Shown here one piece after another: positions 1 through 64,000 of a stretch of 64,000 nt of DNA. Source of the stretch: an uncultured delta proteobacterium (lineage in GTDB: Bacteria > Desulfobacterota > Binatia > UBA9968). Numbering within the stretch: position 1 is the stretch's first letter; each line of letters begins with the position of its first letter. The notes below the pieces were generated by a model. The model made no database searches. It had not been told where the DNA came from and saw only the letters and a list, made by a program, of their open reading frames with translations. Position numbers and translations under genes: made by a program. The stretch spans positions 160,001 through 224,000 of the forward strand of contig CAVTUQ010000002.1 of the NCBI GenBank assembly GCA_963737905.1, written 5' to 3'.

Positions 1-226
1 CGGCCTCCGACGTGCGGTAAACGAAACTCCTATCCGCGTACCTCGGCGAGACGCGGATATTGGAGACCTGCAAAGTTTCGTTGGCCGAGGGATTGGATGG
101 AGTTAGGTTCCCGCCCGCTTCAAGCACAAAATAGCGCTTGTCCGGATAGCTTTTTTCAATACTGACGCAAGCGACGACGCACAAAGCCAGCAGCGCCGGC
201 GCACAGAAGATAGACCAGTTTTTCAC
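1..226 (-). CDS. ABC transport auxiliary lipoprotein (PqiC-like), partial; runs off the window start
   Basis: Read manually: GTG at 226 overlaps the mlaD stop. MKNWSIFCAPALLALCVVAC-VSIEKSYPDKRYFVLE gives a lipobox, and it follows an MCE gene. Confidence 0.75.
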   Translation of the reverse strand, partial: MKNWSIFCAPALLALCVVACVSIEKSYPDKRYFVLEAGGNLTPSNPSANETLQVSNIRVSPRYADRSFVYRTSEA

Positions 227-1281
227 CGTTGGATGACTTTCGAGGCTGGCGGCGGTGCGCCAAACAGCAATTGGGACGGATACTTCTTGGAATCGTCCGT
301 AAGCTCTTTCAAATTCTCCGATATCGAGCGCAGGTTGTCCACCGTCTTTTCGATGTCCTGTTGCTGGCCGGAGATCAAGCGATTCAACCGTTGAACGGTC
401 TGCCGCAGTTGAGCGCTGGTATCCGGCAGATCCGCCGAAACCGAATCGAGCCGTTTGCTCAAACGCTCCAGACTCTCCGAAACTTGCGGGAGATCGGCCA
501 GCATTTGATTCAAGGGCTTTTCCGCGCGCTCGATGATCTCCCGCGCGCCTCCCGCCGCTGCCGCCGCGTCAGCGACGACGGACTTGAGCTCCGGACTGGT
601 GACAAGATCTTTCAGCTGGCGATTTGTCTCCCTGACTTCAGTCAGCAGCGCATAGGCTTGGGCGCCGACTTTTTCCACATTGGTTCCTTCCGCCATCTTG
701 GTGATAGCCGCGAGGGATCTGTCAACGCTGCTCATAAGCTGAGGAATATCGAGCTGTTCGAAGTTTTGCAGAATACTTTCTACGGAGTCGCTCAGTTGGA
801 CAATCCTGCTTCGCGCGGAAGGTATGTACGGGTATTTGGGTTGCCAGTCGATTTCCAGGGGCGGATTACGTTCCGGATCGAGATAGTCCGCTTCAAGATA
901 AGCGACACCCGTCAATCCCTGAGCTGCCAAGCGTACCCGAAATCCTCGTTCAAGCTCATTTCTAAAAATTGGATCGTTGGGGTCCGCCAACGGAAACTGA
1001 AACAGGTTCGAGGTTATGCCGACGCGCACGAGAACGTAGCGCCGCCGTGTATCGTATACGGCGCTCGCGAGTGTAATCTCCTCCACCTTCCCCACTAGCA
1101 CGCCGCGGAATTTCATCGGAGAACCGACATCCAACCCCTGCACGGACTCTTGGATGTAAGTCTCCACGAGGGCGGTTCTTTGAAACAGACTGCCGACTCC
1201 CAGAACGACGATTCCGATGACCGCGAGCACCGTGGCGCTGATCACGAATAAACCGATTTTGAAGTAGCTCAGTTTGTTCAT
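223..1281 (-). CDS. mlaD: MCE/MlaD-family substrate-binding protein
   Basis: N-terminal TM, ESVQGLDVGSPMKFRGVLVGKV MCE motif, QGLTGVAYL, coiled-coil tail ending PSQLLFG. Confidence 0.9.
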   Translation of the reverse strand: MNKLSYFKIGLFVISATVLAVIGIVVLGVGSLFQRTALVETYIQESVQGLDVGSPMKFRGVLVGKVEEITLASAVYDTRRRYVLVRVGITSNLFQFPLADPNDPIFRNELERGFRVRLAAQGLTGVAYLEADYLDPERNPPLEIDWQPKYPYIPSARSRIVQLSDSVESILQNFEQLDIPQLMSSVDRSLAAITKMAEGTNVEKVGAQAYALLTEVRETNRQLKDLVTSPELKSVVADAAAAAGGAREIIERAEKPLNQMLADLPQVSESLERLSKRLDSVSADLPDTSAQLRQTVQRLNRLISGQQQDIEKTVDNLRSISENLKELTDDSKKYPSQLLFGAPPPASKVIQR

Positions 1282-1299
1282 CGCAACAGAAGCTTAGCT

Positions 1300-1490
1300 G
1301 GCTGCTGAAAATGACTCATATGCTACGCTCAATCGCTTCGCTTCAGTTGGCTTATGGCGTAGGGCTAATAGCATATGGTTCGGAAGCTCCAACTATATGC
1401 CATAAGCATATCAGCCATATGCGAACTACGCGCGCTTGTCTGCCTAGAGATCTTTTTTGAGCAACCTGCAAACAAGTTTTCGGCAACCTG
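1300..1490. mobile_element. Degenerate MITE-like element with internal heptamer inverted repeat
   Basis: Left end GGCTGCTGAAAA (1300) and two right-end variants TTTTGAGCAACC / TTTTCGGCAACC (~1455, 1477); internal inverted ATGGC/GCCAT-type short repeats; sits between two co-operonic genes. Confidence 0.45.
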
Positions 1491-1525
1491 ATAGAAACAA
1501 TCTAACATCGAGCTGTAAAGCTACG

Positions 1526-2293
1526 TCAAGTATCCGGCGCGGGCTTGCGGGAGAAGAACTGGCGCACCCGCGGATTCTCACTGTGATCGCGCAGTTCCTC
1601 AGGATCGCCAATAGCCACGATGCCCTTTACCTGTTTATCTAACATAATGATCCGATCCGCAATTGCAAAGATACTCGGCAGCTCATGGGTCACAACGACA
1701 AACGTAATCTTCAAGCTGCGCGAGAGACGCAAAACCAGTTCATCCAGTTCGGCGGAAGTCACGGGATCCAATCCCGCCGACAATTCGTCGAGAAAAAGCA
1801 CCCGCGGATCGAGAGCCATGGCCCGCGCGATGGCGCCGCGCTTTTGCATGCCTCCGCTGAGCTCCGACGGCATGAGATCGCCGTACCTTTCCAGTCCGAC
1901 CTGTTTGAGCTTAATCAGGGCGATCAAACGGATCGCGTCGGGCGGCAGATCCGTGAATTCCTCCAACGGCAGAGATATGTTTTCGAGCAGAGTCATGGAA
2001 CCAAACAGGGCGCCGCTTTGATACATGACGCCGAAGGTCCTGAGAATCTCGCGACGCTCTTCGCCCTGCGCCGCGGCGATGTCGTGACCTTCGATAATGA
2101 TCCTGCCCGCAGCGGGTTGGTACAGGCCGATCATATGCTTCAACAATGTGCTCTTGCCCGAACCGGAGCTACCCAGGATAAAAAAAATCTCGCCGGTGAA
2201 GACTTCGAAGTTCACCTCTTCGAGCACCACTTGACCATTGTAGGCCGCGGTGAAATTTTCCACCCGAATGATCGCCTGCCGTTCCGCGCTCAT
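1526..2293 (-). CDS. mlaF: MlaF-like ABC ATPase
   Basis: Walker A GSSGSGKS, LSGGMQKR signature, LFLDE, VTHE. Confidence 0.92.
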   Translation of the reverse strand: MSAERQAIIRVENFTAAYNGQVVLEEVNFEVFTGEIFFILGSSGSGKSTLLKHMIGLYQPAAGRIIIEGHDIAAAQGEERREILRTFGVMYQSGALFGSMTLLENISLPLEEFTDLPPDAIRLIALIKLKQVGLERYGDLMPSELSGGMQKRGAIARAMALDPRVLFLDELSAGLDPVTSAELDELVLRLSRSLKITFVVVTHELPSIFAIADRIIMLDKQVKGIVAIGDPEELRDHSENPRVRQFFSRKPAPDT

Positions 2294-2299
2294 GGTCGT

Positions 2300-3442
2300 T
2301 TAGACGTTGAGATAATAAAAAACCACTGAAAAAATTCCGTCGGTGATAACGATGAGGACAATACCGCTCACCACGGCCCGGGTCGTCGATTCACCCACGG
2401 CGCTCGCCCCGGTGGTGGTTTGTAGCCCGCGAAGGCAGCCGATGGCGGCCACCAGGATGCCGAAAACAAAGGCCTTCACCAACCCGCCGACAAACGAGCC
2501 GTAGGTGACCTGATACTGGACCTGGTGATAGAAAGTGATTAAAGGAATCCCGAAGGAGCGCATCACCACGGCACCGCCGATGAGACCCAGCAAGTCGGCA
2601 AATACCGTCAGCAGCGGTGTCATCACAACAGCGGCGATGACCCGTGTCACCACCAAAAAACGGACCGGATCCAGCCCCATGGTTTTCAGCGCGTCGATCT
2701 CTTCGCGTACTTTCATCGTTCCAAGCTCGGCGGCAAAGGCCGATCCCGAGCGGCCCGCCAGAATGATCGCCGTCATCAGCGGACCCAGCTCGCGCAGCAT
2801 CGCCAGGCCAACGAGGTTTGCTACAAAGACGTCAGCTCCGAATCGACGCAACGAAATCGCTCCCTGAAATGCCATAATCACACCCATGAGAAAACTGACG
2901 AGCACGATGATCGGAAGGGCGTTCACCCCGGCGGTTTCGGCGACCCGCACCGCGTCGCGCCAGCGGACACTCTTAGGATGCATCGCTGCTGTGCCGAGGG
3001 CCGAAACCAGTTCGCCGACAAAACTGATCAGAGATCGGGTATCCTCCCAAAACCCGACAACCGCCCGGCCGACATCCTCGGCGAGATTTGTTTTCGGCCG
3101 CCGTTGACTTTCCAACTGTTCGAGATCGCCCAGGTCCGATTCCTGCAAAAGTCCCTCGAATTCCGGACGCAGCCCGTGAATCTCCAGTTGGCCGCCGGCC
3201 TTGTGCTGCAAGTTACGTAGGTGAACGAACAACGCGATCCCTGACCCGTCGCAGTAGTCAACTTCGGCGGCGTCGACGGTCACGCTTCGGGCTTTCGCGG
3301 TGGCTACCGCCTCCGTTGCCCGCTGCCAAATCCTTCCCGTGGTGTCCGAGTCAAGCCGGCCCTCGATCGTGATGGAGACCACGCCGTCACGAACAGCACC
3401 GGCGCGCAAGCGAACGGCGGACGAGGAGAGATTCTCTTTCAT
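2300..3442 (-). CDS. mlaE: MlaE-family permease with N-terminal STAS domain
   Basis: RELGPLMTAIILAGRSGSAFAAELGTMKVREEIDAL; STAS motif VDYCDGSG; start taken as ATG 3442. Confidence 0.92.
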   Translation of the reverse strand: MKENLSSSAVRLRAGAVRDGVVSITIEGRLDSDTTGRIWQRATEAVATAKARSVTVDAAEVDYCDGSGIALFVHLRNLQHKAGGQLEIHGLRPEFEGLLQESDLGDLEQLESQRRPKTNLAEDVGRAVVGFWEDTRSLISFVGELVSALGTAAMHPKSVRWRDAVRVAETAGVNALPIIVLVSFLMGVIMAFQGAISLRRFGADVFVANLVGLAMLRELGPLMTAIILAGRSGSAFAAELGTMKVREEIDALKTMGLDPVRFLVVTRVIAAVVMTPLLTVFADLLGLIGGAVVMRSFGIPLITFYHQVQYQVTYGSFVGGLVKAFVFGILVAAIGCLRGLQTTTGASAVGESTTRAVVSGIVLIVITDGIFSVVFYYLNV

Positions 3443-3602
3443 GGCATTCCGAATGATCACTTATAGTGCATGTTTTGCCCCCGCCGGTCGAGAGGTCACG
3501 GTTATTAATCCGGAGCAACCCAGTCGGTTGCCTCTGGCACTCCCGACAAGATATAGGAGAAAGAGCTTAGATGTTTTTCACGGAGTTGCAGGAGGATCTA
3601 CC

Positions 3603-3953
3603 ATGGCGAATCACGGCCTTTTACATATCGCGCTGCTGACCCGCGATCTCAAAAAAACCGAACGCTTCTACACGGAGGTTCTCGGTCTGAAGGTTGCCTT
3701 TCGCGTGCCGCCCAACATGGTTTTTCTGCGCTCCCCAGGGAGTCAGGACCTGATTAATTTCGTCGGGACCAAGAAACGCATCTCTCCCGATGATACGCTT
3801 CAACATTTCGGCTTCAAGACAACGAAGGCCCGACTCACAAGCCTAGAGAAAAAACTCAAGGAAAACGAAATCAAGGTCGAAGGCAGACGCGGCAAACACG
3901 CAATCTATTTCTCCGACCCCAACGGCTACACCATCGAGTATTACTCCGACTAG
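3603..3953 (+). CDS. VOC/glyoxalase-family protein
   Basis: GGAGGA SD before ATG 3603; HIAL..DL...RFY..VLG, HFGF, YFSDPNGYTIE. Confidence 0.88.
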   Translation: MANHGLLHIALLTRDLKKTERFYTEVLGLKVAFRVPPNMVFLRSPGSQDLINFVGTKKRISPDDTLQHFGFKTTKARLTSLEKKLKENEIKVEGRRGKHAIYFSDPNGYTIEYYSD

Positions 3954-4000
3954 CCCGCTAGGCGATCGGCAAAAAATAGGGTGCCACGCCTGGGTGGGAA

Positions 4001-4027
4001 GGAACAAAAATCGCCGCGGAGCGTCTA
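4001..4027 (+). promoter_or_regulatory. Putative ECF-sigma promoter
   Basis: GGAAC-N16-CGTCTA, 40 nt upstream of ATG 4068; a similar motif occurs at 31448. Confidence 0.5.
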
Positions 4028-4067
4028 ATCAATTCGAGTAAACTGAGACAATTGCCCATAAGAATGG

Positions 4068-5432
4068 ATGAGCCACACTCTGAGCAGAATTCTCGCAGCA
4101 ATTGAGCTGGCAGCGTTATTGGTACCAGCGACGGGCCGAGCTGTCGTTCGTTACAGCGCTAATTTGGGTGGACCCGTTCGGTAAGTCGGTTTTCCCCGTC
4201 GGGCTGTTTGCGCTCTTACTGATTGCGATAGCCGCCATTGCCGGGCTGTGGCGCATTCTGGCTGCTTTCATCTTTAAAGGTGCCGATTGCTTCCAAGACA
4301 TTCATCGTGTCTGGTGGTGGCTGACAATTGCCGGAGCAGTGATGGTCGTTGCCTCCCTTCCGTTGAGGCTATCGTATCGGTTGCAGTTTGCGCTCCCTGA
4401 TTCACCCTTGACGGACTTTATCTTCTATGTGTCCGCCGTGGGTTATGGGGGGACTTATCTATTGATACCGTTGGCGCCTCCAATCGTGCCGACTGGTTCG
4501 CAGTCCTGGGCGTGCTCGGGTTCAGCCTTATCGGTGTTGCGCTCCATGTCAATCGAACCAACAGCAACCTCATTCCCGGAGTGGCCTGGAGCGATCACTT
4601 TAATGTAAGGGCATGGATCGACCAGACCGTAAACCAATGGGCCTTCCGGACGGTGCTATGGAGCTTCATCGGCCGGTTGGGAGTTTGGATCCTATCACGC
4701 GCGGCGTCTGTCAAACCGGTTACACGCCTGATGCTCGCCGCCCTTGCGACGGGCATCATCCTCGAGGTCCTCCATGCCTTGGGGATGCTTCTGTACCCGT
4801 CACTAGCCATGCAGTATTTTAACACGTCGCGGGCCAACGCCTTATTCCACCCCGTGTTCATAACTCTATCGTGGTGTGTAGGAATCTGGCTAGCCACGCC
4901 CCGCAATCTGGAACAGACCCAAGCGCCCATCGCAGACATAGTTCCAACTGCGCGTCCGCCTCTAGGGCACGGGATGCGGCTGGCTATCCTGGGTATCGCA
5001 GTGATCGTTGTCGCACTCTCGGCGCGCGTCTTTTTCTCCCCAATTTCCTACACCGACCCGCGTATCGAGTTTTTCGCGAGCAATGATCCGTCGCCTAATC
5101 CCTACGGCACCTATAATCTTCTGACGCCGTCGTTTCCGGGTAATGCATCAGCCAAGCTATACGTGCACGCGCTCGTTACACTATTCCATGCACCGGGCCA
5201 ACGCTTAAGGACGATTCCTACCATGTGCCGTCTGGTTGATTCGATGGGGAAGCTTCTCATGGAGCCAAAAGAACTGCTGGTCGGAATCCCGGACGCGGTT
5301 TCCGGCCCCAGATTATATCCGAAGACGTCGTGGATCGCCTTGAGTGCGCGCGGTCCCTGGAAGCCGGGATCATATAGGGTCGACTGTAAACTTCCACGAG
5401 GCGGGGTAGCCGACAGCTTCGCAATGCGCTAA
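4068..5432 (+). CDS. Multi-TM hypothetical membrane protein with soluble C-terminal domain; split by about 2 frameshifts
   Basis: MSHTLSRILAAIELAALLVP from ATG 4068 continues into hydrophobic ORFs 4102-4608 and 4512-5432. Confidence 0.55.
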
Positions 5433-5520
5433 TAAGAGTGATTTCCTTTTGAGGCAATGAACAACAACGGAAACAACTGCTTGTGCAAGGACCGGAACAT
5501 TCAACTCACGGGAGGTGTGT

Positions 5521-5778
5521 ATGGCTAACGAACCATTCGATCCAAAAACCGTCAGCGTCGAGGAGCTTGCCGCTTATTCGCGCAAGGTGCGGCTCGCGCG
5601 CTGGAGTGGAATCGTGGCTGGAGCGCTCCTCATCTGGCCTGCCTTCTGGGCGGCTACACAACTGCTGCCGGACTCGTTGGACTGGGCGGCAATAATTATT
5701 GTCGTTCTCGTTCCTATCGGGGCCTTTCGGCTGATATTTGAGCTACTCAAGCCGCCTGGCGCGAGTATTAAGGACTAA
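5521..5778 (+). CDS. Small 2-TM hypothetical protein
   Basis: GGAGG SD, ATG 5521, two hydrophobic segments. Confidence 0.65.
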   Translation: MANEPFDPKTVSVEELAAYSRKVRLARWSGIVAGALLIWPAFWAATQLLPDSLDWAAIIIVVLVPIGAFRLIFELLKPPGASIKD

Positions 5779-5842
5779 GCCATTCGCTTTGGCAAGGAAC
5801 CTGTCCTGATGCGATAGTCGCCATAGTGGGCATCAGTGTTTC

Positions 5843-6304
5843 TCACGGCCGCACTCGCTGAAATACTCTGATCCGGTCCCCCGAAGTCACAAACTCATCC
5901 GCACCCTTCCATTTAATGGTAACCATTTGCTCCTCGTTGAGGCGCACATGATCAGTCGGTGGAAGAACGTCGCCTCCCCGGCGATCCGTCGTCAGCTTCT
6001 GCGCGATCCACCGAAGGCGTTGCCCCTCCAATCGGTAGATCCCGGTGGCGGTGGCGCGAGCTCCCAGGAAAGTAACCAGCTCAACGTAAGTACCGTCGGT
6101 CCTGAAAGTTTTAAGGCTGACTACGGACCGATCACTTGATTTCCATGAACCAATCAGGGACCGTGCCGACTTCCCAGCGCGCTCACTGTCAGTCTGGCTG
6201 AGGCCGGACGGTGAGGCCAACACGAGGACAAGCTGAAACAAAAAAAGCCAGCGATACATAGATCTGGGCCGCGGCAAGATGGTCAGCGGGAAGGAATTGT
6301 CCAT
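5843..6304 (-). CDS. Hypothetical exported protein (possibly lipocalin-like beta fold)
   Basis: Signal-like YRWLFLFQLVLVLA, then LIGSW and TFRTDGTY; start uncertain. Confidence 0.5.
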   Translation of the reverse strand: MDNSFPLTILPRPRSMYRWLFLFQLVLVLASPSGLSQTDSERAGKSARSLIGSWKSSDRSVVSLKTFRTDGTYVELVTFLGARATATGIYRLEGQRLRWIAQKLTTDRRGGDVLPPTDHVRLNEEQMVTIKWKGADEFVTSGDRIRVFQRVRP

Positions 6305-6435
6305 TGATGCCTGCCTGCCCATTGCAAGTTTGACACAGTACCCGTGATCAGAATATCTTGCTCCGGCTAAAACATGTCCACCCACCCCGTAATCCCCGCA
6401 ACGAACACCAACTCATTCACTACGCCGATATTCCG

Positions 6436-7626
6436 ATGAGAATTCAGTTTTCTCTGTTCGATGGCGATTGGGTCAACCGTTTCTTCTCGTCCATAGGGGT
6501 GGGAGGCCGGCGAGCCCGCGATTTAGCAGCGCGTTGTCTCATACTCGTCGGGCTCACGTGGGTGCCGCTTGCCCTGCTCGCCTATCTAGGCGGCGTAGGC
6601 AAAGGACCTGGAGGTGAGAATTTTTTCAAAGACATTGCGGCCTACATGCAACTTCTGCTGGGGCTGCCGCTCTTCGTCATAGCGGAACGCATTGTCTCGG
6701 TGCATACACGGGAAGCGGCGAGCCAATTCGTGTCAACGGGAGCAATCAGGCATCGCGACGCCCCTCGGTTGGCTAGATTTCACAGCACCATCGAACGGTT
6801 CAGAAAATCGATCACCGCCGATCTCGTGTGCATAGCGATAGCTTACTTTTTGAGCGTCATGACAATTTTGCCCTTGATCGATGATGAAAAACGGACATGG
6901 CATGCATATATACCAGAGGGAGGGATACATGAAGTGCTCAGCGCCGCCGGCTGGTGGGAGCTTCTTGTCGCCCTTCCACTGCTGAACTACTGGTGGCTGA
7001 GGTGGATTTGGAAAATCATTCTGTGGTCCTGGTACCTGTTCCGATTATCCCGATTCCACCTGAGGCTGGTTGCTTCCCACCCGGATCGCACAGGCGGCAT
7101 TGCGTTTTTGAGCGATGTGCAAACACGATTCGGCTTGGTGATTCTCGCTTACGGGGTTACCAATGTGGCATCGACCATCGCGTACAAGATGGCATTCGAG
7201 GGCGCTACGCTCACAGATTATTCAGTCTGGGGTCCCCTGGTGGGATTCATAATTGGCGCCCCGCTTTTGTTCACGATACCGCTCTTCATGTTCACGAAAC
7301 AGCTTCATCGCGCCAAGAAGCGCGCGGTTGAACGGTATCATAGAAGGGCAATTGAGCGCGCTGTCGCCTTTGAACAAAAATGGTTAAATCCACGTTCACA
7401 TGGAAAGCATGATGCGGCTGCAGAAGCCGAGCTGACCGGGTTGAGCAACCTCAACGCCGTGTACGAAAATATTAGAAGGATGCGGGTTGTCCCGTTTGAC
7501 GCCCGGTCGTTCTTGGAGTTGACGATGCAGACAGTCGGTTCACTGCTTCCCATTTTGCCCTATCTTGGCATCCCAGAACCAAACCTAAAAATGCTGGAGA
7601 GTCTGTATAAAGCGCTACCGCGCTAG
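6436..7626 (+). CDS. Conserved-looking multi-TM hypothetical protein
   Basis: About 7-8 TMs, HPDRTGGIAFL motif, C-terminal YENIRRMRVVPFD. Confidence 0.7.
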   Translation: MRIQFSLFDGDWVNRFFSSIGVGGRRARDLAARCLILVGLTWVPLALLAYLGGVGKGPGGENFFKDIAAYMQLLLGLPLFVIAERIVSVHTREAASQFVSTGAIRHRDAPRLARFHSTIERFRKSITADLVCIAIAYFLSVMTILPLIDDEKRTWHAYIPEGGIHEVLSAAGWWELLVALPLLNYWWLRWIWKIILWSWYLFRLSRFHLRLVASHPDRTGGIAFLSDVQTRFGLVILAYGVTNVASTIAYKMAFEGATLTDYSVWGPLVGFIIGAPLLFTIPLFMFTKQLHRAKKRAVERYHRRAIERAVAFEQKWLNPRSHGKHDAAAEAELTGLSNLNAVYENIRRMRVVPFDARSFLELTMQTVGSLLPILPYLGIPEPNLKMLESLYKALPR

Positions 7627-7713
7627 ATTGCGCATGACCCTCTGTGACCGCATAAGCCGGTGGCCCTCTGCACCGAACGAAACACGTAAAACACTATTCC
7701 GAGCCAAGCGGCT

Positions 7714-8346
7714 TTGTGCGCGTGGTCCTGTGTAGCCTCAAGATCGATTCGACATATCTCCTTCTTTTCGCCTTCAACGGGCAATGGAATGTTGGTGAGG
7801 GTAACCTCAGATGGGCCGCGCACGTCTGAATTCAACCAGATTGTGAACTGGGGCAGGTTGCCCTTGCCGCCGGTGTTCGTGGACCTTCCCGCGGCCCTGC
7901 GCATTGCGCGCAACAACGGCATGAAAGGTCCGGCAGATCGCGCTCGCCTCGACATCTGGAACCCCTCCGGCGCACCACCGATCCTTGCCTGGATGATCGG
8001 CGACAAAACAGTCAATGGCGCAACTGGAGAGATGATTGATTATGACGTAACGGGTTACATCGCGCGCTACAATACGCAGTGGCAACACGCTGCAAAGGGA
8101 TTGCTCGCGCTGATGCGCGCGGCGCAAGGGGGAAGATCGAGCGGCGGTTCTCCCAGTATCGGAGGTGATAGTAGCTACCGGGGTTCAGGACCTGACAAGC
8201 CCTATGACGACGGCAGCGCCGCGCGGCAGGAATATGAACGAAGAGCTGCGGAGAGCCGAGCCTACTGGGGCGGCACTGCAGATGATTACAATCGCGTCAA
8301 GAACGGCCAGTGCACCTGGAGCGATTCATCGAGATTCGGCTGTTGA
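7714..8346 (+). CDS. Hypothetical protein, probably 5'-truncated
   Basis: 210-codon ORF with a G/S-rich linker and C-terminal Cys pair; no clear start signal. Confidence 0.45.
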   Translation: MCAWSCVASRSIRHISFFSPSTGNGMLVRVTSDGPRTSEFNQIVNWGRLPLPPVFVDLPAALRIARNNGMKGPADRARLDIWNPSGAPPILAWMIGDKTVNGATGEMIDYDVTGYIARYNTQWQHAAKGLLALMRAAQGGRSSGGSPSIGGDSSYRGSGPDKPYDDGSAARQEYERRAAESRAYWGGTADDYNRVKNGQCTWSDSSRFGC

Positions 8347-8539
8347 ACCACTATTCATGTGTCGAACACCACAGGTTTGATTCAGAGGAACAACACTTGC
8401 GACATACCCTCGCAGATCACCTGGCGTGGCGCCGGCCGGCCCGGTGGTTCTCATTCTTTCAACGCTTCCGTCGGCAGGCACCGCTCCGCACTATTGGCGG
8501 CTGTCGCCAAGGCGGCGATCGCTTGAATGTCGGGCATTC

Positions 8540-9601
8540 TCAGGGGCCAAAGAGATCGAGCTGCGATCCTGCAGAGCGTAAAAAATGTTTCGTCGCGAGC
8601 TCCGGCCAGCGCTTATTGATTCCCGCTTTTTTGCAAGCTAGTTGAAACAACTCTCCCATTTGTTGCGCGAATATTCCCTCGCCTCGCATCCGGCTCTTAA
8701 AGTTAGGGTCGTTGAGCTTGCCACCTCGCATCGAGCGAATCCGGTTGAGCACTTTTTCCTTACGTTCGGGAAAATGTTGCTCCAACCAGTTTTCAAACAA
8801 TGTCTTCACGGCAAACGGTAAGCGCAAAGCGACATAACCGGCAAACGTCGCTCCGGCTTCCGCAGCGGCTCGAGCGATGGCCGGCGCTTCGGCGTCGGTA
8901 AGCCCGGGAATCATCGGCGCTTGCAAGTAGCCCACTGGAATTCCGGCTTCCGCGAGCGCTCTGATCGCTGCCAATCGGCGTGCCGGACTTGATGCGCGCG
9001 GCTCCATCAGGGAGCACAAATTGGGATCCAACGTCGTAAGCGAAATCGTAACGCCGACACACTGATAGCGCGCTAGCTTACGCAGGATATCGATGTCTCG
9101 CGTAACCAGATAATTCTTGGTGACGATGACCACCGGATTGCGAAACTCCAGCAACACTTCCAGGCATCGGCGCGTCAACTGGAGCTTTTTTTCCACGGGC
9201 TGATAACAGTCTGTGACCCCACTCATGGCCAGCACCTGCGGTCGCCACTTAGGATTGGATAATTCCCCGCGTAATAACTCCGGCGCGTCATCCTTCACCA
9301 TGATCTTGCTTTCGAAGTCCAAACCGGAAGAGAAGCCGAGATATTCGTGGGTCGGGCGGGCGTAGCAGTAGATGCACCCATGCTCGCACCCGCGATAAGC
9401 ATTGACGCTGGCGTCAAAGCCAACGTCGGGACTATCGTTATAAGCAATGATCGACTTGGCTGTATCGGGAAAAAACTGAGTATGGGGGGCGGAGATCTCG
9501 TCGTTGCCGTCGGGTGGCTCCGGAATCCGCTCGATGGACTCAAAGCGATTCTTCGGATTGCTGGCCGATCCCCGGCCGCGCACCCCACGCGGAGATTTCA
9601 T
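8540..9601 (-). CDS. PA0069/Rv2578c-family radical SAM protein (SPL-like)
   Basis: NAYRGCEHGCIYCYARPTHEYLG CxxxCxxC, TDCYQPVE. Confidence 0.92.
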   Translation of the reverse strand: MKSPRGVRGRGSASNPKNRFESIERIPEPPDGNDEISAPHTQFFPDTAKSIIAYNDSPDVGFDASVNAYRGCEHGCIYCYARPTHEYLGFSSGLDFESKIMVKDDAPELLRGELSNPKWRPQVLAMSGVTDCYQPVEKKLQLTRRCLEVLLEFRNPVVIVTKNYLVTRDIDILRKLARYQCVGVTISLTTLDPNLCSLMEPRASSPARRLAAIRALAEAGIPVGYLQAPMIPGLTDAEAPAIARAAAEAGATFAGYVALRLPFAVKTLFENWLEQHFPERKEKVLNRIRSMRGGKLNDPNFKSRMRGEGIFAQQMGELFQLACKKAGINKRWPELATKHFLRSAGSQLDLFGP

Positions 9602-9606
9602 GGAAT

Positions 9607-10005
9607 CTATCCGGCGGCTGCCGGCGCCTCTGGGGCTACCGGCGGTGTCGGTGCAGCAGGTTGAGCAGCCTTCGCCGCCGCGACAGTTTTGGCGTCATGC
9701 GCCAGGTGGCGAGTCAATCGTTTGAGCAGTTTCACCTTTCGCTTAATCCGCTTGAGCTTCTTGCGATCGCCGTTCGACGTCAAAAGTTCCGCCTTCTGTT
9801 TCTGCAAAGCGCGAATATCCTGTTTGACCGCGTGAATCGCATTCACATCCTTGACCGACTCGTCATAGGCAATTCCCTGGGATTTGGCGATGGCCTTGAT
9901 GAGATCGTCTTTGTGCATGCCTAACACGCCCTGGAGCTCGGTCAATTCCTTGGCCAAGTCTCTCAATTTCGGCGTCGTCATTCTTTGCAATTCACTTAGA
10001 TCCAT
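9607..10005 (-). CDS. Rho N-terminal-domain-like small basic protein
   Basis: LSELQRMTTPKLRDLAKE...GMHKDDLIKAI, followed by a basic coiled coil. Confidence 0.7.
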   Translation of the reverse strand: MDLSELQRMTTPKLRDLAKELTELQGVLGMHKDDLIKAIAKSQGIAYDESVKDVNAIHAVKQDIRALQKQKAELLTSNGDRKKLKRIKRKVKLLKRLTRHLAHDAKTVAAAKAAQPAAPTPPVAPEAPAAAG

Positions 10006-10064
10006 TTCAAAATTCCTCCCTTTACACCTGATCTTCTGCTAACATATTTTCCGACAAAACCAAA

Positions 10065-10736
10065 ATGGCAATCGAGACGAAAACAAAATCAAACGCGAGT
10101 CAGAAAAAAGGCCGGGTCAAGAAGATTATCGCGCGGCTGGAAAAGGCCCATCCCGACGCCAAGCTTGACTTGGATTTTACCAATCCCCTGGAACTGCTCA
10201 TCGCTTTGATACTGGCAGCGCAGGCCCGGGACGATCTCGTCAATCGAATGACGGCCGATCTTTTCAAGAAATACCGAACGGCAAAAGATTATGCCCGCGA
10301 GACCCTACCGAAGCTGGAAAGCCAGATCAACAAAATTAACTTTTATCGCAATAAAGCAAAATCGATTCATAACTGCTGCAGCGAAATCGTCAAACGCTTC
10401 AATGGCAAAGTCCCCGACAAGCTGGACGACCTGCTTACTCTTCCCGGCGTAGGAAGAAAAACAGCCAATATCTTGCTTGGCAACGCTTTCGGGCGACAAA
10501 CCATCGGCGTCGACACCCACGTTATGCGCCTCTCGCAGCGACTCGGATTCACAAAGAACACCAACCCAGACAAGATCGAATTCGATGTCACACCGCTTGT
10601 GCCGGAAAAGCAGCGCGTGCCCTTTTGCCATCTTCTGCAATACCACGGACGGCGCGTTTGCCTTGCCAAAAACCCTCGCTGTCCAAGCTGTGCGATCATG
10701 TCGCTTTGCCCCTATCCGAACAAGACGAGATTCTGA
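10065..10736 (+). CDS. nth: Endonuclease III
   Basis: HhH LPGVGRKTAN, VDTH, C-x6-C-x2-C-x5-C 4Fe-4S motif. Confidence 0.95.
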   Translation: MAIETKTKSNASQKKGRVKKIIARLEKAHPDAKLDLDFTNPLELLIALILAAQARDDLVNRMTADLFKKYRTAKDYARETLPKLESQINKINFYRNKAKSIHNCCSEIVKRFNGKVPDKLDDLLTLPGVGRKTANILLGNAFGRQTIGVDTHVMRLSQRLGFTKNTNPDKIEFDVTPLVPEKQRVPFCHLLQYHGRRVCLAKNPRCPSCAIMSLCPYPNKTRF

Positions 10737-10792
10737 TTGTTTCGCTTCCTGCAAAGCAGTACACTCCAACAGCGTGCGATCAGCGTCAGATC

Positions 10793-11545
10793 ATGATCAA
10801 AATCCTTGAGCCACCGCCCCTGTCGGGTTTGATTCGCGAGACGCGGGGTCTCCTCGAGCTGCCCCGGCTCATGTTGAGCTTTCGGGACCTTGCTCGGCAA
10901 CCTCGGGGGCAGGGTCAACCTGTTCTGCTGCTTCCTGGATACGGTGCGGGAGATGGCTCAACCGCGATCCTCAAGAGCTATTTGCGTCTGCTGGGTTATC
11001 GGGTCCGAGGCTGGGGCCTGGGACGAAATTCTGGCGATGTGCCGGATCTGCTGCCTCGCGTTCTAAAACACATCACTTCATTTGCTCGTAGAACGGAGCA
11101 GGAAGTGCGACTCATCGGCTGGAGCTTGGGAGGATACCTGGCCAGAGAGGCGGCCCGCGAACGGCCCGATCTGGTCCATCGCGTGATTACTCTCGGTACA
11201 CCCGTCGTCGGCGGCCCCAAGTACACTGTTGTCGCTCGTCGGTTTCACCGCCGTGGTATCGACATTGAGGCGATCGAGGCCGAAATCGAATTGCGCAATC
11301 AGATCTCGCTCCGTACACCCGTGACGGCGATATACTCGCGCGCGGATGCCGTCGTCGCATGGGAAGCTTGTATCGATCAAAACGGTACTGACGTGGAGCA
11401 CATCGAAGTCCGCACGACTCATATCGGTTTCGGGTTCTCTGCGGAAGTTTACAAGATCATCGCCCAGCGGCTCGCCGACGATGACAAGCCTTCTTGTCGA
11501 TCGCCGGCAGATGAAACGGCGCCGCAATTTGGCCGCCAACGCTAG
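10793..11545 (+). CDS. Alpha/beta hydrolase (lipase/PGAP1-like)
   Basis: VLLLPG, GWSLGG nucleophile elbow, IYSRADAVV, His in THIG. Confidence 0.88.
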   Translation: MIKILEPPPLSGLIRETRGLLELPRLMLSFRDLARQPRGQGQPVLLLPGYGAGDGSTAILKSYLRLLGYRVRGWGLGRNSGDVPDLLPRVLKHITSFARRTEQEVRLIGWSLGGYLAREAARERPDLVHRVITLGTPVVGGPKYTVVARRFHRRGIDIEAIEAEIELRNQISLRTPVTAIYSRADAVVAWEACIDQNGTDVEHIEVRTTHIGFGFSAEVYKIIAQRLADDDKPSCRSPADETAPQFGRQR

Positions 11546-11582
11546 TAAATTCAACCGTCAGTCCCTATCCACAAACGACTAG

Positions 11583-12068
11583 ATGGAACGGGACCTTCTA
11601 TACTGGCTTCTGGCCATACTCCTTGTCGCCATCGGCTTAGCGGGCGTCATTCTTCCGGCGATACCGGGTGCACCTCTGCTCTTTGCCGGCCTTTTTGTAG
11701 CGGCGTGGATGGAAGATTTTGTCTATGTGGGCAAGTGGACGCTCACGATCCTCGGTTTCCTTGCCCTCCTGACGTATGGCGTAGATTTCTGGGCAACTAT
11801 GTTTGGAGCAAAGCGCTTCGGCGCCTCCAAGCGCGCAATTGTCGGCGCTCTTGCCGGCACCATCGTGGGACTCTTCCTTGGCTTCCCGGGAGTTTTGTTT
11901 GGCCCGTTTATCGGCGCCGTAATCGGTGAGCTGTCAGCGCGGCGCAATCTCGAAGATGCGGCACGTGCAGGGTTCGGCGCGACCATCGGCTTAGTGCTGG
12001 GCGTCGCGCTCAAACTTGCGCTTGCTTTGTCAATGATTGGCATATTCGCGGTGGCCCGTTTTTTCTGA
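11583..12068 (+). CDS. DUF456-family membrane protein
   Basis: GVILPAIPG, GAKRFGASK, GPFIGAVIGE. Confidence 0.88.
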   Translation: MERDLLYWLLAILLVAIGLAGVILPAIPGAPLLFAGLFVAAWMEDFVYVGKWTLTILGFLALLTYGVDFWATMFGAKRFGASKRAIVGALAGTIVGLFLGFPGVLFGPFIGAVIGELSARRNLEDAARAGFGATIGLVLGVALKLALALSMIGIFAVARFF

Positions 12069-12096
12069 TAACCAGACGAAGTACTTCTTGTCCCGA

Positions 12097-12468
12097 TTAC
12101 TTCGCGTCTCGGTGCACGGTCGCCGGCGAGAAAGCAGGCAAACACACGGCGATGTACTCCGCACCCTCCGGCCCAGGCGTACTGTAACGCACCCACTCGC
12201 CCCCGCTCACGATGATGCCCTGCCCCGCGCGAACCGGATAAACACCCTCGCGGGTCTCTACCTGCAATTCACCGCGCAGGACGATCGTATACTCATCAAA
12301 CTCCGGCGTCTGCCCCGGCTCATTCCAACCACAAGGGCTCGTCATCTTCGCAATGCTGATCGCGGCCGTCTCTGAATTCACCCGTCCGATAAATTCTTCG
12401 ATAATCTTCGGCGGCTCCCCCGCTGCAGGAATGATCGTCGGTGCTGAAATGATTCGCGCCATTTCCAA
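12097..12468 (-). CDS. Cupin-domain protein (EutQ-like)
   Basis: KIIEEFIGRVN, EPGQTPEFDEY, YIAVCLPAFSP. Confidence 0.85.
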   Translation of the reverse strand: MEMARIISAPTIIPAAGEPPKIIEEFIGRVNSETAAISIAKMTSPCGWNEPGQTPEFDEYTIVLRGELQVETREGVYPVRAGQGIIVSGGEWVRYSTPGPEGAEYIAVCLPAFSPATVHRDAK

Positions 12469-12586
12469 AAACTACATGGAAAAACGGCTCAGGGCAATTG
12501 ATTTCTTCCAATTCGCCGGGAAAAAACCGCCGCCGGCCGCCCGTAGCTGTGATAAGCTCTTTTTAATCCGACCCAATGCTTACACT

Positions 12587-14072
12587 ATGATCGAGTCTCT
12601 AACCAGTCTTGCTTACGGCTTTCACATCGCGCTGCAGCCGCAAAACCTTCTCTACTGCTTTATCGGTGTCACCATGGGGACCTTGGTCGGTGTGCTACCC
12701 GGGATCGGTCCGACCGCAACCATCGCGCTGCTCTTGCCGGCGACCTTCAAGCTCAATCCGATCTCCGCCATCATCATGCTTTCCGGAATTTGCATGGCGC
12801 TATGTACGGATGTCGACGAATTGGATTTTGCTAACATCCCCGGCGAAGCGTCTTCCTGTCCTGCTGACACGGCTATCAGATGGCTCGTCAGGGTCGGGCG
12901 GGCCTCGCTCTCGGTATCTCCGCCTTCGGCTCTTTTATCGCCGGCACGTCAGCATCGTCGGCCTCCTCACTTTCCGCCCACGCTCGCCGACTTCGCTGTC
13001 GAATCGGGGCGGCCGAGACTTCGCTCTCATGGTCATGGGGTTAAGGGTGGTCGCCTATCTTGCCAGAAAAGGGATGGCCAAAGCTTTGATGATGGCGGTT
13101 GCCGGCATCGTTCTGAGGTTCGTCGGTCTCGATCCGATCACGGGCACCCCGATTCACTTTCGGCATGTGGATCTCGCGAACGGAATCGGCATCGCGCCCG
13201 TAGTCATGGGGTTATTCGGCATCGCCGAAGTTTTGGAAAACCTCGGAGTGCTGACCAAGGTAAAGTCTTCGCCGGGAAAATCAAGGGGCTTTTCCCCGAC
13301 CGTGAAGATTGGAGACGATCCATGGGCCGATAGCGCGCGGCTCGCTGTTGGGATTTTTTCTCGGACTGTTGCCGGGAGTCGGGGCGATCGTGCCGCAATT
13401 TTTGAGCTACGCCCTCGAAAAGAAGCTCTCCCGCCATCCGGAACGATTCGGCAACGGGGAGATCGAAGGGGTCGCTGCGCCGGAGGCCTGTAACAACGCT
13501 GCGGTTGGCGGGACCTTTATCCCGCTGCTAAGCCTCGGCATTCCCTCGAACGCCATGACCGCGATTCTTCTGGAGCCCTCATGATCTACGGCTTGACTCC
13601 GGGGCCCTTGCTGATCAAAAACTCTCCGGATCTTTTCTGGGGCGTGATCGCGAGCATGTACATCGGCAACATCATGCTCTTGATCCTCAACCTGCCGCTG
13701 ATTCCCATGTGGGTGAGTGTCTTGAAAATCCCTTACTCTTATCTTGCCTCCTTCATTATCCTTTTTTGCTTGATCGGCGCCTATAGCCTCAATAACAGCA
13801 CCACGGATATTTATGTCGCGGTCATTTTCAGCTTCGTTGGTCTGCTCATGAAAAAATTCGAGTTCGAAGGTGCGCCACTGGTGCTGGCCTTCGTTTTGGG
13901 TCCGCTGCTTGAGACGGCTTTGAGGCGCTCGCTTATTCTATCCGATGGAAGCTTCTTGATTTTCCTCCAGCGGCCTATATCCGCCGCCTTCATTCTGTTT
14001 TCTATCGTTGTACTCGTAGCTCCCCTATTCAGCAAATTAAGATTGGGGCGTGGACTCAATGAAGAGGACTAA
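12587..14072 (+). CDS. tctA: TctA tripartite tricarboxylate transporter large subunit; multiply frameshifted
   Basis: GTLVGVLPGIG, NIPGEAS, GVAAPEACNNA, LSLGIP and PGPLL spread over four ORFs. Confidence 0.85.
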
Positions 14073-14520
14073 AATCACCATCATCAGCGCCGGCGCCCTT
14101 TTCTGGGTTGCTCTGGGAATCCTGGTATGTTATGGAGCGACCCGACTCGGATTGGGAAGCGTCACGGAGCCCGGCTCCGGTTTCATCTTCTTCTGGTCCG
14201 GGTTGATTCTAGTGATCTTGTCCTGCATCGTTGTTGCCGAGTCTCTGCGCAACACCGAGGAGATGGTCCAGGAGACAAGGGAGATGAACTGGGTGAAGAT
14301 TGCTCTGGTTCTCTTGTCGCTAGTATTATATGCGTTTTTTTTGGAGAGGCTTGGTTTTGTTTTGACGACATTTGTCCTACTGAGCTTTTTGTTGGGCTGG
14401 ATCGAACGAACCAACTGGGCCCGATCGCTCGGCGTCGCGAGCGCGGCCGCACTGGGGACCTTTATAATTTTTGAGCTCTGGTTAAAGATTCGGCTTCCGA
14501 AAGGAATCTTCGGTTTCTGA
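14059..14520 (+). CDS. tctB: TctB small membrane subunit
   Basis: EPGSGF, 4 TMs, LPKG C-terminus. Confidence 0.85.
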   Translation: MKRTKITIISAGALFWVALGILVCYGATRLGLGSVTEPGSGFIFFWSGLILVILSCIVVAESLRNTEEMVQETREMNWVKIALVLLSLVLYAFFLERLGFVLTTFVLLSFLLGWIERTNWARSLGVASAAALGTFIIFELWLKIRLPKGIFGF

Positions 14521-14540
14521 TTCGAAAGGAGGAGAAAAAA

Positions 14541-15533
14541 GTGATGCGATCGAGCAATTTGCCAGGACTCGCTTTGCTGGCGGGTATTTTTCTTTCTTCG
14601 GCGGCAACTCTATCTTGGTCACAGGAAAAGTATCCTTCGCGGCCCATCGAAATGGTCGTCGCTTTTCCTGCCGGAGGTTTTGCCGACGTGACCGGCCGGA
14701 TATTCGCTGAAGAGATGTCGAAAGTGTTAAATACCCCGATTGCGCCCATCAACAAGGGTGGCGCCACCGGCAGCCTTGCCGCCACCACTATGCTCAATTC
14801 GCCAAAAGACGGATACAGTATTCTAGTGAATACCCTCGGCGGAATGGTTTTGGCGCCCGTCACTCTCAGGGACGTGAAATACGACACCAACAAAGATTTC
14901 TATCCCATCGCGTTCATCACATCCGCGCCGGATGGACTCACGGTTCGCGCAGAATCCCCTTACAAGAATCTCAATGACTTGATTGACGCGGCAAAAAAGA
15001 ATCCGAACAAATTGTCCTATGGTACGGCGGGCACGGGGGTCGGCGGTCACTTCAATTCCCTGATCCTCTCCCAGGTCACCGGCATCAAAATCAAACACGT
15101 TCCCTACAAAGGAGGCGGAGAGTACATTCCAGCGCTATTGGGTGGCCACCTAGACTTTGTCATCGGCACCGCAATCGCGACTCTCCCTCAGGAAAGCGCG
15201 GGCAAGCTCAGAACTTTGGTGCTCTTGGGCAACAACAAAATGAAGGGACTCCCCTCGGTTCCGACGACCGCGGCGCTGGGAATCAAAGGAGACTATCTCG
15301 ATAGCTGGGCCGGGACCTTCGTCACCGCCGGCACCCCCAAGCCGATCATCGACACGCTCACCACCGCGGCCGAGAAGGTGATCAAGTCCAAGGAATTCGG
15401 CGCCAGGATCGAAAAAACCGGCGGTGTCGTGCAGTATGTATCTCCGTCTGATTTTCGTACCATGATGGACCGCGACAAAAACACCGCCCTGGAGATCGCA
15501 AAAAAGGAAGGACTGCTACAGGCACAGAAGTGA
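14541..15533 (+). CDS. tctC: TctC/Bug periplasmic substrate-binding protein
   Basis: YPSRPIEMVVAFPAGG, DGYS, HVPYKGG. Confidence 0.92.
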   Translation: MMRSSNLPGLALLAGIFLSSAATLSWSQEKYPSRPIEMVVAFPAGGFADVTGRIFAEEMSKVLNTPIAPINKGGATGSLAATTMLNSPKDGYSILVNTLGGMVLAPVTLRDVKYDTNKDFYPIAFITSAPDGLTVRAESPYKNLNDLIDAAKKNPNKLSYGTAGTGVGGHFNSLILSQVTGIKIKHVPYKGGGEYIPALLGGHLDFVIGTAIATLPQESAGKLRTLVLLGNNKMKGLPSVPTTAALGIKGDYLDSWAGTFVTAGTPKPIIDTLTTAAEKVIKSKEFGARIEKTGGVVQYVSPSDFRTMMDRDKNTALEIAKKEGLLQAQK

Positions 15534-15656
15534 GCCACTAACCCACATCGTCGGCACTTTCTTGAGTGTCTTTAGATGTTTTCGGCGGCTGCGCCGCCGC
15601 AGTAATGATTGTCGTTGTCGAAATGAGTCATGGTATATTTCGAAGAAACACGTTGG

Positions 15657-15690
15657 TTGACACGGGTACGCCAGAGGCGTAGTATAGCTC
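15657..15690 (+). promoter_or_regulatory. Sigma70 promoter with palindromic operator for the TA operon
   Basis: TTGACA(15657)-N17-TAGTAT(15680); TACGCC-aga-GGCGTA inverted repeat at 15667-15681; GTG lies 5 nt after the -10. Confidence 0.75.
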
Positions 15691-16005
15691 GTGTTCACCT
15701 TCATCGAATCAACAATCTTCGAGCGTGTGCGCGACGCATATCTCGATGACGATGATTACGCTGAATTGCAGCAGTTTATGATGGAGCGACCCGAAGCGGG
15801 GAATGTAATCCCAGGCTCGGGTGGAGTAAGAAAACTGCGCTGGAAACGAAAAGGTATGGGTAAGCGCGGCGGTTTGCGGGTGATTTATATGGTGCGCTAC
15901 CAACCTAATGAGTTTTGGCTGCTAACTATCTACGCTAAAGCGAAACAGGAAAATGTGCCGGCGCATATTCTTAAGCAACTAAAGGAGACATTTGAACATG
16001 GGTAA
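15691..16005 (+). CDS. RelE/HigB-like toxin
   Basis: PEAGNVIPGSGGVRKLRW, GKRGGLRVIY, LLTIYAK. Confidence 0.88.
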   Translation: MFTFIESTIFERVRDAYLDDDDYAELQQFMMERPEAGNVIPGSGGVRKLRWKRKGMGKRGGLRVIYMVRYQPNEFWLLTIYAKAKQENVPAHILKQLKETFEHG

Positions 16006-16312
16006 GAAACTGAAGGGACGAGCGCTTTCTAAATTTGAGGCCGGGCGCGATGTTTGGCAAGAAGTACTGGACGGGGTCCGCGAAATAAAGTCGGGTGGCG
16101 GCAAACGATCTGTGGTGGAGCCCCGCTCGCCCATTGTACGCGCTCGCTTGAAAGCAGGTCTCACCCAAGAGCAATTCGCCGCATTGCTCGGGGTCTCAAA
16201 ACGCACCCTGGAACAATGGGAGCAAGGACGCCGCAAACCCAGTCAAGCGGCGAAGACGCTTATCAAGGTAGCGGAGTTGCATCCCGAAGTACTGCGCAAG
16301 ATCGCTGCCTAA
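15998..16312 (+). CDS. HigA-like XRE HTH antitoxin
   Basis: GLTQEQFAALLGVSKRTLEQWEQGRRKP; overlaps the toxin stop. Confidence 0.88.
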   Translation: MGKKLKGRALSKFEAGRDVWQEVLDGVREIKSGGGKRSVVEPRSPIVRARLKAGLTQEQFAALLGVSKRTLEQWEQGRRKPSQAAKTLIKVAELHPEVLRKIAA

Positions 16313-16343
16313 CTGTTCTCTCAATTCCGGCCCAAAGAAGCTT

Positions 16344-16754
16344 TTGGTGGATACCGGGAGCGAATTCACCTGGGCACCGGAACGGATGCTAGAAAGGATT
16401 GGTATCCGTCGCGAAAAAAAGGATGTAACATTCGTCCTCGCCAACGGTCAAGAGGTTACGCGGAGCGTCGGCTTTGCGATTATTCGCCTCGACAAGTATT
16501 TCACGATCGACGAGGTTGTTTTCGCCGAACCCGGCGATCTCGCACTCTTAGGAGCCCGCACGCTTGAAGGACTAAGCTTGACCGTCGAGCCTGTCAGGCG
16601 AAGACTTGTGGCCTCCGAACCTCTACCCGCAGCGTCGCCAATACCCAAAGCCAACTTCGCGTTTGAGAAGGTTCAATCGCCGCGCCAAGGACGACTAGCG
16701 CCAGCGTCAGTTATCGCTATGACTGAGGCGTTCGCAGTAACACTGCTATTGTAA
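16344..16754 (+). pseudogene. Clan AA (retropepsin-like) aspartic protease, N-terminally truncated
   Basis: LVDTGS catalytic motif at the very start, LANG flap, LLGARTLEGL; the usual N-terminal strands are absent. Confidence 0.65.
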
Positions 16755-16767
16755 CTGTTGCTCCGTC

Positions 16768-17160
16768 CTATTTCGCACGGGTCGTCAATTCAATCTTGTA
16801 TCCATTGGGATCTTCGAGGAAGGCGATGGCGTTGCTACCGCTTCCATGCTTCATCGGGCCGGGCTCGCGCACGATTTTAATCCCTTTGCCGCGAAATTCG
16901 TCGCAGGCTTTATAAACGTCCGGCACGCCAAGAGCGATGTGTCCAAAACCGTTACCAATGTCATATGCGTGCGTGTCCCAGTTGTAGGTCAGTTCAATGA
17001 CCGCGTCAGTTTCCTCCGACCCATACCCGACAAAGACGTTGGTAAAACGGCCGGACTCATAGTCTCTTTTCTTTAGGAGCTTCATCCCGAGTCCGTCACA
17101 GTAGAATTTTAAGCTCTCATCAAGGTTATTGACGCGGATCATCGTATGGACGATTTTCAT
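16768..17160 (-). CDS. gloA: Lactoylglutathione lyase (glyoxalase I)
   Basis: HTMIRV, IELTYNW, GFGHIA, REPGPMKHG, EDPNGYKIE. Confidence 0.93.
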   Translation of the reverse strand: MKIVHTMIRVNNLDESLKFYCDGLGMKLLKKRDYESGRFTNVFVGYGSEETDAVIELTYNWDTHAYDIGNGFGHIALGVPDVYKACDEFRGKGIKIVREPGPMKHGSGSNAIAFLEDPNGYKIELTTRAK

Positions 17161-17218
17161 ACCTTCCCCCTTCGCTGAATGATTCATGTTATCGAAAGTC
17201 TAACCGCTGAGTTGGACT

Positions 17219-18199
17219 TCAACTCATCGCGTTGGCAAACCCTCGGATCGTTTCTTCTCTGCTCCCGCCCGGAGCACTATAAGGAATAATCGCGATCTGC
17301 TGGATGCCAGTTTTTTTGATACGCTCGATCTGTGCGCGGCATTGATCGACCGTACCGGCGATGGCGAATTTATCTACGAGCCAGTCGGGAATGACCTCCG
17401 CGTGATTCGCCTGTTGATCCATGTGGTGATAGTAGTCGTAGGTTTTTCGGATCTCTTCCAAAACTTTCTGCTCTTTCGGATCAAGCACGTACGGCAGTGG
17501 ATGCGCCACGACGCGGGCAACATGCGCCTTCACGGCATCTTTAGCCGGAGATTTGTCTGAAACGGCGCAGGGAACCCATAGAACAAGATTGATATCCTCA
17601 AGTTTGCGTCCCGCTGCTTTGGCTCCTGCGGCGATCTTGTCTTTTGCGTGACCGACGTATTCGTCGGCGACGCCGACGAGCACGATAATTCCGTCGGCGA
17701 TGCGTCCGGAAAGTTCGAGCATCTTCGGCCCGCTAGCGGCGATGTAAATGGGAACTTTTCCTTTGCATGGATGCAGCAGGTGAATCTTACCCGTCTCAAG
17801 CTGGACTTCTTTGCCGGCGAAAAGATCGCGCATCTCCTGCATGGTCTTTTCGAAATAGGAAAGCTTCGCCGGTTTCATTCCCATGGTCTCGACGGAGCTG
17901 TCGCCCAGGCCGATGCCGACGATCATGCGGCCGGGAGAATATTCTTCCAACGTTGCATAGGCGCTGGCCAGAACCGACGGATGGCGCGTGAGCGGATTGG
18001 TGACACCGGTGCCGATCTTGACCTTGGAAGTATTCAAGGCAACGGCGGCCATATTGACGTAGGCCTCGCGCCAGATGAGGTGAGAGTCACCAATCCACAC
18101 GTGGCTAAAGCCGAGTTCCTCAGAAAGCCTGGCGAGATGAATTATCTTTTGTAGCGGTTCGGTCGGAAAAAGGCCGACGCCGAACTGGAAAGTGCTCAC
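17219..18199 (-). CDS. LLM-class flavin/F420-dependent oxidoreductase
   Basis: GTG 18199 with SD; GFSHVWIGDSH, GTGVTNP.TRHP, PIYIAASGPKML. Confidence 0.88.
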   Translation of the reverse strand: MSTFQFGVGLFPTEPLQKIIHLARLSEELGFSHVWIGDSHLIWREAYVNMAAVALNTSKVKIGTGVTNPLTRHPSVLASAYATLEEYSPGRMIVGIGLGDSSVETMGMKPAKLSYFEKTMQEMRDLFAGKEVQLETGKIHLLHPCKGKVPIYIAASGPKMLELSGRIADGIIVLVGVADEYVGHAKDKIAAGAKAAGRKLEDINLVLWVPCAVSDKSPAKDAVKAHVARVVAHPLPYVLDPKEQKVLEEIRKTYDYYHHMDQQANHAEVIPDWLVDKFAIAGTVDQCRAQIERIKKTGIQQIAIIPYSAPGGSREETIRGFANAMS

Positions 18200-18212
18200 T
18201 AGACTTCCTCCT

Positions 18213-19386
18213 TCAACAGCAGGTTTCGCCGGCGACTCGTTCAGGCGGCGGCGTTTGTTGGCTCCGGCCGGCGACGCGAATTTCTCCGTCGATAATGACA
18301 TAAGAAATACCCGGCAGATCGCCCTTGGAGAACGAGTCCAGCGCGTCATGGGCAACGGACCCCGTGATCTTATGCATCAATACGATGTCCGCGGGCCGTC
18401 CTTCTTCGAGTATGCCGATGTCGAGCCCGTGCGCGCGTCCGACGTTTCCCGTAGCCATGCAAATGGTTTTTTCCGGCGACAACTCACCGACTGATGAAAT
18501 GAACGCGATCTCACGCAGGATCCCGCGTGGGATGACACCGGTTCCGCCCGGGGTGTCTGTGCCTATGAGAACGCGGTGATAGACCCCCTTTGCCTTGACC
18601 GCATGGATCAGACTCAAAGCCAAGCGGTAGTTGCCCGAGCTACAGATCTCGACAAAATATTCTGTCTCGTTGGCGATGCGAATCATCTCTGCTTCCGGCA
18701 TCGGGATCGGACCGCCCGTAATGTGGCCGATGATGTCCGGTTTGATTTTGTTTACAATTTCCCAGCCGGCGACTTGGCTAACGCCCGATCGTGAGACGCC
18801 CCCGGAGTGAATCTTCACTTTGATGCCGCGCGCATGCGCCCAGCTTACGTAGCGCTCCGCTTCGCCGTTCGGCAACAGACTGTAGTCGTAGAAGATAAAC
18901 TTTACCAATTTGATACCAAGAGACGCGATCTCATCGAAATCTTTTTCGGTCGAGTCCGGGAACTAAAAGCAGCGTACCGGCATGAACCTTCACCCCCGAC
19001 GGCCGCTGGTTGTCGTAGCAGCGTTTCGTAACGATCGCCACCGAAAGAGCCGTTCGCGCATCCGGCGGCAACGGCAGGCCGGGCAAATGCAGCTCGCCGG
19101 CGGAAATCAGAGCGGTCACCCCGCCATGCATGTAGTTGGTGATCCACGAGAGCGAGTTTTGTGCCGGTGTATATTCGCCGATGGATGGATGTGAATGGGA
19201 ATCGATCAATCCAGGAATCGCTGTGATGCCGTTGGCATCAATGACATGATCGGCTTTGCGGCTGATACCGTTGCCGATTTCTTTGACGACGGCGCCTTCA
19301 ATAAAAATGGAGTCCGCGCTGCGCAGCGGGCTCTCTAACTTTCCCGTAACCAAAGTACCGATGTTTTTGATCAGGATCGAAGGCAT
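18213..19386 (-). CDS. Enamidase-like amidohydrolase; one frameshift near 18945
   Basis: PGLIDSHSH, GVTALISAGE, IHSGG.S, GHITGGP, IGTDTPGGTG over two ORFs. Confidence 0.82.
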
Positions 19387-19512
19387 GCACGGACTATAGC
19401 AAAGCTTTTGCGGCAAAAAAACAAAGACGCTAGATCGTGACCAGACCCGGATCGATTCTTCAACGATCGTCAAAAATGATATCGTGAGTTTTAAGATGCA
19501 TCATCCAGCCTA

Positions 19513-22202
19513 TCACTTCAGTGCCGGACCCAAGACGACCTCTGCAAAATCATCCACTTTGATCCAGCGCGCAAATGCGGCTTGTACTTCGGCAGCCGTC
19601 AGTTCTTTATAGCGCTTCGCTGCCTGGATCGGTTCATCGAGCGGCAGATCCCTCAACGAACGATCGAGCAATCCGCCCGCAATGCCGCGCGTGCTTGATT
19701 CGGAGAGCGGTATGCCGCGCACCAGTAACGTCTTGGCTTGCACCAGCTCCTCAGAGGTGACCGGTTTCGTTTGCATCTCACGCAGGTTACGCTCCACAAG
19801 CACCCTGCGCCTTGGAGGTGTTAGGCGGATCGCAGGCATAAGACACAGTGAGGACGGAACGGTTCTTTCCAGATTGAAGTGCCGCGCCGACCGAATACAC
19901 CAAACCGGTGTTTTCCCTCAGGTCACGATACAGCCGAGTCGCATAGAACGCTCCGGAAAGAACGTTCATGCCAAGCTGAAGCGAATAATAATCCGCATCC
20001 TGGCGCGTCAGCTCGAAGGTCTGGCCAAGCGTCACGTCATCCTGCACCCGGCTACGATCAGGGACTAAAGTCGTCTTGGGCTGATTACGCGGCACCGGAG
20101 GAAGATCCGTCTCGGGCTTCGGCCCAGTTGCCTTCCATTCTCCAAAATATTTTTCCACGACGATCTTTGCCTGCTCGGGTGTCACCTTGCCGATAACGAC
20201 AATGGTTGTGAGATCCGGGCGTAAGACCTTTGCGTAATAAGCACGGACGTCTTCAAGCTCCAGGGACGACACGGTCTCCGGCGTTGCTTGGCGCAACGTC
20301 GGATCGTGCTCGGGAAAAATCGCTTGAAGCAGCGCGCGCTGGGAAAGGTAAATAGGACTTTGCAGACGGCCGGCCACCGCCTGACGGGTTCGCTGCTTTA
20401 CAGCCTTGAACGCCGCTTCGGGCAATGCGGGATGCAAGAGATTGTCCGCGAGCAGTTCGGTTCCCCGGTCGAAGCGATCCGCCAGCACCTGAAGCGAGAA
20501 GCGTGTTCCTGCCGTGACCTCGGCCGCGATCTCATCCAGCGCTTCCTGAAAGGCCACACGGTCCAGCTTCGTCGATCCGTAGGAGAAGAGGTCGTCGAGG
20601 ATTTGGTCGACTCCTTCTTTTCCTTCTGGCACCTCCAGCTCGGGACGGTTCTTAATTGCGCCGTAAATGCTGACCGTGTCACTGATGGTTTCCGGTTGGA
20701 CGATCAGGCGCACCCCGTTGGGTAGCACGGTCACCGTAGGGTTGACCTTCGACATCGGCACATCGAGAGGGTTTAATCTCCTCTTGGCCCAGGCCGGCAA
20801 CGGAACCGACTTCGTTTCCTTCGGTGCGAAAGACTCATTACCTGGACGGGAATTCTCTGATGCAACCGGATTACCGGATTCTTCTGGCGTCAATACCGCC
20901 ACGACCGCCGTGTCATTGGTGATATATTTCTTCGCGACCCGGTTCACGTCCGCAACCGTAACTTTCTTGATCGCCTCGATGTCATCGTCCGGCGAGCTGC
21001 GTCCCTCAATCGCCAGCGCCTGCGACCATTCTCGCGCGAGGCCTGAAATGGAATTTCTGCGAAATTCTGCATCGGCTATCTCGTGACGCTTGGCTGCTTC
21101 GATGAGATCGACGGGAATACCCCTCTTAAGGTATTCGTCAATTATTTGCTTCATCTCAGCGATCAATGCTGAGCTGTCTTGTCCCCGCGGGAACACCGCG
21201 TTGGCATAACCCAAGCCGGCTTTAGGAAGCGCGACGGCGTCGAAACCGGCGGAGAGAGCCTTTCCCTCGGCAGCCAAGGCGTACAAGTTTCCTCTCTGGC
21301 TGTCCAGCGCGTCGGCCAGAATTACGCCGGCGGCAAAATCCGGGTCGTCGTATCCCGGTAACCGATAAATCAACGCAGCCATTCCGTACGGGAGATCCGA
21401 GTCGATTTGAATGGTTGTGCTCTTCAGAGGCCGCAGTTGGATCTTGGGACGTGGGGGCACGACGCGGCGTGGAATCGGTTCGAACAACCGCTTGATCGTT
21501 GCCAAAGCGGCCGTGGGATCCACATCACCGACTATGACCAGGATCGCATTGTTGGGCGCGTACCATTTCTGGTGAAAGTTTTTTAGCATTTTCCCCGTTG
21601 TCTTTTGGAATGAGGGACGCGTGCCAAGGGCATCGTGCGCGTAGGGCGTTCCGGCAAAGATAACGCCGAGGAGCCGGGAGTAAAACATGTATTGCGGATT
21701 GGACAGATCCCGCGCGACCTCCTGCTCGATAGCGCCTCGTTCCTGTTTCCAGAGGTCTTCGGTGTTCAGCACGTCACGCATGCGGATGGCCTCGATATTA
21801 AGCGCGATTTCAAGATCGCTTGCCGGGACCGTGAAGTAGTATTGCGTGACCGCCTGCTGAGTGTTGGCGTTAAACCTGCCGCCCATCGCGGCGATGAGGT
21901 TGGAAAGCTGAGCCGACGAAAGACCCGGGCTGCCGCGAAACATCATATGCTCCAGGGCATGCGCCATTCCTGGAAAACCCTCCGGCGCTTCGTTCGAACC
22001 CACCAAATAGTTAATCTCCGTCGTGACCACGGGCGCCAGTGTGTTGCGGACGATCACCACGCGGAGGCCGTTTTTCAGTGTCGCGCGTGTGACATTCGAT
22101 GCCGTTGCGGGCTGAGCCGGCGCGGTAGTATGGCTTAGCACAACGGCCAGTATCAGCCCACATCCTATGAAGTCGCAAGATTTTTTTCTGATGATCGCGC
22201 AT
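19513..22202 (-). CDS. M16 (pitrilysin-family) zinc protease, secreted; frameshifts near 19805 and ~22170
   Basis: HALEHMMFRG inverted zinc motif, two M16 halves, LRENTGLVYS. Confidence 0.88.
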
Positions 22203-22214
22203 CGTTACATTCCT

Positions 22215-22987
22215 TTATCCGGACTCCAGCATGGCTACTAACAGCATCAACCCAACACCCACCGCTATCGCAATGAGTTGTATGATAGATTTTAACAGAT
22301 CCGATTCCTTGTTAAGTTCGGGCACCAGATCAGAGCCCGCGATATAGATAAAGCCGCCGGCTGCTAAAGGGAGCATCAACGAAGAAAAATGCTCTACTCT
22401 GGAACTCACCAGGAGAGCGACAATGGTCCCCAAGATCGCAAACAGAGCTGATATGAAATTAAAAAAGATGGCTCTTGCTTTTGAGAAACCGGCGTACAGT
22501 AAGACGAAGAAGTTACCCAGTTCGTGTGGGATTTCATGAAAGATAACAGCAGTGGTAGTCGCGATGCCAACGGGAAGACTTACCAAATACGACGCTCCAA
22601 TAATCATCCCGTCGATAAAATTGTGGACGCCATCAGCGAGCAAATTCATATAGCCGACCGGACGAATGGGATTGTTGGCCTCCAATGTGTGCTGATGTCT
22701 CCAGAGCAGAAATTTCTCTAAAATAAAGAATGCGAATATGCCGGCCAAAAGATAAAGCGAGGCTTCGATATTTGCGTCAAATTTTGCAAACGCCTGTGGT
22801 AGTAAATGGATGAATGCATCGCCGAATAAACTGCCGACGGCGAGGCTGACCATAACAAAAATTATCCTTTTCAGCGTCTGTTCTCTGATTGAGATGAAGG
22901 CGATACCCACCAGTGAAAGAAGGCTCACCAAGACGACGCTGACCAGGCTATAAAACCATGCGACCGGCGTAGCTTCCGCCTTTTCAT
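22215..22987 (-). CDS. ZIP-family metal transporter
   Basis: LFGDAFIHLLP, DGVHNFIDG, HEIPHELG, GGFIYIAGSDLVPEL; start uncertain, abuts the upstream stop. Confidence 0.9.
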
Positions 22988-24432
22988 CCAGTGAACAGAT
23001 CGCGCACGACTTCTTTAACCGAATCGGTATAGGCCAGTCCGAGATTGGTCGCGGCGGGCGTGGGAACGGCGCGTTGAATCCGTCTCTCCCACAGCACAGT
23101 CCCATCATCAATCCGTATGAGCTTGAAATCAACGAAGACTCGCATGAACTTTTGCGACTCACCTTCCCAACGCCAGATCTCGCTGACGAAGACCAAGCCT
23201 GAAAGTTTTCCCTCACGAGCCATCCGAACAGCCCCATTCATGTCGGCGGGGAAAGCCGGAAAGCGCGGATCCATTTCTTCGGGAAGGGTAACTAGGTAAC
23301 CGTTTTGCTCCAACCCCTTGCGCAAGTCCTCACGCAACAAATCCATCACGCTCTGTCGGTAGTCGGAGGAAATCTTTCCTGCCATCTCTGCAAGGGAGCG
23401 TAGCGGATTTGTCGCCGGTAAAAGTAAAGGCAAGGCGGTGCTGTTCTTCACTTTTGCCAACCAAACTTGCTCTTTCTTAATGTCTTTCACTTGCGGCACC
23501 GGCGCAGAAGGCGTTCTCGTGGCGCAACTGGTAACCGCTCCGCCAACAAAAATCAGCATCAACAGCGCCGCACCTATTTTGGTTGGGACGCGGCTTAATC
23601 CGTAGGCTAGAAAGATCAGACAGCAGCCTAGGGTCACATCGGTGGGCCCCAAAGGAAGGTCCAAACGCACGGAGCTGTAGAAACCCAAAAAGGCCATAAT
23701 CACTCCCAGTATGGACGATAGTATCAAAAAAGAGCTCATCCGGCTCACCAAGGGCCGCGCCGCGAGCGCCGGCAGCACCAAGAACCCAAAAATCAACTGA
23801 GGCCCCGCCATGATCACTCCAAAAGCGATGATCAATCCGGCGAGAAGATAGAGCAACACATCCCAGATCACTTGACGCCCTTTCAAAAGAAACGCCAAAT
23901 CACGATCGAAAGAGGTCAAGAGAAATTCCCGGCGAAATATCAGCATCGCTACAAATACGACCCCAAAGACACCGATCAGTAGCCTCAGTTCGCCTTTGGA
24001 CAGCGCGATGACCTCACCCTTCAAGAGACTGAGAACTTCGATCTGGCCGGCTGGATTGAAGACTAAAAAGAGGATGGTCAATGCTCCGGCGAAAGCATAG
24101 GCAGCGGCCAGGCGACCTTCCGGGAAGCCTTTCCCGCGCTGTTCCAGATAGCCGAGTAACCCCATTCCTAAAAAAGTAAACACAAGCGAGCCGACCATAG
24201 CAATGCCGCGTTCACTCTCTCTAAGCTGTGGCAAGAGACCAGCCTGCTGCAACCAGAAAGTAAAAGAGACTCCGGCAGCGGCGATTTCCGGGAGCGTCAG
24301 TCCAAGGAATATCGTGCGCCGAAGGACCAGGTAAGAACCGATCAGCGGACACACTAACCCCATGATCATGGTACCTACGAGCGCAGGAAAAAGCAGATAA
24401 GAAGGATTCACAATTTCAAACAAAGTGCTCAT
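22984..24432 (-). CDS. ZnuB-type metal ABC permease fused to a C-terminal lipoprotein-like domain
   Basis: LVCPLIGSYLVLRR, SFDRDLA, LVLPALAA, LDLPLGPT, then AVTSC and ~180 soluble residues. Confidence 0.85.
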   Translation of the reverse strand: MSTLFEIVNPSYLLFPALVGTMIMGLVCPLIGSYLVLRRTIFLGLTLPEIAAAGVSFTFWLQQAGLLPQLRESERGIAMVGSLVFTFLGMGLLGYLEQRGKGFPEGRLAAAYAFAGALTILFLVFNPAGQIEVLSLLKGEVIALSKGELRLLIGVFGVVFVAMLIFRREFLLTSFDRDLAFLLKGRQVIWDVLLYLLAGLIIAFGVIMAGPQLIFGFLVLPALAARPLVSRMSSFLILSSILGVIMAFLGFYSSVRLDLPLGPTDVTLGCCLIFLAYGLSRVPTKIGAALLMLIFVGGAVTSCATRTPSAPVPQVKDIKKEQVWLAKVKNSTALPLLLPATNPLRSLAEMAGKISSDYRQSVMDLLREDLRKGLEQNGYLVTLPEEMDPRFPAFPADMNGAVRMAREGKLSGLVFVSEIWRWEGESQKFMRVFVDFKLIRIDDGTVLWERRIQRAVPTPAATNLGLAYTDSVKEVVRDLFTG

Positions 24433-25160
24433 GGCTGGTCACTCACTTTCTTCTCTTGCAACCAGATTTTTCCCTTGTCCACGCGAACGATTTTGTCGGC
24501 AACTCGCTGCACCATTTCAAGGTCGTGACTGGAAAAGAATAACGCCAACCCATTAACTCGGGTCAGGTGAATTAAAAGTTCCGCGATGGTCTTACGAGAT
24601 TCCTCATCCACACCGGACAGCGGCTCGTCTAGAATCATGATCTTCGGCTTGACCATCAAGGCGCGAGCAATAAGAATCCGCTGCTTTTGCCCGCCGGAGC
24701 ACGCAAAAAAAGATTTCGTCACAAGGTGGCGCATGCCGACTTGCTCTAAAACCTGGCTGGTTCTTTCCTTTTCTTCAGAGGGAAGGAATTGATACGAGCG
24801 CACGCGGCCGTAGGCTCCCATCTCCACGATCTCTCTCACGCTCAAGGGAAAGTGAGGATCGAGCGCGGCGCTTTGAGGCACATAGCCAAATTCCGATAAT
24901 GCGCAGTGTCGAGAAATAGAGCCGCCGAGAATCGGCAGAAGTCCGAGGATAGCGCGGAAAAGCGTCGTCTTGCCCGAACCGTTCGGACCGGCCACGCCAA
25001 TAAGGTCGCCTGGAGAAATCGTCACGTTTACGCCGTGAAGAACCGGCGTCGAATCGTAACCCAAGCTGACATCCTGAAGCGAAACCAGAGGGAGAGGCTC
25101 ATCTTTCGATACTCTCCCTCCGGCACTTTGTATTCCGTCGATATCTTGTCCCAACTTCAT
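24429..25160 (-). CDS. ZnuC-type metal ABC ATPase
   Basis: GPNGSGKT, GYVPQ, FPLSV, SGGQKQR, LDEP. Confidence 0.9.
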   Translation of the reverse strand: MKLGQDIDGIQSAGGRVSKDEPLPLVSLQDVSLGYDSTPVLHGVNVTISPGDLIGVAGPNGSGKTTLFRAILGLLPILGGSISRHCALSEFGYVPQSAALDPHFPLSVREIVEMGAYGRVRSYQFLPSEEKERTSQVLEQVGMRHLVTKSFFACSGGQKQRILIARALMVKPKIMILDEPLSGVDEESRKTIAELLIHLTRVNGLALFFSSHDLEMVQRVADKIVRVDKGKIWLQEKKVSDQP

Positions 25161-25164
25161 GCCT

Positions 25165-26095
25165 CTAACTGACCGACTGAACTAAGGTACGTACAGTATA
25201 ATCAATCCATTTAATATAGGTATCGGTTTCCGGCTGGTTTCCTCCGCCGCTGTAAAGACGCAGAACCTTGATGCCTGTTTCGGCAGAAATTTGCTCGGGG
25301 AACCGCGGATTCTGAGCACCATAAATTAGCAACTGGGCTTTATCTTGCTTGATCTGCTTGTACCAACTGCACTATATGATTTGGCGTCGGCTCAATTCCA
25401 GGCTTTAACTCAATGCTCCCTATCCGCTTCATGCCAAATCGATCAGCAAAATAAATCCATTCCGGATGATACTCGACATATTTGACCCCCCGTAGAGGAA
25501 CCGCCATTTTTTCCCAGCGCGCAATCCAGCTATCCAGCTCCGCCATATAGGCTTTTAGATTTTTATCAAAGGCTTGCTGATGCTGGGGATAATTACGCGA
25601 GAGGCCGTCGGCGATGTTCTTCGCGACGATTTTCGCTCTCACAGGGTCCAAGAGATAGTGAGGATTTCCCTTCGGGTGAAGGTCGCCTTCCGACCGGTCC
25701 ACGAGTGTGGGAGCCTCGAGCACCGGAACTCCCACGGAACAATCTATATAGCCTGGCCGCCCTAGAAGAATTTTAGGATTATTTGCCACCTCCAAAAGCG
25801 CTGGGAGCCAGGAATGTTCGTCATCCAAGCCAATCAAGACCAGCACGTCTGCTCGGTTTAGCCTGGGTACAAAGCTCGGTTTCATGGGAACACCGTGAGG
25901 ATCCTCGACTCCCGTCGCTAGACTATCTGCAGTCACCAACTCTTTACCGATCTGCCGGGTAATATCAGCCAAATCTGGCAACGTCGCCACGACACGGATT
26001 TGCTGCGCGAAGACTAAACCGGTTTGCAGCCAAACCAATGCGAGCGATATGAAAAACACCTTCCAGTTTTTACTTCTCAACAGTTTCATCTTCAT
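25165..26095 (-). CDS. Cluster A-I metal-binding protein (ZnuA/TroA-like); frameshift near 25355
   Basis: DPH, GDLHPKGNPHYLLDP, YH, IELKPGIEP; the C-terminus resumes in another frame to TAG at 25165. Confidence 0.88.
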
Positions 26096-26119
26096 AAACG
26101 TACTCCTTCTTATAGAGCT

Positions 26120-27416
26120 CTAACGGGTGAGGAACCCGTGGGTATGAGCGCCGATCACAGTCGTCCATTGGAGAAAAAATTGATTGCCTTTCTCGGCTTT
26201 GTCCGCTTTAAAATTATTGCTCAAATAGCTGTATTGAAAACGCAGTCGGTTAAATTCGCTGACGTTCCAGGTCAAGTACGGCGAATAGCTGAGCGTCCTC
26301 TGGCCTGAGTTATCAACCACCGGAGCGTAATCGAAGAGAAATCCAGTGGCCCAATTCTTGTTCAACTTGAGATCGACGTAACTGTAGCCGCCATAGGATT
26401 GTTGGCGCTTACCCACAGTGCGCGTTTCCAAAATACTCGGGTCATCCTCATTTGGAACCTCGATGTCAAACGGGAAAGCGCTCGCTGTTGGCATAGAATT
26501 CACTCCCCCACGTCAAACCCTGATAAACCGAGCTGCCGAGCGGTTGGTAACGATAAGTCAGATCAACACCGTTGAGCATCCGAGCGCCGCCAGAGGCATC
26601 ACCTGCGAGTCGCACCGAAGGCGTGTAGGCAAGGCTCGTACCTAATTCAATACTATGATTATCCGTGAGATCAAAATAAGTATTGAGCCTTCCGAGATAA
26701 GTAAACTGACTCCCGGACCGCAGCACTGTATTGTCGATTCGATCGTTGCCCTCTCCCATCTTGTTCATTGCGCCGAATGTCGCTCTCATGAAAAAAGGCG
26801 TCGGAAAAAGATAATACAATTCCGCCCCGTCCGCCTGCGTTTCGCCTCCCACCATCCGCTCGATAGAAAGCGGCTCGTTAACAAAAGGCAGCTCATGCTC
26901 ATGGTACTTGGGAAAGCGCCCGAAATCGGCCAAGAAACGACCTCCTTTGGCCGTCAGGTTATACGGGAGAGAAGTGGTGATCGCCGCGGCTTCATCTATC
27001 TCTACGCCATCCTTTGTACCGTTGATAAAACTATACATCCTCGCAAACGGATCTATTGAAGCCGCAATGCCGAACTCAGCACTGCGAAAATCAAAAAGGC
27101 CTCCGGCTGTGCCGCGCTTTTGGACATTGGCATCGAGCACAAGACCCATGGAGGGATTGAGCGCGCTGGGCGCGCTCTGAACCGCCTGGACCGATTTTTC
27201 CACCTGGCCCAGCCTAGCGGAGCTGGAAGATTTTTCCTTTTCCAACTGGTCAATTCGATCCAAAGCGTTCTTCAATTGATTCTGCATTTCCCCCAGTTGT
27301 TTCTTAAGTGCCTGAGTCGCATCTTCCTGTGACAGTCCCACTCTCGGAAACAAGATCACCAAGCATAATACAAATAACGCGGATGTGGTTTGCAATCTAG
27401 TTTGACATAAATCCAT
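26120..27416 (-). CDS. Outer-membrane beta-barrel of the type associated with metal ABC operons; frameshift near 26475
   Basis: Signal peptide, coiled coil, ASIDPF, HEHELPF, EFNRLRFQY, C-terminal IGAHTHGF. Confidence 0.8.
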
Positions 27417-27498
27417 AAATCCACCCCCTACAAAAACAGGTATCTACCCCTCCCAACCAGGGAAGGGAAAATTAATAAATTTACGCGTGAAGGAAGAA

Positions 27499-27801
27499 TT
27501 ACAGAGGGAGTGAAGATGGAGGCGCGCGAACCGCGGGAGACTTTATTGAAAGCGCACCAAAAACTTGAGCTTCATGAGTCGTAATGGAGAAAATCTGAAG
27601 AGAGGGACTGTGCTCAGCTAGCGCTGAAGTTAATCCTGCGTGGATTCGCGTTCCATGATAGCAGCTACATTCATTGCCGACTCGTGCGGTCGAATTGAAA
27701 AAATGGAGGTGTAAAGGCAGAAAGAAAACAAAGAACAGGACTATTGCCGCGACGACACGGCGAGTGGTTGGACCCTTCTCCTTGAAAAATCGAAAGGACA
27801 C
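27499..27801 (-). CDS. RAPP-motif leader peptide 1 (DUF2946/CruR/CutF-like), 100 aa
   Basis: GTG start, TM, LPLHLH, ECSCYHG, C-terminal RAPP; directly upstream of the metal uptake operon. Confidence 0.8.
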   Translation of the reverse strand: MSFRFFKEKGPTTRRVVAAIVLFFVFFLPLHLHFFNSTARVGNECSCYHGTRIHAGLTSALAEHSPSLQIFSITTHEAQVFGALSIKSPAVRAPPSSLPL

Positions 27802-27808
27802 GGTCCCA

Positions 27809-27837
27809 AGGCTAGTCAAGCGGTAGCGGGTTGTCAA
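27809..27837 (-). promoter_or_regulatory. Sigma70 promoter (leaderless) of leader peptide 1
   Basis: TTGACA(27837-27832)-N17-TAGCCT(27814-27809)-N7-GTG. Confidence 0.7.
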
Positions 27838-27886
27838 GGAAATAAGAGATTCTGCAGCACCGAGATTCGGCCTAACCCCGGCCGGT

Positions 27887-27949
27887 CGACAATCATTTTC
27901 ACATCACTCATCAGATAGCAGGTTTGTCGGATTGCGAATTGTTTGCAAT
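27887..27949. promoter_or_regulatory. Two Fur/Zur-family-like boxes
   Basis: TGAAAATGATTGTCG (minus strand, 27901-27887) and the imperfect 9-1-9 palindrome ATTGCGAAT-T-GTTTGCAAT (27931-27949). Confidence 0.5.
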
Positions 27950-27963
27950 TAACCGGCGGCCAT

Positions 27964-28577
27964 TCAGCTTCCGGGTTTTCTCGACTCCAGTTGTGCAAAT
28001 ACCTCTTTCATGACCGTCTCGGCTACGAAGATGTTCGCTTGGCCGGTTAGCACGATGCCGTAAAGCGGAACGGGCCGCGAGGGACGGTTGACCTGCCAGA
28101 GTATCGCGCTCGTTTTGGGATCGACCATGATCACGTCTAAAGCGACGATCACGCCGTCGGCTTTCATTCCCCTCTCACTCGGCGTCGGTTCCCAGCGCCG
28201 CACTTCGATGTACAGGGCAGCCGCGTCAAGCCGCGCCTGTTCCACAATTTGCGCCGCCATCTGCGGGCTAGTCGGCACACGATCTTTGGTTGACAGCTTT
28301 ACAATGCTGGGTTCAACGACGTCGAAACGCTTCGCCGCGAGCTGGGCACGAGCCTGCTGGGCGAGCAGATCTTCGATCGTTCTCGACGGTAGACCCAGGA
28401 GTTCGCTCTCTGTTGCAGTGGGGCGCGTCTCGGCCGCGCCAAGCCGATAGGGCGGCAGAACCACGATCCGGCTAACATTTTGGGGAAGTCGAGTGACGAC
28501 TATTTGCGTGCACCCAACGCTCCGAGCAACAAGCTGAGAAGTCCGATTCGACCGATCAACGTTTTTTGTTTGCTCAT
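27964..28577 (-). CDS. Lipoprotein (DUF799-like fold); frameshift in the lipobox
   Basis: ATG 28577 gives MSKQKTLIGRIGLLSLLLGALG; adding one G near 28513 gives LG-CTQ in frame with IVVLPP...ILWQ. Confidence 0.65.
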
Positions 28578-28629
28578 ATTGGTATTCTCTTTGTCCATTT
28601 GCCCGGGAACTTCTACCTCCACGCGCCAA

Positions 28630-29467
28630 CTATAGAAGACGCCGATGCGTCATTTGTCCGAGAGTTCCCAAGCTGAAAACGTCTTCAATCGTGCGCAGAA
28701 GGCTGTAGTGGTTGTAGGCGGTTTTGGAGACGCTACCGGAGAGGACCGAATCCCCTATTAGAGCCGTGAAGACGCGGTTGCTCGGATCATTGTCTTCTGC
28801 CTCGTCGAACGTGATGACAAACAACAACCCGTTCATGAAGGCAGAATTCTTCAGCCGAGGGCCAAAGGCCTTCGCTAACCAGCGATCAGCGAAGGCGGGT
28901 CCGGTGTGGTGCCCATCGTTTCTCTGGTCGGGGATATACAAAGAATAATCCGGTAGATTCCCGCTCGCCGCGTCGGAAGTGAGGGCGGATGCGTCAACAA
29001 TCTTGGCGCAGCGAGATGGATCTTTCTGTATGTTCTTGAAGCTCAGAAATGGCACATGTTTGCGTACGTAGTCGCCCGATCGATCTCCGAGAAAACAAAG
29101 TCCGGGATAAGCTTCGGCGTAAACCTTCCATGTCTTACCCTTTGCTTCTAGGAGATCACCGATATGGCGCAAGTTTAGGCTCACCGGTCCGTTAGACGTC
29201 ACACCGGCCGTGGTTCCTGCGGTCAGCGCTATATAGTTCGGCAGCGAGGGATGTGCCTCGGCATAGAATTCACTCAGGAGTGCGCCGCTTTTGGCCAAGT
29301 TGCCAAGGAAAGGCTGGACCAGAGCATCTCTATAATTGGCGTTCTCCAAGATACTGAACATTGCTTGCTCAAACCGCGTCAAAGAGCGGATCCTTCGGCT
29401 CAGCTCCATGCGCCAAAGCGATGGGGAGAAGTAAAACGGCAGCAATCCCAACCAAGTGTCTTTTCAT
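28630..29467 (-). CDS. Secreted phosphoesterase (acid phosphatase / alkaline-phosphatase superfamily); frameshift near 29380
   Basis: ILEN, HPSLPNYIAL, YVRKHVPF, NDGH, ITFDE, YNHYSLLRTIED; signal peptide from ATG 29467 in another frame. Confidence 0.82.
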
Positions 29468-29487
29468 GATAACGGCTAGCGTTAACT

Positions 29488-30039
29488 CTAATGACTCAGG
29501 CCTCCGCGATACTTTTGCCACGCGGCAATCCCCGCTTGCGCTGCCTTCTCGTCAATGCCGGACGGCAAGCCCGACACGCCGACGGCGCCGACCAGGCGGT
29601 TGTTAACAATGAGAGGCAGTCCGCCGGAAACGATGTAGACTTGGCCCGGCCACATATTCATGATGCCGTAGAATCGGTTGGGGGCGGTCGTCATGAGTTC
29701 CGCTACCGCCGCGCTTGGCTGTCGGGAAATGATCGATGTGAATGCTTTGCCCTTGGCCTGATGCTCCGAGTTGAACGAGGTGCCGTCCATCCGATCCACC
29801 GAGACCACGTGCCCCCCATCATCCAGCACAGCGACCGCCATGCGCATTTTCAAGTTCCGGGCATGAGCAACCGCGCCCTCAATGATGATGCGCGCTTCCG
29901 CCAGCGGAATCGAAGATGACGACACGATGGGATTTGACGGCGGAGCGGTTGGCTCGGCCGCTGAAGCAACGCCACTGTTACCGGCCGATCCGAAAATCAG
30001 TAACAGACCAAGTAACGGCAAAAACCGAAAACTTTTCAT
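29488..30039 (-). CDS. GlcG/HbpS-family heme-binding protein, exported
   Basis: AVAVLDDGG, RMDG, AKGKAFTS, GGLPL, GAVGVSG; signal peptide; GGAGG SD. Confidence 0.88.
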   Translation of the reverse strand: MKSFRFLPLLGLLLIFGSAGNSGVASAAEPTAPPSNPIVSSSSIPLAEARIIIEGAVAHARNLKMRMAVAVLDDGGHVVSVDRMDGTSFNSEHQAKGKAFTSIISRQPSAAVAELMTTAPNRFYGIMNMWPGQVYIVSGGLPLIVNNRLVGAVGVSGLPSGIDEKAAQAGIAAWQKYRGGLSH

Positions 30040-30117
30040 AGCACGCCTCCTTTTTGAACAAAGTCTTGAATAGGAGAAAACCTTGGGGATCGCCATCGTA
30101 CACCCTATTTTCTTTCT

Positions 30118-30612
30118 TTACGTACTGCCGTTGGCTTTCGCTACATTTACGACACGGCGCGCGCCCAAAAACCTCTTGGCGTACCACGGCTGGTTGAGAT
30201 CAGTGATGATCACCCGCCCGGCCTTTTTCTCGGCATGTAAGAATTGATGATGGCCCATATAGACACCTACATGAGTAGGTGTGTTACCCTCAGATGAAAA
30301 AAACACCAAGTCGCCAGTTTCCAAACTGTCCATCGGAACTTCCTCGCCGGCCTCAATTTGGTCACGCGAAGTCCGTGGCAGCTCGATGTGCAGTTTAGCG
30401 AAAATCATTTTGACTAAACCCGAGCAGTCCGCGCCCCGACGCTCCGACATTCCTCCCCAGCGATACGGTAGCCCCAGAAAGGTACGAGCCGCTTTCGCTA
30501 ATTTGTAACGAACCGCCTGAGACACGGGAGTGGACTCCTCCGGAAAACAAACCGCCTTGGAAAGAAGCAGGCTCAAAACAAGAAATAAAACCATTATGTA
30601 TAGTCGTTCCAT
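30118..30612 (-). CDS. NlpC/P60 (C40) peptidoglycan peptidase
   Basis: LGLPYRWGG, DCSG, LPRTS, GDLVFF, HVGVY, FLHA. Confidence 0.92.
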   Translation of the reverse strand: MERLYIMVLFLVLSLLLSKAVCFPEESTPVSQAVRYKLAKAARTFLGLPYRWGGMSERRGADCSGLVKMIFAKLHIELPRTSRDQIEAGEEVPMDSLETGDLVFFSSEGNTPTHVGVYMGHHQFLHAEKKAGRVIITDLNQPWYAKRFLGARRVVNVAKANGST

Positions 30613-30822
30613 TAAACCTCCGTATACAATTTTGCCTGCGGCTTATTGATATCCTGCTGATATGAATCAGCGTGACTCGAACAGCCGCGGTGCAAGCATC
30701 AAAAGCTATGTCGAAGTAGATCCCCGGCTGAGCTGACAGGCCAGGGGCTTGGCCGTTGAATTGTAGCCTCTCCCTAAATTGTCTTCGGGAGAACAAGTAA
30801 CGGCCTTGATGTAGTTACGATG

Positions 30823-31113
30823 CTAGAGAATAGGAGGTGCGCGGGCTAATTCAGACTCGATGGTAACTTGAACAGGAGCTTCCGTTATGCGGACGATTAA
30901 GAACGACACCCCAGCGGAAGGACCGAGAATAGCAGCTGCTGGAGCCAAGTCCATCTGAACGCGACCGCCGTAACAGCAGCAAGCGCAGTCCTCGCTCACC
31001 TTTGGGTTAGCGGGAAAATGAATATGAAGAGGCAGGAAGAAGACGAACAACAAGATCGCCGCGCTTAAAAGACGGCTGACCTTGTGCGACTTCTTTAGGC
31101 AGAGAATAAACAC
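30823..31113 (-). CDS. RAPP-motif leader peptide 2, 96 aa
   Basis: GTG start, TM, LPLHIH, DCACCCYGG, C-terminal RAPP; paralog of 27499-27801. Confidence 0.75.
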   Translation of the reverse strand: MFILCLKKSHKVSRLLSAAILLFVFFLPLHIHFPANPKVSEDCACCCYGGRVQMDLAPAAAILGPSAGVSFLIVRITEAPVQVTIESELARAPPIL

Positions 31114-31120
31114 GCCCTTG

Positions 31121-31149
31121 AACCTAAACAATGCGTTCTTCGATGTCAA
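31121..31149 (-). promoter_or_regulatory. Sigma70 promoter (leaderless) of leader peptide 2
   Basis: TTGACA(31149-31144)-N17-TAGGTT(31126-31121)-N7-GTG. Confidence 0.7.
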
Positions 31150-31447
31150 TGAAAAAACCAAAACGATCGGCCGACGCATTCACTGGCGGCGTTTATTGCG
31201 AAGGCAGCTCAAAATCACGTTTTGGCGGGGGCTCAATATCGTCCTGGTCCCTCGCCATGAAATCTGAGAAACAGAGATGCTCGGTAGTGAAATGAGCCGC
31301 TTTATCGGCAGATACCTGGACTGGAGCCAAGTCCCATTTTCGGCAACCGAGTGCCATGGGAGGCCGTACCACGGATTACATTCTTTAGGAACGTGCGCCC
31401 TCGCCGTGACGGGATGAAAGGGAAGCAAAGTCGAGGCAGCGGCACAG

Positions 31448-31475
31448 GTAAACTTTCTGCGGGGGGTCACGTCTA
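31448..31475 (+). promoter_or_regulatory. Putative ECF-sigma promoter
   Basis: GTAAAC-N16-CGTCTA upstream of ATG 31523, next to the ECF sigma gene. Confidence 0.5.
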
Positions 31476-31522
31476 ATCTGGAAAATGGCCAAATGGGCAA
31501 AAAATAGAGGATAGACAAGATT

Positions 31523-31907
31523 ATGGACAGATTGTCAAAGATACTCGGAGCCGGCTTTATGGCATCATCTTTACTGTTTCTCAGTACCTCGGCCTTTGCC
31601 GCGGACCGCGGAAATCAAGGGCGATTTAAAGGAGCTACAGCAGGATCACAAAGAATTGCACCAGGACAATAAAGCGATTCGGGGGGATCGCCGGGAGTCG
31701 CGCGGCGATTTCACAGAGCTTAAAGGAGACTGAAACGAATTCCGCGGGGACTTGAAAAACGGCGCGGGCGACACGAGATCGCCCAGGATCGAACAGGAAT
31801 CCGCGGCGATCGAAAAGAGATCAAAGGCGATAGGCACGCTCAGAAAGATCACCGGGAACGTCCATGGCGACAGACGCGAGCTGCGACGCGATATCAGCGA
31901 CTCGTAA
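31523..31907 (+). pseudogene. Secreted heptad-repeat (DxxExxG) coiled-coil protein, disrupted; absent from the ORF track
   Basis: MDRLSKILGAGFMASSLLFLSTSAFA signal, then EIKGDLKELQQDHKELHQDNKAIRGDRRE... across frameshifts and a TGA. Confidence 0.6.
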
Positions 31908-32008
31908 AGCAAGCAATTAGGCTCTGGCTTCATTGTCTTTAGTGGCCGCCGCCTCCTCATGTCTTGGCAGCCATCTCTCGGCTTTCGCACGTGGTATAAT
32001 TATGTCTC

Positions 32009-32590
32009 ATGAGTCGGAGTCCAACTGTGCAGCCCGGAGATGAAGATCTTGTCGCCCTGGCTCGAAACGGGGACCACAAGGCTTTCGAAGAACTCGTGGA
32101 GCGGCACAAACAGAAAGCGTACCGGATCGCGTTCGATTTCGCCCGCGATCGTGAGGAAGCAAAGGATCTCTCTCAAGAAGCATTTTTGCGAGCTTACACG
32201 CATCTGGGTAATTTCGACGGCCGGTCGGGTTTCTATACATGGTTCTACCGGATTCTCGTGAACGTCTGCCTGGACTACAAACGGCGAAAAAAGCGCACCT
32301 TCGCCGAGGAGTTTAACGAAGCGGTCGAAAACCAGGTGGAGCCGAGCCATCTGTCACAAAAGCAGCCTTCGCCTGATCAGCAAGTCCTGGCGGGACAGTT
32401 GTCGCGTAAAGTCAGCGTCGCGCTAGAGGGGTTGCCGCCCAAACAGAGAACTGCATTCATTTTGAAAAACAACCAAGGGCTTTCGATCAAAGAGATCGCG
32501 GAAATGATGCAAACCGCCGAGGGCACAGTCAAAGTTCATCTCCATCGCGCGGTGACGGCGCTCCGCCAAAGCCTGGCGGAGTTCGCTTAG
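32009..32590 (+). CDS. ECF sigma-70 factor
   Basis: DLSQEAF, FYTWFYRILVNVCLD, LPPKQR, EGTVKVHLHRA. Confidence 0.93.
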   Translation: MSRSPTVQPGDEDLVALARNGDHKAFEELVERHKQKAYRIAFDFARDREEAKDLSQEAFLRAYTHLGNFDGRSGFYTWFYRILVNVCLDYKRRKKRTFAEEFNEAVENQVEPSHLSQKQPSPDQQVLAGQLSRKVSVALEGLPPKQRTAFILKNNQGLSIKEIAEMMQTAEGTVKVHLHRAVTALRQSLAEFA

Positions 32591-32599
32591 GAGGTCAGT

Positions 32600-33118
32600 A
32601 TGGCGCAACATGAAAAATTAGATACCGTAGCTTGCACGAATCGGGAAGAGGATCTGGTGCTCTACTACTACGGCGAACTAGGCAATGGACGCACAGCGTT
32701 AGAAGAGCATGTGCGAGGTTGCGAGCCCTGTCGGTTCTATCTGAAAGAGCTGGAGTCAATTCTTCCGTTGACCGTCAAGCCCGACGAGCCACCGCAGGCC
32801 TTCTGGGACGATTACAGCCGGGAGATGCGACGCAAGCTAACGGAGGTCAAAGAGAGAAAGTCGTGGTGGCAGAGCTTAGCGTCATTTTTACAACCCTGGG
32901 CAATCCCCGTTTCTGCTACGGCGATCGTGGCGCTATTGGCGCTGACGTTGACTCTTGGCAAGGGATTTTGGAGCTCCAAGGAAGTCCCGCAGGATGATGA
33001 AGCATTTATGGAGATTCTGCCGGCGGTGGAGAACCTGGAGTTCTTCAAAACCATGGAGGTGCTCGATGCGATGGATTTTCTGGAAAATATGGGAAACACG
33101 AGCAACCGCTCAACCTAG
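32600..33118 (+). CDS. Zinc-binding (ZAS) transmembrane anti-sigma factor
   Basis: HVRGCEPC (HxxxCxxC) and one TM; immediately after the sigma gene. Confidence 0.85.
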   Translation: MAQHEKLDTVACTNREEDLVLYYYGELGNGRTALEEHVRGCEPCRFYLKELESILPLTVKPDEPPQAFWDDYSREMRRKLTEVKERKSWWQSLASFLQPWAIPVSATAIVALLALTLTLGKGFWSSKEVPQDDEAFMEILPAVENLEFFKTMEVLDAMDFLENMGNTSNRST

Positions 33119-33132
33119 CAAGGTCAAAGTTC

Positions 33133-33385
33133 ATGACACAAGTGACTTGGCTAATATTCCTTCTGATCCTGGCAGTGCCACCGGTTGTGTCTACCGCTAC
33201 CAAAGAGACTGAGCCACCGGACAAAGAAATGCTCCGCATGATGGATCTTTTGCGCGAGATGGAGATGATCAAGCAAGTGGAAATGATGCAGGACTTATCG
33301 CAGGTGGAGCAGATAGGAGATCCTGGTGCAGATAATCGCGGACGCGAAACCGTTGCCGGCGAAAAGAAAGGAGGCGGCAAAGTGA
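33133..33385 (+). CDS. Small exported Met/acidic-rich protein (in frame with the next gene here, probably through an indel)
   Basis: Own signal peptide; a second SD plus GTG and signal peptide at 33382. Confidence 0.5.
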
Positions 33386-34014
33386 ACAAACTGATAAAAG
33401 TCTTTCCGCATGTCCTGCTTGCCGCTTTGTTTTTGTTTCCGGCTGCGGTATGGAGCCAGGTGCAGCCAGGGGAAAGGCTAACCCAAAATGACCAGGGGGC
33501 GCTGGATCGCTGGCAGCGAATGACCCCGGAGGAAAAACAGGATCTGCGCGATCGCTACCAGCGCTGGAAGGGTTTGCCACCGGAACAAAAGGCCGACTTG
33601 CAGAAGCGGTATGACAACTGGCGCCGTCTTTCGCCCGACGAAAAGGCGACAGTGCAAAAGAATTACGAGCGTTGGCAGGGCCTTTCCCCCGATCAGCGGG
33701 AACGGTTGCAGCAGCGCTGGCAACAATGGCGCGCGCTTCCGCCGGAGCGCCGTCAGGCGCTGAAGGAGCGCTTTGAGCGCTACCGCGAATTGCCTCCGGA
33801 GAAACGGCGCGAGCTCAAGGAAGAGTTTCAGGAAAAATTCCAAAACCTCTCTCCCGAAGAAAAACAGCAATTGCGCGACAAGTTCCGCGAGCGCGCCCAA
33901 CGGCTTTCACCGGAGCAGAAGCAGCACCTGCGCGAGAAGCTGGAGCGACTCTCACCGGAAGAAAGAAAAGCTTTGCGGCAACAGTTCAAGGACAAGACTC
34001 AACCGGCCAAATAA
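33382..34014 (+). CDS. DUF3106-family repeat protein
   Basis: GGAGG SD, signal peptide, about 9 repeats of W/YxxL[SP]PE[EQ][KR]xxL. Confidence 0.8.
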   Translation: MNKLIKVFPHVLLAALFLFPAAVWSQVQPGERLTQNDQGALDRWQRMTPEEKQDLRDRYQRWKGLPPEQKADLQKRYDNWRRLSPDEKATVQKNYERWQGLSPDQRERLQQRWQQWRALPPERRQALKERFERYRELPPEKRRELKEEFQEKFQNLSPEEKQQLRDKFRERAQRLSPEQKQHLREKLERLSPEERKALRQQFKDKTQPAK

Positions 34015-34030
34015 AGACGAGGACTCGAAT

Positions 34031-35451
34031 ATGAGTGCACAGTTAACCGAGGAACAAAAGGTCATCCATTTCTTGAACCGAACCAGCTTTGGACCGACGC
34101 GAGAAGAAGTGCAGAAAGTCAACCGGCTGGGAATCCACGCCTACCTGGAGGAGCAGCTCCACCCTGAAAGTATTTCCGACACCCTCGTCGAGGAAAAACT
34201 CGCCGGTCTCAAAACCATGCGGCTCAGCAGCCGCGAGCTCATCGAACTTTACCCGCTGCCAAAACAGCAACGGGCCGGCCAGCAAGAGATGATGGGCCAG
34301 CAGCAGATGCAAGGACCGCGCACCGTGATTCTTGAGCTGCAACAGGGCGCGGCTACTACGCGTCGATCTATAGCCAGCGACAGCTCTATGAAATTATGGT
34401 GGATTTTTGGAGCAACCATTTTAATGTATTCTCGGCCAAGGGAGCCGATCGGTGGTTAACGACCGCTTACGACCGGGACACCATTCGACCCCACACGCTC
34501 GGCCGTTTTAAAGACCTTTTGCTCGCCACTGCCCAGAGTCCGGCGATGCTTTTTTATCTGGATAACTGGCTCAGCGCCAGCCCCAACGCCGTCGTCGCCA
34601 GGTTCGCGCCCAACAATCCACGTCGCGGCCTCAATGAGAATTATGCGCGGGAGTTGATGGAGCTCCATACGTTAGGGGTGGACGGCGGTTACACGCAAAA
34701 AGATGTGCGCGAAGTCGCCCGCTGCTTTACCGGATGGACGATACGGCAACCGCGAAGCGAAGGGACGTTTCACTTCGAGCCGCGGATCCACGACGGCGGC
34801 GAGAAAATCGTTCTGGGTAATCGCATCCCGCCGGGAGGAGGAATGGAGGATGGCTTGCGAGTCATCGACCTACTGGCGCGCCATCCCTCCACGGCTCGTT
34901 TTATCTCTTCGAAACTGGCGCGGCGGTTCATCTCCGACAACCCGCCGGCGTCGATTGTGAACAAAGCAGCCGAAGTATTTAGCAACAGCGCCGGCGATAT
35001 TCCGACGGTCCTCAGAACGCTCATCGACTCACCGGAATTTTTTTCGCCAGAAATCTATCAAGCGAAAGTAAAGAAACCCTTGGAATTTGTCGCCAGCGCG
35101 CTACGCACCACCGGAGCCGAAGTGCAATTATCGCATCAGCTCCTGCGCTACCTCGGCCGCATGGGAGAACCGCTCTTTCTGGCCCAGCCGCCCACCGGCT
35201 ACCCCGATGTCGGCGCTTCGTGGACTAGCTCTGACATGCTGCTCACGAGAATGAACTTTGCCACCGACTTGATCGCCAATCGGATTCCGGGATCGCGCGT
35301 GAGACTTGAGGCGCTCGGCGACAAAGATTCTTTTGCGCATTTGATCGCCCCGGACGCGCTTTCGACCGCAACCCGTTCGGCTCTTGCCGAAACCGAGGGG
35401 AGCCAAGCCATCGCGCTGCTCATGGCGGCGCCGGAATTCCAGAGGAGGTAA
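34031..35451 (+). CDS. DUF1800-family protein; frameshift near 34345
   Basis: HFLNRTSFGP, MVDFWSNHFNV, PAMLFYLDN, NENYARELMELHTLG, PEFQRR. Confidence 0.88.
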
Positions 35452-35453
35452 GC

Positions 35454-36674
35454 ATGAACCCATCTCGTCGCCGCTTTCTCAAATCAACCGGTTTAGGCTT
35501 TTTGGCCCTGGGGCTTCCCCCATCCTTTCTTGTTCGCGCCGCACAAGCCCAGCAAGCGGGCAAAGGCAAAGTGTTGGTGGTTGTCTTCCAGCGCGGCGCC
35601 ATGGACGGACTCAATGCGGTCATCCCGTTCAAAGACCCCATCTACTACACCTTACGGCCGAGTATCGCTATCGCCGAGCCTGCCGCAGGAGAAGAGCGTG
35701 CCATTGATCTCGACGGCTTCTATGGACTCCATCCGGCGCTGGCGCCGCTCAAGAGTATTTACGACAAAGGCCAGTTAGCGATCGTTCATGCTGCAGGATC
35801 ACCCGACAACACACGTTCCCATTTCGACGCCCAGGATTACATGGAAATGGGCACGCCGGGAATCAAAAGCACACCGGACGGTTGGCTCAACCGTTATTTG
35901 AACGAGCAAAAAAAGGGTGAATCGGCGTTCCGTGGCGTAGCCTTGACCGCACGGCTGCCACGCATGCTCGCCGGCGGCGCGCCGGCTGTGAGCTTGTCCT
36001 CCATTGATGAATTTCGCCTGCGCAATGAAGCGATGTCGGCGACTTTGCAAAAACTCTATACCCGCACGTCGGACACGCTGTTTCGGTTGGGCGGTCAGAA
36101 TCTTTTTGCAGCGATCGCTGAGCTCAGGCGAGTCGAGTCGAAGATTCCACCCTCGGCGGAGCGCTATCCCACCGGCCGCTTCGGCGCGAGTCTCGCGCAG
36201 ATTGCCCGTCTCATCAAAGCCGACGTCGGCTTAGAGATCGCCTTCACAGAAATCCAAGGATGGGATACCCACGTGAATCAAGGAGGTGTTAAAGGGCAAA
36301 TGGCCAACCGCCTGAAAGATTTAGCCGAGAGTTTGGCGACTTTCCATCGAGACCTGGGAGACCGTGTCGAGGACGTGGTGCTCATCACCCTGTCGGAATT
36401 CGGCCGCACGGCGCGCGAGAATGGCAATCGCGGCACAGATCATGGCCATGCGAATGTCATGTTTGCTCTCGGCGGTCCGGTGCGCGGCGGCAAGGTCTAC
36501 GGCCGCTGGCCCGGTCTGGCGCCTGAAGTGCTCTATGAGGGCCGGGATCTTGACTTGACCACCGACTTCCGCACCGTTTGCGGTGAGGTGATTTCACGGC
36601 ACCTGGGGCAGAAAGATCTTTCGAAGATCTTTCCGGGATTCCGTGCTGGCAGTCATCTAGGAATCTTGGTATAG
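35454..36674 (+). CDS. DUF1501-family Tat-exported protein
   Basis: SRRRFLK Tat motif, QRGAMDGLN, RSHFDAQ, GWDTH, SEFGRT, GTDHG. Confidence 0.9.
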   Translation: MNPSRRRFLKSTGLGFLALGLPPSFLVRAAQAQQAGKGKVLVVVFQRGAMDGLNAVIPFKDPIYYTLRPSIAIAEPAAGEERAIDLDGFYGLHPALAPLKSIYDKGQLAIVHAAGSPDNTRSHFDAQDYMEMGTPGIKSTPDGWLNRYLNEQKKGESAFRGVALTARLPRMLAGGAPAVSLSSIDEFRLRNEAMSATLQKLYTRTSDTLFRLGGQNLFAAIAELRRVESKIPPSAERYPTGRFGASLAQIARLIKADVGLEIAFTEIQGWDTHVNQGGVKGQMANRLKDLAESLATFHRDLGDRVEDVVLITLSEFGRTARENGNRGTDHGHANVMFALGGPVRGGKVYGRWPGLAPEVLYEGRDLDLTTDFRTVCGEVISRHLGQKDLSKIFPGFRAGSHLGILV

Positions 36675-36698
36675 AGGCGACCAGCCGGTCGCCCCTAC
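36671..36698 (-). repeat. GTAG-type REP-like palindrome
   Basis: GTAGGGGCGACCGGCTGGTCGCCTCTAT between convergent genes. Confidence 0.6.
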
Positions 36699-36737
36699 AT
36701 TTTTTGTTCTTGGCAAGCACTGCGAGCATGCCACGAA

Positions 36738-38588
36738 CTAAAAATCTCTCCTGTTTTCCCCTTGTTCCGTGCTCTTTGCTCCGTGCTCCATGCTCCCTGC
36801 TGTTTCCCCGCCATTCTGGAATCGATACTGCAAATCATAAAGATGTGAGTACAGCCCGCGCTGCGCAAGCAGTTCCTGGTGAGTTCCCTGTTCCCATATT
36901 TCACCCTTGTGAATCACTAGAATTCTGTCGGCGTTTTTAATGGTGGACAGCCGATGCGCGATGATCAGCGCCGTCCGATCCTTTAGAAGCTCATACAGCG
37001 CGTCCTGAATGAGCATCTCTGTTGCGGTATCGACAGAACTGGTGGCCTCGTCGAGAATGAGGATTTTTGGATCAAACGCCAGCGCGCGCGCAAAAGACAG
37101 CAACTGGCGCTGTCCTTGAGAGAGCGTCGAGCCCCGTTCTTGGACTTCTTGATGATATCGATTGGGCAGGTTCTCAATGAACGGCGCGATGTGAACACGG
37201 CGCGCCGCTTCGATCATTTTTTGTTCACTGATGCGCGCATCTCCCAGAGTGATGTTCGCGGCCATATCACCGGAAAAAAGGAAAACGTCCTGTAACACCA
37301 AGCCGATATGGCGTCGCAAGCGTTGCTTTTCCCAGTCGCGAATGTCGATATCGTCTACCAGGATCGCCCCACCAGTGACATCATAGAACCGGCATAGGGC
37401 CGAGATCATCGATGTTTTACCGCCCCCTGTTGCGCCCACCAAGGCGATCTTTTCTCCGGGCCGAACCCGGAAAGAGATCCCCTTCAGGATCGGCTCTCCA
37501 GGATTATAAGCGAGCCATACGTCTTTGAATTCGACTTCCCCTTGAAACTGTCGCGGCGCTTTGGGTTGCAAAGGATTCTTGATCGTCGCCGGGGTGTCGA
37601 GCAGCGCGAAGATCCGCTCCGACGAAGCCATCGCGGCCTGCATGATGTTGTACTTCTCCGCCAAATCGCGAATGGGCTGATACATGCGCTGAATGTACTG
37701 GATGAAGGCAACGATGACCCCGGCCTGGACCGCTTGCTGCAGAATCAATCCTCCGCCGTACCAAAGGAGCAGGCCAATGGTCAGCGCGCTAAAGATCTCG
37801 ATGATCGGAAAAAATACCGCGTTGTACTGCACGCTTCGCAGCAAGACATTACGATAACCGAAATTGATTTGTTGGAAGCGGCTGTACATCTTCGCCTCCT
37901 GGCCGAAGGCCTGAACCGTTCCGATGCCGGCGATGTTCTCTTGCAGCTCCGCATTGAGCCGCGCCAGAATCAGCCGGCTTTCCCGATAGACTTCCCGCGC
38001 GCGGCGGCGATAAAATCGGCTGAGGTAAAGGATCGCCGGAAATGCAGTGAGACAAACGAGCGCGAGCTGCCAATCCAGCCAGAGCATGACGGCGGCAATA
38101 CCGACGACAGTAAACAAATCGCCCAACAGTCCGACCACTCCGGTGCTGAAAAGTTCGTTGAGGGTTTCGACGTCGTTGACGGTTCGAGTCATGAGACGCC
38201 CCACGGGATTGCGGTCGAAGTAGGCCATGTCTTGCGTTTGCAAGTGAGAAAATATCTCCATCCTTAGATCGTGCATGGCCCGTTGGCCGGTGTATTCAGT
38301 GGTGTAGGTCTGAATGAAGAGAAACACAAATCCCAAAAGAACAGCGCCCAGATAGGCCAAAGCCATGAGGTCCAGTCCATGGATATCGTGGTTCAAGATG
38401 TACCGATCGATGGCGACCTTGGTGATATAAGGACCCGCTAACTGGGTTCCGGTGTGGAGCAAAAGAAAGGTAAAAGCGAGCGAGAGCAGTTTCCAGTAGG
38501 GTCGCAAGTAACGGAGGATCCGCCCCATCAAACGTGCGTCGTATGCCTTGCCGAGGATCTCTTCTTCCCCGTGAGGATCCGTGGTCAC
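36738..38588 (-). CDS. ABC exporter half-transporter (MdlB/YheH-like)
   Basis: TMD plus GATGGGKT, degenerate LSQGQ signature, LDEAT, IAHRL. Confidence 0.92.
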   Translation of the reverse strand: MTTDPHGEEEILGKAYDARLMGRILRYLRPYWKLLSLAFTFLLLHTGTQLAGPYITKVAIDRYILNHDIHGLDLMALAYLGAVLLGFVFLFIQTYTTEYTGQRAMHDLRMEIFSHLQTQDMAYFDRNPVGRLMTRTVNDVETLNELFSTGVVGLLGDLFTVVGIAAVMLWLDWQLALVCLTAFPAILYLSRFYRRRAREVYRESRLILARLNAELQENIAGIGTVQAFGQEAKMYSRFQQINFGYRNVLLRSVQYNAVFFPIIEIFSALTIGLLLWYGGGLILQQAVQAGVIVAFIQYIQRMYQPIRDLAEKYNIMQAAMASSERIFALLDTPATIKNPLQPKAPRQFQGEVEFKDVWLAYNPGEPILKGISFRVRPGEKIALVGATGGGKTSMISALCRFYDVTGGAILVDDIDIRDWEKQRLRRHIGLVLQDVFLFSGDMAANITLGDARISEQKMIEAARRVHIAPFIENLPNRYHQEVQERGSTLSQGQRQLLSFARALAFDPKILILDEATSSVDTATEMLIQDALYELLKDRTALIIAHRLSTIKNADRILVIHKGEIWEQGTHQELLAQRGLYSHLYDLQYRFQNGGETAGSMEHGAKSTEQGENRRDF

Positions 38589-40264
38589 GGTCTATCCTCT
38601 TCCTGATGCTTCAAGGCCTGGACTTGTCGAGCCAATTGCTGCCGTTGATAAAGCTCGTAGTACGCGCCGCGCCGCGCAAGCAGTTCATCATGCGTGCCAA
38701 GCTCAATGATCCTGCCGCCTCGGAGATAAACGATCATATCGGCAGTGCGGACGGTGGAAATGCGATGGGAGATCAGCAACGTCGTCCGTCCCTTCATGAA
38801 CTGTTTGAGCTCCCCGAGAATTTCCTCTTCAGTCTCGACATCGACGCTGGAAAAAGCATCGTCGAGGATCAGGATCGGGGGATTCTTAATAATTGCCCGG
38901 GCCAAAGCGGTTCGCTGTTTTTGGCCGCCGGAAAGACGAACTCCCCGCTCACCGATGATCGTATCGAATCGATTGCTGAAGGACTCGATGGCCGGCAGCA
39001 ATCGCGCGACCCGCGCCGCTTCTTGGGCTTTCTGGGCATCGCCATTGTCAAGGCCGAAGAGGATATTGTCGCGGATCGTCCCGGAAAAGAGGAAGATATC
39101 TTGCGAAACAATGCCGACGGCGGCCTCGACTTCGGCAATGGGCAACCGCTTAATGTCAGTCGTATCGATAAAAACCGTTCCGTCAGGCGGCTCGAAAAGC
39201 CTGAGCAACAAACTGACCATAGTGCTCTTGCCCGAACCCGTTTCTCCCACAATACCGCAGATTCCCCCGGGAGGGATCACTAGATTGATGTTTTGCAGCA
39301 CGGGGGGATGATCAGCGGCATAAGCGAAAGTCAGATTACGAAATTCGACGGAGCCTCGGTTCAAAGCCGGCCGACCATCAAATTCAACTATCTCGTAACG
39401 AGGCGAAACGGGTGTATCCAAAACTTCAAATACCCTGCTGAGCGCGGCCGTGCCCCTCTGGTACTGGTTGACAACGTAGCCCACCGCCATGAGAGGCCAG
39501 GTCATCATCGCGAGGTAGCCGTTGAAGGCGACGAACTCGCCGAGTGTCATGGTTCCCTGCAACACCTGGCGACCGCCCAACCAGAGGACCAAGGTCGCCC
39601 CGATTCCCGCCAACACTTGCATGAGCGGCCAAAAAATTCCCCAGAGAGTGGCAAGCCACATAGTACTGTATCGATAGCGCTCGCTGATGGCGTTAAAACC
39701 GCTTATTTGATTTTGCTCCTGGGCGTAGGCCTGGACCACCCGAACGCCCGCGAAATTCTCTTGCACATAGGCGCTCATGACACTGATCTGGTCCTGGGTA
39801 TCCCGGGACCAACGAAAGATATGCCGGCCGAAGAAGCGCACCACTACCGTGATCAGCGGCATCGCCAGCATCGACCACAGAGTCAGCCAAGGATCGATGC
39901 TGATCATGAAAGTGAGGCAAAAAACAATGACAACCATGGCATCGACGATGGCGAGAGAGCCAAACCCCATGAGCTCGCGCACCGCCTGAATGTCATTGGT
40001 CATCCGCGACATCAGATCGCCGGTCTTGGTATGCTGGAAATAGTCCAGCGGCAGTTTCTGCAGGTGAGAGAAAACGCGATCCCGCAGATCCGCCTCACAG
40101 CGCCGCGAGAAACCATGAACGTTGATGCGCCAGCCGTAACGAAATAAACCCTGCAGCATGGCCGCGCCCAGGATCAACAAAGGGTATCGCAGTAAAGAAA
40201 CCGAACCGTCGGCCTTGTACAGCGTCGTATCGATGGCGTCCTTGATCAGCCAGGGAAGCGCCAT
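38585..40264 (-). CDS. ABC exporter half-transporter (MdlA/YheI-like)
   Basis: GETGSGKS, LSGGQ, degenerate LDDA Walker B; the frame stays open to ~40375, so the true start is probably further upstream. Confidence 0.9.
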   Translation of the reverse strand: MALPWLIKDAIDTTLYKADGSVSLLRYPLLILGAAMLQGLFRYGWRINVHGFSRRCEADLRDRVFSHLQKLPLDYFQHTKTGDLMSRMTNDIQAVRELMGFGSLAIVDAMVVIVFCLTFMISIDPWLTLWSMLAMPLITVVVRFFGRHIFRWSRDTQDQISVMSAYVQENFAGVRVVQAYAQEQNQISGFNAISERYRYSTMWLATLWGIFWPLMQVLAGIGATLVLWLGGRQVLQGTMTLGEFVAFNGYLAMMTWPLMAVGYVVNQYQRGTAALSRVFEVLDTPVSPRYEIVEFDGRPALNRGSVEFRNLTFAYAADHPPVLQNINLVIPPGGICGIVGETGSGKSTMVSLLLRLFEPPDGTVFIDTTDIKRLPIAEVEAAVGIVSQDIFLFSGTIRDNILFGLDNGDAQKAQEAARVARLLPAIESFSNRFDTIIGERGVRLSGGQKQRTALARAIIKNPPILILDDAFSSVDVETEEEILGELKQFMKGRTTLLISHRISTVRTADMIVYLRGGRIIELGTHDELLARRGAYYELYQRQQLARQVQALKHQEEDRP

Positions 40265-40495
40265 CCCCGCGAAGTCCGTAGCAATCAGCGAAAGAATGCC
40301 GAGGATGAGGAAACGGCGGTAGCGGTCAATGAGAAACTTGACGCGGTGGTAATGCCGAAGAATCTTTAATTCCTCTTACTGGAGCCGTTGGACCGGCCCG
40401 ATTTTATTCACCGAAGATGACCGAGCAACGAGCCTCCCCGGTCGCAGGCAATGGGCCTGTGACTTGAGGAAGCCTGACAAATTGGAGGGCTGGAG

Positions 40496-42080
40496 CTATT
40501 CTCTCTTGATGCCATGCTCTTGTTCCACCTCGGCCCACTTTCCGGCCATCAGCTTTTCCATGACGGGCTCAAGCCCTGAAATCGCGATCCGAACTTGCTC
40601 CATCGTATCGCGATCGCGAATCGTGACTTTTTCATCCGCCTGCGCTTTTTCGTCGCCCACTGTTTGAACGTCCACGGTGACGCAAAACGGCGTGCCCACT
40701 TCGTCTTGGCGCCGATAGAGACGGCCGATGGACGCCGTGTCGTCATAGACCGTGTACCGGTGCCGACGCAGGTCAGCGGTGAGCTTCTTTGCTGTCTCCA
40801 CGATTCGATCGTTCTTCTTCAGCAGTGGCAACACGGCGATCTTGATCGGCGCCAGCTCCGGATGAAATTTCAGAACGACACGCTTTTCTCCTCTGACCTC
40901 TTCCTCGTGATAAGCGTCGACCAGAAACGCGAGGGTCGATCGATCCGCTCCGGCCGAAGGTTCGATGACATAGGGAACGATCTTTTGTTTGCTTTCTTCG
41001 TCGAAATACTCGAGGGCCTTGCCGCTGAACTGGGAGTGTTGTTTTAGATCATAGTCGGTGCGGTTTGCGATGCCTTCGAGCTCGCTCCAGCCCATCGGGA
41101 AGAGATACTCGATATCCACGCATCCCTTGGCATAGTGGGCCAGCTCATCTTGCTCATGTTTACGCTGTCGAATGTTTTCTGTTCCTATGCCGTAGCGCTG
41201 GTACCATTCAAAGCGCTCATCGACCCACTTTTGATGCCATTCTTCATCCGTCCCCGGCATACAGAAAAATTCGATCTCCATCTGCTCGAACTCGCGCGTG
41301 CGGAATGTAAAATTGCCCGGCGTGATCTCATTACGAAACGCCTTACCGATCTGCGCGATTCCGAAAGGCAGCTTCTTCCGCGAAGCCTGAAGAACATTGT
41401 CGAAATTGACAAAGATTCCCTGGGCCGTCTCGGGCCTGAGATAAATCTTGATCGCCGTTTCTTGCACCGGACCGAGAGACGTTTCGAGCATCAGGCCTGC
41501 GGGTCTGGGCTCGGAAAGCTTTCCACCGCAGCTCGGGCAGATGGAATCGGATCCGCCGATTTCGTTCAGGAATTCTCTTTCTGGAGATTTGATTGGGCCC
41601 ATGTTGTACCCGGCGCGAGACTCTTTCGGCAAATGCCTCCGCCTGTTTGACCGAGGCTAAGTTCGGGGCGAGTTTTTTGCCATCACCCTTGACCCAGTTG
41701 ATAACGGCAGCCCATGTTCCCTTGTCTCGAACTTCCGTCAACTTCTGCCACCACTTACTGCTCTTCCTCGCCTCCTCGACGTGATCTGCGCGGTAGTGCC
41801 TACCACAATCAAGGCAGCCCGTAAAAGGATCAGAGAAGCTGGCGAGGTGTCCGCTCGCCTCCCACACTCTGGGGTGCATCGTGATCGCGGCATCGAGCCC
41901 GACCATGTCGTCTCTCAGATGAACGTTATCGCGCCACCACAGACGCTTGACGTTGTTCTTGAGCTCAACACCCAAAGGCCCGTAGTCCCAAGCGGAGCCC
42001 AGCCCACCGTAAATCTCACTCGACTGAAAAATAAACCCGCGCCGCTTGGATAGCGACACGATCTTGTCCATGTCTACCAT
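40496..42080 (-). CDS. glyQS: Glycyl-tRNA synthetase, alpha2 type; frameshift near 41600
   Basis: [53 protein letters not shown] over two ORFs. Confidence 0.92.
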
Positions 42081-42194
42081 TTAGACCGCCTTCACTCATC
42101 ACAAATGCATTTTAATGTAATCAATGACGGAGGAGGAGTCAAAAAGGCGATTTATCGATCGGCAATGCCGATTTTTTTCGCACCCAGCTATGAA

Positions 42195-43001
42195 CTACGT
42201 CAAGCCCAGGACATCCGGCATGCCGTAGAGCCCTGGCTTCTGCTTGGCGAGCCACTGGGCGGCCCGAATAGCGCCGCGGGCGAAGGTGTCGCGGCTATGA
42301 GCGCGGTGAATGAATTCGAGTCGCTCACCGATGCCGCCGAAGATGACGGTGTGCTCGCCAACGATGTCACCAGCGCGGACGGAAAGCAGCGCAATCTCTT
42401 TCTTTGACCGCTCGCCGACGATACCTTTTCGGCCGTTGATGCCGATTTGGTCCAAATCGCGATTCAGCGCTTTCGCTACTGACCTCCCCAAGGCCAAAGC
42501 CGTCCCGCTGGGAGCATCTTTTTTGAAGCGATGGTGGGCCTCAATAATCTCGACGTCGTAATCCTCGCCGAGCATCTCGGCAGCCCTGCCAAGAAGAGAG
42601 ACGAGCACGTTCACGCCCAAGCTGGTGTTGGCCGAAAGGAGAGTAGGCGTGCGCCGCGAGAGTCGTTTGATCTCGGCCAGTCGCGTCGAGTTGAATCCGG
42701 TAGTTGCAATAACGATGGGGATGGCCTTTTTTGCCGCAGCTCTCAGGTAACCTAGGGAAGCTTCGGGGTTGGTAAAGTCGATGATGACTGTATTGGGCTC
42801 GAGCTGCGATTCGATCTTGTCCTTGACTTCGACACCCAGATGTCCGGCGCCGGAGACGTCCCCCGCGTCTTTTCCCAACCTGGTGCTCCCAGGTTTATCG
42901 ACGGCAGCCATCAACCGGACGCCAGCAGTCTGGGCTGCGGCACGCACGACCGCCCCACCCATGCGCCCGCCGACGCCGCAGACAATGAGGCCCAGCGCCA
43001 T
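42195..43001 (-). CDS. dapB: 4-hydroxy-tetrahydrodipicolinate reductase
   Basis: GVGGRMG, IDFT, EAHHRFKKDAPSGTA. Confidence 0.95.
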   Translation of the reverse strand: MALGLIVCGVGGRMGGAVVRAAAQTAGVRLMAAVDKPGSTRLGKDAGDVSGAGHLGVEVKDKIESQLEPNTVIIDFTNPEASLGYLRAAAKKAIPIVIATTGFNSTRLAEIKRLSRRTPTLLSANTSLGVNVLVSLLGRAAEMLGEDYDVEIIEAHHRFKKDAPSGTALALGRSVAKALNRDLDQIGINGRKGIVGERSKKEIALLSVRAGDIVGEHTVIFGGIGERLEFIHRAHSRDTFARGAIRAAQWLAKQKPGLYGMPDVLGLT

Positions 43002-43006
43002 TGGAA

Positions 43007-43879
43007 CTAAAACAAACCGAATTCGGCCATCTGTTGTTGTAGTTTTTTCAGATTGCCTTCCGACATGGGCGTCAGAGGCAGACGCAGCTCGCTCGTGCAC
43101 TTGCCCATGAGCGAGAGCGCGGTTTTGATCGGAATCGGATTGGTTTCGAGAAAAACACTGCGAATCAACGGAATCAGTTTCAGTTGCAGCTTACGCCCCT
43201 TATCCCAATTCCCTTGCAAGCAGGCATCCGTCAACTGCGACATTTCCTTGGGCGCGATATTGGCGACGGTAGAAATCACACCTTTGCCGCCCAGGGCCAT
43301 GAGCGAGAAGGTTAGAGAATCCTCGCCGGAATAGACCGCCAGATTCTCACCGCAAAGACGAATCACGTCGATGGCCTGATCGACGGAGCCGGTGGCCTCT
43401 TTGACTCCGGCAACGTTTTCGATCTCCGACAGCCGCGCCAACGTTTCCGGCTCGATTTTCGAACCCGTACGACCGGGAATGTTATAAACGATAATTGGAA
43501 TGCCCACCGACTCAGCGACTTTCTTGTAGTGCTGATAAATGCCTTCCTGGGTGGGCCGGTTGTAATAGGGTGAAATCATCAAAGCGCCGTCGGCGCCCGC
43601 CCTCTCCGCTCCCTTCGTCAGTTCAACCGCTTCCGCAGTCGAATTCGATCCCGTCCCGGCGATGACTGGAACTCGCTTGTTTACTGCTTTAATGACCCTT
43701 TCGACGACTTCACGGTGCTCCTTATGGTCAAGCGTCGCCGACTCGCCGGTGGTCCCGCACGGGACGATACCGTTCGAGCCGTTCTTGATGTGAAAGTCCA
43801 CCAGCCCTTCGAGGCTTTGCCAATCGACTTTGCCGTCTCTGAAAGGCGTCACCAAGGCGACCATGGAACCAGCAAACAT
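43007..43879 (-). CDS. dapA: 4-hydroxy-tetrahydrodipicolinate synthase
   Basis: GTTGES, PYYN, YNIPGRT, GVKEA, TNPIP. Confidence 0.96.
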   Translation of the reverse strand: MFAGSMVALVTPFRDGKVDWQSLEGLVDFHIKNGSNGIVPCGTTGESATLDHKEHREVVERVIKAVNKRVPVIAGTGSNSTAEAVELTKGAERAGADGALMISPYYNRPTQEGIYQHYKKVAESVGIPIIVYNIPGRTGSKIEPETLARLSEIENVAGVKEATGSVDQAIDVIRLCGENLAVYSGEDSLTFSLMALGGKGVISTVANIAPKEMSQLTDACLQGNWDKGRKLQLKLIPLIRSVFLETNPIPIKTALSLMGKCTSELRLPLTPMSEGNLKKLQQQMAEFGLF

Positions 43880-43890
43880 AGGCTTCTCTC

Positions 43891-44712
43891 CTAATGGACC
43901 TTGACGGTGCCGTGAAAAACCTCTTCGGCTCCGCCCGTCATATAGACGCGGTTATTGTCCCGCCATTCGATGAAAAGATCTCCGCCCTTGACGTGGATCG
44001 TCACCTCCCGCTCCGTCCGACCGGTGAGAACTCCGGCAACGCCAACTGCGGAAGCGCCGGTGCCGCAAGCCCAGGTCTCTCCCGCGCCCCGTTCCCACAC
44101 CCGCATGCTTACCTCGTTAGGACTCAATATTTTGATAAACTCCGTGTTCACCCGCTTAGGGAAAAAAGGATGATGCTCGAAACGGGGGCCAATTTTTTCC
44201 AGGTCCAGGGAATCAATGTCATCCAGGTAAAGCACGCAATGGGGGTTCCCCATGGAGACGCACGTGATCTGATAAGTCGCGCCATCCACCGTCAACGGAT
44301 GATTGATGATCTGCCCATCGGCATCTACGGGGATCTTTCTCCCCTCCAGAATCGGCTCTCCCATGTCCACTTCGACCAATTCACCGACGATCTTCGGGCG
44401 AATGATGCCTGCTAGGGTCTCGACTTCCAGCTCGCGCTTCTTCGTAAGGCCATGATCGTAAACATATTTGGCAAAGCAGCGAATGCCGTTGCCGCACATC
44501 TCCACCTGGCCGCCGTCGGCGTTGTAGATTTCCATCTTGAAGTCGGCGACCTTCGAAGGATGAATCGTAAGCAGCTGATCGGCGCCGATGCCGAATCTTC
44601 GGTCGCACAGTTGTTTTGCAATCGCCTCCAGGTTGTCGATGTTCTTCTTGAGACAATCCAGAAAAACGAAGTCGTTGCCGCAACCATGCATTTTAGTAAA
44701 GGCAATTTCCAT
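43891..44712 (-). CDS. dapF: Diaminopimelate epimerase
   Basis: KMHGCGNDF, EMCGNG, GNPH, ERGAGET.ACGTG. Confidence 0.96.
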   Translation of the reverse strand: MEIAFTKMHGCGNDFVFLDCLKKNIDNLEAIAKQLCDRRFGIGADQLLTIHPSKVADFKMEIYNADGGQVEMCGNGIRCFAKYVYDHGLTKKRELEVETLAGIIRPKIVGELVEVDMGEPILEGRKIPVDADGQIINHPLTVDGATYQITCVSMGNPHCVLYLDDIDSLDLEKIGPRFEHHPFFPKRVNTEFIKILSPNEVSMRVWERGAGETWACGTGASAVGVAGVLTGRTEREVTIHVKGGDLFIEWRDNNRVYMTGGAEEVFHGTVKVH

Positions 44713-44736
44713 CTTGCTTACTTTTTCGAGCTCCGA

Positions 44737-44790
44737 AATCCCCCGGCCTTCGGCCCGCGCCTTTGCAAAGGGGGCTCATGGGGGATTTTG
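44737..44790. repeat. Palindromic CCCC/AAAGGGGG intergenic repeat
   Basis: AAATCCCCC...CCTTTGCAAAGGGGG...GGGGGATTT; related to the element at 60501. Confidence 0.5.
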
Positions 44791-44830
44791 CCCTGCTGAC
44801 CGCTGACTTCCGACTTCTTTTACCTCTGGT

Positions 44831-46105
44831 TCATTGCAGCGCCGCCGGGATGACTTCGCCTCTGATCAAATCGTCAAAGTTCTCCCGCGCGCGAATCACA
44901 TAGTACTGATCCCCATCCACCAAAATCTCCGGCGGCTTGGGATGGGAATTGTAGTTCGACGCCATAGTAAAACCGTAGGCGCCCGCGCTCATCACCGCCA
45001 GGAGGTCACCGCGCCCGGGTCGCGCAATCTCCCGGTCTTTGGCGAAGAAGTCCCCGCTCTCGCAAATCGGACCGACGATGTCCGCCACGATCCTTTCACC
45101 GTTTTTTTGCACCACCGGCTGAATCGCCTGATACGAACCGTAGAGCGCAGGCCGAATAAGATCATTCATCCCGCCATCGACGATGACGAATTTCTTTTCG
45201 TCGGTCTCCTTGAGGTACTGGACTTCGGTGACAAGAATGCCGGCGTTACCCACGATGACGCGACCGGGTTCGAGGATGAGAGTCACATCGAGCCCTTCCA
45301 GGCCCTGTATGATCGCGTTGGCATATTCCTCCGGATGCGGAGGCATTTCATCTTTATAACTGATTCCCAAGCCTCCACCCAGGTCGAGATAGCGGATCCG
45401 GGCGCCTTCTTTTTGCAAGGAACCCACGAGAACACGATCCAAGTATTCGCGCACGCGCGCCAGAGCATCGACGAAAGGGGAAACGGAGGTCAGCTGGGAA
45501 CCAATGTGGCAATCCACACCCACGACTTCCAGGTTCCGCAGCGAAGCGGCTTTTCTGTAGCTCTCGACGGAGCGTTTGATATCGACGCCGAACTTGGCCT
45601 TTTTCATGCCGGTGGAAATATAAGGATGGGTTTGCGGATCGACGTCCGGATTAATCCGCAAGCTGATGGGCGCCCTTTTGCCGATCCCGCCGGCGATTTC
45701 GTTTAAAACCGTCATCTCATGCTCGGACTCAACATTGAACATCAGGATGCCGGAGTTGAGAGCGTATTCGATTTCTTCTTTCTTTTTACCGACGCCGGAG
45801 AAGACAATCTTTTTCGGATCGGCCCCGGCTCTGAGCGCGCGAAACAACTCGCCGCCGGAAACGATGTCGAACCCGCCCCCCTCTTTGGCGAAAGTCCTCA
45901 AGAGCGCTAGGTTGGAGTTTGCCTTGACAGAGAAACAGACGATGTGCGGAACCTTTGCGAAAGCTTGATCAAAAACGCGGAAGTGACGTTTCAACGTCGC
46001 GAGGCTGTAAACATAAGCCGGCGTGCCGACTTCTTTGGCAATGCGCTTCACGGGCACGTCCTCGGCGAACATTTCTCCGTTGCGGTATTCAAAATGATTC
46101 ATCAC
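44831..46105 (-). CDS. lysA: Diaminopimelate decarboxylase
   Basis: SVKAN, HIGSQ, LGGG, EPGR, GPICESGD. Confidence 0.96.
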   Translation of the reverse strand: MMNHFEYRNGEMFAEDVPVKRIAKEVGTPAYVYSLATLKRHFRVFDQAFAKVPHIVCFSVKANSNLALLRTFAKEGGGFDIVSGGELFRALRAGADPKKIVFSGVGKKKEEIEYALNSGILMFNVESEHEMTVLNEIAGGIGKRAPISLRINPDVDPQTHPYISTGMKKAKFGVDIKRSVESYRKAASLRNLEVVGVDCHIGSQLTSVSPFVDALARVREYLDRVLVGSLQKEGARIRYLDLGGGLGISYKDEMPPHPEEYANAIIQGLEGLDVTLILEPGRVIVGNAGILVTEVQYLKETDEKKFVIVDGGMNDLIRPALYGSYQAIQPVVQKNGERIVADIVGPICESGDFFAKDREIARPGRGDLLAVMSAGAYGFTMASNYNSHPKPPEILVDGDQYYVIRARENFDDLIRGEVIPAALQ

Positions 46106-46542
46106 GGACCTCGCATAATTTCGACTTCATTCGATGGCTCGCTCAATGAACCGTCCTTTAACTCGGACGACACCCTATAACGATACGTCATCTTGGCCTG
46201 GACCTCTTCATCCACATACCGATATTGCTTTTGTTGGACAAATCTTTCTCGATCTTCGACGTCCACCGTCGTCAACGGTCGATAGGGAGCCGGGCAGTCG
46301 ACGCACGTCGGGGAAATGTCCTTCCGAAAAATAACAAAGCCCGTCAGATCCTTTAGCGCGCTGCCGTCTACATACTCCGTCGGCCGTCTCCAGGTGAGAG
46401 ACACGCCGTTGGGGACGGACGTGGCCGTCAAATTTTCGATAACCCGAGGCGTGGCTAACTCAGGCGCCCGCAGATCTCCTCTTTTTCCACAACCCGCGAA
46501 GAGGAGAACAAGCATCGGTATCAGAGCAACGAGGGCCCTCAT
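46102..46542 (-). CDS. Lipoprotein with LptM/YifL-like N-terminus and FN3-like domain
   Basis: LFAGCGKRGDL..P lipobox, LTW, YRYRV, SEPSN. Confidence 0.75.
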   Translation of the reverse strand: MRALVALIPMLVLLFAGCGKRGDLRAPELATPRVIENLTATSVPNGVSLTWRRPTEYVDGSALKDLTGFVIFRKDISPTCVDCPAPYRPLTTVDVEDRERFVQQKQYRYVDEEVQAKMTYRYRVSSELKDGSLSEPSNEVEIMRGP

Positions 46543-47916
46543 CTATGCCCTCAATTCTTTCAGCCGTCGCATGACAGTGTCCCGGGCCGTGCCTCCGAAA
46601 GCGCGCCGGCGATTGACGACCGACTCCGTCGACAGAAAGTCATAGACGTCTTTGTCGATTTTTTTGGAAAAGCCCTTCAGTTCTTTCAATGAAAGGTCTT
46701 CGATCCGGCAACCCTTCGCGGCACAGTGCCGAACGATTCTACCCGAGATTCCGTGGGCATCGCGAAAAGAAATCCCGCGCTCCACGAGATAATCCGCCAG
46801 ATCAGTGGCATTCATGAATCCGTCTTGTGCCGCGGTCAGCATTCGGTCCTTGCGGACCTTCATACCGTGCACGACCTCAGCCATGATTCGCACGCTCGTC
46901 TTGACGGTATCGACGGTGTCGAAAAGCGGTATTTTGTCTTCCTGCAAATCCCGGTTATAAGCCAACGGCAACCCCTTCATGATCGTGAGCAGCGCCTGGA
47001 GGTGACCAAAGACCCGCCCTGCTTTGCCGCGGACCAACTCGGGCACGTCAGGGTTTTTCTTCTGCGGCATCATCGAGCTGCCGGTGCAGTAACGATCCGG
47101 TAACTCAACGAATGCAAATTCTTGACTAGACCACAAGACCAGCTCCTCCGCAAGGCGACTCAAATGCACGAACAGAACGGCCGCCACCGAAACAAACTCC
47201 AGAACGAAGTCGCGATCGCTGACCGTGTCGATACTATTTTTCGAAACCCGTGGGAAGTTGAGAAGCTTGGCGACATACTTCCGATCGATGGGAAAGCTCG
47301 TGCCCGCCAAGGCGCCGGCGCCGAGGGGCAGCACGTTGATGCGCTCGAGACAGCTCCAAAGCCGCTCCCGGTCGCGGTCGAACATCTCGTAGTAAGCGAG
47401 CACATGATGGGCAAACCGTACCGGCTGGGCGCGCTGCAGGTGCGTATAGCCGGGCATGATCACGTCCAAATGTTTCTTGGCTGCGTCCGTCAGCGCCTGC
47501 TGGAGCACTTGCAGATCCTCGTTGATGAGCGCAACTTCTTCCCGCAGAAAAAGACGCATATCCAGGGCGACTTGATCGTTGCGACTGCGCGCTGTGTGGA
47601 GCTTCCTTCCGGCCGCCCCGATCTTCTCGCTTAATCGGCGCTCGATGTTCATATGGATATCTTCGTCGGCTGAAGAAAAAACAAACTTGCCGCTCTCGAT
47701 TTCTTGCTCGATGGTTTTCAAGCCGCGGACAATTTTCCGCGCGTCCTGCGCCGGGATGATCCGTTGTCGCGCCAGCATTTTGGCGTGGGCGATGCTGCCC
47801 GCGATGTCGTGACGGTAAAGCCGGGAATCGACATCGACGGAAGCCGTAAAGGCCTCCACCGAACCCACCGTCCCGGCGGCAAACCGCCCGCCCCAGAGCT
47901 TTTTGACTCTAGCCAC
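46543..47916 (-). CDS. argH: Argininosuccinate lyase
   Basis: [25 protein letters not shown]. Confidence 0.96.
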
Positions 47917-47968
47917 CCTTGCTTCTCTCTCGATTTTCGATTTTGTTTTTGTGATTTTAGATTGGACC

Positions 47969-49165
47969 CTAAGCCCGTTTCAATCGTCGCAGCCTGAGTC
48001 GCAACGCGTTCAGCCGAATAAAGCCATCGGCATCGCCCTGGTTATAAACATCGTCTTCCTCGAATGTCGCCACCTTGGGATCATAGAGCGATGAATCGGA
48101 CTTACGTCCGGCGACAATGACGTTGCCCTTATAAAGCTTGAGCCGAACGCGGCCGCTCACGTTAGCCTGCGCGGCATCGATGGCTTTTTGCACAACCTCG
48201 CGTTCGGGCGCAAACCAATATCCATAATAAATCATCTCCGCATAGCGCGGGATCAGGGCATCCCTTAGCCGCAGTACTTCGCGGTCCATGGTGATCGACT
48301 CCAAGGCGCGGTGCGCCGCATGAAGGATCGTTCCTCCGGGCGTCTCATAAACACCCCGGGACTTCATTCCCACGTAGCGATTCTCGACCAGGTCCACGCG
48401 GCCGATGCCATGTTTTGCGCCGGTATCATTCAGCTTGGCCAAAAGTTTTGCCGGCGAAAGCTGCCTGCCATTCACGGCGATTGGATCCCCGCGCCTATAG
48501 TCGATCTCCACATACTCCGGGCGGTTCGGCGCCTTCTCCAACGGCCGGCACCAGACGAACATGTCCGCCGGCGGCTCCTTCCAGGGATCTTCCAAGATGC
48601 CGCCTTCATAACTAATATGAAAAATATTTCGATCGGTGCTGTACGGCCGCGTTTTCGTCACCGGCACCGGGATCCCATGTTTTCGCGCGTAGGCGATCAA
48701 CGACGTGCGCGAGTTCAAATTCCACAACCGCCACGGCGCGACGACTTTGATGCTGGGTTTCAGAGCGTAATACGTCAGCTCAAAACGCACCTGATCGTTG
48801 CCCTTGCCGGTGGCGCCATGGGACACAGCGTCGGCGCGTTCCCTGGCGGCGACATCGATCTGCGCTTTAGCTATCAAGGGCCGGGCGATTGAGGTGCCCA
48901 GCAAATAGGATCCTTCGTACACAGCATTGGCACGCAGCATGGGGAAGACGTAGTCCTTGACAAACACTTCGCGCAGGTCCCCAACAATGGCTTTACTCGC
49001 GCCGGTTTTAATGGCTTTACGGCGAATCGCCTGCAAATCCTCGCCTTGACCGAGGTCGGCGCAAAACGCGATAACCTCACAGCCGTACTGTTCCATGAGC
49101 CAACGCAAAATAACCGAAGTGTCCAGTCCGCCTGAATAGGCCAAGACAACCTTTTTCACTTTCAT
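47969..49165 (-). CDS. argG: Argininosuccinate synthase
   Basis: [23 protein letters not shown]. Confidence 0.97.
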
Positions 49166-49183
49166 CTTGGTCTTTGCAGTCCT

Positions 49184-50134
49184 TTACGTGCTAATCCATG
49201 GGTCATTGTCTAGATCTTTAAAGCTTCTTAACAGCCAAACCATAATCGCCTTCTGCACATGAAGCCGGTTTTCGGCCTGATCGAAGGCGATGCATTGCGG
49301 TCCTTCCAGCACTTCATGAGTAATCTCTTGACCGCGATGGGCTGGGAGACAGTGCATCACCACTGCATCCTTCTTCGCCATCGCCACGACTCTCGCATTC
49401 ACTTGATACTCCTGAAAGGCTTTGAGTCGCTTCGCGGCTTCCTCCTCTTGTCCCATGCTGGCCCAAACATCCGTGTAAACCGCATCGGCTCCTGTGACGG
49501 CTTCTTCGACAGAGTGCGTCACTGTGATTCGCGCCCCGTCTTTTCGCGCCTGCTCTTCGATTTCCCGGTTGGGCTCGTAACCTTGAGGACATGCCACGGC
49601 GAACGAAATCGGCAACTTTTCCGCCGCCTCCATCCAGGAGTGGACCATATTATTGCCATCCCCGACAAAAGCCACTTTCAACCCTTTTAAATCCCCTTTG
49701 TGCTCTATGAGCGTGAGACAATCCGCAAGCACCTGGCAAGGATGGGACAGATCCGTAAGCGCGTTTATGACCGGCACCGAGGCATAGGCGGCCATTTCTT
49801 CCAGCGTGCTTTGCGAAAAAGTTCGCACCGTAATGAGGTCCACCCATCGGCTAAGACTGCGGGCGCAATCAGCGGGAGTCTCCCGCACCCCGAGTTGGAC
49901 TTCGTTGGGGCCCAGGAACACCGCATGGCCGCCGAGTTGCACCATCCCCGCCTCGAAGGTTACGCGCGTTCGCAAGCTCGGTTTCTCGAAGATCATCGCC
50001 AGACATTTACGGGCCAACAGCGGATGGGGAATCTCCTGTCTTTGTTTCCGTTTGAGACCCGTCGCTAGCCCAAAAATCCTCACCATCTCTTCACGACTGA
50101 GATCCCTGAAATTGAGTAGGTCGCGCTTGTTCAT
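49184..50134 (-). CDS. argF: Ornithine carbamoyltransferase
   Basis: SLRTR, HPCQ, SMG, HCLP. Confidence 0.95.
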   Translation of the reverse strand: MNKRDLLNFRDLSREEMVRIFGLATGLKRKQRQEIPHPLLARKCLAMIFEKPSLRTRVTFEAGMVQLGGHAVFLGPNEVQLGVRETPADCARSLSRWVDLITVRTFSQSTLEEMAAYASVPVINALTDLSHPCQVLADCLTLIEHKGDLKGLKVAFVGDGNNMVHSWMEAAEKLPISFAVACPQGYEPNREIEEQARKDGARITVTHSVEEAVTGADAVYTDVWASMGQEEEAAKRLKAFQEYQVNARVVAMAKKDAVVMHCLPAHRGQEITHEVLEGPQCIAFDQAENRLHVQKAIMVWLLRSFKDLDNDPWIST

Positions 50135-50148
50135 AGGCCAAACGGTGG

Positions 50149-51339
50149 TTACAGGCGTGCGAGCACTTTGTCTAAAATCGCAAGCCCGCGATCGACCTCT
50201 TTTTGCGTGATGGTCAGCGGCGGAACAAAACGAAGAATTTTATAGGCCGTACAATTAATCAGCAGTCCTTCTTCCATGCAGGCATCGACAATCTTCGCCC
50301 CCTCGATTTCCAGCTCCAGGCCGAGCATAAGTCCCTTGCCGCGAATGTTCTTCACGAACGGAAAACGATCTTTCAGTCTGCCCAAGCCGCGTACAAAAAC
50401 TTTTTCCATCCTGGCACAATTCTTAAGCACGCCGCCTTTGAGCAAGGTTTTCATCACCGCCAAGCCGACGCTGCAAGCCAGCGGGTTGCCGCCAAAAGTC
50501 GAAGCATGACTTCCAGGGACAAAACTCTGCGCCACTGCTTCTCGCGCCAGCATCGCGCCCAGCGGCAATCCGCCGCCTAAAGCCTTTGCCAGCGTCATGA
50601 TATCCGGCGTCACGCCGAAGTGTTCATAGCCGAAAAGTTTCCCGGTCCGCCCCATGCCCGTTTGTACTTCGTCAAATATCAGGAGCAGGCCACGGCGGTC
50701 GCACAGCTCTCGGAGACCCTGCAGATAATTTTGATCAGGCACATTGATGCCACCCTCGCCCTGGATGGGTTCCACGAGAATGCCCACCGTTTTTTGGGTG
50801 TCGATCGCCTCCTCAGCGGCCCGCAGGTCATTAAAAGGAACCTGGCGAAAGCCCTCCGGCAAGGGGTCGTACCCCGCCCTCACCTTTTCCTGGCCCGTCG
50901 CCGTTAACGTCGCGAGTGTGCGTCCATGAAAGGAATTGTGGGCGGAGAGAATCTCATATTTGCCGCCGAGATGCGCCGCGCCGTAGCGCCGCGCCAATTT
51001 GATCGCGGCTTCGTTGGCTTCCGCGCCGCTGTTACAAAAAAAAACGCGGTCAGCGAATGAATGGCGGCAAAGGTCCCGCGCCAGCTCCGATTGCGGCAGA
51101 ATATGATAGAGGTTGGAGACGTGCAGTAGTTTGCGCGATTGTTGCTGGATCGCGCGGACGACGGCCGGATGGCAGTGGCCCAGGCTATTCACGGCGATGC
51201 CGGCCAAGAAGTCGAGATACTCTTTGCCGTCAGCGTCCCACACCCGGGCGCCTTTGCCGCGAACCAGGGCGATGGGATAGCGCGCATACGTCTGAGCGAC
51301 GTATTGATCGGTGAGCTTGGCGACATCCCGGTTCTTCAT
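50149..51339 (-). CDS. argD: Acetylornithine aminotransferase
   Basis: SGAEANE, FHGRT, DEVQTG, AKALGGG. Confidence 0.93.
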   Translation of the reverse strand: MKNRDVAKLTDQYVAQTYARYPIALVRGKGARVWDADGKEYLDFLAGIAVNSLGHCHPAVVRAIQQQSRKLLHVSNLYHILPQSELARDLCRHSFADRVFFCNSGAEANEAAIKLARRYGAAHLGGKYEILSAHNSFHGRTLATLTATGQEKVRAGYDPLPEGFRQVPFNDLRAAEEAIDTQKTVGILVEPIQGEGGINVPDQNYLQGLRELCDRRGLLLIFDEVQTGMGRTGKLFGYEHFGVTPDIMTLAKALGGGLPLGAMLAREAVAQSFVPGSHASTFGGNPLACSVGLAVMKTLLKGGVLKNCARMEKVFVRGLGRLKDRFPFVKNIRGKGLMLGLELEIEGAKIVDACMEEGLLINCTAYKILRFVPPLTITQKEVDRGLAILDKVLARL

Positions 51340-51341
51340 GT

Positions 51342-52223
51342 CTATTTCCTCACCACCTCGGTGCCGACGCCCTCTTTCGTGAAGATCTCCAGGAGAACGG
51401 CGTGCTTGACCCTGCCGTCGATAATGTGCGTTTTCTCCACGCCGCCTTTCAGAGCGTTAATGCAGCATTCCACTTTAGGGATCATTCCCGAGGCGACGAC
51501 GCCGTCCTGGATCATTTTGCGCGCCTGATTTACCCTGAGCGTACTGAGCAGTTCGCCCTTCTTGTCTTTGACCGCTTCAACGTCGGTCATGAGAATGAGC
51601 TTCTCGGCATGCAACGCCTCGGCCACTTCGCCCGCTACCAAATCGGCATTGATGTTATAGGTCTCGCCCTTGTCTCCACAGCCCACCGGGGCGATGACGG
51701 GAATGAACTTGTTCTCGTCCAGGGAGTCGATCACCAACGGGTTGATGCCCACGATCTCGCCTACCATGCCGATATCGACGATCTCCGGCGGCTCGCCATT
51801 GGAGGAAACAGTAACGTTCATTTTGCGCGCGAGGATGAGTCCGCCATCCTTGCCGCTCAAACCCACTGCCATGCCGCCGTGCTGATTGATCAAGGTAACA
51901 ATCTCCTTGTTGACCTTGCCCACAAGAACCATCTCCACAATGTCCAACGTCTCTTGGTCTGTCACCCGCATCCCGCGCACATAGCGGCTCGTTATCCCCA
52001 TCTTGTCCAACACCTCGTCGATCTGGGGACCGCCACCGTGAACCACGACCGGGTTGATACCGACATACTTGAGCAGCACGATGTCCTGGGCAAAGCTTTC
52101 CTTCAGCTCTTCATCGGTCATGGCATGGCCGCCATACTTGATGACAAAAGTTTTCCCGTAGAAGCGTCGAAAATAGGGAAGCGCCTCCATCAAGACGTCA
52201 GCCTTGCTGATGAAATTTTCCAT
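51342..52223 (-). CDS. argB: Acetylglutamate kinase
   Basis: KYGG, VHGGG, NINAD, GMIPK. Confidence 0.96.
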
Positions 52224-52326
52224 AGAAGGGCAATCCTCTTAAGGCACCGGCCTATGCGCTCGGCAGGAGTCGGTCCAAGGTCGAAGCAATGTCCGCTGTC
52301 CAGATACCAATAAACCCATTAATAGA

Positions 52327-53721
52327 TCAGAGGATATAGCGTGACAAGTCCTCGTTGTCCAAGATGGGGTTGAGCCGATCGCGGACATACTGGGCGTCGA
52401 TCGGTACGTCCCTGCCCGGCATCTCCGGAGCGGAGAATGAGACATCGTCGAGTAAGCGTTCCAAGATCGTGTGCAGTCGCCGGGCGCCGATGTTCTCCGT
52501 CCGTTCATTAACGTCAGAGGCGATACGGGCGATCTCCAAAATCGCGTCTTCTCCAAACTTCACGTGAACTTTCTCAGTTTCGAGCAAGGCTGCGTACTGC
52601 TTGATCAGCGCGTTTTTGGGCTCCGTCAAGATACGGACAAAGTCCTCCGTACCCAACGAACTCAACTCGACACGAATCGGAAACCGGCCCTGAAACTCTG
52701 GAATCAGATCCGAAGGCTTCGCGGTGTGAAAGGCCCCGGACGCGATAAAAAGTATATGATCGGTCTTGACCATGCCGTACTTGGTGTTCACCGTAGAGCC
52801 TTCGACAATGGGCAACAGATCTCGCTGCACCCCTTCTCGCGATACATCCGGCCCATGGGTCGATTCCCGGCCGGCGATCTTGTCAATCTCATCAAGGAAG
52901 ACGATTCCCGACTGCTCGACGCGGCGGACCGCCTCACCGATGACTTTGTCCATGTCGATGAGCTTAGCGGCTTCCTCCTGCGTGATGATATCCATCGCCT
53001 CGGGAATCTTCACTGTCTTCTTCTTGGTTTTCTTCGGCAAAAGGTTGGAAAACATCTCCTTCAGATTGAACTCCATCCCTTCCATCCCCTGAGGCGTAAG
53101 CACCTCGATCATCGGCATCGCCGTCTGGGTCATCTCGATTTCCACAAACCGTTCATCCATCTTCCCGTCCCGAAGCATTTTCTTGAGCTTGTCCCGCGTG
53201 CCCTGGAGACGCGCGCTGTCGATGGCCTCTCCATCATCCACGGCCGCGGCGGCACCCGCAGGTAACAAGAGATCCAAAATACGCTCTTCGGCAACCTCCC
53301 GGGCTTTGATTTCGACTTTTTGCTTCTCTTCTTCTTTCACCATATTAACGGCGAGATCCGTCAGATCGCGGATGATCGACTCCACATCGCGCCCGACGTA
53401 GCCGACCTCGGTAAACTTTGAGGCTTCGACTTTGATGAACGGCGCCTGCGCAAGTTTTGCCAGGCGGCGGGAAATCTCGGTCTTCCCGACCCCTGTTGGC
53501 CCGATCATAATGATGTTTTTTGGCGCGATCTCCTCGCGCAAATCTTCCGGCACGAGCTGGCGCCGCCAGCGGTTGCGCAGGGCAATGGCTACGGCACGCT
53601 TTGCCTCTTTCTGGCCGACGATGTAACGATCCAACTCCGAGACAATCTCACGGGGCGTCATGACCGGCGTTGGAACAGCAGAACTGGTTTCCGGCGAAGC
53701 CGTACTTTGAACTTCATTCAT
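52327..53721 (-). CDS. hslU: HslU ATPase
   Basis: [24 protein letters not shown]; start at ATG 53721. Confidence 0.96.
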
Positions 53722-53812
53722 GGGAATAGGATAACTCCTAGCAAGTTCAACAGGAAATGCAAATCTCTTTTTTGGAAGAACGTCGGACGGATCAGCTCGC
53801 CCGCCGCTCACA

Positions 53813-53848
53813 TTGAACGATTTGAACGGCTTGAACGATTTGAACAGC
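53813..53848. repeat. 4 x 9-bp tandem repeat (TTGAACGAT/TTGAACGGC)
   Basis: Read directly; same unit at 63101-63136 and degenerate at 54411-54497. Confidence 0.8.
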
Positions 53849-53851
53849 CCG

Positions 53852-54382
53852 CTAGGGCAACTCTTCAAAGGTAAGCTGATTGTTAGTGTAGACGCAGATT
53901 TCTGCCGCCACTCGCATCGCCTCTTCAGCGATGACTCGAGCATCCAGCTGCGTATGTTTGACCAAAACACGCGCCGCCGCCAGAGCGTAATTTCCACCTG
54001 ATCCAATGGCGATGAGGCCATCATCCGGTTCGATGACGTCCCCGCTGCCGGAAATAACCAGCAAGTCGCTGAGATCAGCGACGACTAACAGCGCCTCGAG
54101 CCGCCGCAAAACTCGATCCGTCCGCCAATCCTTGGCCAGCTCCACCGCCGCTCGCTTCAAGTTGCCGTTAAATTGCTCCAGCTTGCCTTCGAATTTCTCG
54201 AACAAGGTGAAAGCATCCGCAGTCGCTCCGGCAAAGCCGGCGATCACACGGTCATGATGGAGCTTGCGCACCTTGCGGGCGCTGTGCTTCATAACCGTCT
54301 GACCCAGACTGACCTGACCGTCCCCGACGACCACCACTTTTCCCCCATGGCGAATCGCTAATATAGTTGTACCGTGAATCAT
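53852..54382 (-). CDS. hslV: HslV protease subunit
   Basis: HGTTIL catalytic Thr, GDGQV, GSGG, ICVYTN. Confidence 0.96.
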
Positions 54383-54516
54383 AACGCCAGTTAGCTCCGA
54401 GCTAATCACGTTTGAAGTCTTCAACGATTTGAGACGCTCGAAAAGTTGCGAGAATCAAGTCGATAGCGTTCTATACGTTCAAATCGTTCACATCGTCATA
54501 GATTTTCTGAGCCTGT

Positions 54517-55440
54517 TCATGCCCGCGGGTGGGCCTTGTCATAAACCGCCGTCAGTTGATCCAAATTCAGGTGCGTGTAGCGCTGGGTGGTCGAAAGGCT
54601 GGCGTGCCCGAGCAATTCTTGAATGACCCGCAAATCGGCGCCGCTGTTCAGTAGATGGGTGGCAAAGCTGTGACGCAGTCCATGGGGACCCATTTTGACG
54701 GCGATCCCCGCCTCCCGTAGATGTTTCTCGACCACGCGCGCCACACTCCGGGTCGTGATCCTGCCGCCCCGATGGTTTAAAAAGACAGGGTTCTCCCCGG
54801 TGCAAGGCAAATTCCATTTTGTGCGCACTTCTTGACCATAGTCGCGAAGCGTCTGCAGCGCTACCTCACCGATGGGCACAATCCGTTCCTTGGAACCTTT
54901 CCCGACGACGCGGATTATACCTAGTTGAAAATCAACATCACTCCAATTGAGACCCACCAATTCACTCGCCCGAACGCCTGTGGAATAGAAAACCTCCAAG
55001 ATCGCGCGGTCTCGAACATCTAAAGAACTATTCACCTTGATCGCGCCCAACAACTGAAAGACATCGTCCACCGAAAGAAAATTGGGCAACGGCTTTTCCT
55101 GCTTGGGACTATGAATCAGCCGCAGCGGATCTTTTTCGATCTGACGCGTGGCGACCAAATAACGAAAGAACCCTTTCAGCGCGGCAAGTTTCCGGCCCAT
55201 GGAACTCTTTTTTCGGTTCTTCGTTAGCGCGGCCAAGTATGCCCGCGCGACATAAATGTCGACCTTGTGTACGTCCACGGTCCCATCGTCGTCCAGACAG
55301 AGCTTCCGTTCCATCAGGAAGCTGTAAAATTGGACCAGATCGCTCCGATAATTTCTTAACGTGTGCCGCGACACGTTGCGCTCGTTGCAAAGATGGTCGG
55401 CGTAGTGTTCGATTAGTTCTTTCACGATTCGCGTTCCCAC
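54517..55440 (-). CDS. xerC: Tyrosine recombinase XerC
   Basis: RDRAILE, GKGSKER, HGLRHSFATH, LLGH, TTQRY, KAHPRA; next to hslV. Confidence 0.9.
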   Translation of the reverse strand: MGTRIVKELIEHYADHLCNERNVSRHTLRNYRSDLVQFYSFLMERKLCLDDDGTVDVHKVDIYVARAYLAALTKNRKKSSMGRKLAALKGFFRYLVATRQIEKDPLRLIHSPKQEKPLPNFLSVDDVFQLLGAIKVNSSLDVRDRAILEVFYSTGVRASELVGLNWSDVDFQLGIIRVVGKGSKERIVPIGEVALQTLRDYGQEVRTKWNLPCTGENPVFLNHRGGRITTRSVARVVEKHLREAGIAVKMGPHGLRHSFATHLLNSGADLRVIQELLGHASLSTTQRYTHLNLDQLTAVYDKAHPRA

Positions 55441-55632
55441 AGAATAACACGCGTGTGAAAAAAAACGAAATCATCCTCGACCCGGTCTGGTACAGACTGT
55501 GGCTACAACAAAGTGCAACAACGAAGGGAACTTGACATAACCAGCCATTAGGGGTAGTTCGCATAGTGCGACTTAGGTCGTAGTCCGGTCACGACACCAA
55601 AACGGAAAGGATTTCAACCGGGAGGATAGTCG

Positions 55633-56811
55633 ATGAAACCGCACCACAATAAGGTAGACCGCCGGTTTTCCATTCTAGGTCCGTATTTCTCCGTAACAGC
55701 CTTTCTTATTCTTTCGCTCACCCCAACATCTTTCGCGCAGAGTAATGCCCAGAGCAAGCAGACATGGGAGCAAGTGCTCGTCGAAGCCAAAAAGGAAGGT
55801 CGGGTTGTGGTTTGGGGACCGCCGGGCGAGCTCATTCGAGAAGCGATGACCCAGGGATTCAAGAAGGCTTTTCCGAACATCGCGATCGAGTATTCGGGTG
55901 CCCGCGGTGGGGAACAGGCGACACGGATCAAGGCCGAAAGAGACGGCGGGGTTTACAGCGTCGATGTAATGCTAAGCGGCACGACGACTGCGATGAACCA
56001 AATGAAGCCCATGAAAGCGCTCGATCCCATCGCGCCGGTACTGATGCTGCCGGAGGTGACCGATTTAAAGAACTGGCGCGGCAACAAACTGGAATTCTCC
56101 GATGAGACCACGCGTTTCAACCTGGTCTTTGCGACGATGCTTAAAACCCCGTTGGTTTATAATCCCAAGCTCGCCAAGCCCGAAGAGATTGATGAGCTGG
56201 CCAAGCTCTTGGATCCCAAATGGAAAGGAAAATTTGTTCTCAACGATCCTTTGCCTTCGGGCTCAGGCAACGTTACCTTCCGCTGGATCTGGCGCATTAT
56301 GGGGCCAGAAAAAGCCCAAGACTATTACCGAAAGATCCGCGCTAATGCGGCGCTTGCCGATCGAGACCAGCGGCGCCAAATCGAGTGGGTCGCTTACGGT
56401 AAATACGCTTTTTTGCTTGCGCCGAGCGACGGCACCTTGGGGCAGCTGCTCGGGCGCGGGTTGAAGCTCGGCGTTCTTCCTGAGTTCAAGGATGGCACTT
56501 ATGTGACTGCCAGCTTCGGCAGCGCGATGCTCCTCAACAAGGCTCCCCATCCCAACGCGGCCGCCGTTTTTCTCAATTGGGTCTTGACCAAACAGGGACA
56601 ATTAGCCTGGAGCAAAGCGATGGATCATGTCAGCCGCAGGATGGATGTTCCCACCGATCATCTTCCTCCGTACATCGTGCCGCCGCCGAACGCTAGGTTT
56701 TTCAGCGGCGAGCCCAAGCCCGGGGACCGCTATTGGCTCAGCTACACCGAAGAAAACGTCCACCGAAGCGCCGAGGAAACCAAGATCCTGAAGGAGCTAT
56801 TTGGCAGGTAA
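55633..56811 (+). CDS. ABC substrate-binding protein (Fe3+/thiamine/AfuA-like)
   Basis: Signal peptide, AKKEG, LLDPKWKGK, APHPNAA.VFLNW. Confidence 0.85.
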   Translation: MKPHHNKVDRRFSILGPYFSVTAFLILSLTPTSFAQSNAQSKQTWEQVLVEAKKEGRVVVWGPPGELIREAMTQGFKKAFPNIAIEYSGARGGEQATRIKAERDGGVYSVDVMLSGTTTAMNQMKPMKALDPIAPVLMLPEVTDLKNWRGNKLEFSDETTRFNLVFATMLKTPLVYNPKLAKPEEIDELAKLLDPKWKGKFVLNDPLPSGSGNVTFRWIWRIMGPEKAQDYYRKIRANAALADRDQRRQIEWVAYGKYAFLLAPSDGTLGQLLGRGLKLGVLPEFKDGTYVTASFGSAMLLNKAPHPNAAAVFLNWVLTKQGQLAWSKAMDHVSRRMDVPTDHLPPYIVPPPNARFFSGEPKPGDRYWLSYTEENVHRSAEETKILKELFGR

Positions 56812-56839
56812 GCAATACTTCTAATTGAGGGAAGGAAAG

Positions 56840-58570
56840 ATGGAACTCACGAGACCAGCCGTCTTCAGGGCGGTTCAATTTCCTAGGATCTCTTGGACCT
56901 GGATTCCTCTAGCGTTGCTTGTCGGTCTACTGTTTCTCATTCTCGCCTATCCCCTGGGACTGCTCCTCGTTAAAAGCTTCGTCATAAGCCGGCCGGGGCA
57001 GCCCACGGTGTGGGCACTCGACGGTTGGCTGGCCGCTTTTACGGATGTTAATCTAGCGGTTGCCATTGGGAATACTTTTTACCTGGCCATTGTCAGAGTT
57101 ATCATCAGTAGCGCAGTGGCGATTTTTTTCGCCTGGGTCGTGACGCGCACCGATACGCCGCTAAAGGGCTTTATCGAAGTGACGTTCTGGCTGGGATTTT
57201 TCCTGCCGTTGCTCCCCATGACCATGGGTTGGATTTTACTCTTGGACCCGTATTACGGGCTCATCAATAAGTTTTTGATGTCCACTTTCGGTTTGTCGCA
57301 GCCTCTCTTTGATGTCTATTCGTATTGGGGAATTATCTGGTGCCATCTGGCTTTCAGTACCTCCGTCAGATTCCTTTTGATGACTCCCGCATTCACGGCG
57401 ATGGACGCAGCGCTGGAGGACGCCGCGCGCACATCCGGCAGCAGCAACATGGGAGTCTTAATGCGCATCACCGTGCCAATTTTAGCGCCTGCTATTCTTG
57501 CCTCTACGGCCCTGGGCTTCATCAGGAGCCTTGAATCTCTAGAGATCGAAATGGTTCTCGGTATCCCTGCGGGAATCTACGTCGTGCCGACGAAGATCTG
57601 GGACTATATCCACTGGGAGCCGCCGCTTTATGATCGCGCCACCGCCCTCTGCAGTATCTTCCTATTGTTTGTCTTCTTCCTGATCTGGATTCACCGGATC
57701 TTTCTTCGCGGCAAAGAATTCACGACCGTCAGCGGCCGCAGCTACATGGTGCGGACCTTCCCGCTGGGCCGGTGGCGTTGGGTGACGTGCGGGCTGTGCT
57801 TGCTCTTTATCCTCGTGATGATTGTCCTGCCGTTGGCAACTCTCATTATGGGTACGTTCATGGAATTCTTCGGCAATTTCGATATGGAACATGTTTGGAC
57901 GATCCGTCACTGGACCTCGGTATTTAGTGACGCCGTGTTTCTGCGCTCGTTAAGAAATACGCTGATTCTTGGACTGGGAGCGGGAATTGTGGGGACCTTG
58001 CTTTACGCGTTAATCAGCTATCTCATCGTGCGCACCCGACTCGCCGGCCGCGGTATCATCGACATTCTCTCCTGGTTACCGTGGGCTTTGCCGGGCGTCT
58101 TGATTAGCCTGGCGCTCTTATGGGCGGTTTTGGGCTCGGGTGAATATGTCAAGATGATCTACGGGACCATATCCGTCCTGGTCTTGGCCATCATCATCAA
58201 AGAGATGCCTCTCGGAACCCAGATCATCAAAGCGGGCGTACTGCAGATCAGTAACGAGCTGGAGGAAGCCTCCAGCGCTTCGGGCGCCACGTGGCTGGCC
58301 GGTTTTCGCCGCATTCTGCTGCCGCTTCTGAAGCCGACCATGCTGGCTGTGGGAATTATCGTGTTTATCTCCGCGGCGAGGGATATTCCGACGGTGATTT
58401 TCCTGGCAACGAATCAAAGCCGAACGCTCTCGCTCTTGATGCTGGACTACATCGCCGACGCCAACAAGGAGAAGGCGGCGGTGCTCGGGGTGTTTTTAGT
58501 ATTTCTCATCTTCGCGCTTCTCTTGATCGGACGGTTATTGGGTTTTCGCAGGTCATCGGTGCATTCATGA
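56840..58570 (+). CDS. ABC permease with duplicated domains (FbpB-like)
   Basis: Two EAA loops (LEDAARTSG, LEEASSASGA), about 12 TMs. Confidence 0.88.
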   Translation: MELTRPAVFRAVQFPRISWTWIPLALLVGLLFLILAYPLGLLLVKSFVISRPGQPTVWALDGWLAAFTDVNLAVAIGNTFYLAIVRVIISSAVAIFFAWVVTRTDTPLKGFIEVTFWLGFFLPLLPMTMGWILLLDPYYGLINKFLMSTFGLSQPLFDVYSYWGIIWCHLAFSTSVRFLLMTPAFTAMDAALEDAARTSGSSNMGVLMRITVPILAPAILASTALGFIRSLESLEIEMVLGIPAGIYVVPTKIWDYIHWEPPLYDRATALCSIFLLFVFFLIWIHRIFLRGKEFTTVSGRSYMVRTFPLGRWRWVTCGLCLLFILVMIVLPLATLIMGTFMEFFGNFDMEHVWTIRHWTSVFSDAVFLRSLRNTLILGLGAGIVGTLLYALISYLIVRTRLAGRGIIDILSWLPWALPGVLISLALLWAVLGSGEYVKMIYGTISVLVLAIIIKEMPLGTQIIKAGVLQISNELEEASSASGATWLAGFRRILLPLLKPTMLAVGIIVFISAARDIPTVIFLATNQSRTLSLLMLDYIADANKEKAAVLGVFLVFLIFALLLIGRLLGFRRSSVHS

Positions 58571-58629
58571 CGCAACTAAACTGGTTTAATACGTTCGCCG
58601 AGAGACATTGCACTGTAAAGGAGGAAATC

Positions 58630-59766
58630 ATGAAGACAAGAGTGGATGTGGTTCATGCGAAGTCTGCAATTGTTCTTGTGGCTTTGCTCACGCTATGCGT
58701 GGCAAATGCTCAATTCGCCCGGGCCCAAAGCGATTCCGGGTGGAAACAGAAATGGGACACAGCGCTCGCCCAAGCGAAGAAGGAGGGGAAAGTGGTGGTA
58801 TTGGGACCGCCGGGTGATCGCATCCGAGACGCGATTACCCAGGGCTTCGCCAAGGCTTTCCCGGATATCAGCCTGGAGTTTTCGGGAGCGCGAGGTGGCG
58901 AGTTGGCCACCCGGGTGAAGGCAGAACGGGATGCCGGTATTTACAGCGTTGACATCGTGATCAACGGGACCAGCACCGCCAACGCCTATTTCAAACCGAT
59001 GAAGTCGCTCGACCCCATCGAGCCGGCGCTCATATTGCCCGAAGTGCTCGATACAAAGAACTGGCGCGACAATCGTCTCGAATTCTCCGATCGCGAGACG
59101 CGTCTCGATTTGGTCTTTACCACGCAGAACAATGTGCCGTTGATTTTTAATCCGGCGCAGGTGAAAGCCGAAGAGGTAGACGAGTTATACAAACTTTTGG
59201 ACCCAAAATGGAAAGGGAAGATTGCCGTCCAGGATCCGATCCCTTCGGGAACCGGAAACGGGATCTTCCGTTGGGCATGGCACGTACTGGGTCCCGAAAA
59301 GGCAATGGATTTCTATCGAAAGATCCGCGCCCAGGCGGCCGTTGTCGACAGGGACCAACGCGCGCAAATCGAGTGGGTTGCTCAAGGCAAATACCCGCTA
59401 AACCTGGGTCCAGGTACTGTCATGTATCAGCTACAAGCCCGCGGGCTTAAGTTCGGTGTGGTACCCTATTTTAAAGACTACGGCACTTACCTTACTCCCG
59501 GTTTCGGCAGCTTAATGTTTATCAACCGGGCCCCGCATCCCAACGCCGGAAAGGTTTTTCTCAACTGGCTCCTCAGCAAAGAAGGCCAGACGGTTTTTAG
59601 CAAGGGCATGGGTTATGTAAGTCGGAGGGTGGACGTGCCCACCGATCACGTCCCTTCCTATTGGGTGCCCAAACCCGGAGTCAAATATTGGGCGGGTTAC
59701 TACGAGGAAGATGCAACGATGTCGCCGGAGCAAATAAAATTTCTCAAATCGATCTACGGGAGATAG
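58630..59766 (+). CDS. ABC substrate-binding protein, paralog of 55633
   Basis: AAGGAGG SD; same motifs as 55633. Confidence 0.85.
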   Translation: MKTRVDVVHAKSAIVLVALLTLCVANAQFARAQSDSGWKQKWDTALAQAKKEGKVVVLGPPGDRIRDAITQGFAKAFPDISLEFSGARGGELATRVKAERDAGIYSVDIVINGTSTANAYFKPMKSLDPIEPALILPEVLDTKNWRDNRLEFSDRETRLDLVFTTQNNVPLIFNPAQVKAEEVDELYKLLDPKWKGKIAVQDPIPSGTGNGIFRWAWHVLGPEKAMDFYRKIRAQAAVVDRDQRAQIEWVAQGKYPLNLGPGTVMYQLQARGLKFGVVPYFKDYGTYLTPGFGSLMFINRAPHPNAGKVFLNWLLSKEGQTVFSKGMGYVSRRVDVPTDHVPSYWVPKPGVKYWAGYYEEDATMSPEQIKFLKSIYGR

Positions 59767-59811
59767 ACCGCGACCGAAACCACATCAGTACTCGTTGGAT
59801 CTTAACTCGAC

Positions 59812-59848
59812 AGGCCCGTCCTAGTGTGAAGGGGACGGGCCTTTTTTT
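59812..59848 (+). terminator. Rho-independent terminator
   Basis: AGGCCCGTCC-loop-GGACGGGCCT followed by a T run. Confidence 0.85.
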
Positions 59849-59931
59849 CTTGATTGACGTTCATCGGCGATTCGCAGTAGGCTGAGTCGTTAAGGGCGGG
59901 TCAGAGTGTCTTCAGAAAGAAAGGAGATTTC

Positions 59932-60378
59932 ATGCCTAAGTTAAGACATATAGCGCTGCATACTCCGGATCCGGAGAAGACCGCGGAGTTTTACAAGCAG
60001 GTTTTTGACATGGTCGAGGTGGGGCGAACCGATTCTCCGATCGCCAAGGGCATTTATTTAAGCGACGGCACCATCAACATGGCGGTGCTCCGTTTCAAAA
60101 CCAGAGAAGCGGCGGATCGGAACTTGACGGTCTAGGTCCGGTTTTCGGCCTGCATCACTTTGGGTTTTGGGTCGAGGATCCGGATGAGACGCGCCGCAGA
60201 GCTGAAAGAGGCGGGCGCAGACTATCGCTTCGGCCGCCCTGCGGAGGCGATAACCGGCTTTTTCGAAGAGAAGTATAAAGGGCCCCGACGCCGTGATGAT
60301 CGATATCACCGAACATGGTTGGGTGGGAGCGGAACCGCTAGAGGGAAAAAACTCCACAGCCCAGGAGCATCCGATTAG
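59932..60378 (+). CDS. VOC-family protein; frameshifted
   Basis: LRHIAL..PDPEKTAEFY, YLSDG.IN, GLHHFGF in another frame. Confidence 0.75.
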
Positions 60379-60500
60379 CGCCGGACAAACGTTGACGGCG
60401 CGATAGGCGTCTGAACACGGTCCTCAGGCGCGGCATGAGAGGTTGCTCGTCAGATCGAGAGAGCTGCGTCGTAACACGCTAGTCGCCCTTCGATGTAAGC

Positions 60501-60654
60501 AAATCTCCCCTTACCCCTCTTTTTCAAAGAGGGGGACCGGAAAGCTGGAGTTACTATCGAGTGGCGGACTTGCAGAAATTTTAAGATCTCTAGATGCCCT
60601 ATCTTTCGTGAATATGTCCACCGTTGGAAAAGGGGGACTACATGGGCGGACTTT
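60501..60654. repeat. MITE-like palindromic element
   Basis: AAATCTCCCC..CCCTCTTTTTCAAAGAGGGG ... GGAAAAGGGGG..GGGCGGACTTT with inverted arms. Confidence 0.5.
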
Positions 60655-60718
60655 GGTTCCAGCGAAACGGAGATGCCTGTGGACGATAGAACGCGAGCTA
60701 GCGAATAGGCAACTCCGA

Positions 60719-63104
60719 ATGGCGGAAGAGTTCAACCCCATTCATCGGCCGCAGCATTAAACCACACAAGACGAGCCGCTTTCTCACCGGAGGCGGCGTC
60801 TACGTCAGCGATATTCGTCTTCCGAATATGCTGCATGCTGCCCTGGCGCGCAGCATTCATGCGCACGCACGCATTCTCAGCATTGATGTCGAGCAAGCGC
60901 TCCGCTTGGACGGTGTTGCCGGCGTTTGGACCGGAGATGACATCAAGGATCGAGTCGCTCTTTTTCCGGAGAGCTTCGAGATCCATCCCCGCCCATGGCT
61001 CGAAGGTGTGAAGCCAATCCTGCAGGGACCTCGACCTGCCGCTCTGGCCCATCGAAAAGTCCACTACGTTGGCGAGCCCGTGGCCATCGTCGTGGCCGAG
61101 GATCGCCATAGGGCGGAAGACGCCGTAGACGAAATCGTCGTCGAGTATGAAGCATTGCCCGTAGTCGTCGACCCTAGCGAAGCGCTAAAAGACGGCGCGA
61201 CCCTGGTCCATGACGAGTCCAAGGATAACGTCGTATTCAGCTTCAAGGTGAACAAGGGAAACGTCGATCAGTCGTTGCGCGATGCGTCCCACACTTTGCG
61301 CGAGCGTTTTCGGCACCATCGCTATTGCGCAGCGCCTCTGGAAGGCCGCGGGGTCGTGGCGTGGGTCGAACCCAAAACGAATATCCTCACCGTCTGGTCG
61401 TCGACCCAGATGCCGCATCTGGTTCGTCGTCAAATTGCTGGCCAGCTAAATCTTCCTGAAGAGACGGTCCGCGTGATTGCGCCGGATATCGGCGGCGGAT
61501 TCGGCCCTAAGGTCTTCGTCTATCCGGAGGAGATTCTCATCCCGTTTCTGGCGTTGCAGCTAGGCCGGCCGGTCAAGTGGATTGAAGACCGCCGCGAACA
61601 TTTCATCAGCACGGCTCACGGGCGCGACCAGGTCCACGACGTCGAGCTTGCGTTTGACGAAACAGGCCGGATCTTGGGGCTGCGCGATCAGTTCCTGCTG
61701 GACAACGGCGCTTACAATCCAATGGGTTTGACGGACGCATACAACACGGCGGCTCATCTCCAGGGACCATACAAAGTCCCCAATCTATCGGTCGGCGGAA
61801 CCTGTGTCTCAACCAACAAGGTGCCAAATGCGCCTTATCGAGGTGCCGGGCGTCCGGAAGCCGTGTTCGTCATGGAGCGCTGCATGGATTTGATTGCAGT
61901 GAAGTTGAGTTTGGATCCGGCGGAGGTGCGCCGGCGTAATTTCGTCCAGCCCGAGGAGATGCCGTATCATGCCGGAATTTTATATCGCGATGGTGAACCG
62001 ATTTGCTACGACAGCGGCAACTATCCGGAAACACTGGCTCGGGCGCTGAAAGCAGCAGGGTACGAAGAGCTGCGCAAACAACAACAGGAGCTGCGGCAAC
62101 GCGGACGATATCTCGGTATCGGCATCGGGTGTTACGTGGAGGGGACCGGCGTGGGTTCGTTTGAGGGTGCCAAGGTGCGCATTGATCCTTCCGGCCGGAT
62201 CGTAGTTGCGACCGGCGCAACCGGACACGGTCAAGGTCATGAAACCATTTTCGCCCAGATCGCCGCCGACCTTTGGGGAGTGAGCCCGGAAGATGTTCGC
62301 CTGGTCGAAGGCGATACCTCGTCGATACAGTTCGGCTGCGGCACGTTTGGCAGCCGGAGCACCGTCAACGTCGGCTCCGCCCTGTTCGAAGCTTCAGCGC
62401 GCTTGAAAGAAAAAGTGCTGCAGCTCGCCGCGCACTTGCTGGAAGCTAATCGCGATGATTTGGAGCTTGGCGACGGAAAAGTTTTTATCCGGGGAATGCC
62501 GCAACGATCGCTCTCGTTCAGCGAGCTGGCCCGCGCTGCGGTGCCGGGCTGGGCGTCTAAGCTTCCCGATGGGTTGGAACCGGGCCTCGAGGAAACTTTT
62601 TATTTTGTGCCCGCCACGGTGACCTGGGCCAATGCCGCCCATGTTGCGGTCATCGAGGTCGATAGTGACACCGGGGAAATCAAACTGCTCGATTATGTCG
62701 TCTCCCACGATGCGGGGAAGCTCGTCAATCCCCTGCTGGTGGAAGGGCAAATCCACGGCGGCGTCGCTCAAGGGATTGGCGCCGCGCTTTACGAAGAGAT
62801 TTGCTACGATCCCAACGGCCAATTGCTGAGCGGTAGCTTCATGGATTATCTTTTGCCCGGCTCTATGGAAGTGCCCAAGATAAAAACGGTCCATCTCGAA
62901 TCGCCTTCACCGCTCAATCCCCTGGGTATAAAAGGATTGGGCGAGGGAGGAGCGATTGCGCCTCCGGCGGCGATTGCCAACGCCTTGGCGGATGCGCTGT
63001 GCGTAGGTTCAAGTGAACGAAATTCCTCTCAGCCCCAGCCGGGTCCTGGAGATCATCTGGCGCACGTAATTCAAGAGTCCAGATATTGTTTTCGAACCAA
63101 TTGA
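60719..63104 (+). CDS. Xanthine-dehydrogenase-family Mo-binding subunit (form II CoxL/CutL-like); frameshifts at both ends
   Basis: GGGFG, PYRGAGRPE, GQGHET, FGSRS, EGQIHGG, KGLGE. Confidence 0.88.
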
Positions 63105-63144
63105 GACTGTTTGAACGGCTTGAACGATTGGAACGGAATATTAG

Positions 63145-63640
63145 ATGATCGCAAAGCTTCCTATTGAGCTGACTGTCAACGGCAAACAGTGCGAAGGACT
63201 TGTGGAGCCGCGTCTGTCTTTGGCTGACTTCCTGCGCGACCATCTAGGGCTTACCGGAACTCATCTAGGCTGCGAGCAGGGAATCTGCGGTAGCTGCACC
63301 GTTCTTTTTAATGGCGAGACCGTTCGCTCATGTCTCCTCCTCGCCGTGCAAGCAAACGGGGGAGAGTCTTGACCGTCGAGGGGTTGGCGGGATTGGCGAA
63401 AGATGGCGAGCCACTCCATCCGATTCAGCAGGGATTTTTGGAGAAGCTTGGTTTTCAATGCGGCTTTTGTACTCCGGGTTTCTTGATGACCGTCTATGAG
63501 TTACTCAACGAAAATCCTTCTCCCTCCGAAGACGGAAATACGCGAGCACTTGAGCGGTAATCTTTGCCGTTGTACCGGTTATCAGAATATCTGTTGCTGC
63601 CGTCATGTGGGCAGCGGAGCGCCTGCGGAAAACAAGCTGA
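63145..63640 (+). CDS. [2Fe-2S] subunit (CoxS-like); frameshifted
   Basis: GCEQGICGSC...C, QCGFCTPG, and NLCRCTGY in a further frame. Confidence 0.85.
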
Positions 63641-63700
63641 TGTATTGTTAATCAGCTCCGATCGTTCTGATGCAACTGGCTACGGGTAACGAACTGGCGG

Positions 63701-63772
63701 GTTCAGGGTTCAAGAGTTCAAAGGTTCAACGTCCTCTCCCACCTTGAACATTGAACTTTTGAACCCTTGAAC
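63701..63772. repeat. Inverted array of GTTCA x4 / TGAAC x4
   Basis: Read directly; would fold as a long hairpin. Confidence 0.75.
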
Positions 63773-63786
63773 ATTAGTAAAACGTA

Positions 63787-64000
63787 ATGGCGATCATTCT
63801 GCGAATCAAGGATATCGGCAAGGTCTGGCACATCGAGCGGACCAAAGAACAGGTGGTGGCGCTCGGCGGCATCAGTTTAGATGTCGAGCAAGGCGAGTTC
63901 TTGGTTTTCGTTGGACCGTCGGGTTGTGGCAAATCCACCCTCCTCCAGATCATTGCGGGATTGGAGAAACCCGGGAGCGGCACGGTCGACGTCAGCCGAT
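63787..64000 (+). CDS. NitT/TauT-type ABC ATPase, partial
   Basis: Read manually: [12 protein letters not shown]...[25 protein letters not shown]. Confidence 0.85.

What the first reader, a model, noticed from the sequence alone, without database searches (positions are those of the whole stretch)
22215..27949. Metal-uptake operon headed by a RAPP ribosome-arrest leader with an HxH + CxCxH sensor
Seen: a 100-aa ORF (27801-27499) with a TM helix, LPLHLH, ECSCYHG and C-terminal RAPP. It lies 82 nt upstream of an OM barrel-SBP-ATPase-permease-ZIP operon. Known: RAPP/RAGP motifs arrest ribosomes (ApdP, SecM), and DUF2946 leaders with CxxC plus RAPP (Bordetella CruR, Rhodobacter CutF) control copper genes co-translationally. 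Inference: this variant has a different ligand set (HxH, CxCxH) and controls a Zn/Mn/Co-type importer, so it may be a metal-sensing arrest switch of a kind I do not recall being described for cluster A-I ABC/ZIP operons.
Basis: partly seen in the sequence, partly recalled or inferred. Interest (0 to 1): 0.9.

Follow-up and report, generated by a model that had tools for sequence, protein, structure and literature searches.

The report
Metal-sensing ribosome-arrest leader of a zinc importer
A conserved 100-residue membrane-anchored leader peptide, with two histidines, two cysteines and a ribosome-stalling RAPP ending, sits in front of a zinc-type uptake operon and probably switches it on or off as it is being made, which would extend a mechanism so far shown only for copper.

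Summary
ORF 27801-27499 (-) encodes 100 aa with a TM helix, LPLHLH, ECSC and RAPP five residues before the stop. It lies 82 nt upstream of a porin-like OMP, a ZnuA-type SBP, an ATPase, a permease and a ZIP gene.

It is a real and tightly defined family: 151 representative clusters in 1.84 billion proteins. Invariant or near-invariant residues are L-P-x-H-x-H, C-x-C and R-x-P-P. The His after CxC is not conserved. The HxH-to-R distance is fixed at 63-65 residues, and 44 residues separate CxC from R; DUF2946/CruR has 45.

The Pfam DUF2946 model does not recognise it. A profile-profile comparison links it to CxxC-type, DUF2946-like leaders that precede the same OMP-ZnuA module in other lineages (91%, E 9e-7).

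The mRNA looks leaderless. The RAPP and tail codons pair with the Shine-Dalgarno site of the OMP gene, and their codon choice favours this pairing.

Best reading: a CruR-like nascent-chain metal sensor, probably for Zn, that controls the operon through RAPP arrest. Stalling and metal response are untested. This is a new variant of a known kind.

The window's OMP and SBP genes each carry a one-base frameshift that related metagenome contigs lack.

The parts
27832..27837 (-). -35 hexamer TTGACA of the leader promoter
   Evidence: TTGACA, a 16-18 nt spacer, TAnnnN, 5-8 nt (13 nt in one locus), then an in-frame start. Found in 33 of 42 unique leader loci. Sequence read.
27809..27814 (-). -10 hexamer TAGCCT, 7 nt before the GTG start. 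This implies a leaderless mRNA.
27499..27801 (-). Leader ORF: 100 aa, GTG start, TAA stop
   Evidence: hmmsearch gives 151 representative clusters at E<=1e-3, typically 97-100 aa long.
27697..27756 (-). Transmembrane segment V16-F35. It is preceded by R4, K7, K9, R14 and R15, so an N-in orientation is inferred.
   Evidence: Sequence. AF2 helix 13-27.
27703..27711 (-). H31-x-H33 at the outer end of the TM segment (within LPLHLH)
   Evidence: H33 is invariant; L28, P29 and H31 are at least 90% conserved in 119 sequences.
27661..27669 (-). C45-x-C47
   Evidence: C47 is invariant and C45 at least 90% conserved. Both are invariant in A1.
27517..27528 (-). [quoted passage not shown]
   Evidence: R92, P94 and P95 are invariant. 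Motif counts. P/A-site assignment from PMC10951233 passages.
27502..27522 (-). Pro-Pro and tail codons, which form the 5' arm of a helix with the SD and start codon of the OMP gene
27447..27467 (-). Spacer hairpin: a CCCUUCCC arm, a loop and a GGGAGGGG arm, nested inside the long-range helix
   Evidence: The C-rich and G-rich blocks appear in the consensus of alignment A5.
27414..27429 (-). Shine-Dalgarno AGGGGGUGG (27421-27429) and the ATG (27414-27416) of the OMP gene
26120..27416 (-). Porin-like outer-membrane protein gene. Here it is split into a 316-aa and a 127-aa ORF by one extra base near 26471-26478.
25165..26095 (-). ZnuA-type substrate-binding protein gene. Here it is split by one extra base near 25356.
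24429..25160 (-). ABC ATPase. The best NCBIfam match is AztA, below its cut-off.
22984..24432 (-). ABC-3 permease with a C-terminal extension of about 200 aa
22215..23237 (-). ZIP transporter ORF. Relatives suggest the real start is near 22980. Related contigs have a one-base difference at 22977/22978.
30823..31113 (-). Paralogous leader: 96 aa with LPLHIH, CACCC and RAPP-IL-stop, and its own TTGACA/TAGGTT promoter. It heads an NlpC/P60-like gene (30118-30612).

Best explanation
The ORF is a cis-acting regulatory leader of the CruR type.

Proposed sequence of events:
1. It is transcribed from a strong sigma-70-like promoter as a leaderless mRNA.
2. Its N-terminal helix inserts N-in/C-out.
3. 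When the ribosome reaches R92-A93-P94 with Pro95-tRNA in the A site, elongation stops.
4. At that moment the CxC pair is about 47 residues from the peptidyl-transferase centre and the HxH pair about 62. The 2His/2Cys site therefore lies just beyond the exit tunnel, at or near the membrane.
5. While the site is empty (metal scarce), the arrest persists. The stalled ribosome sits on the Pro and tail codons that otherwise pair with the Shine-Dalgarno site and start codon of the OMP gene. The porin, ZnuABC and ZIP genes are then expressed. The stalled ribosome could also block Rho, as in CruR.
6. When the metal binds the nascent HxH/CxC site, the arrest is relieved, the ribosome terminates five codons later, the helix re-forms and the operon is shut.

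The metal is most likely Zn(II).

Shown here: the anatomy, its conservation, the fixed spacing, the synteny, the pairing potential and the codon bias.
Inferred: arrest, metal binding, the direction of the response, the metal, and the RNA-level read-out.
For: Family and motifs.
- The hmmsearch of A1 finds 151 clusters at E<=1e-3 and 130 at E<=1e-10.
- Among 155 stored proteins the motif is RAPP in 116, RGPP in 24, RSPP in 4 and RDPP in 1. Ten have none; they are truncated, frameshifted or substituted.
- The tail after the motif is 2-6 residues in 141 of 145.
- The LPLH-to-R distance is 63-65 in 107 of 110.
- H33, C47, R92, P94 and P95 are invariant in 119 sequences.
- The motif is kept through synonymous codon changes (native codons listed).
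- The sequence between CxC and R is variable and AF2 predicts no fold beyond the TM helix.

Same architecture as CruR/DUF2946.
- CruR has a Cys motif, 45 intervening residues conserved to within 1-2, RAPP 3 residues before the end, an export signal and first place in the operon (PMC9426467 sections 9 and 10).
- This family has 44 intervening residues.
- hhalign of A1 against the CxxC-type leaders (A7, no shared sequences) gives 91.3%, E 9.4e-7 over 38 columns.
- 5 of the 12 A6 sequences hit DUF2946 at E<=0.1.

Synteny.
- Leader then OMP in 19 of 20 regions, and ZnuA next in 16 of them.
- In the phylum sample, 17 of 21 OMP loci carry an R[AGS]PP-ending small ORF upstream. Twelve of these have CxxC or CxC 43-49 residues before the R. 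Thirteen of the 21 have ZnuA after the OMP gene.

RNA.
- The MFE pairs the Pro and tail codons with the SD and AUG.
- The best 20-nt partner of the SD lies within -8 to +16 nt of the R codon in 31 of 39 loci.
- Native codons pair better than synonymous recodings: fraction <=0.05 in 18 of 39 loci and <=0.2 in 27 of 39, median 0.06.
- The SD core is mostly paired in the free RNA, with mean unpaired probability 0.14.

Zinc.
- All 50 ZnuA-like proteins of the loci have His at the three ligand-aligned positions.
- The third position aligns with His of Synechocystis ZnuA and with Glu of PsaA (which residues are the ligands is recalled).
- A ZIP gene closes the operon.
- Only one Fur-family gene was found in the 87%-complete genome.

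RAPP and RGPP are the strongest arrest motifs of their class, and CruR arrests in vitro (PMC12992588 passages; PMC10951233 passages).
Against: - No experiment exists, and no RNA run holding the locus was listed.
- The DUF2946 HMM misses all 27 members scanned at E<=10. CXXC is replaced by CxC.
- RNAalifold on the MAFFT alignment of 31 intergenic regions found no consensus structure and no covariation.
- Pro-Pro codons are anti-SD-like by nature, so part of the pairing comes for free.
- Masking the mRNA up to 16 nt past the P site raises the computed unpaired probability of the SD core only from 0.14 to 0.26. The rise exceeds 0.2 in 13 of 39 loci, because the last tail codons and the spacer's C-rich arm can still pair.
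- In 6 of 39 loci the native codons pair no better than recodings.
- The loci are related MAGs, so the counts are not independent.
- In CruR, replacing the export signal did not change regulation, so periplasmic sensing is not assured.
- Cys/His sites also bind Cu, Ni, Co and Cd, and CxC in the periplasm could be oxidised.
- A ZIP gene is seen in only 3 of the 16 related operons within the span fetched.
Confidence: 0.62

Rival explanations
1. The sensor and the arrest are as above, but the read-out is transcriptional, as in CruR. The stalled ribosome hides a Rho-loading site in the C-rich, G-poor stretch at and after the end of the leader. Release of the arrest then allows Rho to terminate before the OMP gene.
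For: This is the CruR mechanism (PMC9426467 abstract). The stretch from Pro94 to 40 nt past the stop averages C 0.34 and G 0.15, with C/G above 2 in 23 of 39 loci. Computed SD opening by a stalled ribosome is only partial.
Against: Codon choice in the RAPP and tail codons favours pairing with the SD specifically. The SD is strongly sequestered in the free RNA, as in CutF (preprint discussion). The two read-outs are not exclusive.
Confidence: 0.2
2. The nascent chain senses something other than zinc through HxH/CxC. Candidates are copper (as in DUF2946 relatives), another divalent metal, or the periplasmic thiol-disulfide state.
For: DUF2946 CXXC leaders sense Cu. Disulfide formation is part of the CutF model. 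CxxC-type leaders head the same OMP-ZnuA module in other lineages.
Against: The cargo-binding protein has the three-His pattern of Zn-specific cluster A-I proteins in 50 of 50 cases. A ZIP gene follows. A 2His/2Cys set is the classic Zn site (general knowledge). No copper-handling gene is in the operon.
Confidence: 0.15
3. The 100-aa product is a working membrane protein in its own right, for example a periplasmic metal-binding accessory or chaperone of the transporter. The RAPP ending would be structural or would merely slow translation, without regulating the operon.
For: The residues are conserved at protein level. The full-length product would exist after release. AF2 gives pLDDT 79-88 for residues 61-90 although it assigns them no secondary structure.
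Against: The spacer is conserved in length but not in sequence, and AF2 predicts no fold. The R[AG]PP position 2-6 residues from the stop is nearly universal. The gene is always first, followed by a 73-122 nt spacer and a sequestered SD. The paralogue heads an unrelated gene, NlpC/P60. RAPP is counter-selected in ordinary proteins (PMC12992588 section 13).
Confidence: 0.08
4. The leader is a Sec/YidC-type monitoring substrate. Arrest would be released by membrane insertion alone, and the operon would follow insertion capacity rather than metal.
For: It has a TM segment and a C-terminal RAPP, as in ApdA/ApdP-type peptides (passages).
Against: No sec or yidC gene lies downstream. The invariant HxH and CxC have no role in that model.
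Confidence: 0.04

Closest known systems
CruR (Bp2923) of Bordetella pertussis, DUF2946 family (PMC9426467; abstract and sections 9 and 10 read)
   Same: Both are the first gene of a metal-uptake operon. Both have an N-terminal export or TM signal and a Cys motif at a fixed distance from a C-terminal RAPP (45 intervening residues in CruR, 44 here). RAPP lies a few residues before the stop. A long spacer precedes an outer-membrane transporter gene. The uptake logic (off when metal is present) is expected to be the same.
   Different: CxC plus an invariant HxH replaces CXXC. The Pfam DUF2946 model does not match it. The downstream genes are a porin-like OMP, a Zn-type ZnuABC and a ZIP, not a TonB-dependent transporter and PepSY protein. 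The metal is probably Zn, not Cu. The mRNA is leaderless. The SD pairs with the arrest and tail codons, whereas CruR acts through Rho termination.
CutF of Rhodobacter capsulatus (bioRxiv 10.1101/2025.02.05.636593; abstract and discussion read)
   Same: Both are exported nascent chains with a Cys motif and a C-terminal proline stall. In both, the stall is thought to open an mRNA structure that shields the ribosome-binding site of the next gene.
   Different: CutF stalls at PPP under EF-P control, and metal induces stalling to switch on a detoxifying oxidase. Here the motif is RAPP/RGPP and the target is an importer, so the opposite sign is expected.
RAPP/RGPP small uORFs upstream of metal genes (PMC12992588; passages and section 13 read), e.g. 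SLIV_16130 and SLIV_18480
   Same: These are small exported or membrane proteins with a C-terminal RAPP or RGPP and conserved Cys/His, proposed as metal sensors.
   Different: The downstream classes named there are TonB-dependent receptors, YcnI, PCu(A)C, PepSY, DsbA and thioredoxin. The words zinc, porin and substrate-binding do not occur in the main text. Its appendix figures and source data could not be seen.
ApdA, ApdP, ApcA and SecM arrest peptides (PMC10951233 passages; PMC7897499 listing only)
   Same: They share the RAP(P/G) arrest chemistry, the position near the C-terminus and an N-terminal localisation signal.
   Different: Those peptides monitor Sec/YidC activity and precede sec or yidC genes. 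They carry no conserved His/Cys ligand set.
Zur-repressed znuABC / zupT regulons (general knowledge; PMC4176598 passage)
   Same: The cargo genes are of the same kind: a cluster A-I SBP, an ATPase, a permease, a ZIP and an outer-membrane entry protein.
   Different: Control there is a Zur box at the promoter. Here the promoter spacers differ between the loci printed and I saw no shared operator in the upstream sequences (by eye), and a leader peptide is present instead.

Membership tests
DUF2946 / CruR (Pfam PF11162) | Match to the family HMM above the gathering score (23.7 bits) | tested here: not met
   The window protein has no hit at E<=0.1. 0 of 27 family members hit at E<=10. The six-frame search of the own genome finds nothing at this site. 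Only the outlying CxxC-type member P0153 reaches 20.1 bits.
DUF2946 / CruR (Pfam PF11162) | Conserved CXXC motif | tested here: not met
   The motif is C-x-C (C45, C47) throughout alignments A1 and A3. CxxC occurs only in outliers and in the leaders of other lineages.
DUF2946 / CruR (Pfam PF11162) | C-terminal RAPP a few residues before the stop | tested here: met
   23 of 23 ORFs picked without regard to the motif have it. 145 of 155 stored proteins carry R-x-PP, and the tail is 2-6 residues in 141 of those 145.
DUF2946 / CruR (Pfam PF11162) | Fixed spacing of about 45 residues between the Cys motif and RAPP | tested here: met
   44 residues separate C47 from R92. The LPLH-to-R distance is 63-65 in 107 of 110.
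DUF2946 / CruR (Pfam PF11162) | N-terminal signal peptide or N-in/C-out TM segment | tested here: met
   The hydrophobic stretch V16-F35 is preceded by five basic residues. AF2 predicts a helix at 13-27. No dedicated topology predictor was available.
DUF2946 / CruR (Pfam PF11162) | First gene of a metal-homeostasis operon, with a long intergenic spacer | tested here: met
   The spacer is 73-122 nt in 39 of 41 loci.
DUF2946 / CruR (Pfam PF11162) | Detectable homology to accepted or near-threshold members | tested here: inconclusive
   hhalign of A1 against A7 gives 91.3%, E 9.4e-7, over only 38 columns. 5 of the 12 A6 sequences hit DUF2946 at E<=0.1, best 1.1e-4. No curated DUF2946 alignment was available to compare against.
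DUF2946 / CruR (Pfam PF11162) | Metal-dependent relief of ribosome arrest that controls the downstream genes | not testable with these tools
   Needs toeprinting and reporter assays.
RAPP-type Sec/YidC monitoring substrates (ApdA, ApdP, SecM class) | Encoded directly upstream of a sec or yidC gene | tested here: not met
   The downstream genes are an OMP, ZnuA, an ATPase, a permease and a ZIP.
RAPP-type Sec/YidC monitoring substrates (ApdA, ApdP, SecM class) | RAP(P/G) near the C-terminus together with a localisation signal | tested here: met
Cluster A-I zinc ABC importer (ZnuABC/AztABC type) | SBP of family PF01297, with an ABC-3 permease and an ABC ATPase | tested here: met
   ZnuA 6e-38, ABC-3 3.8e-33, ABC_tran 6.6e-28. 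NCBIfam equivalog cut-offs are not reached.
Cluster A-I zinc ABC importer (ZnuABC/AztABC type) | Three His ligands, with His rather than Glu at the third position | tested here: met
   50 of 50 SBPs have His at the three aligned positions. Which residues are the ligands is recalled, not taken from a call.
General (16-stranded) porins | Beta-barrel fold resembling solved porins | tested here: inconclusive
   The AF2 model of the intact homologue has pLDDT 76.5, an N-terminal long helix and 17 strands. Foldseek top hits are OmpT, OprP, Omp32, OprO and AlgE at E 1e-10 to 1e-8, but TM is only about 0.5 and identity 10-14%. There is no Pfam family.

The most novel reading that the evidence does not exclude
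This would be the first zinc-sensing nascent peptide. Co-translational closure of a 2His/2Cys zinc knuckle, between the HxH at the outer end of the membrane anchor and the CxC just emerging 47 residues behind the peptidyl-transferase centre, would pull on the chain and release a RAPP arrest. The ribosome itself would then report extracytoplasmic zinc and gate a porin-ZnuABC-ZIP importer without Zur, on a leaderless mRNA. Through a paralogue the same switch would gate a Zn-independent NlpC/P60 cell-wall hydrolase. The CxxC-type leaders in front of the same module in other lineages would make this a widespread metal-sensing mode that has been overlooked because the first downstream gene is always annotated 'hypothetical'.
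Probability: 0.35. Interest if true: 0.8.

Novelty: new variant of a known kind. Interest (0 to 1): 0.62.

Why it matters
Control of gene expression by a nascent chain that senses a metal has been shown for copper only (CruR, CutF). Both groups predict that it is general.

This locus offers a concrete, sharply defined candidate for another metal and another transporter class. The ligand set (HxH + CxC) differs from the copper cases, while the Cys-to-RAPP ruler is nearly the same (44 against 45 residues). That argues that the geometry of tunnel and translocon, rather than the chemistry of the ligand, sets the design.

It also links an uncharacterised porin-like family (at least 1547 relatives in the database, all unnamed) to metal uptake.

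It shows that annotation-based screens miss such leaders when the next gene is 'hypothetical'.

Because RAPP arrests ribosomes of distant bacteria, the hypothesis can be tested in vitro even though the organisms are uncultured.

Tried and rejected
- **DUF2946 membership by HMM.** Rejected: no match.
- **Direct profile comparison with a curated DUF2946 alignment.** Not possible. In a 151-genome sample of the phylum only 4 genomes had a DUF2946 match at E<=1e-3, and 2 were over the cut-off. I therefore used the CxxC-type leaders found upstream of the OMP family (A6, A7).
- **A3 against A6 by hhalign.** The result (97.3%) is inflated because both alignments hold P0153 and P0155. I quote the clean comparison instead.
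- **Relatives of P0153 as a bridge.** Only the protein itself was found.
- **Consensus RNA structure and covariation.** RNAalifold on the MAFFT alignment gave no pairs. I built no covariance model.
- **Zur/Fur operator.** A Fur-box-like string upstream of the -35 in the window (read) did not recur in the upstream regions of the other loci printed. This was checked by eye only and is dropped.
- **Similarity of the 221-aa upstream protein to the permease's C-terminal extension.** BLASTP E 6.3, not significant.
- **ESM Atlas.** The nearest clusters are unnamed, DUF2607, and one cluster that is 54% DUF2946, at scores of 0.93-0.94. These are leads only.
- **Expression.** No RNA holder was listed.
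- **Reads.** The four runs laid were contigs of soil metagenomes. They say nothing on transcript ends.
- **AF2 of the leader.** It gives only the TM helix. No coordinates were returned, so His-Cys distances could not be measured.

Full report
**The observation**

The minus strand holds an ORF from GTG 27801 to TAA 27499 that encodes 100 residues.
- Five basic residues come first, then a hydrophobic stretch V16-F35.
- Next come LPLHLH (28-33) and ECSCYHG (44-50), then a stretch without obvious features.
- The ORF ends in R92-A93-P94-P95 and the tail SSLPL.
- The next gene starts 82 nt further on, at ATG 27416.

The following genes are named by Pfam and NCBIfam: a ZnuA-type binding protein, an ABC ATPase, an ABC-3 permease of 482 aa and a ZIP transporter.

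The first gene after the leader has no family.
- Its intact homologue (417 aa, 78% identical) models as a long N-terminal helix followed by 17 strands (pLDDT 76.5).
- The model resembles OmpT, OprP, Omp32, OprO and AlgE at TM about 0.5.

**State of the genes in this window**

The OMP gene is split into 316-aa and 127-aa ORFs, and the binding-protein gene into 251-aa and 55-aa ORFs. Reading the junctions shows one base too many at each.

Contigs of soil-metagenome runs that carry closely related sequence lack exactly one base at three places:
- at 26471 (two runs) or 26478 (one run);
- at 25356 (two runs);
- at 22977/22978, near the presumed ZIP start (three runs).

In relatives' genomes these genes are whole. 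The frameshifts are therefore private to this assembly or strain, either assembly errors or recent lesions. They do not bear on the design of the locus.

**A real, sharply bounded family**

- A word-indexed search found nine relatives with the same motifs.
- A six-frame search of 60 related genomes found matches at E<1e-8 in about 30 places, plus a paralogue 3 kb away in the window.
- A profile of 27 sequences, scored against 1.84 billion representative proteins, gave 151 hits at E<=1e-3 and 130 at E<=1e-10, mostly 97-100 aa long.
- In an alignment of 119 of them, H33, C47, R92, P94 and P95 are invariant. L28, P29, H31 and C45 are at least 90% conserved. The His after CxC is not conserved.
- Among the 155 stored proteins the ending is RAPP in 116, RGPP in 24, RSPP in 4 and RDPP in 1. 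It is missing in 10 that are truncated, frameshifted or substituted.
- The tail after the motif is 2-6 residues in 141 of 145.
- The distance from LPLH to R is 63-65 residues in 107 of 110, although the sequence in between varies freely.
- A selection that ignored the ending (motif L[PA]LH.H only) gave 23 ORFs, and all 23 end in R[AGS]PP.
- The codons of the motif vary synonymously, so it is the peptide that is conserved.
- AF2 with 119 sequences predicts only the TM helix.

The record titles of the relatives call them Candidatus Binatia (9), 'Deltaproteobacteria' (14), Syntrophobacter(aceae) (3) or other names (6). All are MAGs.

**Context**

- In 19 of 20 regions fetched from relatives the leader lies directly before a homologue of the OMP gene. 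The 20th region ends at its contig end.
- A ZnuA homologue follows in 16, then a permease. The ATPase sits between them in six. A ZIP gene was within the span fetched in three.
- The spacer between leader and OMP gene is 73-122 nt in 39 of 41 cases, and it ends in a strong GGGAGG-type Shine-Dalgarno site.
- The paralogue (30823-31113) and its relatives head an NlpC/P60-like gene instead.

**Relation to DUF2946/CruR**

The Pfam model does not see the family. The architecture nevertheless matches what Roy et al. describe for DUF2946:
- RAPP three residues from the end;
- an export signal or N-in/C-out helix in more than 95% of members;
- first place in the operon, followed by a long spacer (PMC9426467 sections 9 and 10).

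Here 44 residues separate C47 from R92.

I then asked what precedes the OMP family elsewhere.
- In a 151-genome sample of the phylum the OMP family occurs in 22 genomes.
- Of 21 loci outside the window's genome, 17 have a small upstream ORF ending in R[AGS]PP within 10 residues of its stop.
- 12 of these have a His-rich patch and CxxC or CxC 43-49 residues before the R.
- 13 loci have ZnuA right after the OMP gene.
- Five of twelve such leaders (the set includes two outliers of the profile search) hit DUF2946 at E<=0.1, best 1.1e-4.
- A profile-profile comparison of the family here (A1) with ten of these leaders (A7, no shared sequences) gives 91.3% probability and E 9.4e-7 over 38 columns that cover the helix end, the His motif and the Cys motif.

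I read this as a divergent branch of the CruR kind. By the family's own HMM and by its CXXC hallmark it is not a DUF2946 member.

**Promoter**

In 33 of 42 unique leader loci I find TTGACA, a 16-18 nt spacer, TAnnnN, then 5-8 nt (13 nt in one locus) and an in-frame ATG or GTG that gives a 96-101 aa product. In the window these elements are TTGACA 27837-27832, TAGCCT 27814-27809 and GTG 27801.

Transcription should thus begin at or next to the start codon, which makes the mRNA leaderless. The promoter spacers differ between the loci printed, and I saw no shared operator in the upstream sequences (by eye).

The genome is 87% complete and holds one Fur-family gene, far from the locus.

**RNA**

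Evidence for pairing:
- In the window the minimum-energy fold pairs the Pro and tail codons (27522-27502) with the SD and AUG of the OMP gene, and a CCCUUCCC/GGGAGGGG hairpin is nested inside (z -1.8).
- Across 39 loci the best 20-nt partner of the SD region lies within -8 to +16 nt of the R codon in 31.
- Pro-Pro codons are anti-SD-like by nature, so I recoded the RAPP and tail peptide synonymously, using each locus's own codon usage. The native sequence pairs better than at least 95% of recodings in 18 of 39 loci and better than at least 80% in 27. It pairs no better than the median recoding in 6. The median fraction is 0.06.
- This may also explain the recurrent Ser-Leu ending: UCU-CUC is complementary to GGGAGG.

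Evidence against:
- RNAalifold found no consensus structure on the MAFFT alignment.
- Masking the mRNA up to 16 nt past the P site lowers stability by about 15-25 kcal/mol in the six cases printed.
- That masking raises the mean unpaired probability of the SD core only from 0.14 to 0.26.
- The stretch from Pro94 to 40 nt past the stop is C-rich and G-poor (C 0.34, G 0.15), so a Rho-based read-out as in CruR remains open.

**Which metal**

- All 50 distinct ZnuA-like proteins of the loci have His at the three positions that align with ligands.
- The third position aligns with His of Synechocystis ZnuA and with Glu of the Mn protein PsaA (ligand identities recalled).
- A ZIP gene ends the operon here.
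- The OMP family has an invariant HxH of its own.
- A 2His/2Cys set is the classic zinc site.

Zinc is therefore my first choice. Copper, other divalent metals or thiol oxidation cannot be excluded.

**Mechanism proposed**

The mechanism is as stated under Best explanation. The apo nascent chain stays arrested at RAP/P with the operon on. Metal binding by HxH/CxC relieves the arrest, and the operon goes off through re-formation of the helix between the tail codons and the SD, through Rho, or both.

The direction follows CruR (an uptake system) and is opposite to CutF (a detoxifying system). The arrest chemistry is taken from PMC10951233 (passages) and from PMC12992588 (passages).

**Novelty**

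The kind is known: CruR, CutF, and the survey of RAPP/RGPP uORFs with metal-related neighbours. New here:
- a family outside the DUF2946 model, with an HxH + CxC set;
- the link to a Zn-type cluster A-I importer, a ZIP gene and an unnamed porin-like family;
- the leaderless arrangement;
- the use of the arrest and tail codons as the anti-SD.

I found no description of these points in four literature searches and two word searches. Supplements were closed. I rate it a new variant of a known kind, interest 0.62.

Noticed in passing
window 26471-26478, 25356 and 22977-22978: Relative to contigs of soil-metagenome runs and to intact homologues, the window has one extra base at each place. These split the OMP and ZnuA genes and disturb the ZIP start. 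They are assembly errors or strain-private lesions.
   Followed up: yes
window 30823-31113 (-) and 27964-30612 (-): A paralogous leader (LPLHIH, CACCC, RAPP-IL) with its own leaderless-type promoter heads an NlpC/P60-like gene. Next come a 202-aa ORF (29488-30096, not scanned against any family library), a phosphoesterase-family gene and a 221-aa protein with no family, all just upstream of the main leader. In two relatives a leader also precedes NlpC/P60. One possibility is a Zn-independent cell-wall hydrolase switched on with the importer; this is inference.
   Followed up: partly
window 31448-31476 (+): The motif GTAAAC-N16-CGTCTAA looks like an ECF-sigma promoter and points away from the leaders. 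The same motif lies within 700 nt upstream of 23 of 42 leader loci (sequence). Downstream on the + strand are a short ORF starting at ATG 31523 (read by eye, not translated or analysed), a sigma-70 family gene (32009-32590), an anti-sigma-like gene with HxxxCxxC (32600-33118) and a repeat protein (33133-34014). These were read and not scanned against families.
   Followed up: partly
window 22984-23600 (-), C-terminal third of the permease: The ABC-3 permease carries an extension of about 200 aa that starts near a Cys after the last TM segment. Relatives keep it (permeases of 480-520 aa). It has no Pfam match. Its resemblance to the 221-aa protein at 27964-28629 is not significant (E 6.3).
   Followed up: partly
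window 26120-27416 (-) and alignment A4: The porin-like family has invariant H173-x-H175 and H410 and a long N-terminal coiled coil. At least 1547 database relatives carry no informative name (hypothetical or generic labels among the 120 listed), and only three carry a Pfam hit, to a coiled-coil family.
   Followed up: partly
G000 contig C2:96137-96478, outside the window: This is the only Fur-family gene found in the 87%-complete genome at E<=1e-5. Whether it is Fur or Zur was not examined.
   Followed up: no
window 19787-22141 (-): A 784-aa ORF directly downstream of the ZIP gene on the same strand contains an HxxEH motif as in M16 zinc peptidases. This was read only and not scanned against families.
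   Followed up: no

Follow-up and report, generated by a model that had tools for sequence, protein, structure and literature searches.

The question raised by this locus is whether a ribosome that stalls near the end of a small leader ORF could switch the outer-membrane protein gene downstream of it by controlling access to the SD of that gene. A first-pass annotation of the window (the whole 64,000-nucleotide stretch of DNA analysed here) had proposed that an anti-SD sequence lies under a ribosome stalled at an RAPP motif, keeping uptake on, and that release of the arrest, for example on metal binding, lets the SD be sequestered. The features on which this question turns are collected in Table 1.

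Table 1. Coordinates of the leader, RNA and operon features within the window
Feature	Position	Strand	Detail	Basis
Leader ORF (putative sensor/arrest peptide)	27499..27837	-	TTG 27837, 112 aa	Read directly
H43-x-H45 codons	27703..27711	-	LPLHxH; invariant in the leader family	Alignments A1 and A2
C57-x-C59 codons	27661..27669	-	ECSC; invariant in the leader family	Alignments A1 and A2
RAPP codons	27517..27528	-	CGC GCG CCU CCA	Read directly
Anti-TIR arm	27505..27520	-	UCCAU 27520-27516 pairs with AUGGA 27416-27412; UUCACUCCCU 27514-27505 pairs with AGGGGGUGGA	
Second CU tract	27489..27505	-	UCUGUAAUUCUUCCUUC, across and after the stop; backup partner of SD and AUG	Predicted, footprint masked
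Central hairpin	27447..27467	-	CCCUUCCC-UGGUU-GGGAGGGG; conserved	In MFE fold
U-rich spacer, hairpin to SD	27430..27446	-	UAGAUACCUGUUUUUGU	Read directly
Porin SD region	27420..27429	-	AGGGGGUGGA; core AGGGGGU 27429-27423; porin ATG 27416-27414	
Porin-like outer-membrane protein gene	26120..27416	-	ATG 27416	
ZnuA-type binding protein	25340-26095	-		Pfam
ABC ATPase	24429-25160	-		Pfam
ABC-3 permease	22984-24432	-		Pfam
ZIP transporter	22215-23237	-		Pfam
Paralogous leader ORF	30823..31179	-	Ends ARAPPIL-stop; 34% identical to the first leader	

The porin-like gene is split in the assembly into frames at 26466-27416 (316 aa) and 26120-26503 (127 aa); the open frames of its relatives are mostly 417-505 aa, with intact ORFs of 415-431 aa. 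Searches of NCBIfam and Pfam with the porin returned only coiled-coil noise and a PDB sequence search gave no significant match. With an AlphaFold2 model (pLDDT 61.7) built for an intact relative, Foldseek matched 16-18-stranded porins (E 6e-9 to 1e-6). Past the porin, the operon spans 22215..26095 on the minus strand, and ZnuA follows the porin in 7/9 related loci examined. A domain shared by the C-terminus of the permease and the ORF at 27964-28629 was considered and dropped (BLASTP E = 17).

By reading, the true start of the leader is likely the GTG at 27801, giving 100 aa, and most of its database relatives among proteins have 94-100 aa. Read by eye, the N-region is a basic stretch followed by the hydrophobic VVAAIVLFFVFFLPL, and the N-terminus is a candidate export signal or anchor. 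HxH ends the hydrophobic segment, CxC comes 11 residues after HxH, and 44 residues separate C59 from R104 of RAPP (43-45 in alignment A2); RAPP is then followed by five residues up to the C-terminal end, V-R-A-P-P-S-S-L-P-L-stop (stop codon 27501-27499, minus strand). The cysteine motif, C-x-C after an invariant H-x-H, is neither the CXXC of CruR nor the CxxxC of CutF. Further, Pfam DUF2946 (PF11162) did not match either window leader peptide even at E <= 10, matched 0/13 aligned members of the leader family and had no hit above cut-off in the whole genome; look-alikes of the peptide in the ESM Atlas comprised unnamed clusters and a weak DUF2607 lead. The RAPP motif suggests that the leader arrests there, and by analogy with the stall state at RAPP-type motifs (PMC10951233) the P-site codon of the stalled ribosome would be expected to be CCU (27522-27520) and its A-site codon CCA (27519-27517).

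The leader is one of a family carried by 68/123 genomes of the order. The family numbers at least 567 protein clusters, none with a Pfam domain and every one labelled 'hypothetical', and in the genomes sampled it is concentrated in one order, whose relatives are mostly labelled Binatia or 'Deltaproteobacteria'. R-x-P-P, HxH and CxC were invariant in 13/13 aligned leader peptides. Across 52 leaders the arrest motif was RAPP in 34, RGPP in 17 and RSPP in 1; in the accessible part of the source, the arrest cores reported to be the most robust are RAPP and RGPP (PMC12992588). The architecture that recurs in relatives is an R[A/G]PP leader ORF, usually with a five-codon CU-rich tail (five codons follow R-x-P-P in 41/51 loci), then the central hairpin and the SD. 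A search of genome contigs with one peptide pattern returned 26 loci, but the 9 of these that were taken as new and checked came from genomes already in the set under other labels and thus provide no out-of-sample test.

The RNA pairing described in the first-pass annotation was confirmed by direct reading: UUCACUCCCU starts at the third nucleotide after the last Pro codon and forms 10 antiparallel pairs with AGGGGGUGGA, two of them G-U, and the arms of this helix flank a hairpin in which CCCUUCCC (27467-27460) and GGGAGGGG (27454-27447) form 8 pairs, one of them G-U, around a 5-nt loop. When 27540-27400 (minus strand) was folded without constraint, both the MFE and the centroid structures held the two predicted helices, together with 5 further bp between the Pro-Pro codons and the porin AUG (UCCAU:AUGGA). 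This fold has an energy of -41.3 kcal/mol (z = -2.09; 4/200 dinucleotide shuffles as stable). Of 256 ordinary co-directional gene junctions in this genome, which average -10.1 kcal/mol (sd 3.7), only 1 reaches the energy of the duplex between the window tail and the TIR (-20.8 kcal/mol), and following synonymous recoding of the tail the native duplex scored z = -2.04, with 4% of recodings equalling it. The hairpin arms themselves resemble an anti-SD and an SD, and the spacer has the consensus ...TTTGTnTT... in alignment A3.

The same pairing was found in relatives of the leader. In MFE folds of related leaders, the 3' end of the leader paired with the SD/AUG region in 45/52 cases, and in 51/51 loci the best duplex started between -5 and +9 from the P site, with 71% of the nucleotides of its 5' arm at or before +12 and 82% at or before +15. 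When the 51 related loci were compared in stretches of 24 nt, complementarity to the porin TIR was strongest over the RAPP and tail codons (mean -18.7), compared with about -11 for the body of the leader ORF. The native tail:TIR energy was -18.3 compared with -15.7 for mismatched loci, with 0/5000 permutations as low (7/5000 when 9 cluster representatives were used), and synonymous recoding at the 51 loci gave a mean z of -1.42, with 19/51 loci within the best 5%. These results show that codon choice in the leader tail favours SD pairing and that pairing between the SD and the leader exceeds chance. Much of the SD sequestration is nevertheless compositional, as dinucleotide-shuffled leaders still had an SD-opening cost of 8.3 kcal/mol.

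Covariation was consistent with these comparisons. RNAalifold on the 8 closest leaders returned the nested structure of helix and hairpin (-19.55 kcal/mol), in which the window has a compensatory C-G where 6 relatives carry U-A. A covariance model gave 45 matches in 70 sources, and in its alignment, which was fitted to the structure and consists of kin loci, the tail:SD helix was 88% paired, with changes on both sides in 7/8 tail:SD pairs and 11/11 hairpin pairs; shuffles reached the tail:SD result in 0/500 cases, and controls slid along the sequence were 50-71% paired vs 85.6%. A crude stem extractor, which mis-picks stems with internal loops, counted stems of at least 6 bp in 32/51 loci, a figure that is an underestimate and not evidence. 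The register of the helix varies (16 registers among 51 loci). When all 51 leaders were aligned with MAFFT, RNAalifold found no consensus structure, and on 13 leaders only a weak and different one, in which the PP codons pair with the SD and the tail pairs with the 3' arm of the hairpin. Overall, the porin SD is predicted to be sequestered in a conserved RNA helix.

We then considered, by modelling, whether the stalled ribosome would free the SD. The entrance of the mRNA channel of the ribosome lies at about +11 to +13. With +1 at 27522, the partners of the window SD core AGGGGGU are +12 to +18, which in the model places them at the leading edge of the ribosome, at or beyond the channel entrance, and the nucleotides inside the stalled ribosome pair with the spacer and the AUG, not with the SD core. 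The proposal of an anti-SD lying under the stalled ribosome would hold for the partners of the spacer and AUG but not for those of the SD core. Masking of the footprint (to +12 or +15) lowered the SD-opening cost in the window from 11.0 to only 7.8 kcal/mol, and the SD stayed paired, its new partner being the CUUCC that follows the stop; P(unpaired) was near 0 for 5/7 SD-core nucleotides (GGGGG), with the two end positions open. The family median of the SD-opening cost was 11.2 kcal/mol when free, 7.1 with the +12 mask and 5.9 with the +15 mask, and a residual cost of 6-8 kcal/mol persisted across the family in the modelled 'stalled' state. In the 51 relatives, all SD-core partners lay at or before +12 in 21, straddled +12 in 10, lay entirely beyond +12 in 12 and were elsewhere in 8, in which the leader was not the main partner of the core.

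We regard as evenly balanced the reading in which the leader is a metal-sensing arrest peptide that switches the porin operon by SD unmasking. The leader ORF would encode a small exported or membrane-anchored metal sensor, and its last ~20 nt (the Pro-Pro codons and the CU-rich five-codon tail) would supply one arm (5') of a long-range helix and the porin SD, spacer and AUG the other (3'), with the conserved central hairpin keeping the arms close. An arrested ribosome would cover the 5' half of this arm and lower the opening cost of the TIR by about 3-5 kcal/mol, so that the porin would be made and the ZnuABC-ZIP genes expressed with it through coupling or polarity. Metal binding to the nascent chain at the tunnel exit would free the arrest, and the ribosome would read the five tail codons and depart; the helix would then re-form and porin initiation would drop, and the untranslated pyrimidine-rich, G-poor RNA may additionally admit Rho. 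The sensed metal would be of the zinc type, to judge from the HxH and CxC motifs and the content of the operon. We infer the sign of the switch (metal frees the arrest and turns the operon off) and the size of its effect.

An unlikely alternative, though the most probable of those considered, is that attenuation of the CruR type is the main output: the arrested ribosome would shield a Rho-loading tract from the Pro codons on, its release would lead to Rho termination before or inside the porin gene, and the SD helix would be secondary or would only keep the RNA untranslated. The base composition fits this, since over the stretch that begins at the Pro codons and runs 35 nt beyond the stop the mean C is 0.34 and the mean G 0.14 (0.05 in the window), C/G exceeds 2 downstream of the Pro codons in 34/51 loci compared with 1.12 in the body of the leader ORF, and the second CU tract is G-poor and rut-like. 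The genome encodes Rho (RNA-binding domain, 123 bits), avoidance of G would also give rise to the codon bias in the tail, and CruR, which with its RAPP, its role in metal uptake and its outer-membrane transporter is functionally the nearest analogue, is Rho-dependent in the accessible text (PMC9426467). However, the region between leader and porin is only 82 nt, compared with 162 nt in B. pertussis in the same text (PMC9426467), and contains a stable, conserved hairpin; moreover, the SD pairing is locus-specific and covarying, and composition alone does not account for this. Rho attenuation and SD unmasking are not mutually exclusive. A scan for intrinsic terminators and promoters found nothing in the leader-porin intergenic region, where the central hairpin is not terminator-like, and Rfam gave no match at E <= 1 across 27300-27950. 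In each of two RNA-library runs, the contigs over 27150-27425 amounted to two 151-nt pieces from a 90-95% relative, too few to speak to transcript ends or transcription.

Somewhat less probable again is plain translational coupling or damping, in which any ribosome that reaches the leader stop opens the helix and the RAPP arrest serves other ends, such as membrane targeting of the mRNA or pacing. The part of the tail that pairs with the SD ends at the stop codon, and in the model a ribosome terminating there is no worse than a stalled one at opening the SD (median SD-opening cost 5.7 kcal/mol, vs 7.1-5.9 stalled); in addition, the 12/51 loci with every SD-core partner beyond +12 suit this alternative. 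On the other hand, R-x-P-P and its spacing of 43-45 residues from CxC are invariant, the peak of complementarity takes in the RAPP codons themselves and the AUG is paired with nucleotides at or before +12 in 24/51 loci. Coupling alone would also give the wrong sign, with freeing of the arrest turning the uptake operon on in the presence of metal. Finally, it is very improbable that the match is a functionless by-product of CCN CCN Pro codons, a CU-rich tail and a G-rich SD, which would agree with the sequestration at 8.3 kcal/mol in shuffled leaders, the window fold z of only -2.09 and the broad alignments without an RNAalifold consensus. Synonymous recoding, permutation across loci, the counts of covarying pairs, the profile of complementarity along the leader and the comparison with other junctions of the genome all argue against this alternative.

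The window contains a second, paralogous leader. In its MFE fold, the Pro codons (ACCUCC, 30838-30833) form pairs with the SD of an NlpC/P60 gene 210 nt downstream (GGAGGU, 30621-30616). This fold had z = -3.57, with 0/200 shuffles as stable; across the NlpC/P60-linked sub-type, the PP codons paired with the SD in only 1/4 loci.

To return to SD unmasking by an arrested ribosome, SecM, MifM and VemP serve as general background: they monitor protein export, not metal, are unrelated in sequence to the window leader and control secretion-machinery genes. Like the proposed window switch, SecM-secA, MifM-yidC2 and VemP-secDF2 expose a downstream SD when translation of an exported leader arrests close to its C-terminus, and the RAG/P stall of SecM has the same PTC mechanism as RAPP, according to the available portions of PMC9973294 and PMC10951233. 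The comparison with SecM and CutF made in the first-pass annotation is apt, as in the accessible part of its publication stalling on CutF melts a stem-loop that shields the SD (PMC9973294). In the same portion and that of a second source, the leader of CutF-cutO in Rhodobacter capsulatus is small, senses metal, is exported by Sec and has a proline stall motif at its C-terminus, much as proposed for the window leader (PMC9973294; 10.1101/2025.02.05.636593); its stall melts mRNA structure over the SD of the next gene in cis, which resembles the window proposal (PMC9973294). In that partial text, however, CutF is a DUF2946 protein with CxxxC and with an EF-P-linked, proline-rich motif (PPP), whereas the window leader has no Pfam match and carries HxH, CxC and RAPP/RGPP; copper prolongs the CutF stall and turns a detoxifying oxidase on, whereas the window target is a porin-ZnuABC-ZIP uptake operon; and the CutF stem-loop is described as intergenic, whereas the 5' arm of the window helix is formed by the Pro codons and tail of the leader itself (PMC9973294).

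As far as the accessible part of its description goes, CruR (Bp2923)-bfrG of Bordetella pertussis resembles the window in having RAPP a few residues from the C-terminus, in the conserved distance of 45 residues between Cys motif and RAPP (44 in the window), in heading an operon for an outer-membrane uptake protein and in its proposed logic, in which the metal-free state gives arrest and expression and metal gives release and shut-off (PMC9426467). In contrast to the window leader, which has CxC and no DUF2946 match, CruR is a DUF2946 copper sensor with CXXC; its target is a TonB-dependent transporter and not a porin, and its output is Rho-dependent termination in the 162-nt intergenic region, the same part of the paper describing no SD-sequestering helix (PMC9426467). 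ApdA/ApdP and other RAPP/RGPP peptides are, in the excerpts available, like the window leader small secreted or membrane proteins with an R-A/G-P-P core near the C-terminus (PMC10951233, PMC7897499, PMC12992588). RAPP/RGPP uORFs are reported, in the text part of PMC12992588, upstream of metal-homeostasis genes in many phyla; the groups named there are TonB receptors, YcnI, PCuAC, PepSY and DsbA/thioredoxin, with no ZnuABC, ZIP or porin group, and its figures and supplements may list more.

More tentatively than for the window locus itself, we suggest that the leader family may consist of previously unrecognised nascent-chain metal sensors. A Cys2His2-like site made of HxH and CxC would sense zinc, or some other divalent metal, as it leaves the tunnel, and the arrest codons and tail of the leader would act as the anti-SD for porin-ZnuABC-ZIP. 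Such a system would combine the logic of CruR with the output of CutF and SecM, and its switch would be tuned by a hairpin that mimics an SD and by two anti-SD elements in tandem. Two experimental cases of metal-sensing arrest peptides are known, CruR and CutF, both for copper and both DUF2946. The locus suggests that the principle reaches a family that Pfam misses, a zinc-type uptake operon and little-studied soil bacteria. Arrest codons that are part of the anti-SD would be a compact, testable RNA design, and SD unmasking and Rho attenuation, two published modes of output, would be linked in one 120-nt leader. For annotators, the rule would be HxH, CxC, 44 residues, R[A/G]PP, 5 codons, a stop, about 80-110 nt and a strong SD.

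The leader, a small minus-strand ORF that ends in RAPP and a short tail, is separated from the porin-like gene by an 82-nt intergenic region that contains a stable, conserved hairpin. The first-pass annotation had described a 10-bp helix with two G-U pairs between the tail (the codons after Pro-Pro) and the ribosome-binding region (SD) of the porin gene, with an 8-bp hairpin between them. Direct reading of the DNA bore this out: UUCACUCCCU and AGGGGGUGGA are fully complementary in antiparallel orientation over 10 positions, two of them G-U pairs. Further, when 27540-27400 (minus strand) was folded without constraint, the nested two-helix structure was recovered as both MFE and centroid structure. 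The same fold contained five extra pairs, between UCCAU (27520-27516, within the two Pro codons) and AUGGA (27416-27412), and through these the last 16 nt of the leader pair with the start codon as well as with the SD and spacer. This fold has z = -2.09 at -41.3 kcal/mol, a stability equalled by 4/200 shuffles.

Features of the leader-porin junction and the second leader (window positions)
Feature	Position	Strand	Detail	Basis
Leader ORF	27837..27499	minus	ends V-R-A-P-P-S-S-L-P-L-stop	direct reading
RAPP codons	27528-27517	minus		direct reading
Tail anti-SD decamer	27514-27505	minus	UUCACUCCCU	direct reading
Porin SD-region decamer	27429-27420	minus	AGGGGGUGGA	direct reading
Central hairpin, 8 bp	27467-27460 and 27454-27447	minus	arms CCCUUCCC and GGGAGGGG	
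Porin ORF start (ATG)	27416	minus	7 nt past G-run	
Second RAPP leader	30823-31179	minus	ends ARAPPIL-stop; upstream of NlpC/P60 peptidase gene	

For comparison, a pattern search of the fetched loci yielded 75 leader ORFs, of which 52 were kept. In these, a homologue of the window porin (BLASTP E < 1e-3; one start fixed by hand) lies downstream of the leader across an intergenic region of 60-120 nt; the 23 dropped were duplicates, lay at contig ends, preceded genes of other kinds or had wrongly called starts. A locus from an unpublished genome was also removed for later analyses (n = 51), the count of MFE folds using all 52. In 45 of these 52 folds, the 3' end of the leader was paired with five or more nt of the SD window. 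The tail is CU-rich, is five codons long in 41/51 loci and commonly ends Ser-Leu as UCY CUN. Using a sliding 24-nt window, the strongest complementarity to the porin translation-initiation region (TIR) was found at the RAPP and tail codons (mean -18.7 kcal/mol); it was about -11 in the 180 nt upstream, with a second dip starting at the hairpin 5' arm. The tail:TIR duplex was stronger in native combinations than with the TIRs of other loci (-18.3 versus -15.7; 0/5000 permutations as low), also when only nine cluster representatives were used (-16.4 versus -13.9; 7/5000 as low). Synonymous recoding of the tail, with codons drawn from the usage of the porin genes, weakened the duplex (mean z -1.42; window z = -2.04), and the native tail ranked within the best 5% of recodings in 19/51 loci and within the better half in 47/51. 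When 256 ordinary co-directional gene junctions from the genome of the window were scored, one reached the window's -20.8 kcal/mol and 10 reached the family mean. The 51 loci use 16 helix registers; the CCN CCN Pro codons and the tail amount in effect to a tandem pair of anti-SD elements, and lineages differ in which of the two they favour. Overall, the tail:SD pairing is real and selected.

RNAalifold returned no consensus for a MAFFT alignment of all 51 leaders and only a weak one for 13 leaders, in which the Pro codons paired with the SD and the tail with the hairpin 3' arm. For the eight closest leaders it returned the structure of the first-pass annotation (-19.55 kcal/mol; 8 tail:SD and 11 hairpin pairs), including one compensatory change, C-G in the window versus U-A in six relatives, that fits the window's GGGGG SD. 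A covariance model seeded by these eight leaders gave 45 matches in 70 sources at E <= 0.01, including the eight seeds, one region matched twice and one partial reverse-strand match. In the resulting alignment, which is fitted to the model and made up of kin sequences, the covariation sought in orthologs was found as double changes in 7/8 pairs of the tail:SD helix (88.3% paired) and 11/11 pairs of the hairpin (90.3% paired). All five whole-structure measures exceeded 500/500 shuffles, and pairing was 85.6% in register but 50-71% after the partners were slid by 1-3 columns, with covariation scores of 0.41 and 0.08-0.13, respectively.

In most loci (window 27447-27467; related loci L008-L092), one hairpin arm is itself an anti-SD (CCCUCCC) and the other mimics an SD (GGGAGGG). 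The hairpin sits 10-17 nt ahead of the true SD and has a conserved U-rich spacer on its 3' side; in related soil strains, small insertions are present at 27446 and 27456. Possible roles of this SD-mimic hairpin are those of a decoy, a standby site, an enhancer that binds S1, or a hairpin at which RNA polymerase pauses.

With +1 set at the first nucleotide of the P-site Pro codon CCU (27522 at the expected stall), mRNA in a ribosome is single-stranded up to about +11 to +13, and its protection extends to about +15 or +16. The proposal that the anti-SD lies under the stalled ribosome therefore holds for the partners of the AUG (+3 to +7) and the spacer (+9 to +11), but those of the SD core AGGGGGU occupy +12 to +18. 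When 27537-27399 was folded with nucleotides up to +12 or +15 forced open, the cost of opening the window SD core decreased from 11.0 kcal/mol (free) to 7.8 (stalled), but new partners were predicted: CUUCC (27493-27489) for GGGGG, and UCUGUAA, which spans the stop codon, for the AUG region; the five G's stayed paired (P(unpaired) <= 0.06) and the flanking A and U were open. Family medians were 11.2 kcal/mol free and 7.1 (+12 mask) or 5.9 (+15 mask) stalled. Dinucleotide shuffling of the upstream part gave 8.3 kcal/mol, the native cost being higher in 41/51 loci, and because native cost exceeds that of shuffled leaders, the SD is closed beyond what leader composition gives. An occupied arrest site is predicted to bring the cost to or below this baseline, a shift of ~3-5 kcal/mol and not an all-or-none switch. 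The SD-core partners lay entirely at or before +12 in 21 of the 51 loci, straddled +12 in 10, lay entirely beyond it in 12 and elsewhere in 8; the AUG was paired with nucleotides up to +12 in 24/51.

Simple translational coupling remains a candidate, as a ribosome that terminates is predicted to open the SD no less well than a stalled one (5.4 kcal/mol in the window; family median 5.7), but such coupling leaves the invariant arrest motif and spacing unexplained. Rho may contribute beside the SD mechanism, and both could act together: the window's genome has a rho gene, loss of porin translation would by itself lay the RNA open to Rho, the stretch that begins at the Pro codons and extends 35 nt beyond the stop averages C 0.34 and G 0.14 (window G 0.05), and passages of PMC9426467 describe the output of CruR, the arrest leader of Bordetella pertussis, as running through Rho. 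Against this, the 82-nt intergenic region is short and holds the stable conserved hairpin, and a promoter/terminator scan of it found no terminator-like site. A switch in which the stalled ribosome opens the SD is the best available reading, with partial masking.

The leader peptide has a basic N-region; its hydrophobic segment ends in LPLHxH and is followed by ECxC, 44 residues and RAPP. DUF2946, the Pfam family of CruR and CutF, did not match either window peptide or any of 13 aligned relatives even at E <= 10; the HMM and Cys-motif tests of membership were negative, and the RAPP, spacing, export-signal and operon-context features were present. The peptide family was found in 68/123 genomes of the window's order (64/89, 3/5 and 0/28 in families f1, f2 and f3), counts that rest partly on four unpublished genomes, and in 3/301 genomes of an even phylum sample, including the window's own, the other two matches being weak and with stop codons. 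Of 1575 candidates in a profile search of a large protein collection with the 13-row family alignment A2 (one row from unpublished genome G012), 567 proteins had E <= 0.001; 120/120 listed were unnamed or 'hypothetical', without Pfam domain. Submitters mostly label the related genomes 'Candidatus Binatia bacterium' or 'Deltaproteobacteria bacterium', and a single reference-taxonomy family carries the labels Binatia, Deltaproteobacteria, Acidiferrales, Eisenbacteria, Udaeobacter and Chloroflexota. Because labels diverge within one family, they are unfit for inferring wide phyletic spread of the leader.

The second leader, a paralogue 3.3 kb upstream, is 34% identical to the first. In the strongly structured fold predicted there (z = -3.57; 0/200 shuffles), its Pro codons, ACCUCC, are paired over a distance of 210 nt with the SD region (30612-30621) of the NlpC/P60 gene, as in only 1/4 loci of the NlpC/P60-linked sub-type. 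Locus L008, from a related genome, also has two leader copies, ~1.1 kb apart.

The porin gene matched no Pfam family. An AlphaFold2 model of an intact relative (alignment of 34 sequences; pLDDT 61.7, moderate confidence) predicts a signal helix, a coiled coil and ~17 strands, and matches the 16-18-stranded porins OmpT, OmpM1, AlgE, Omp32 and OprP (Foldseek E 6e-9 to 1e-6). By Pfam, the genes after the porin encode a ZnuA-type binding protein, an ABC ATPase, an ABC-3 permease and a ZIP transporter, which we take to be a divalent-metal, zinc-type uptake set; ZnuA came next in 7/9 related loci examined, and the ORF chosen in the other two had no Pfam match. The window porin is broken into two overlapping frames (316 + 127 aa; overlap 26466-26503, break near 26471), and intact relatives have a single ORF (415-431 aa; open frames mostly 417-505 aa). 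Contigs of 95-99% similar soil strains miss one base at 26471/26472 (X1, depth 6.41/6.41; X2, 9.77 + 2.2 of 12), so that the assembly is in error here or else the frameshift is specific to the strain. The ZnuA-type gene (25165-26095) also appears broken, into 251 aa spanning Pfam positions 1-202 of 263 and then a 55-aa ORF in a different frame (25165-25332); relatives' frames have 311-325 aa and the full domain. The porin C-terminus ends in a conserved G-[AS]-H-T-H-G-F-x-x-R (loci L008-L089; window 26120-26140), or G-[AS]-H-P-A-H-Q-Y in a 30%-identical sub-family; it gives the operon a second HxH-type motif, which could bind metal. The permease has an extra C-terminal part of ~200 residues (22984-23600) without Pfam match, and kinship of this part with ORF 27964-28629 was rejected, as no similarity was found.

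Passages of PMC12992588 already report RAPP/RGPP uORFs ahead of diverse metal genes across phyla; the passages of PMC12992588 and PMC9973294 name no ZnuABC, ZIP or porin context, and 'zinc' and 'ZnuA' each occur 0 times in PMC9973294. In Caulobacter, DUF2946 genes are among zur-affected genes and adjoin czr efflux genes (passages of PMC4176598). A literature search for a zinc-linked RAPP leader found nothing relevant; supplementary tables could list the family. In Rhodobacter capsulatus CutF, the stall melts an SD-shielding stem-loop (passages of PMC9973294; abstract of the 2025 preprint 10.1101/2025.02.05.636593), and CutF and SecM share the working principle proposed here. According to passages of PMC9426467, the defining features of the CruR family are CXXC, RAPP and a spacing conserved at 45 residues, and the present leader parallels this architecture (Cys motif, ~45-residue spacing, RAPP). 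We infer the arrest, the metal and the sign; by analogy with CruR, the logic for the uptake operon is likely alike, in that metal would relieve the arrest.
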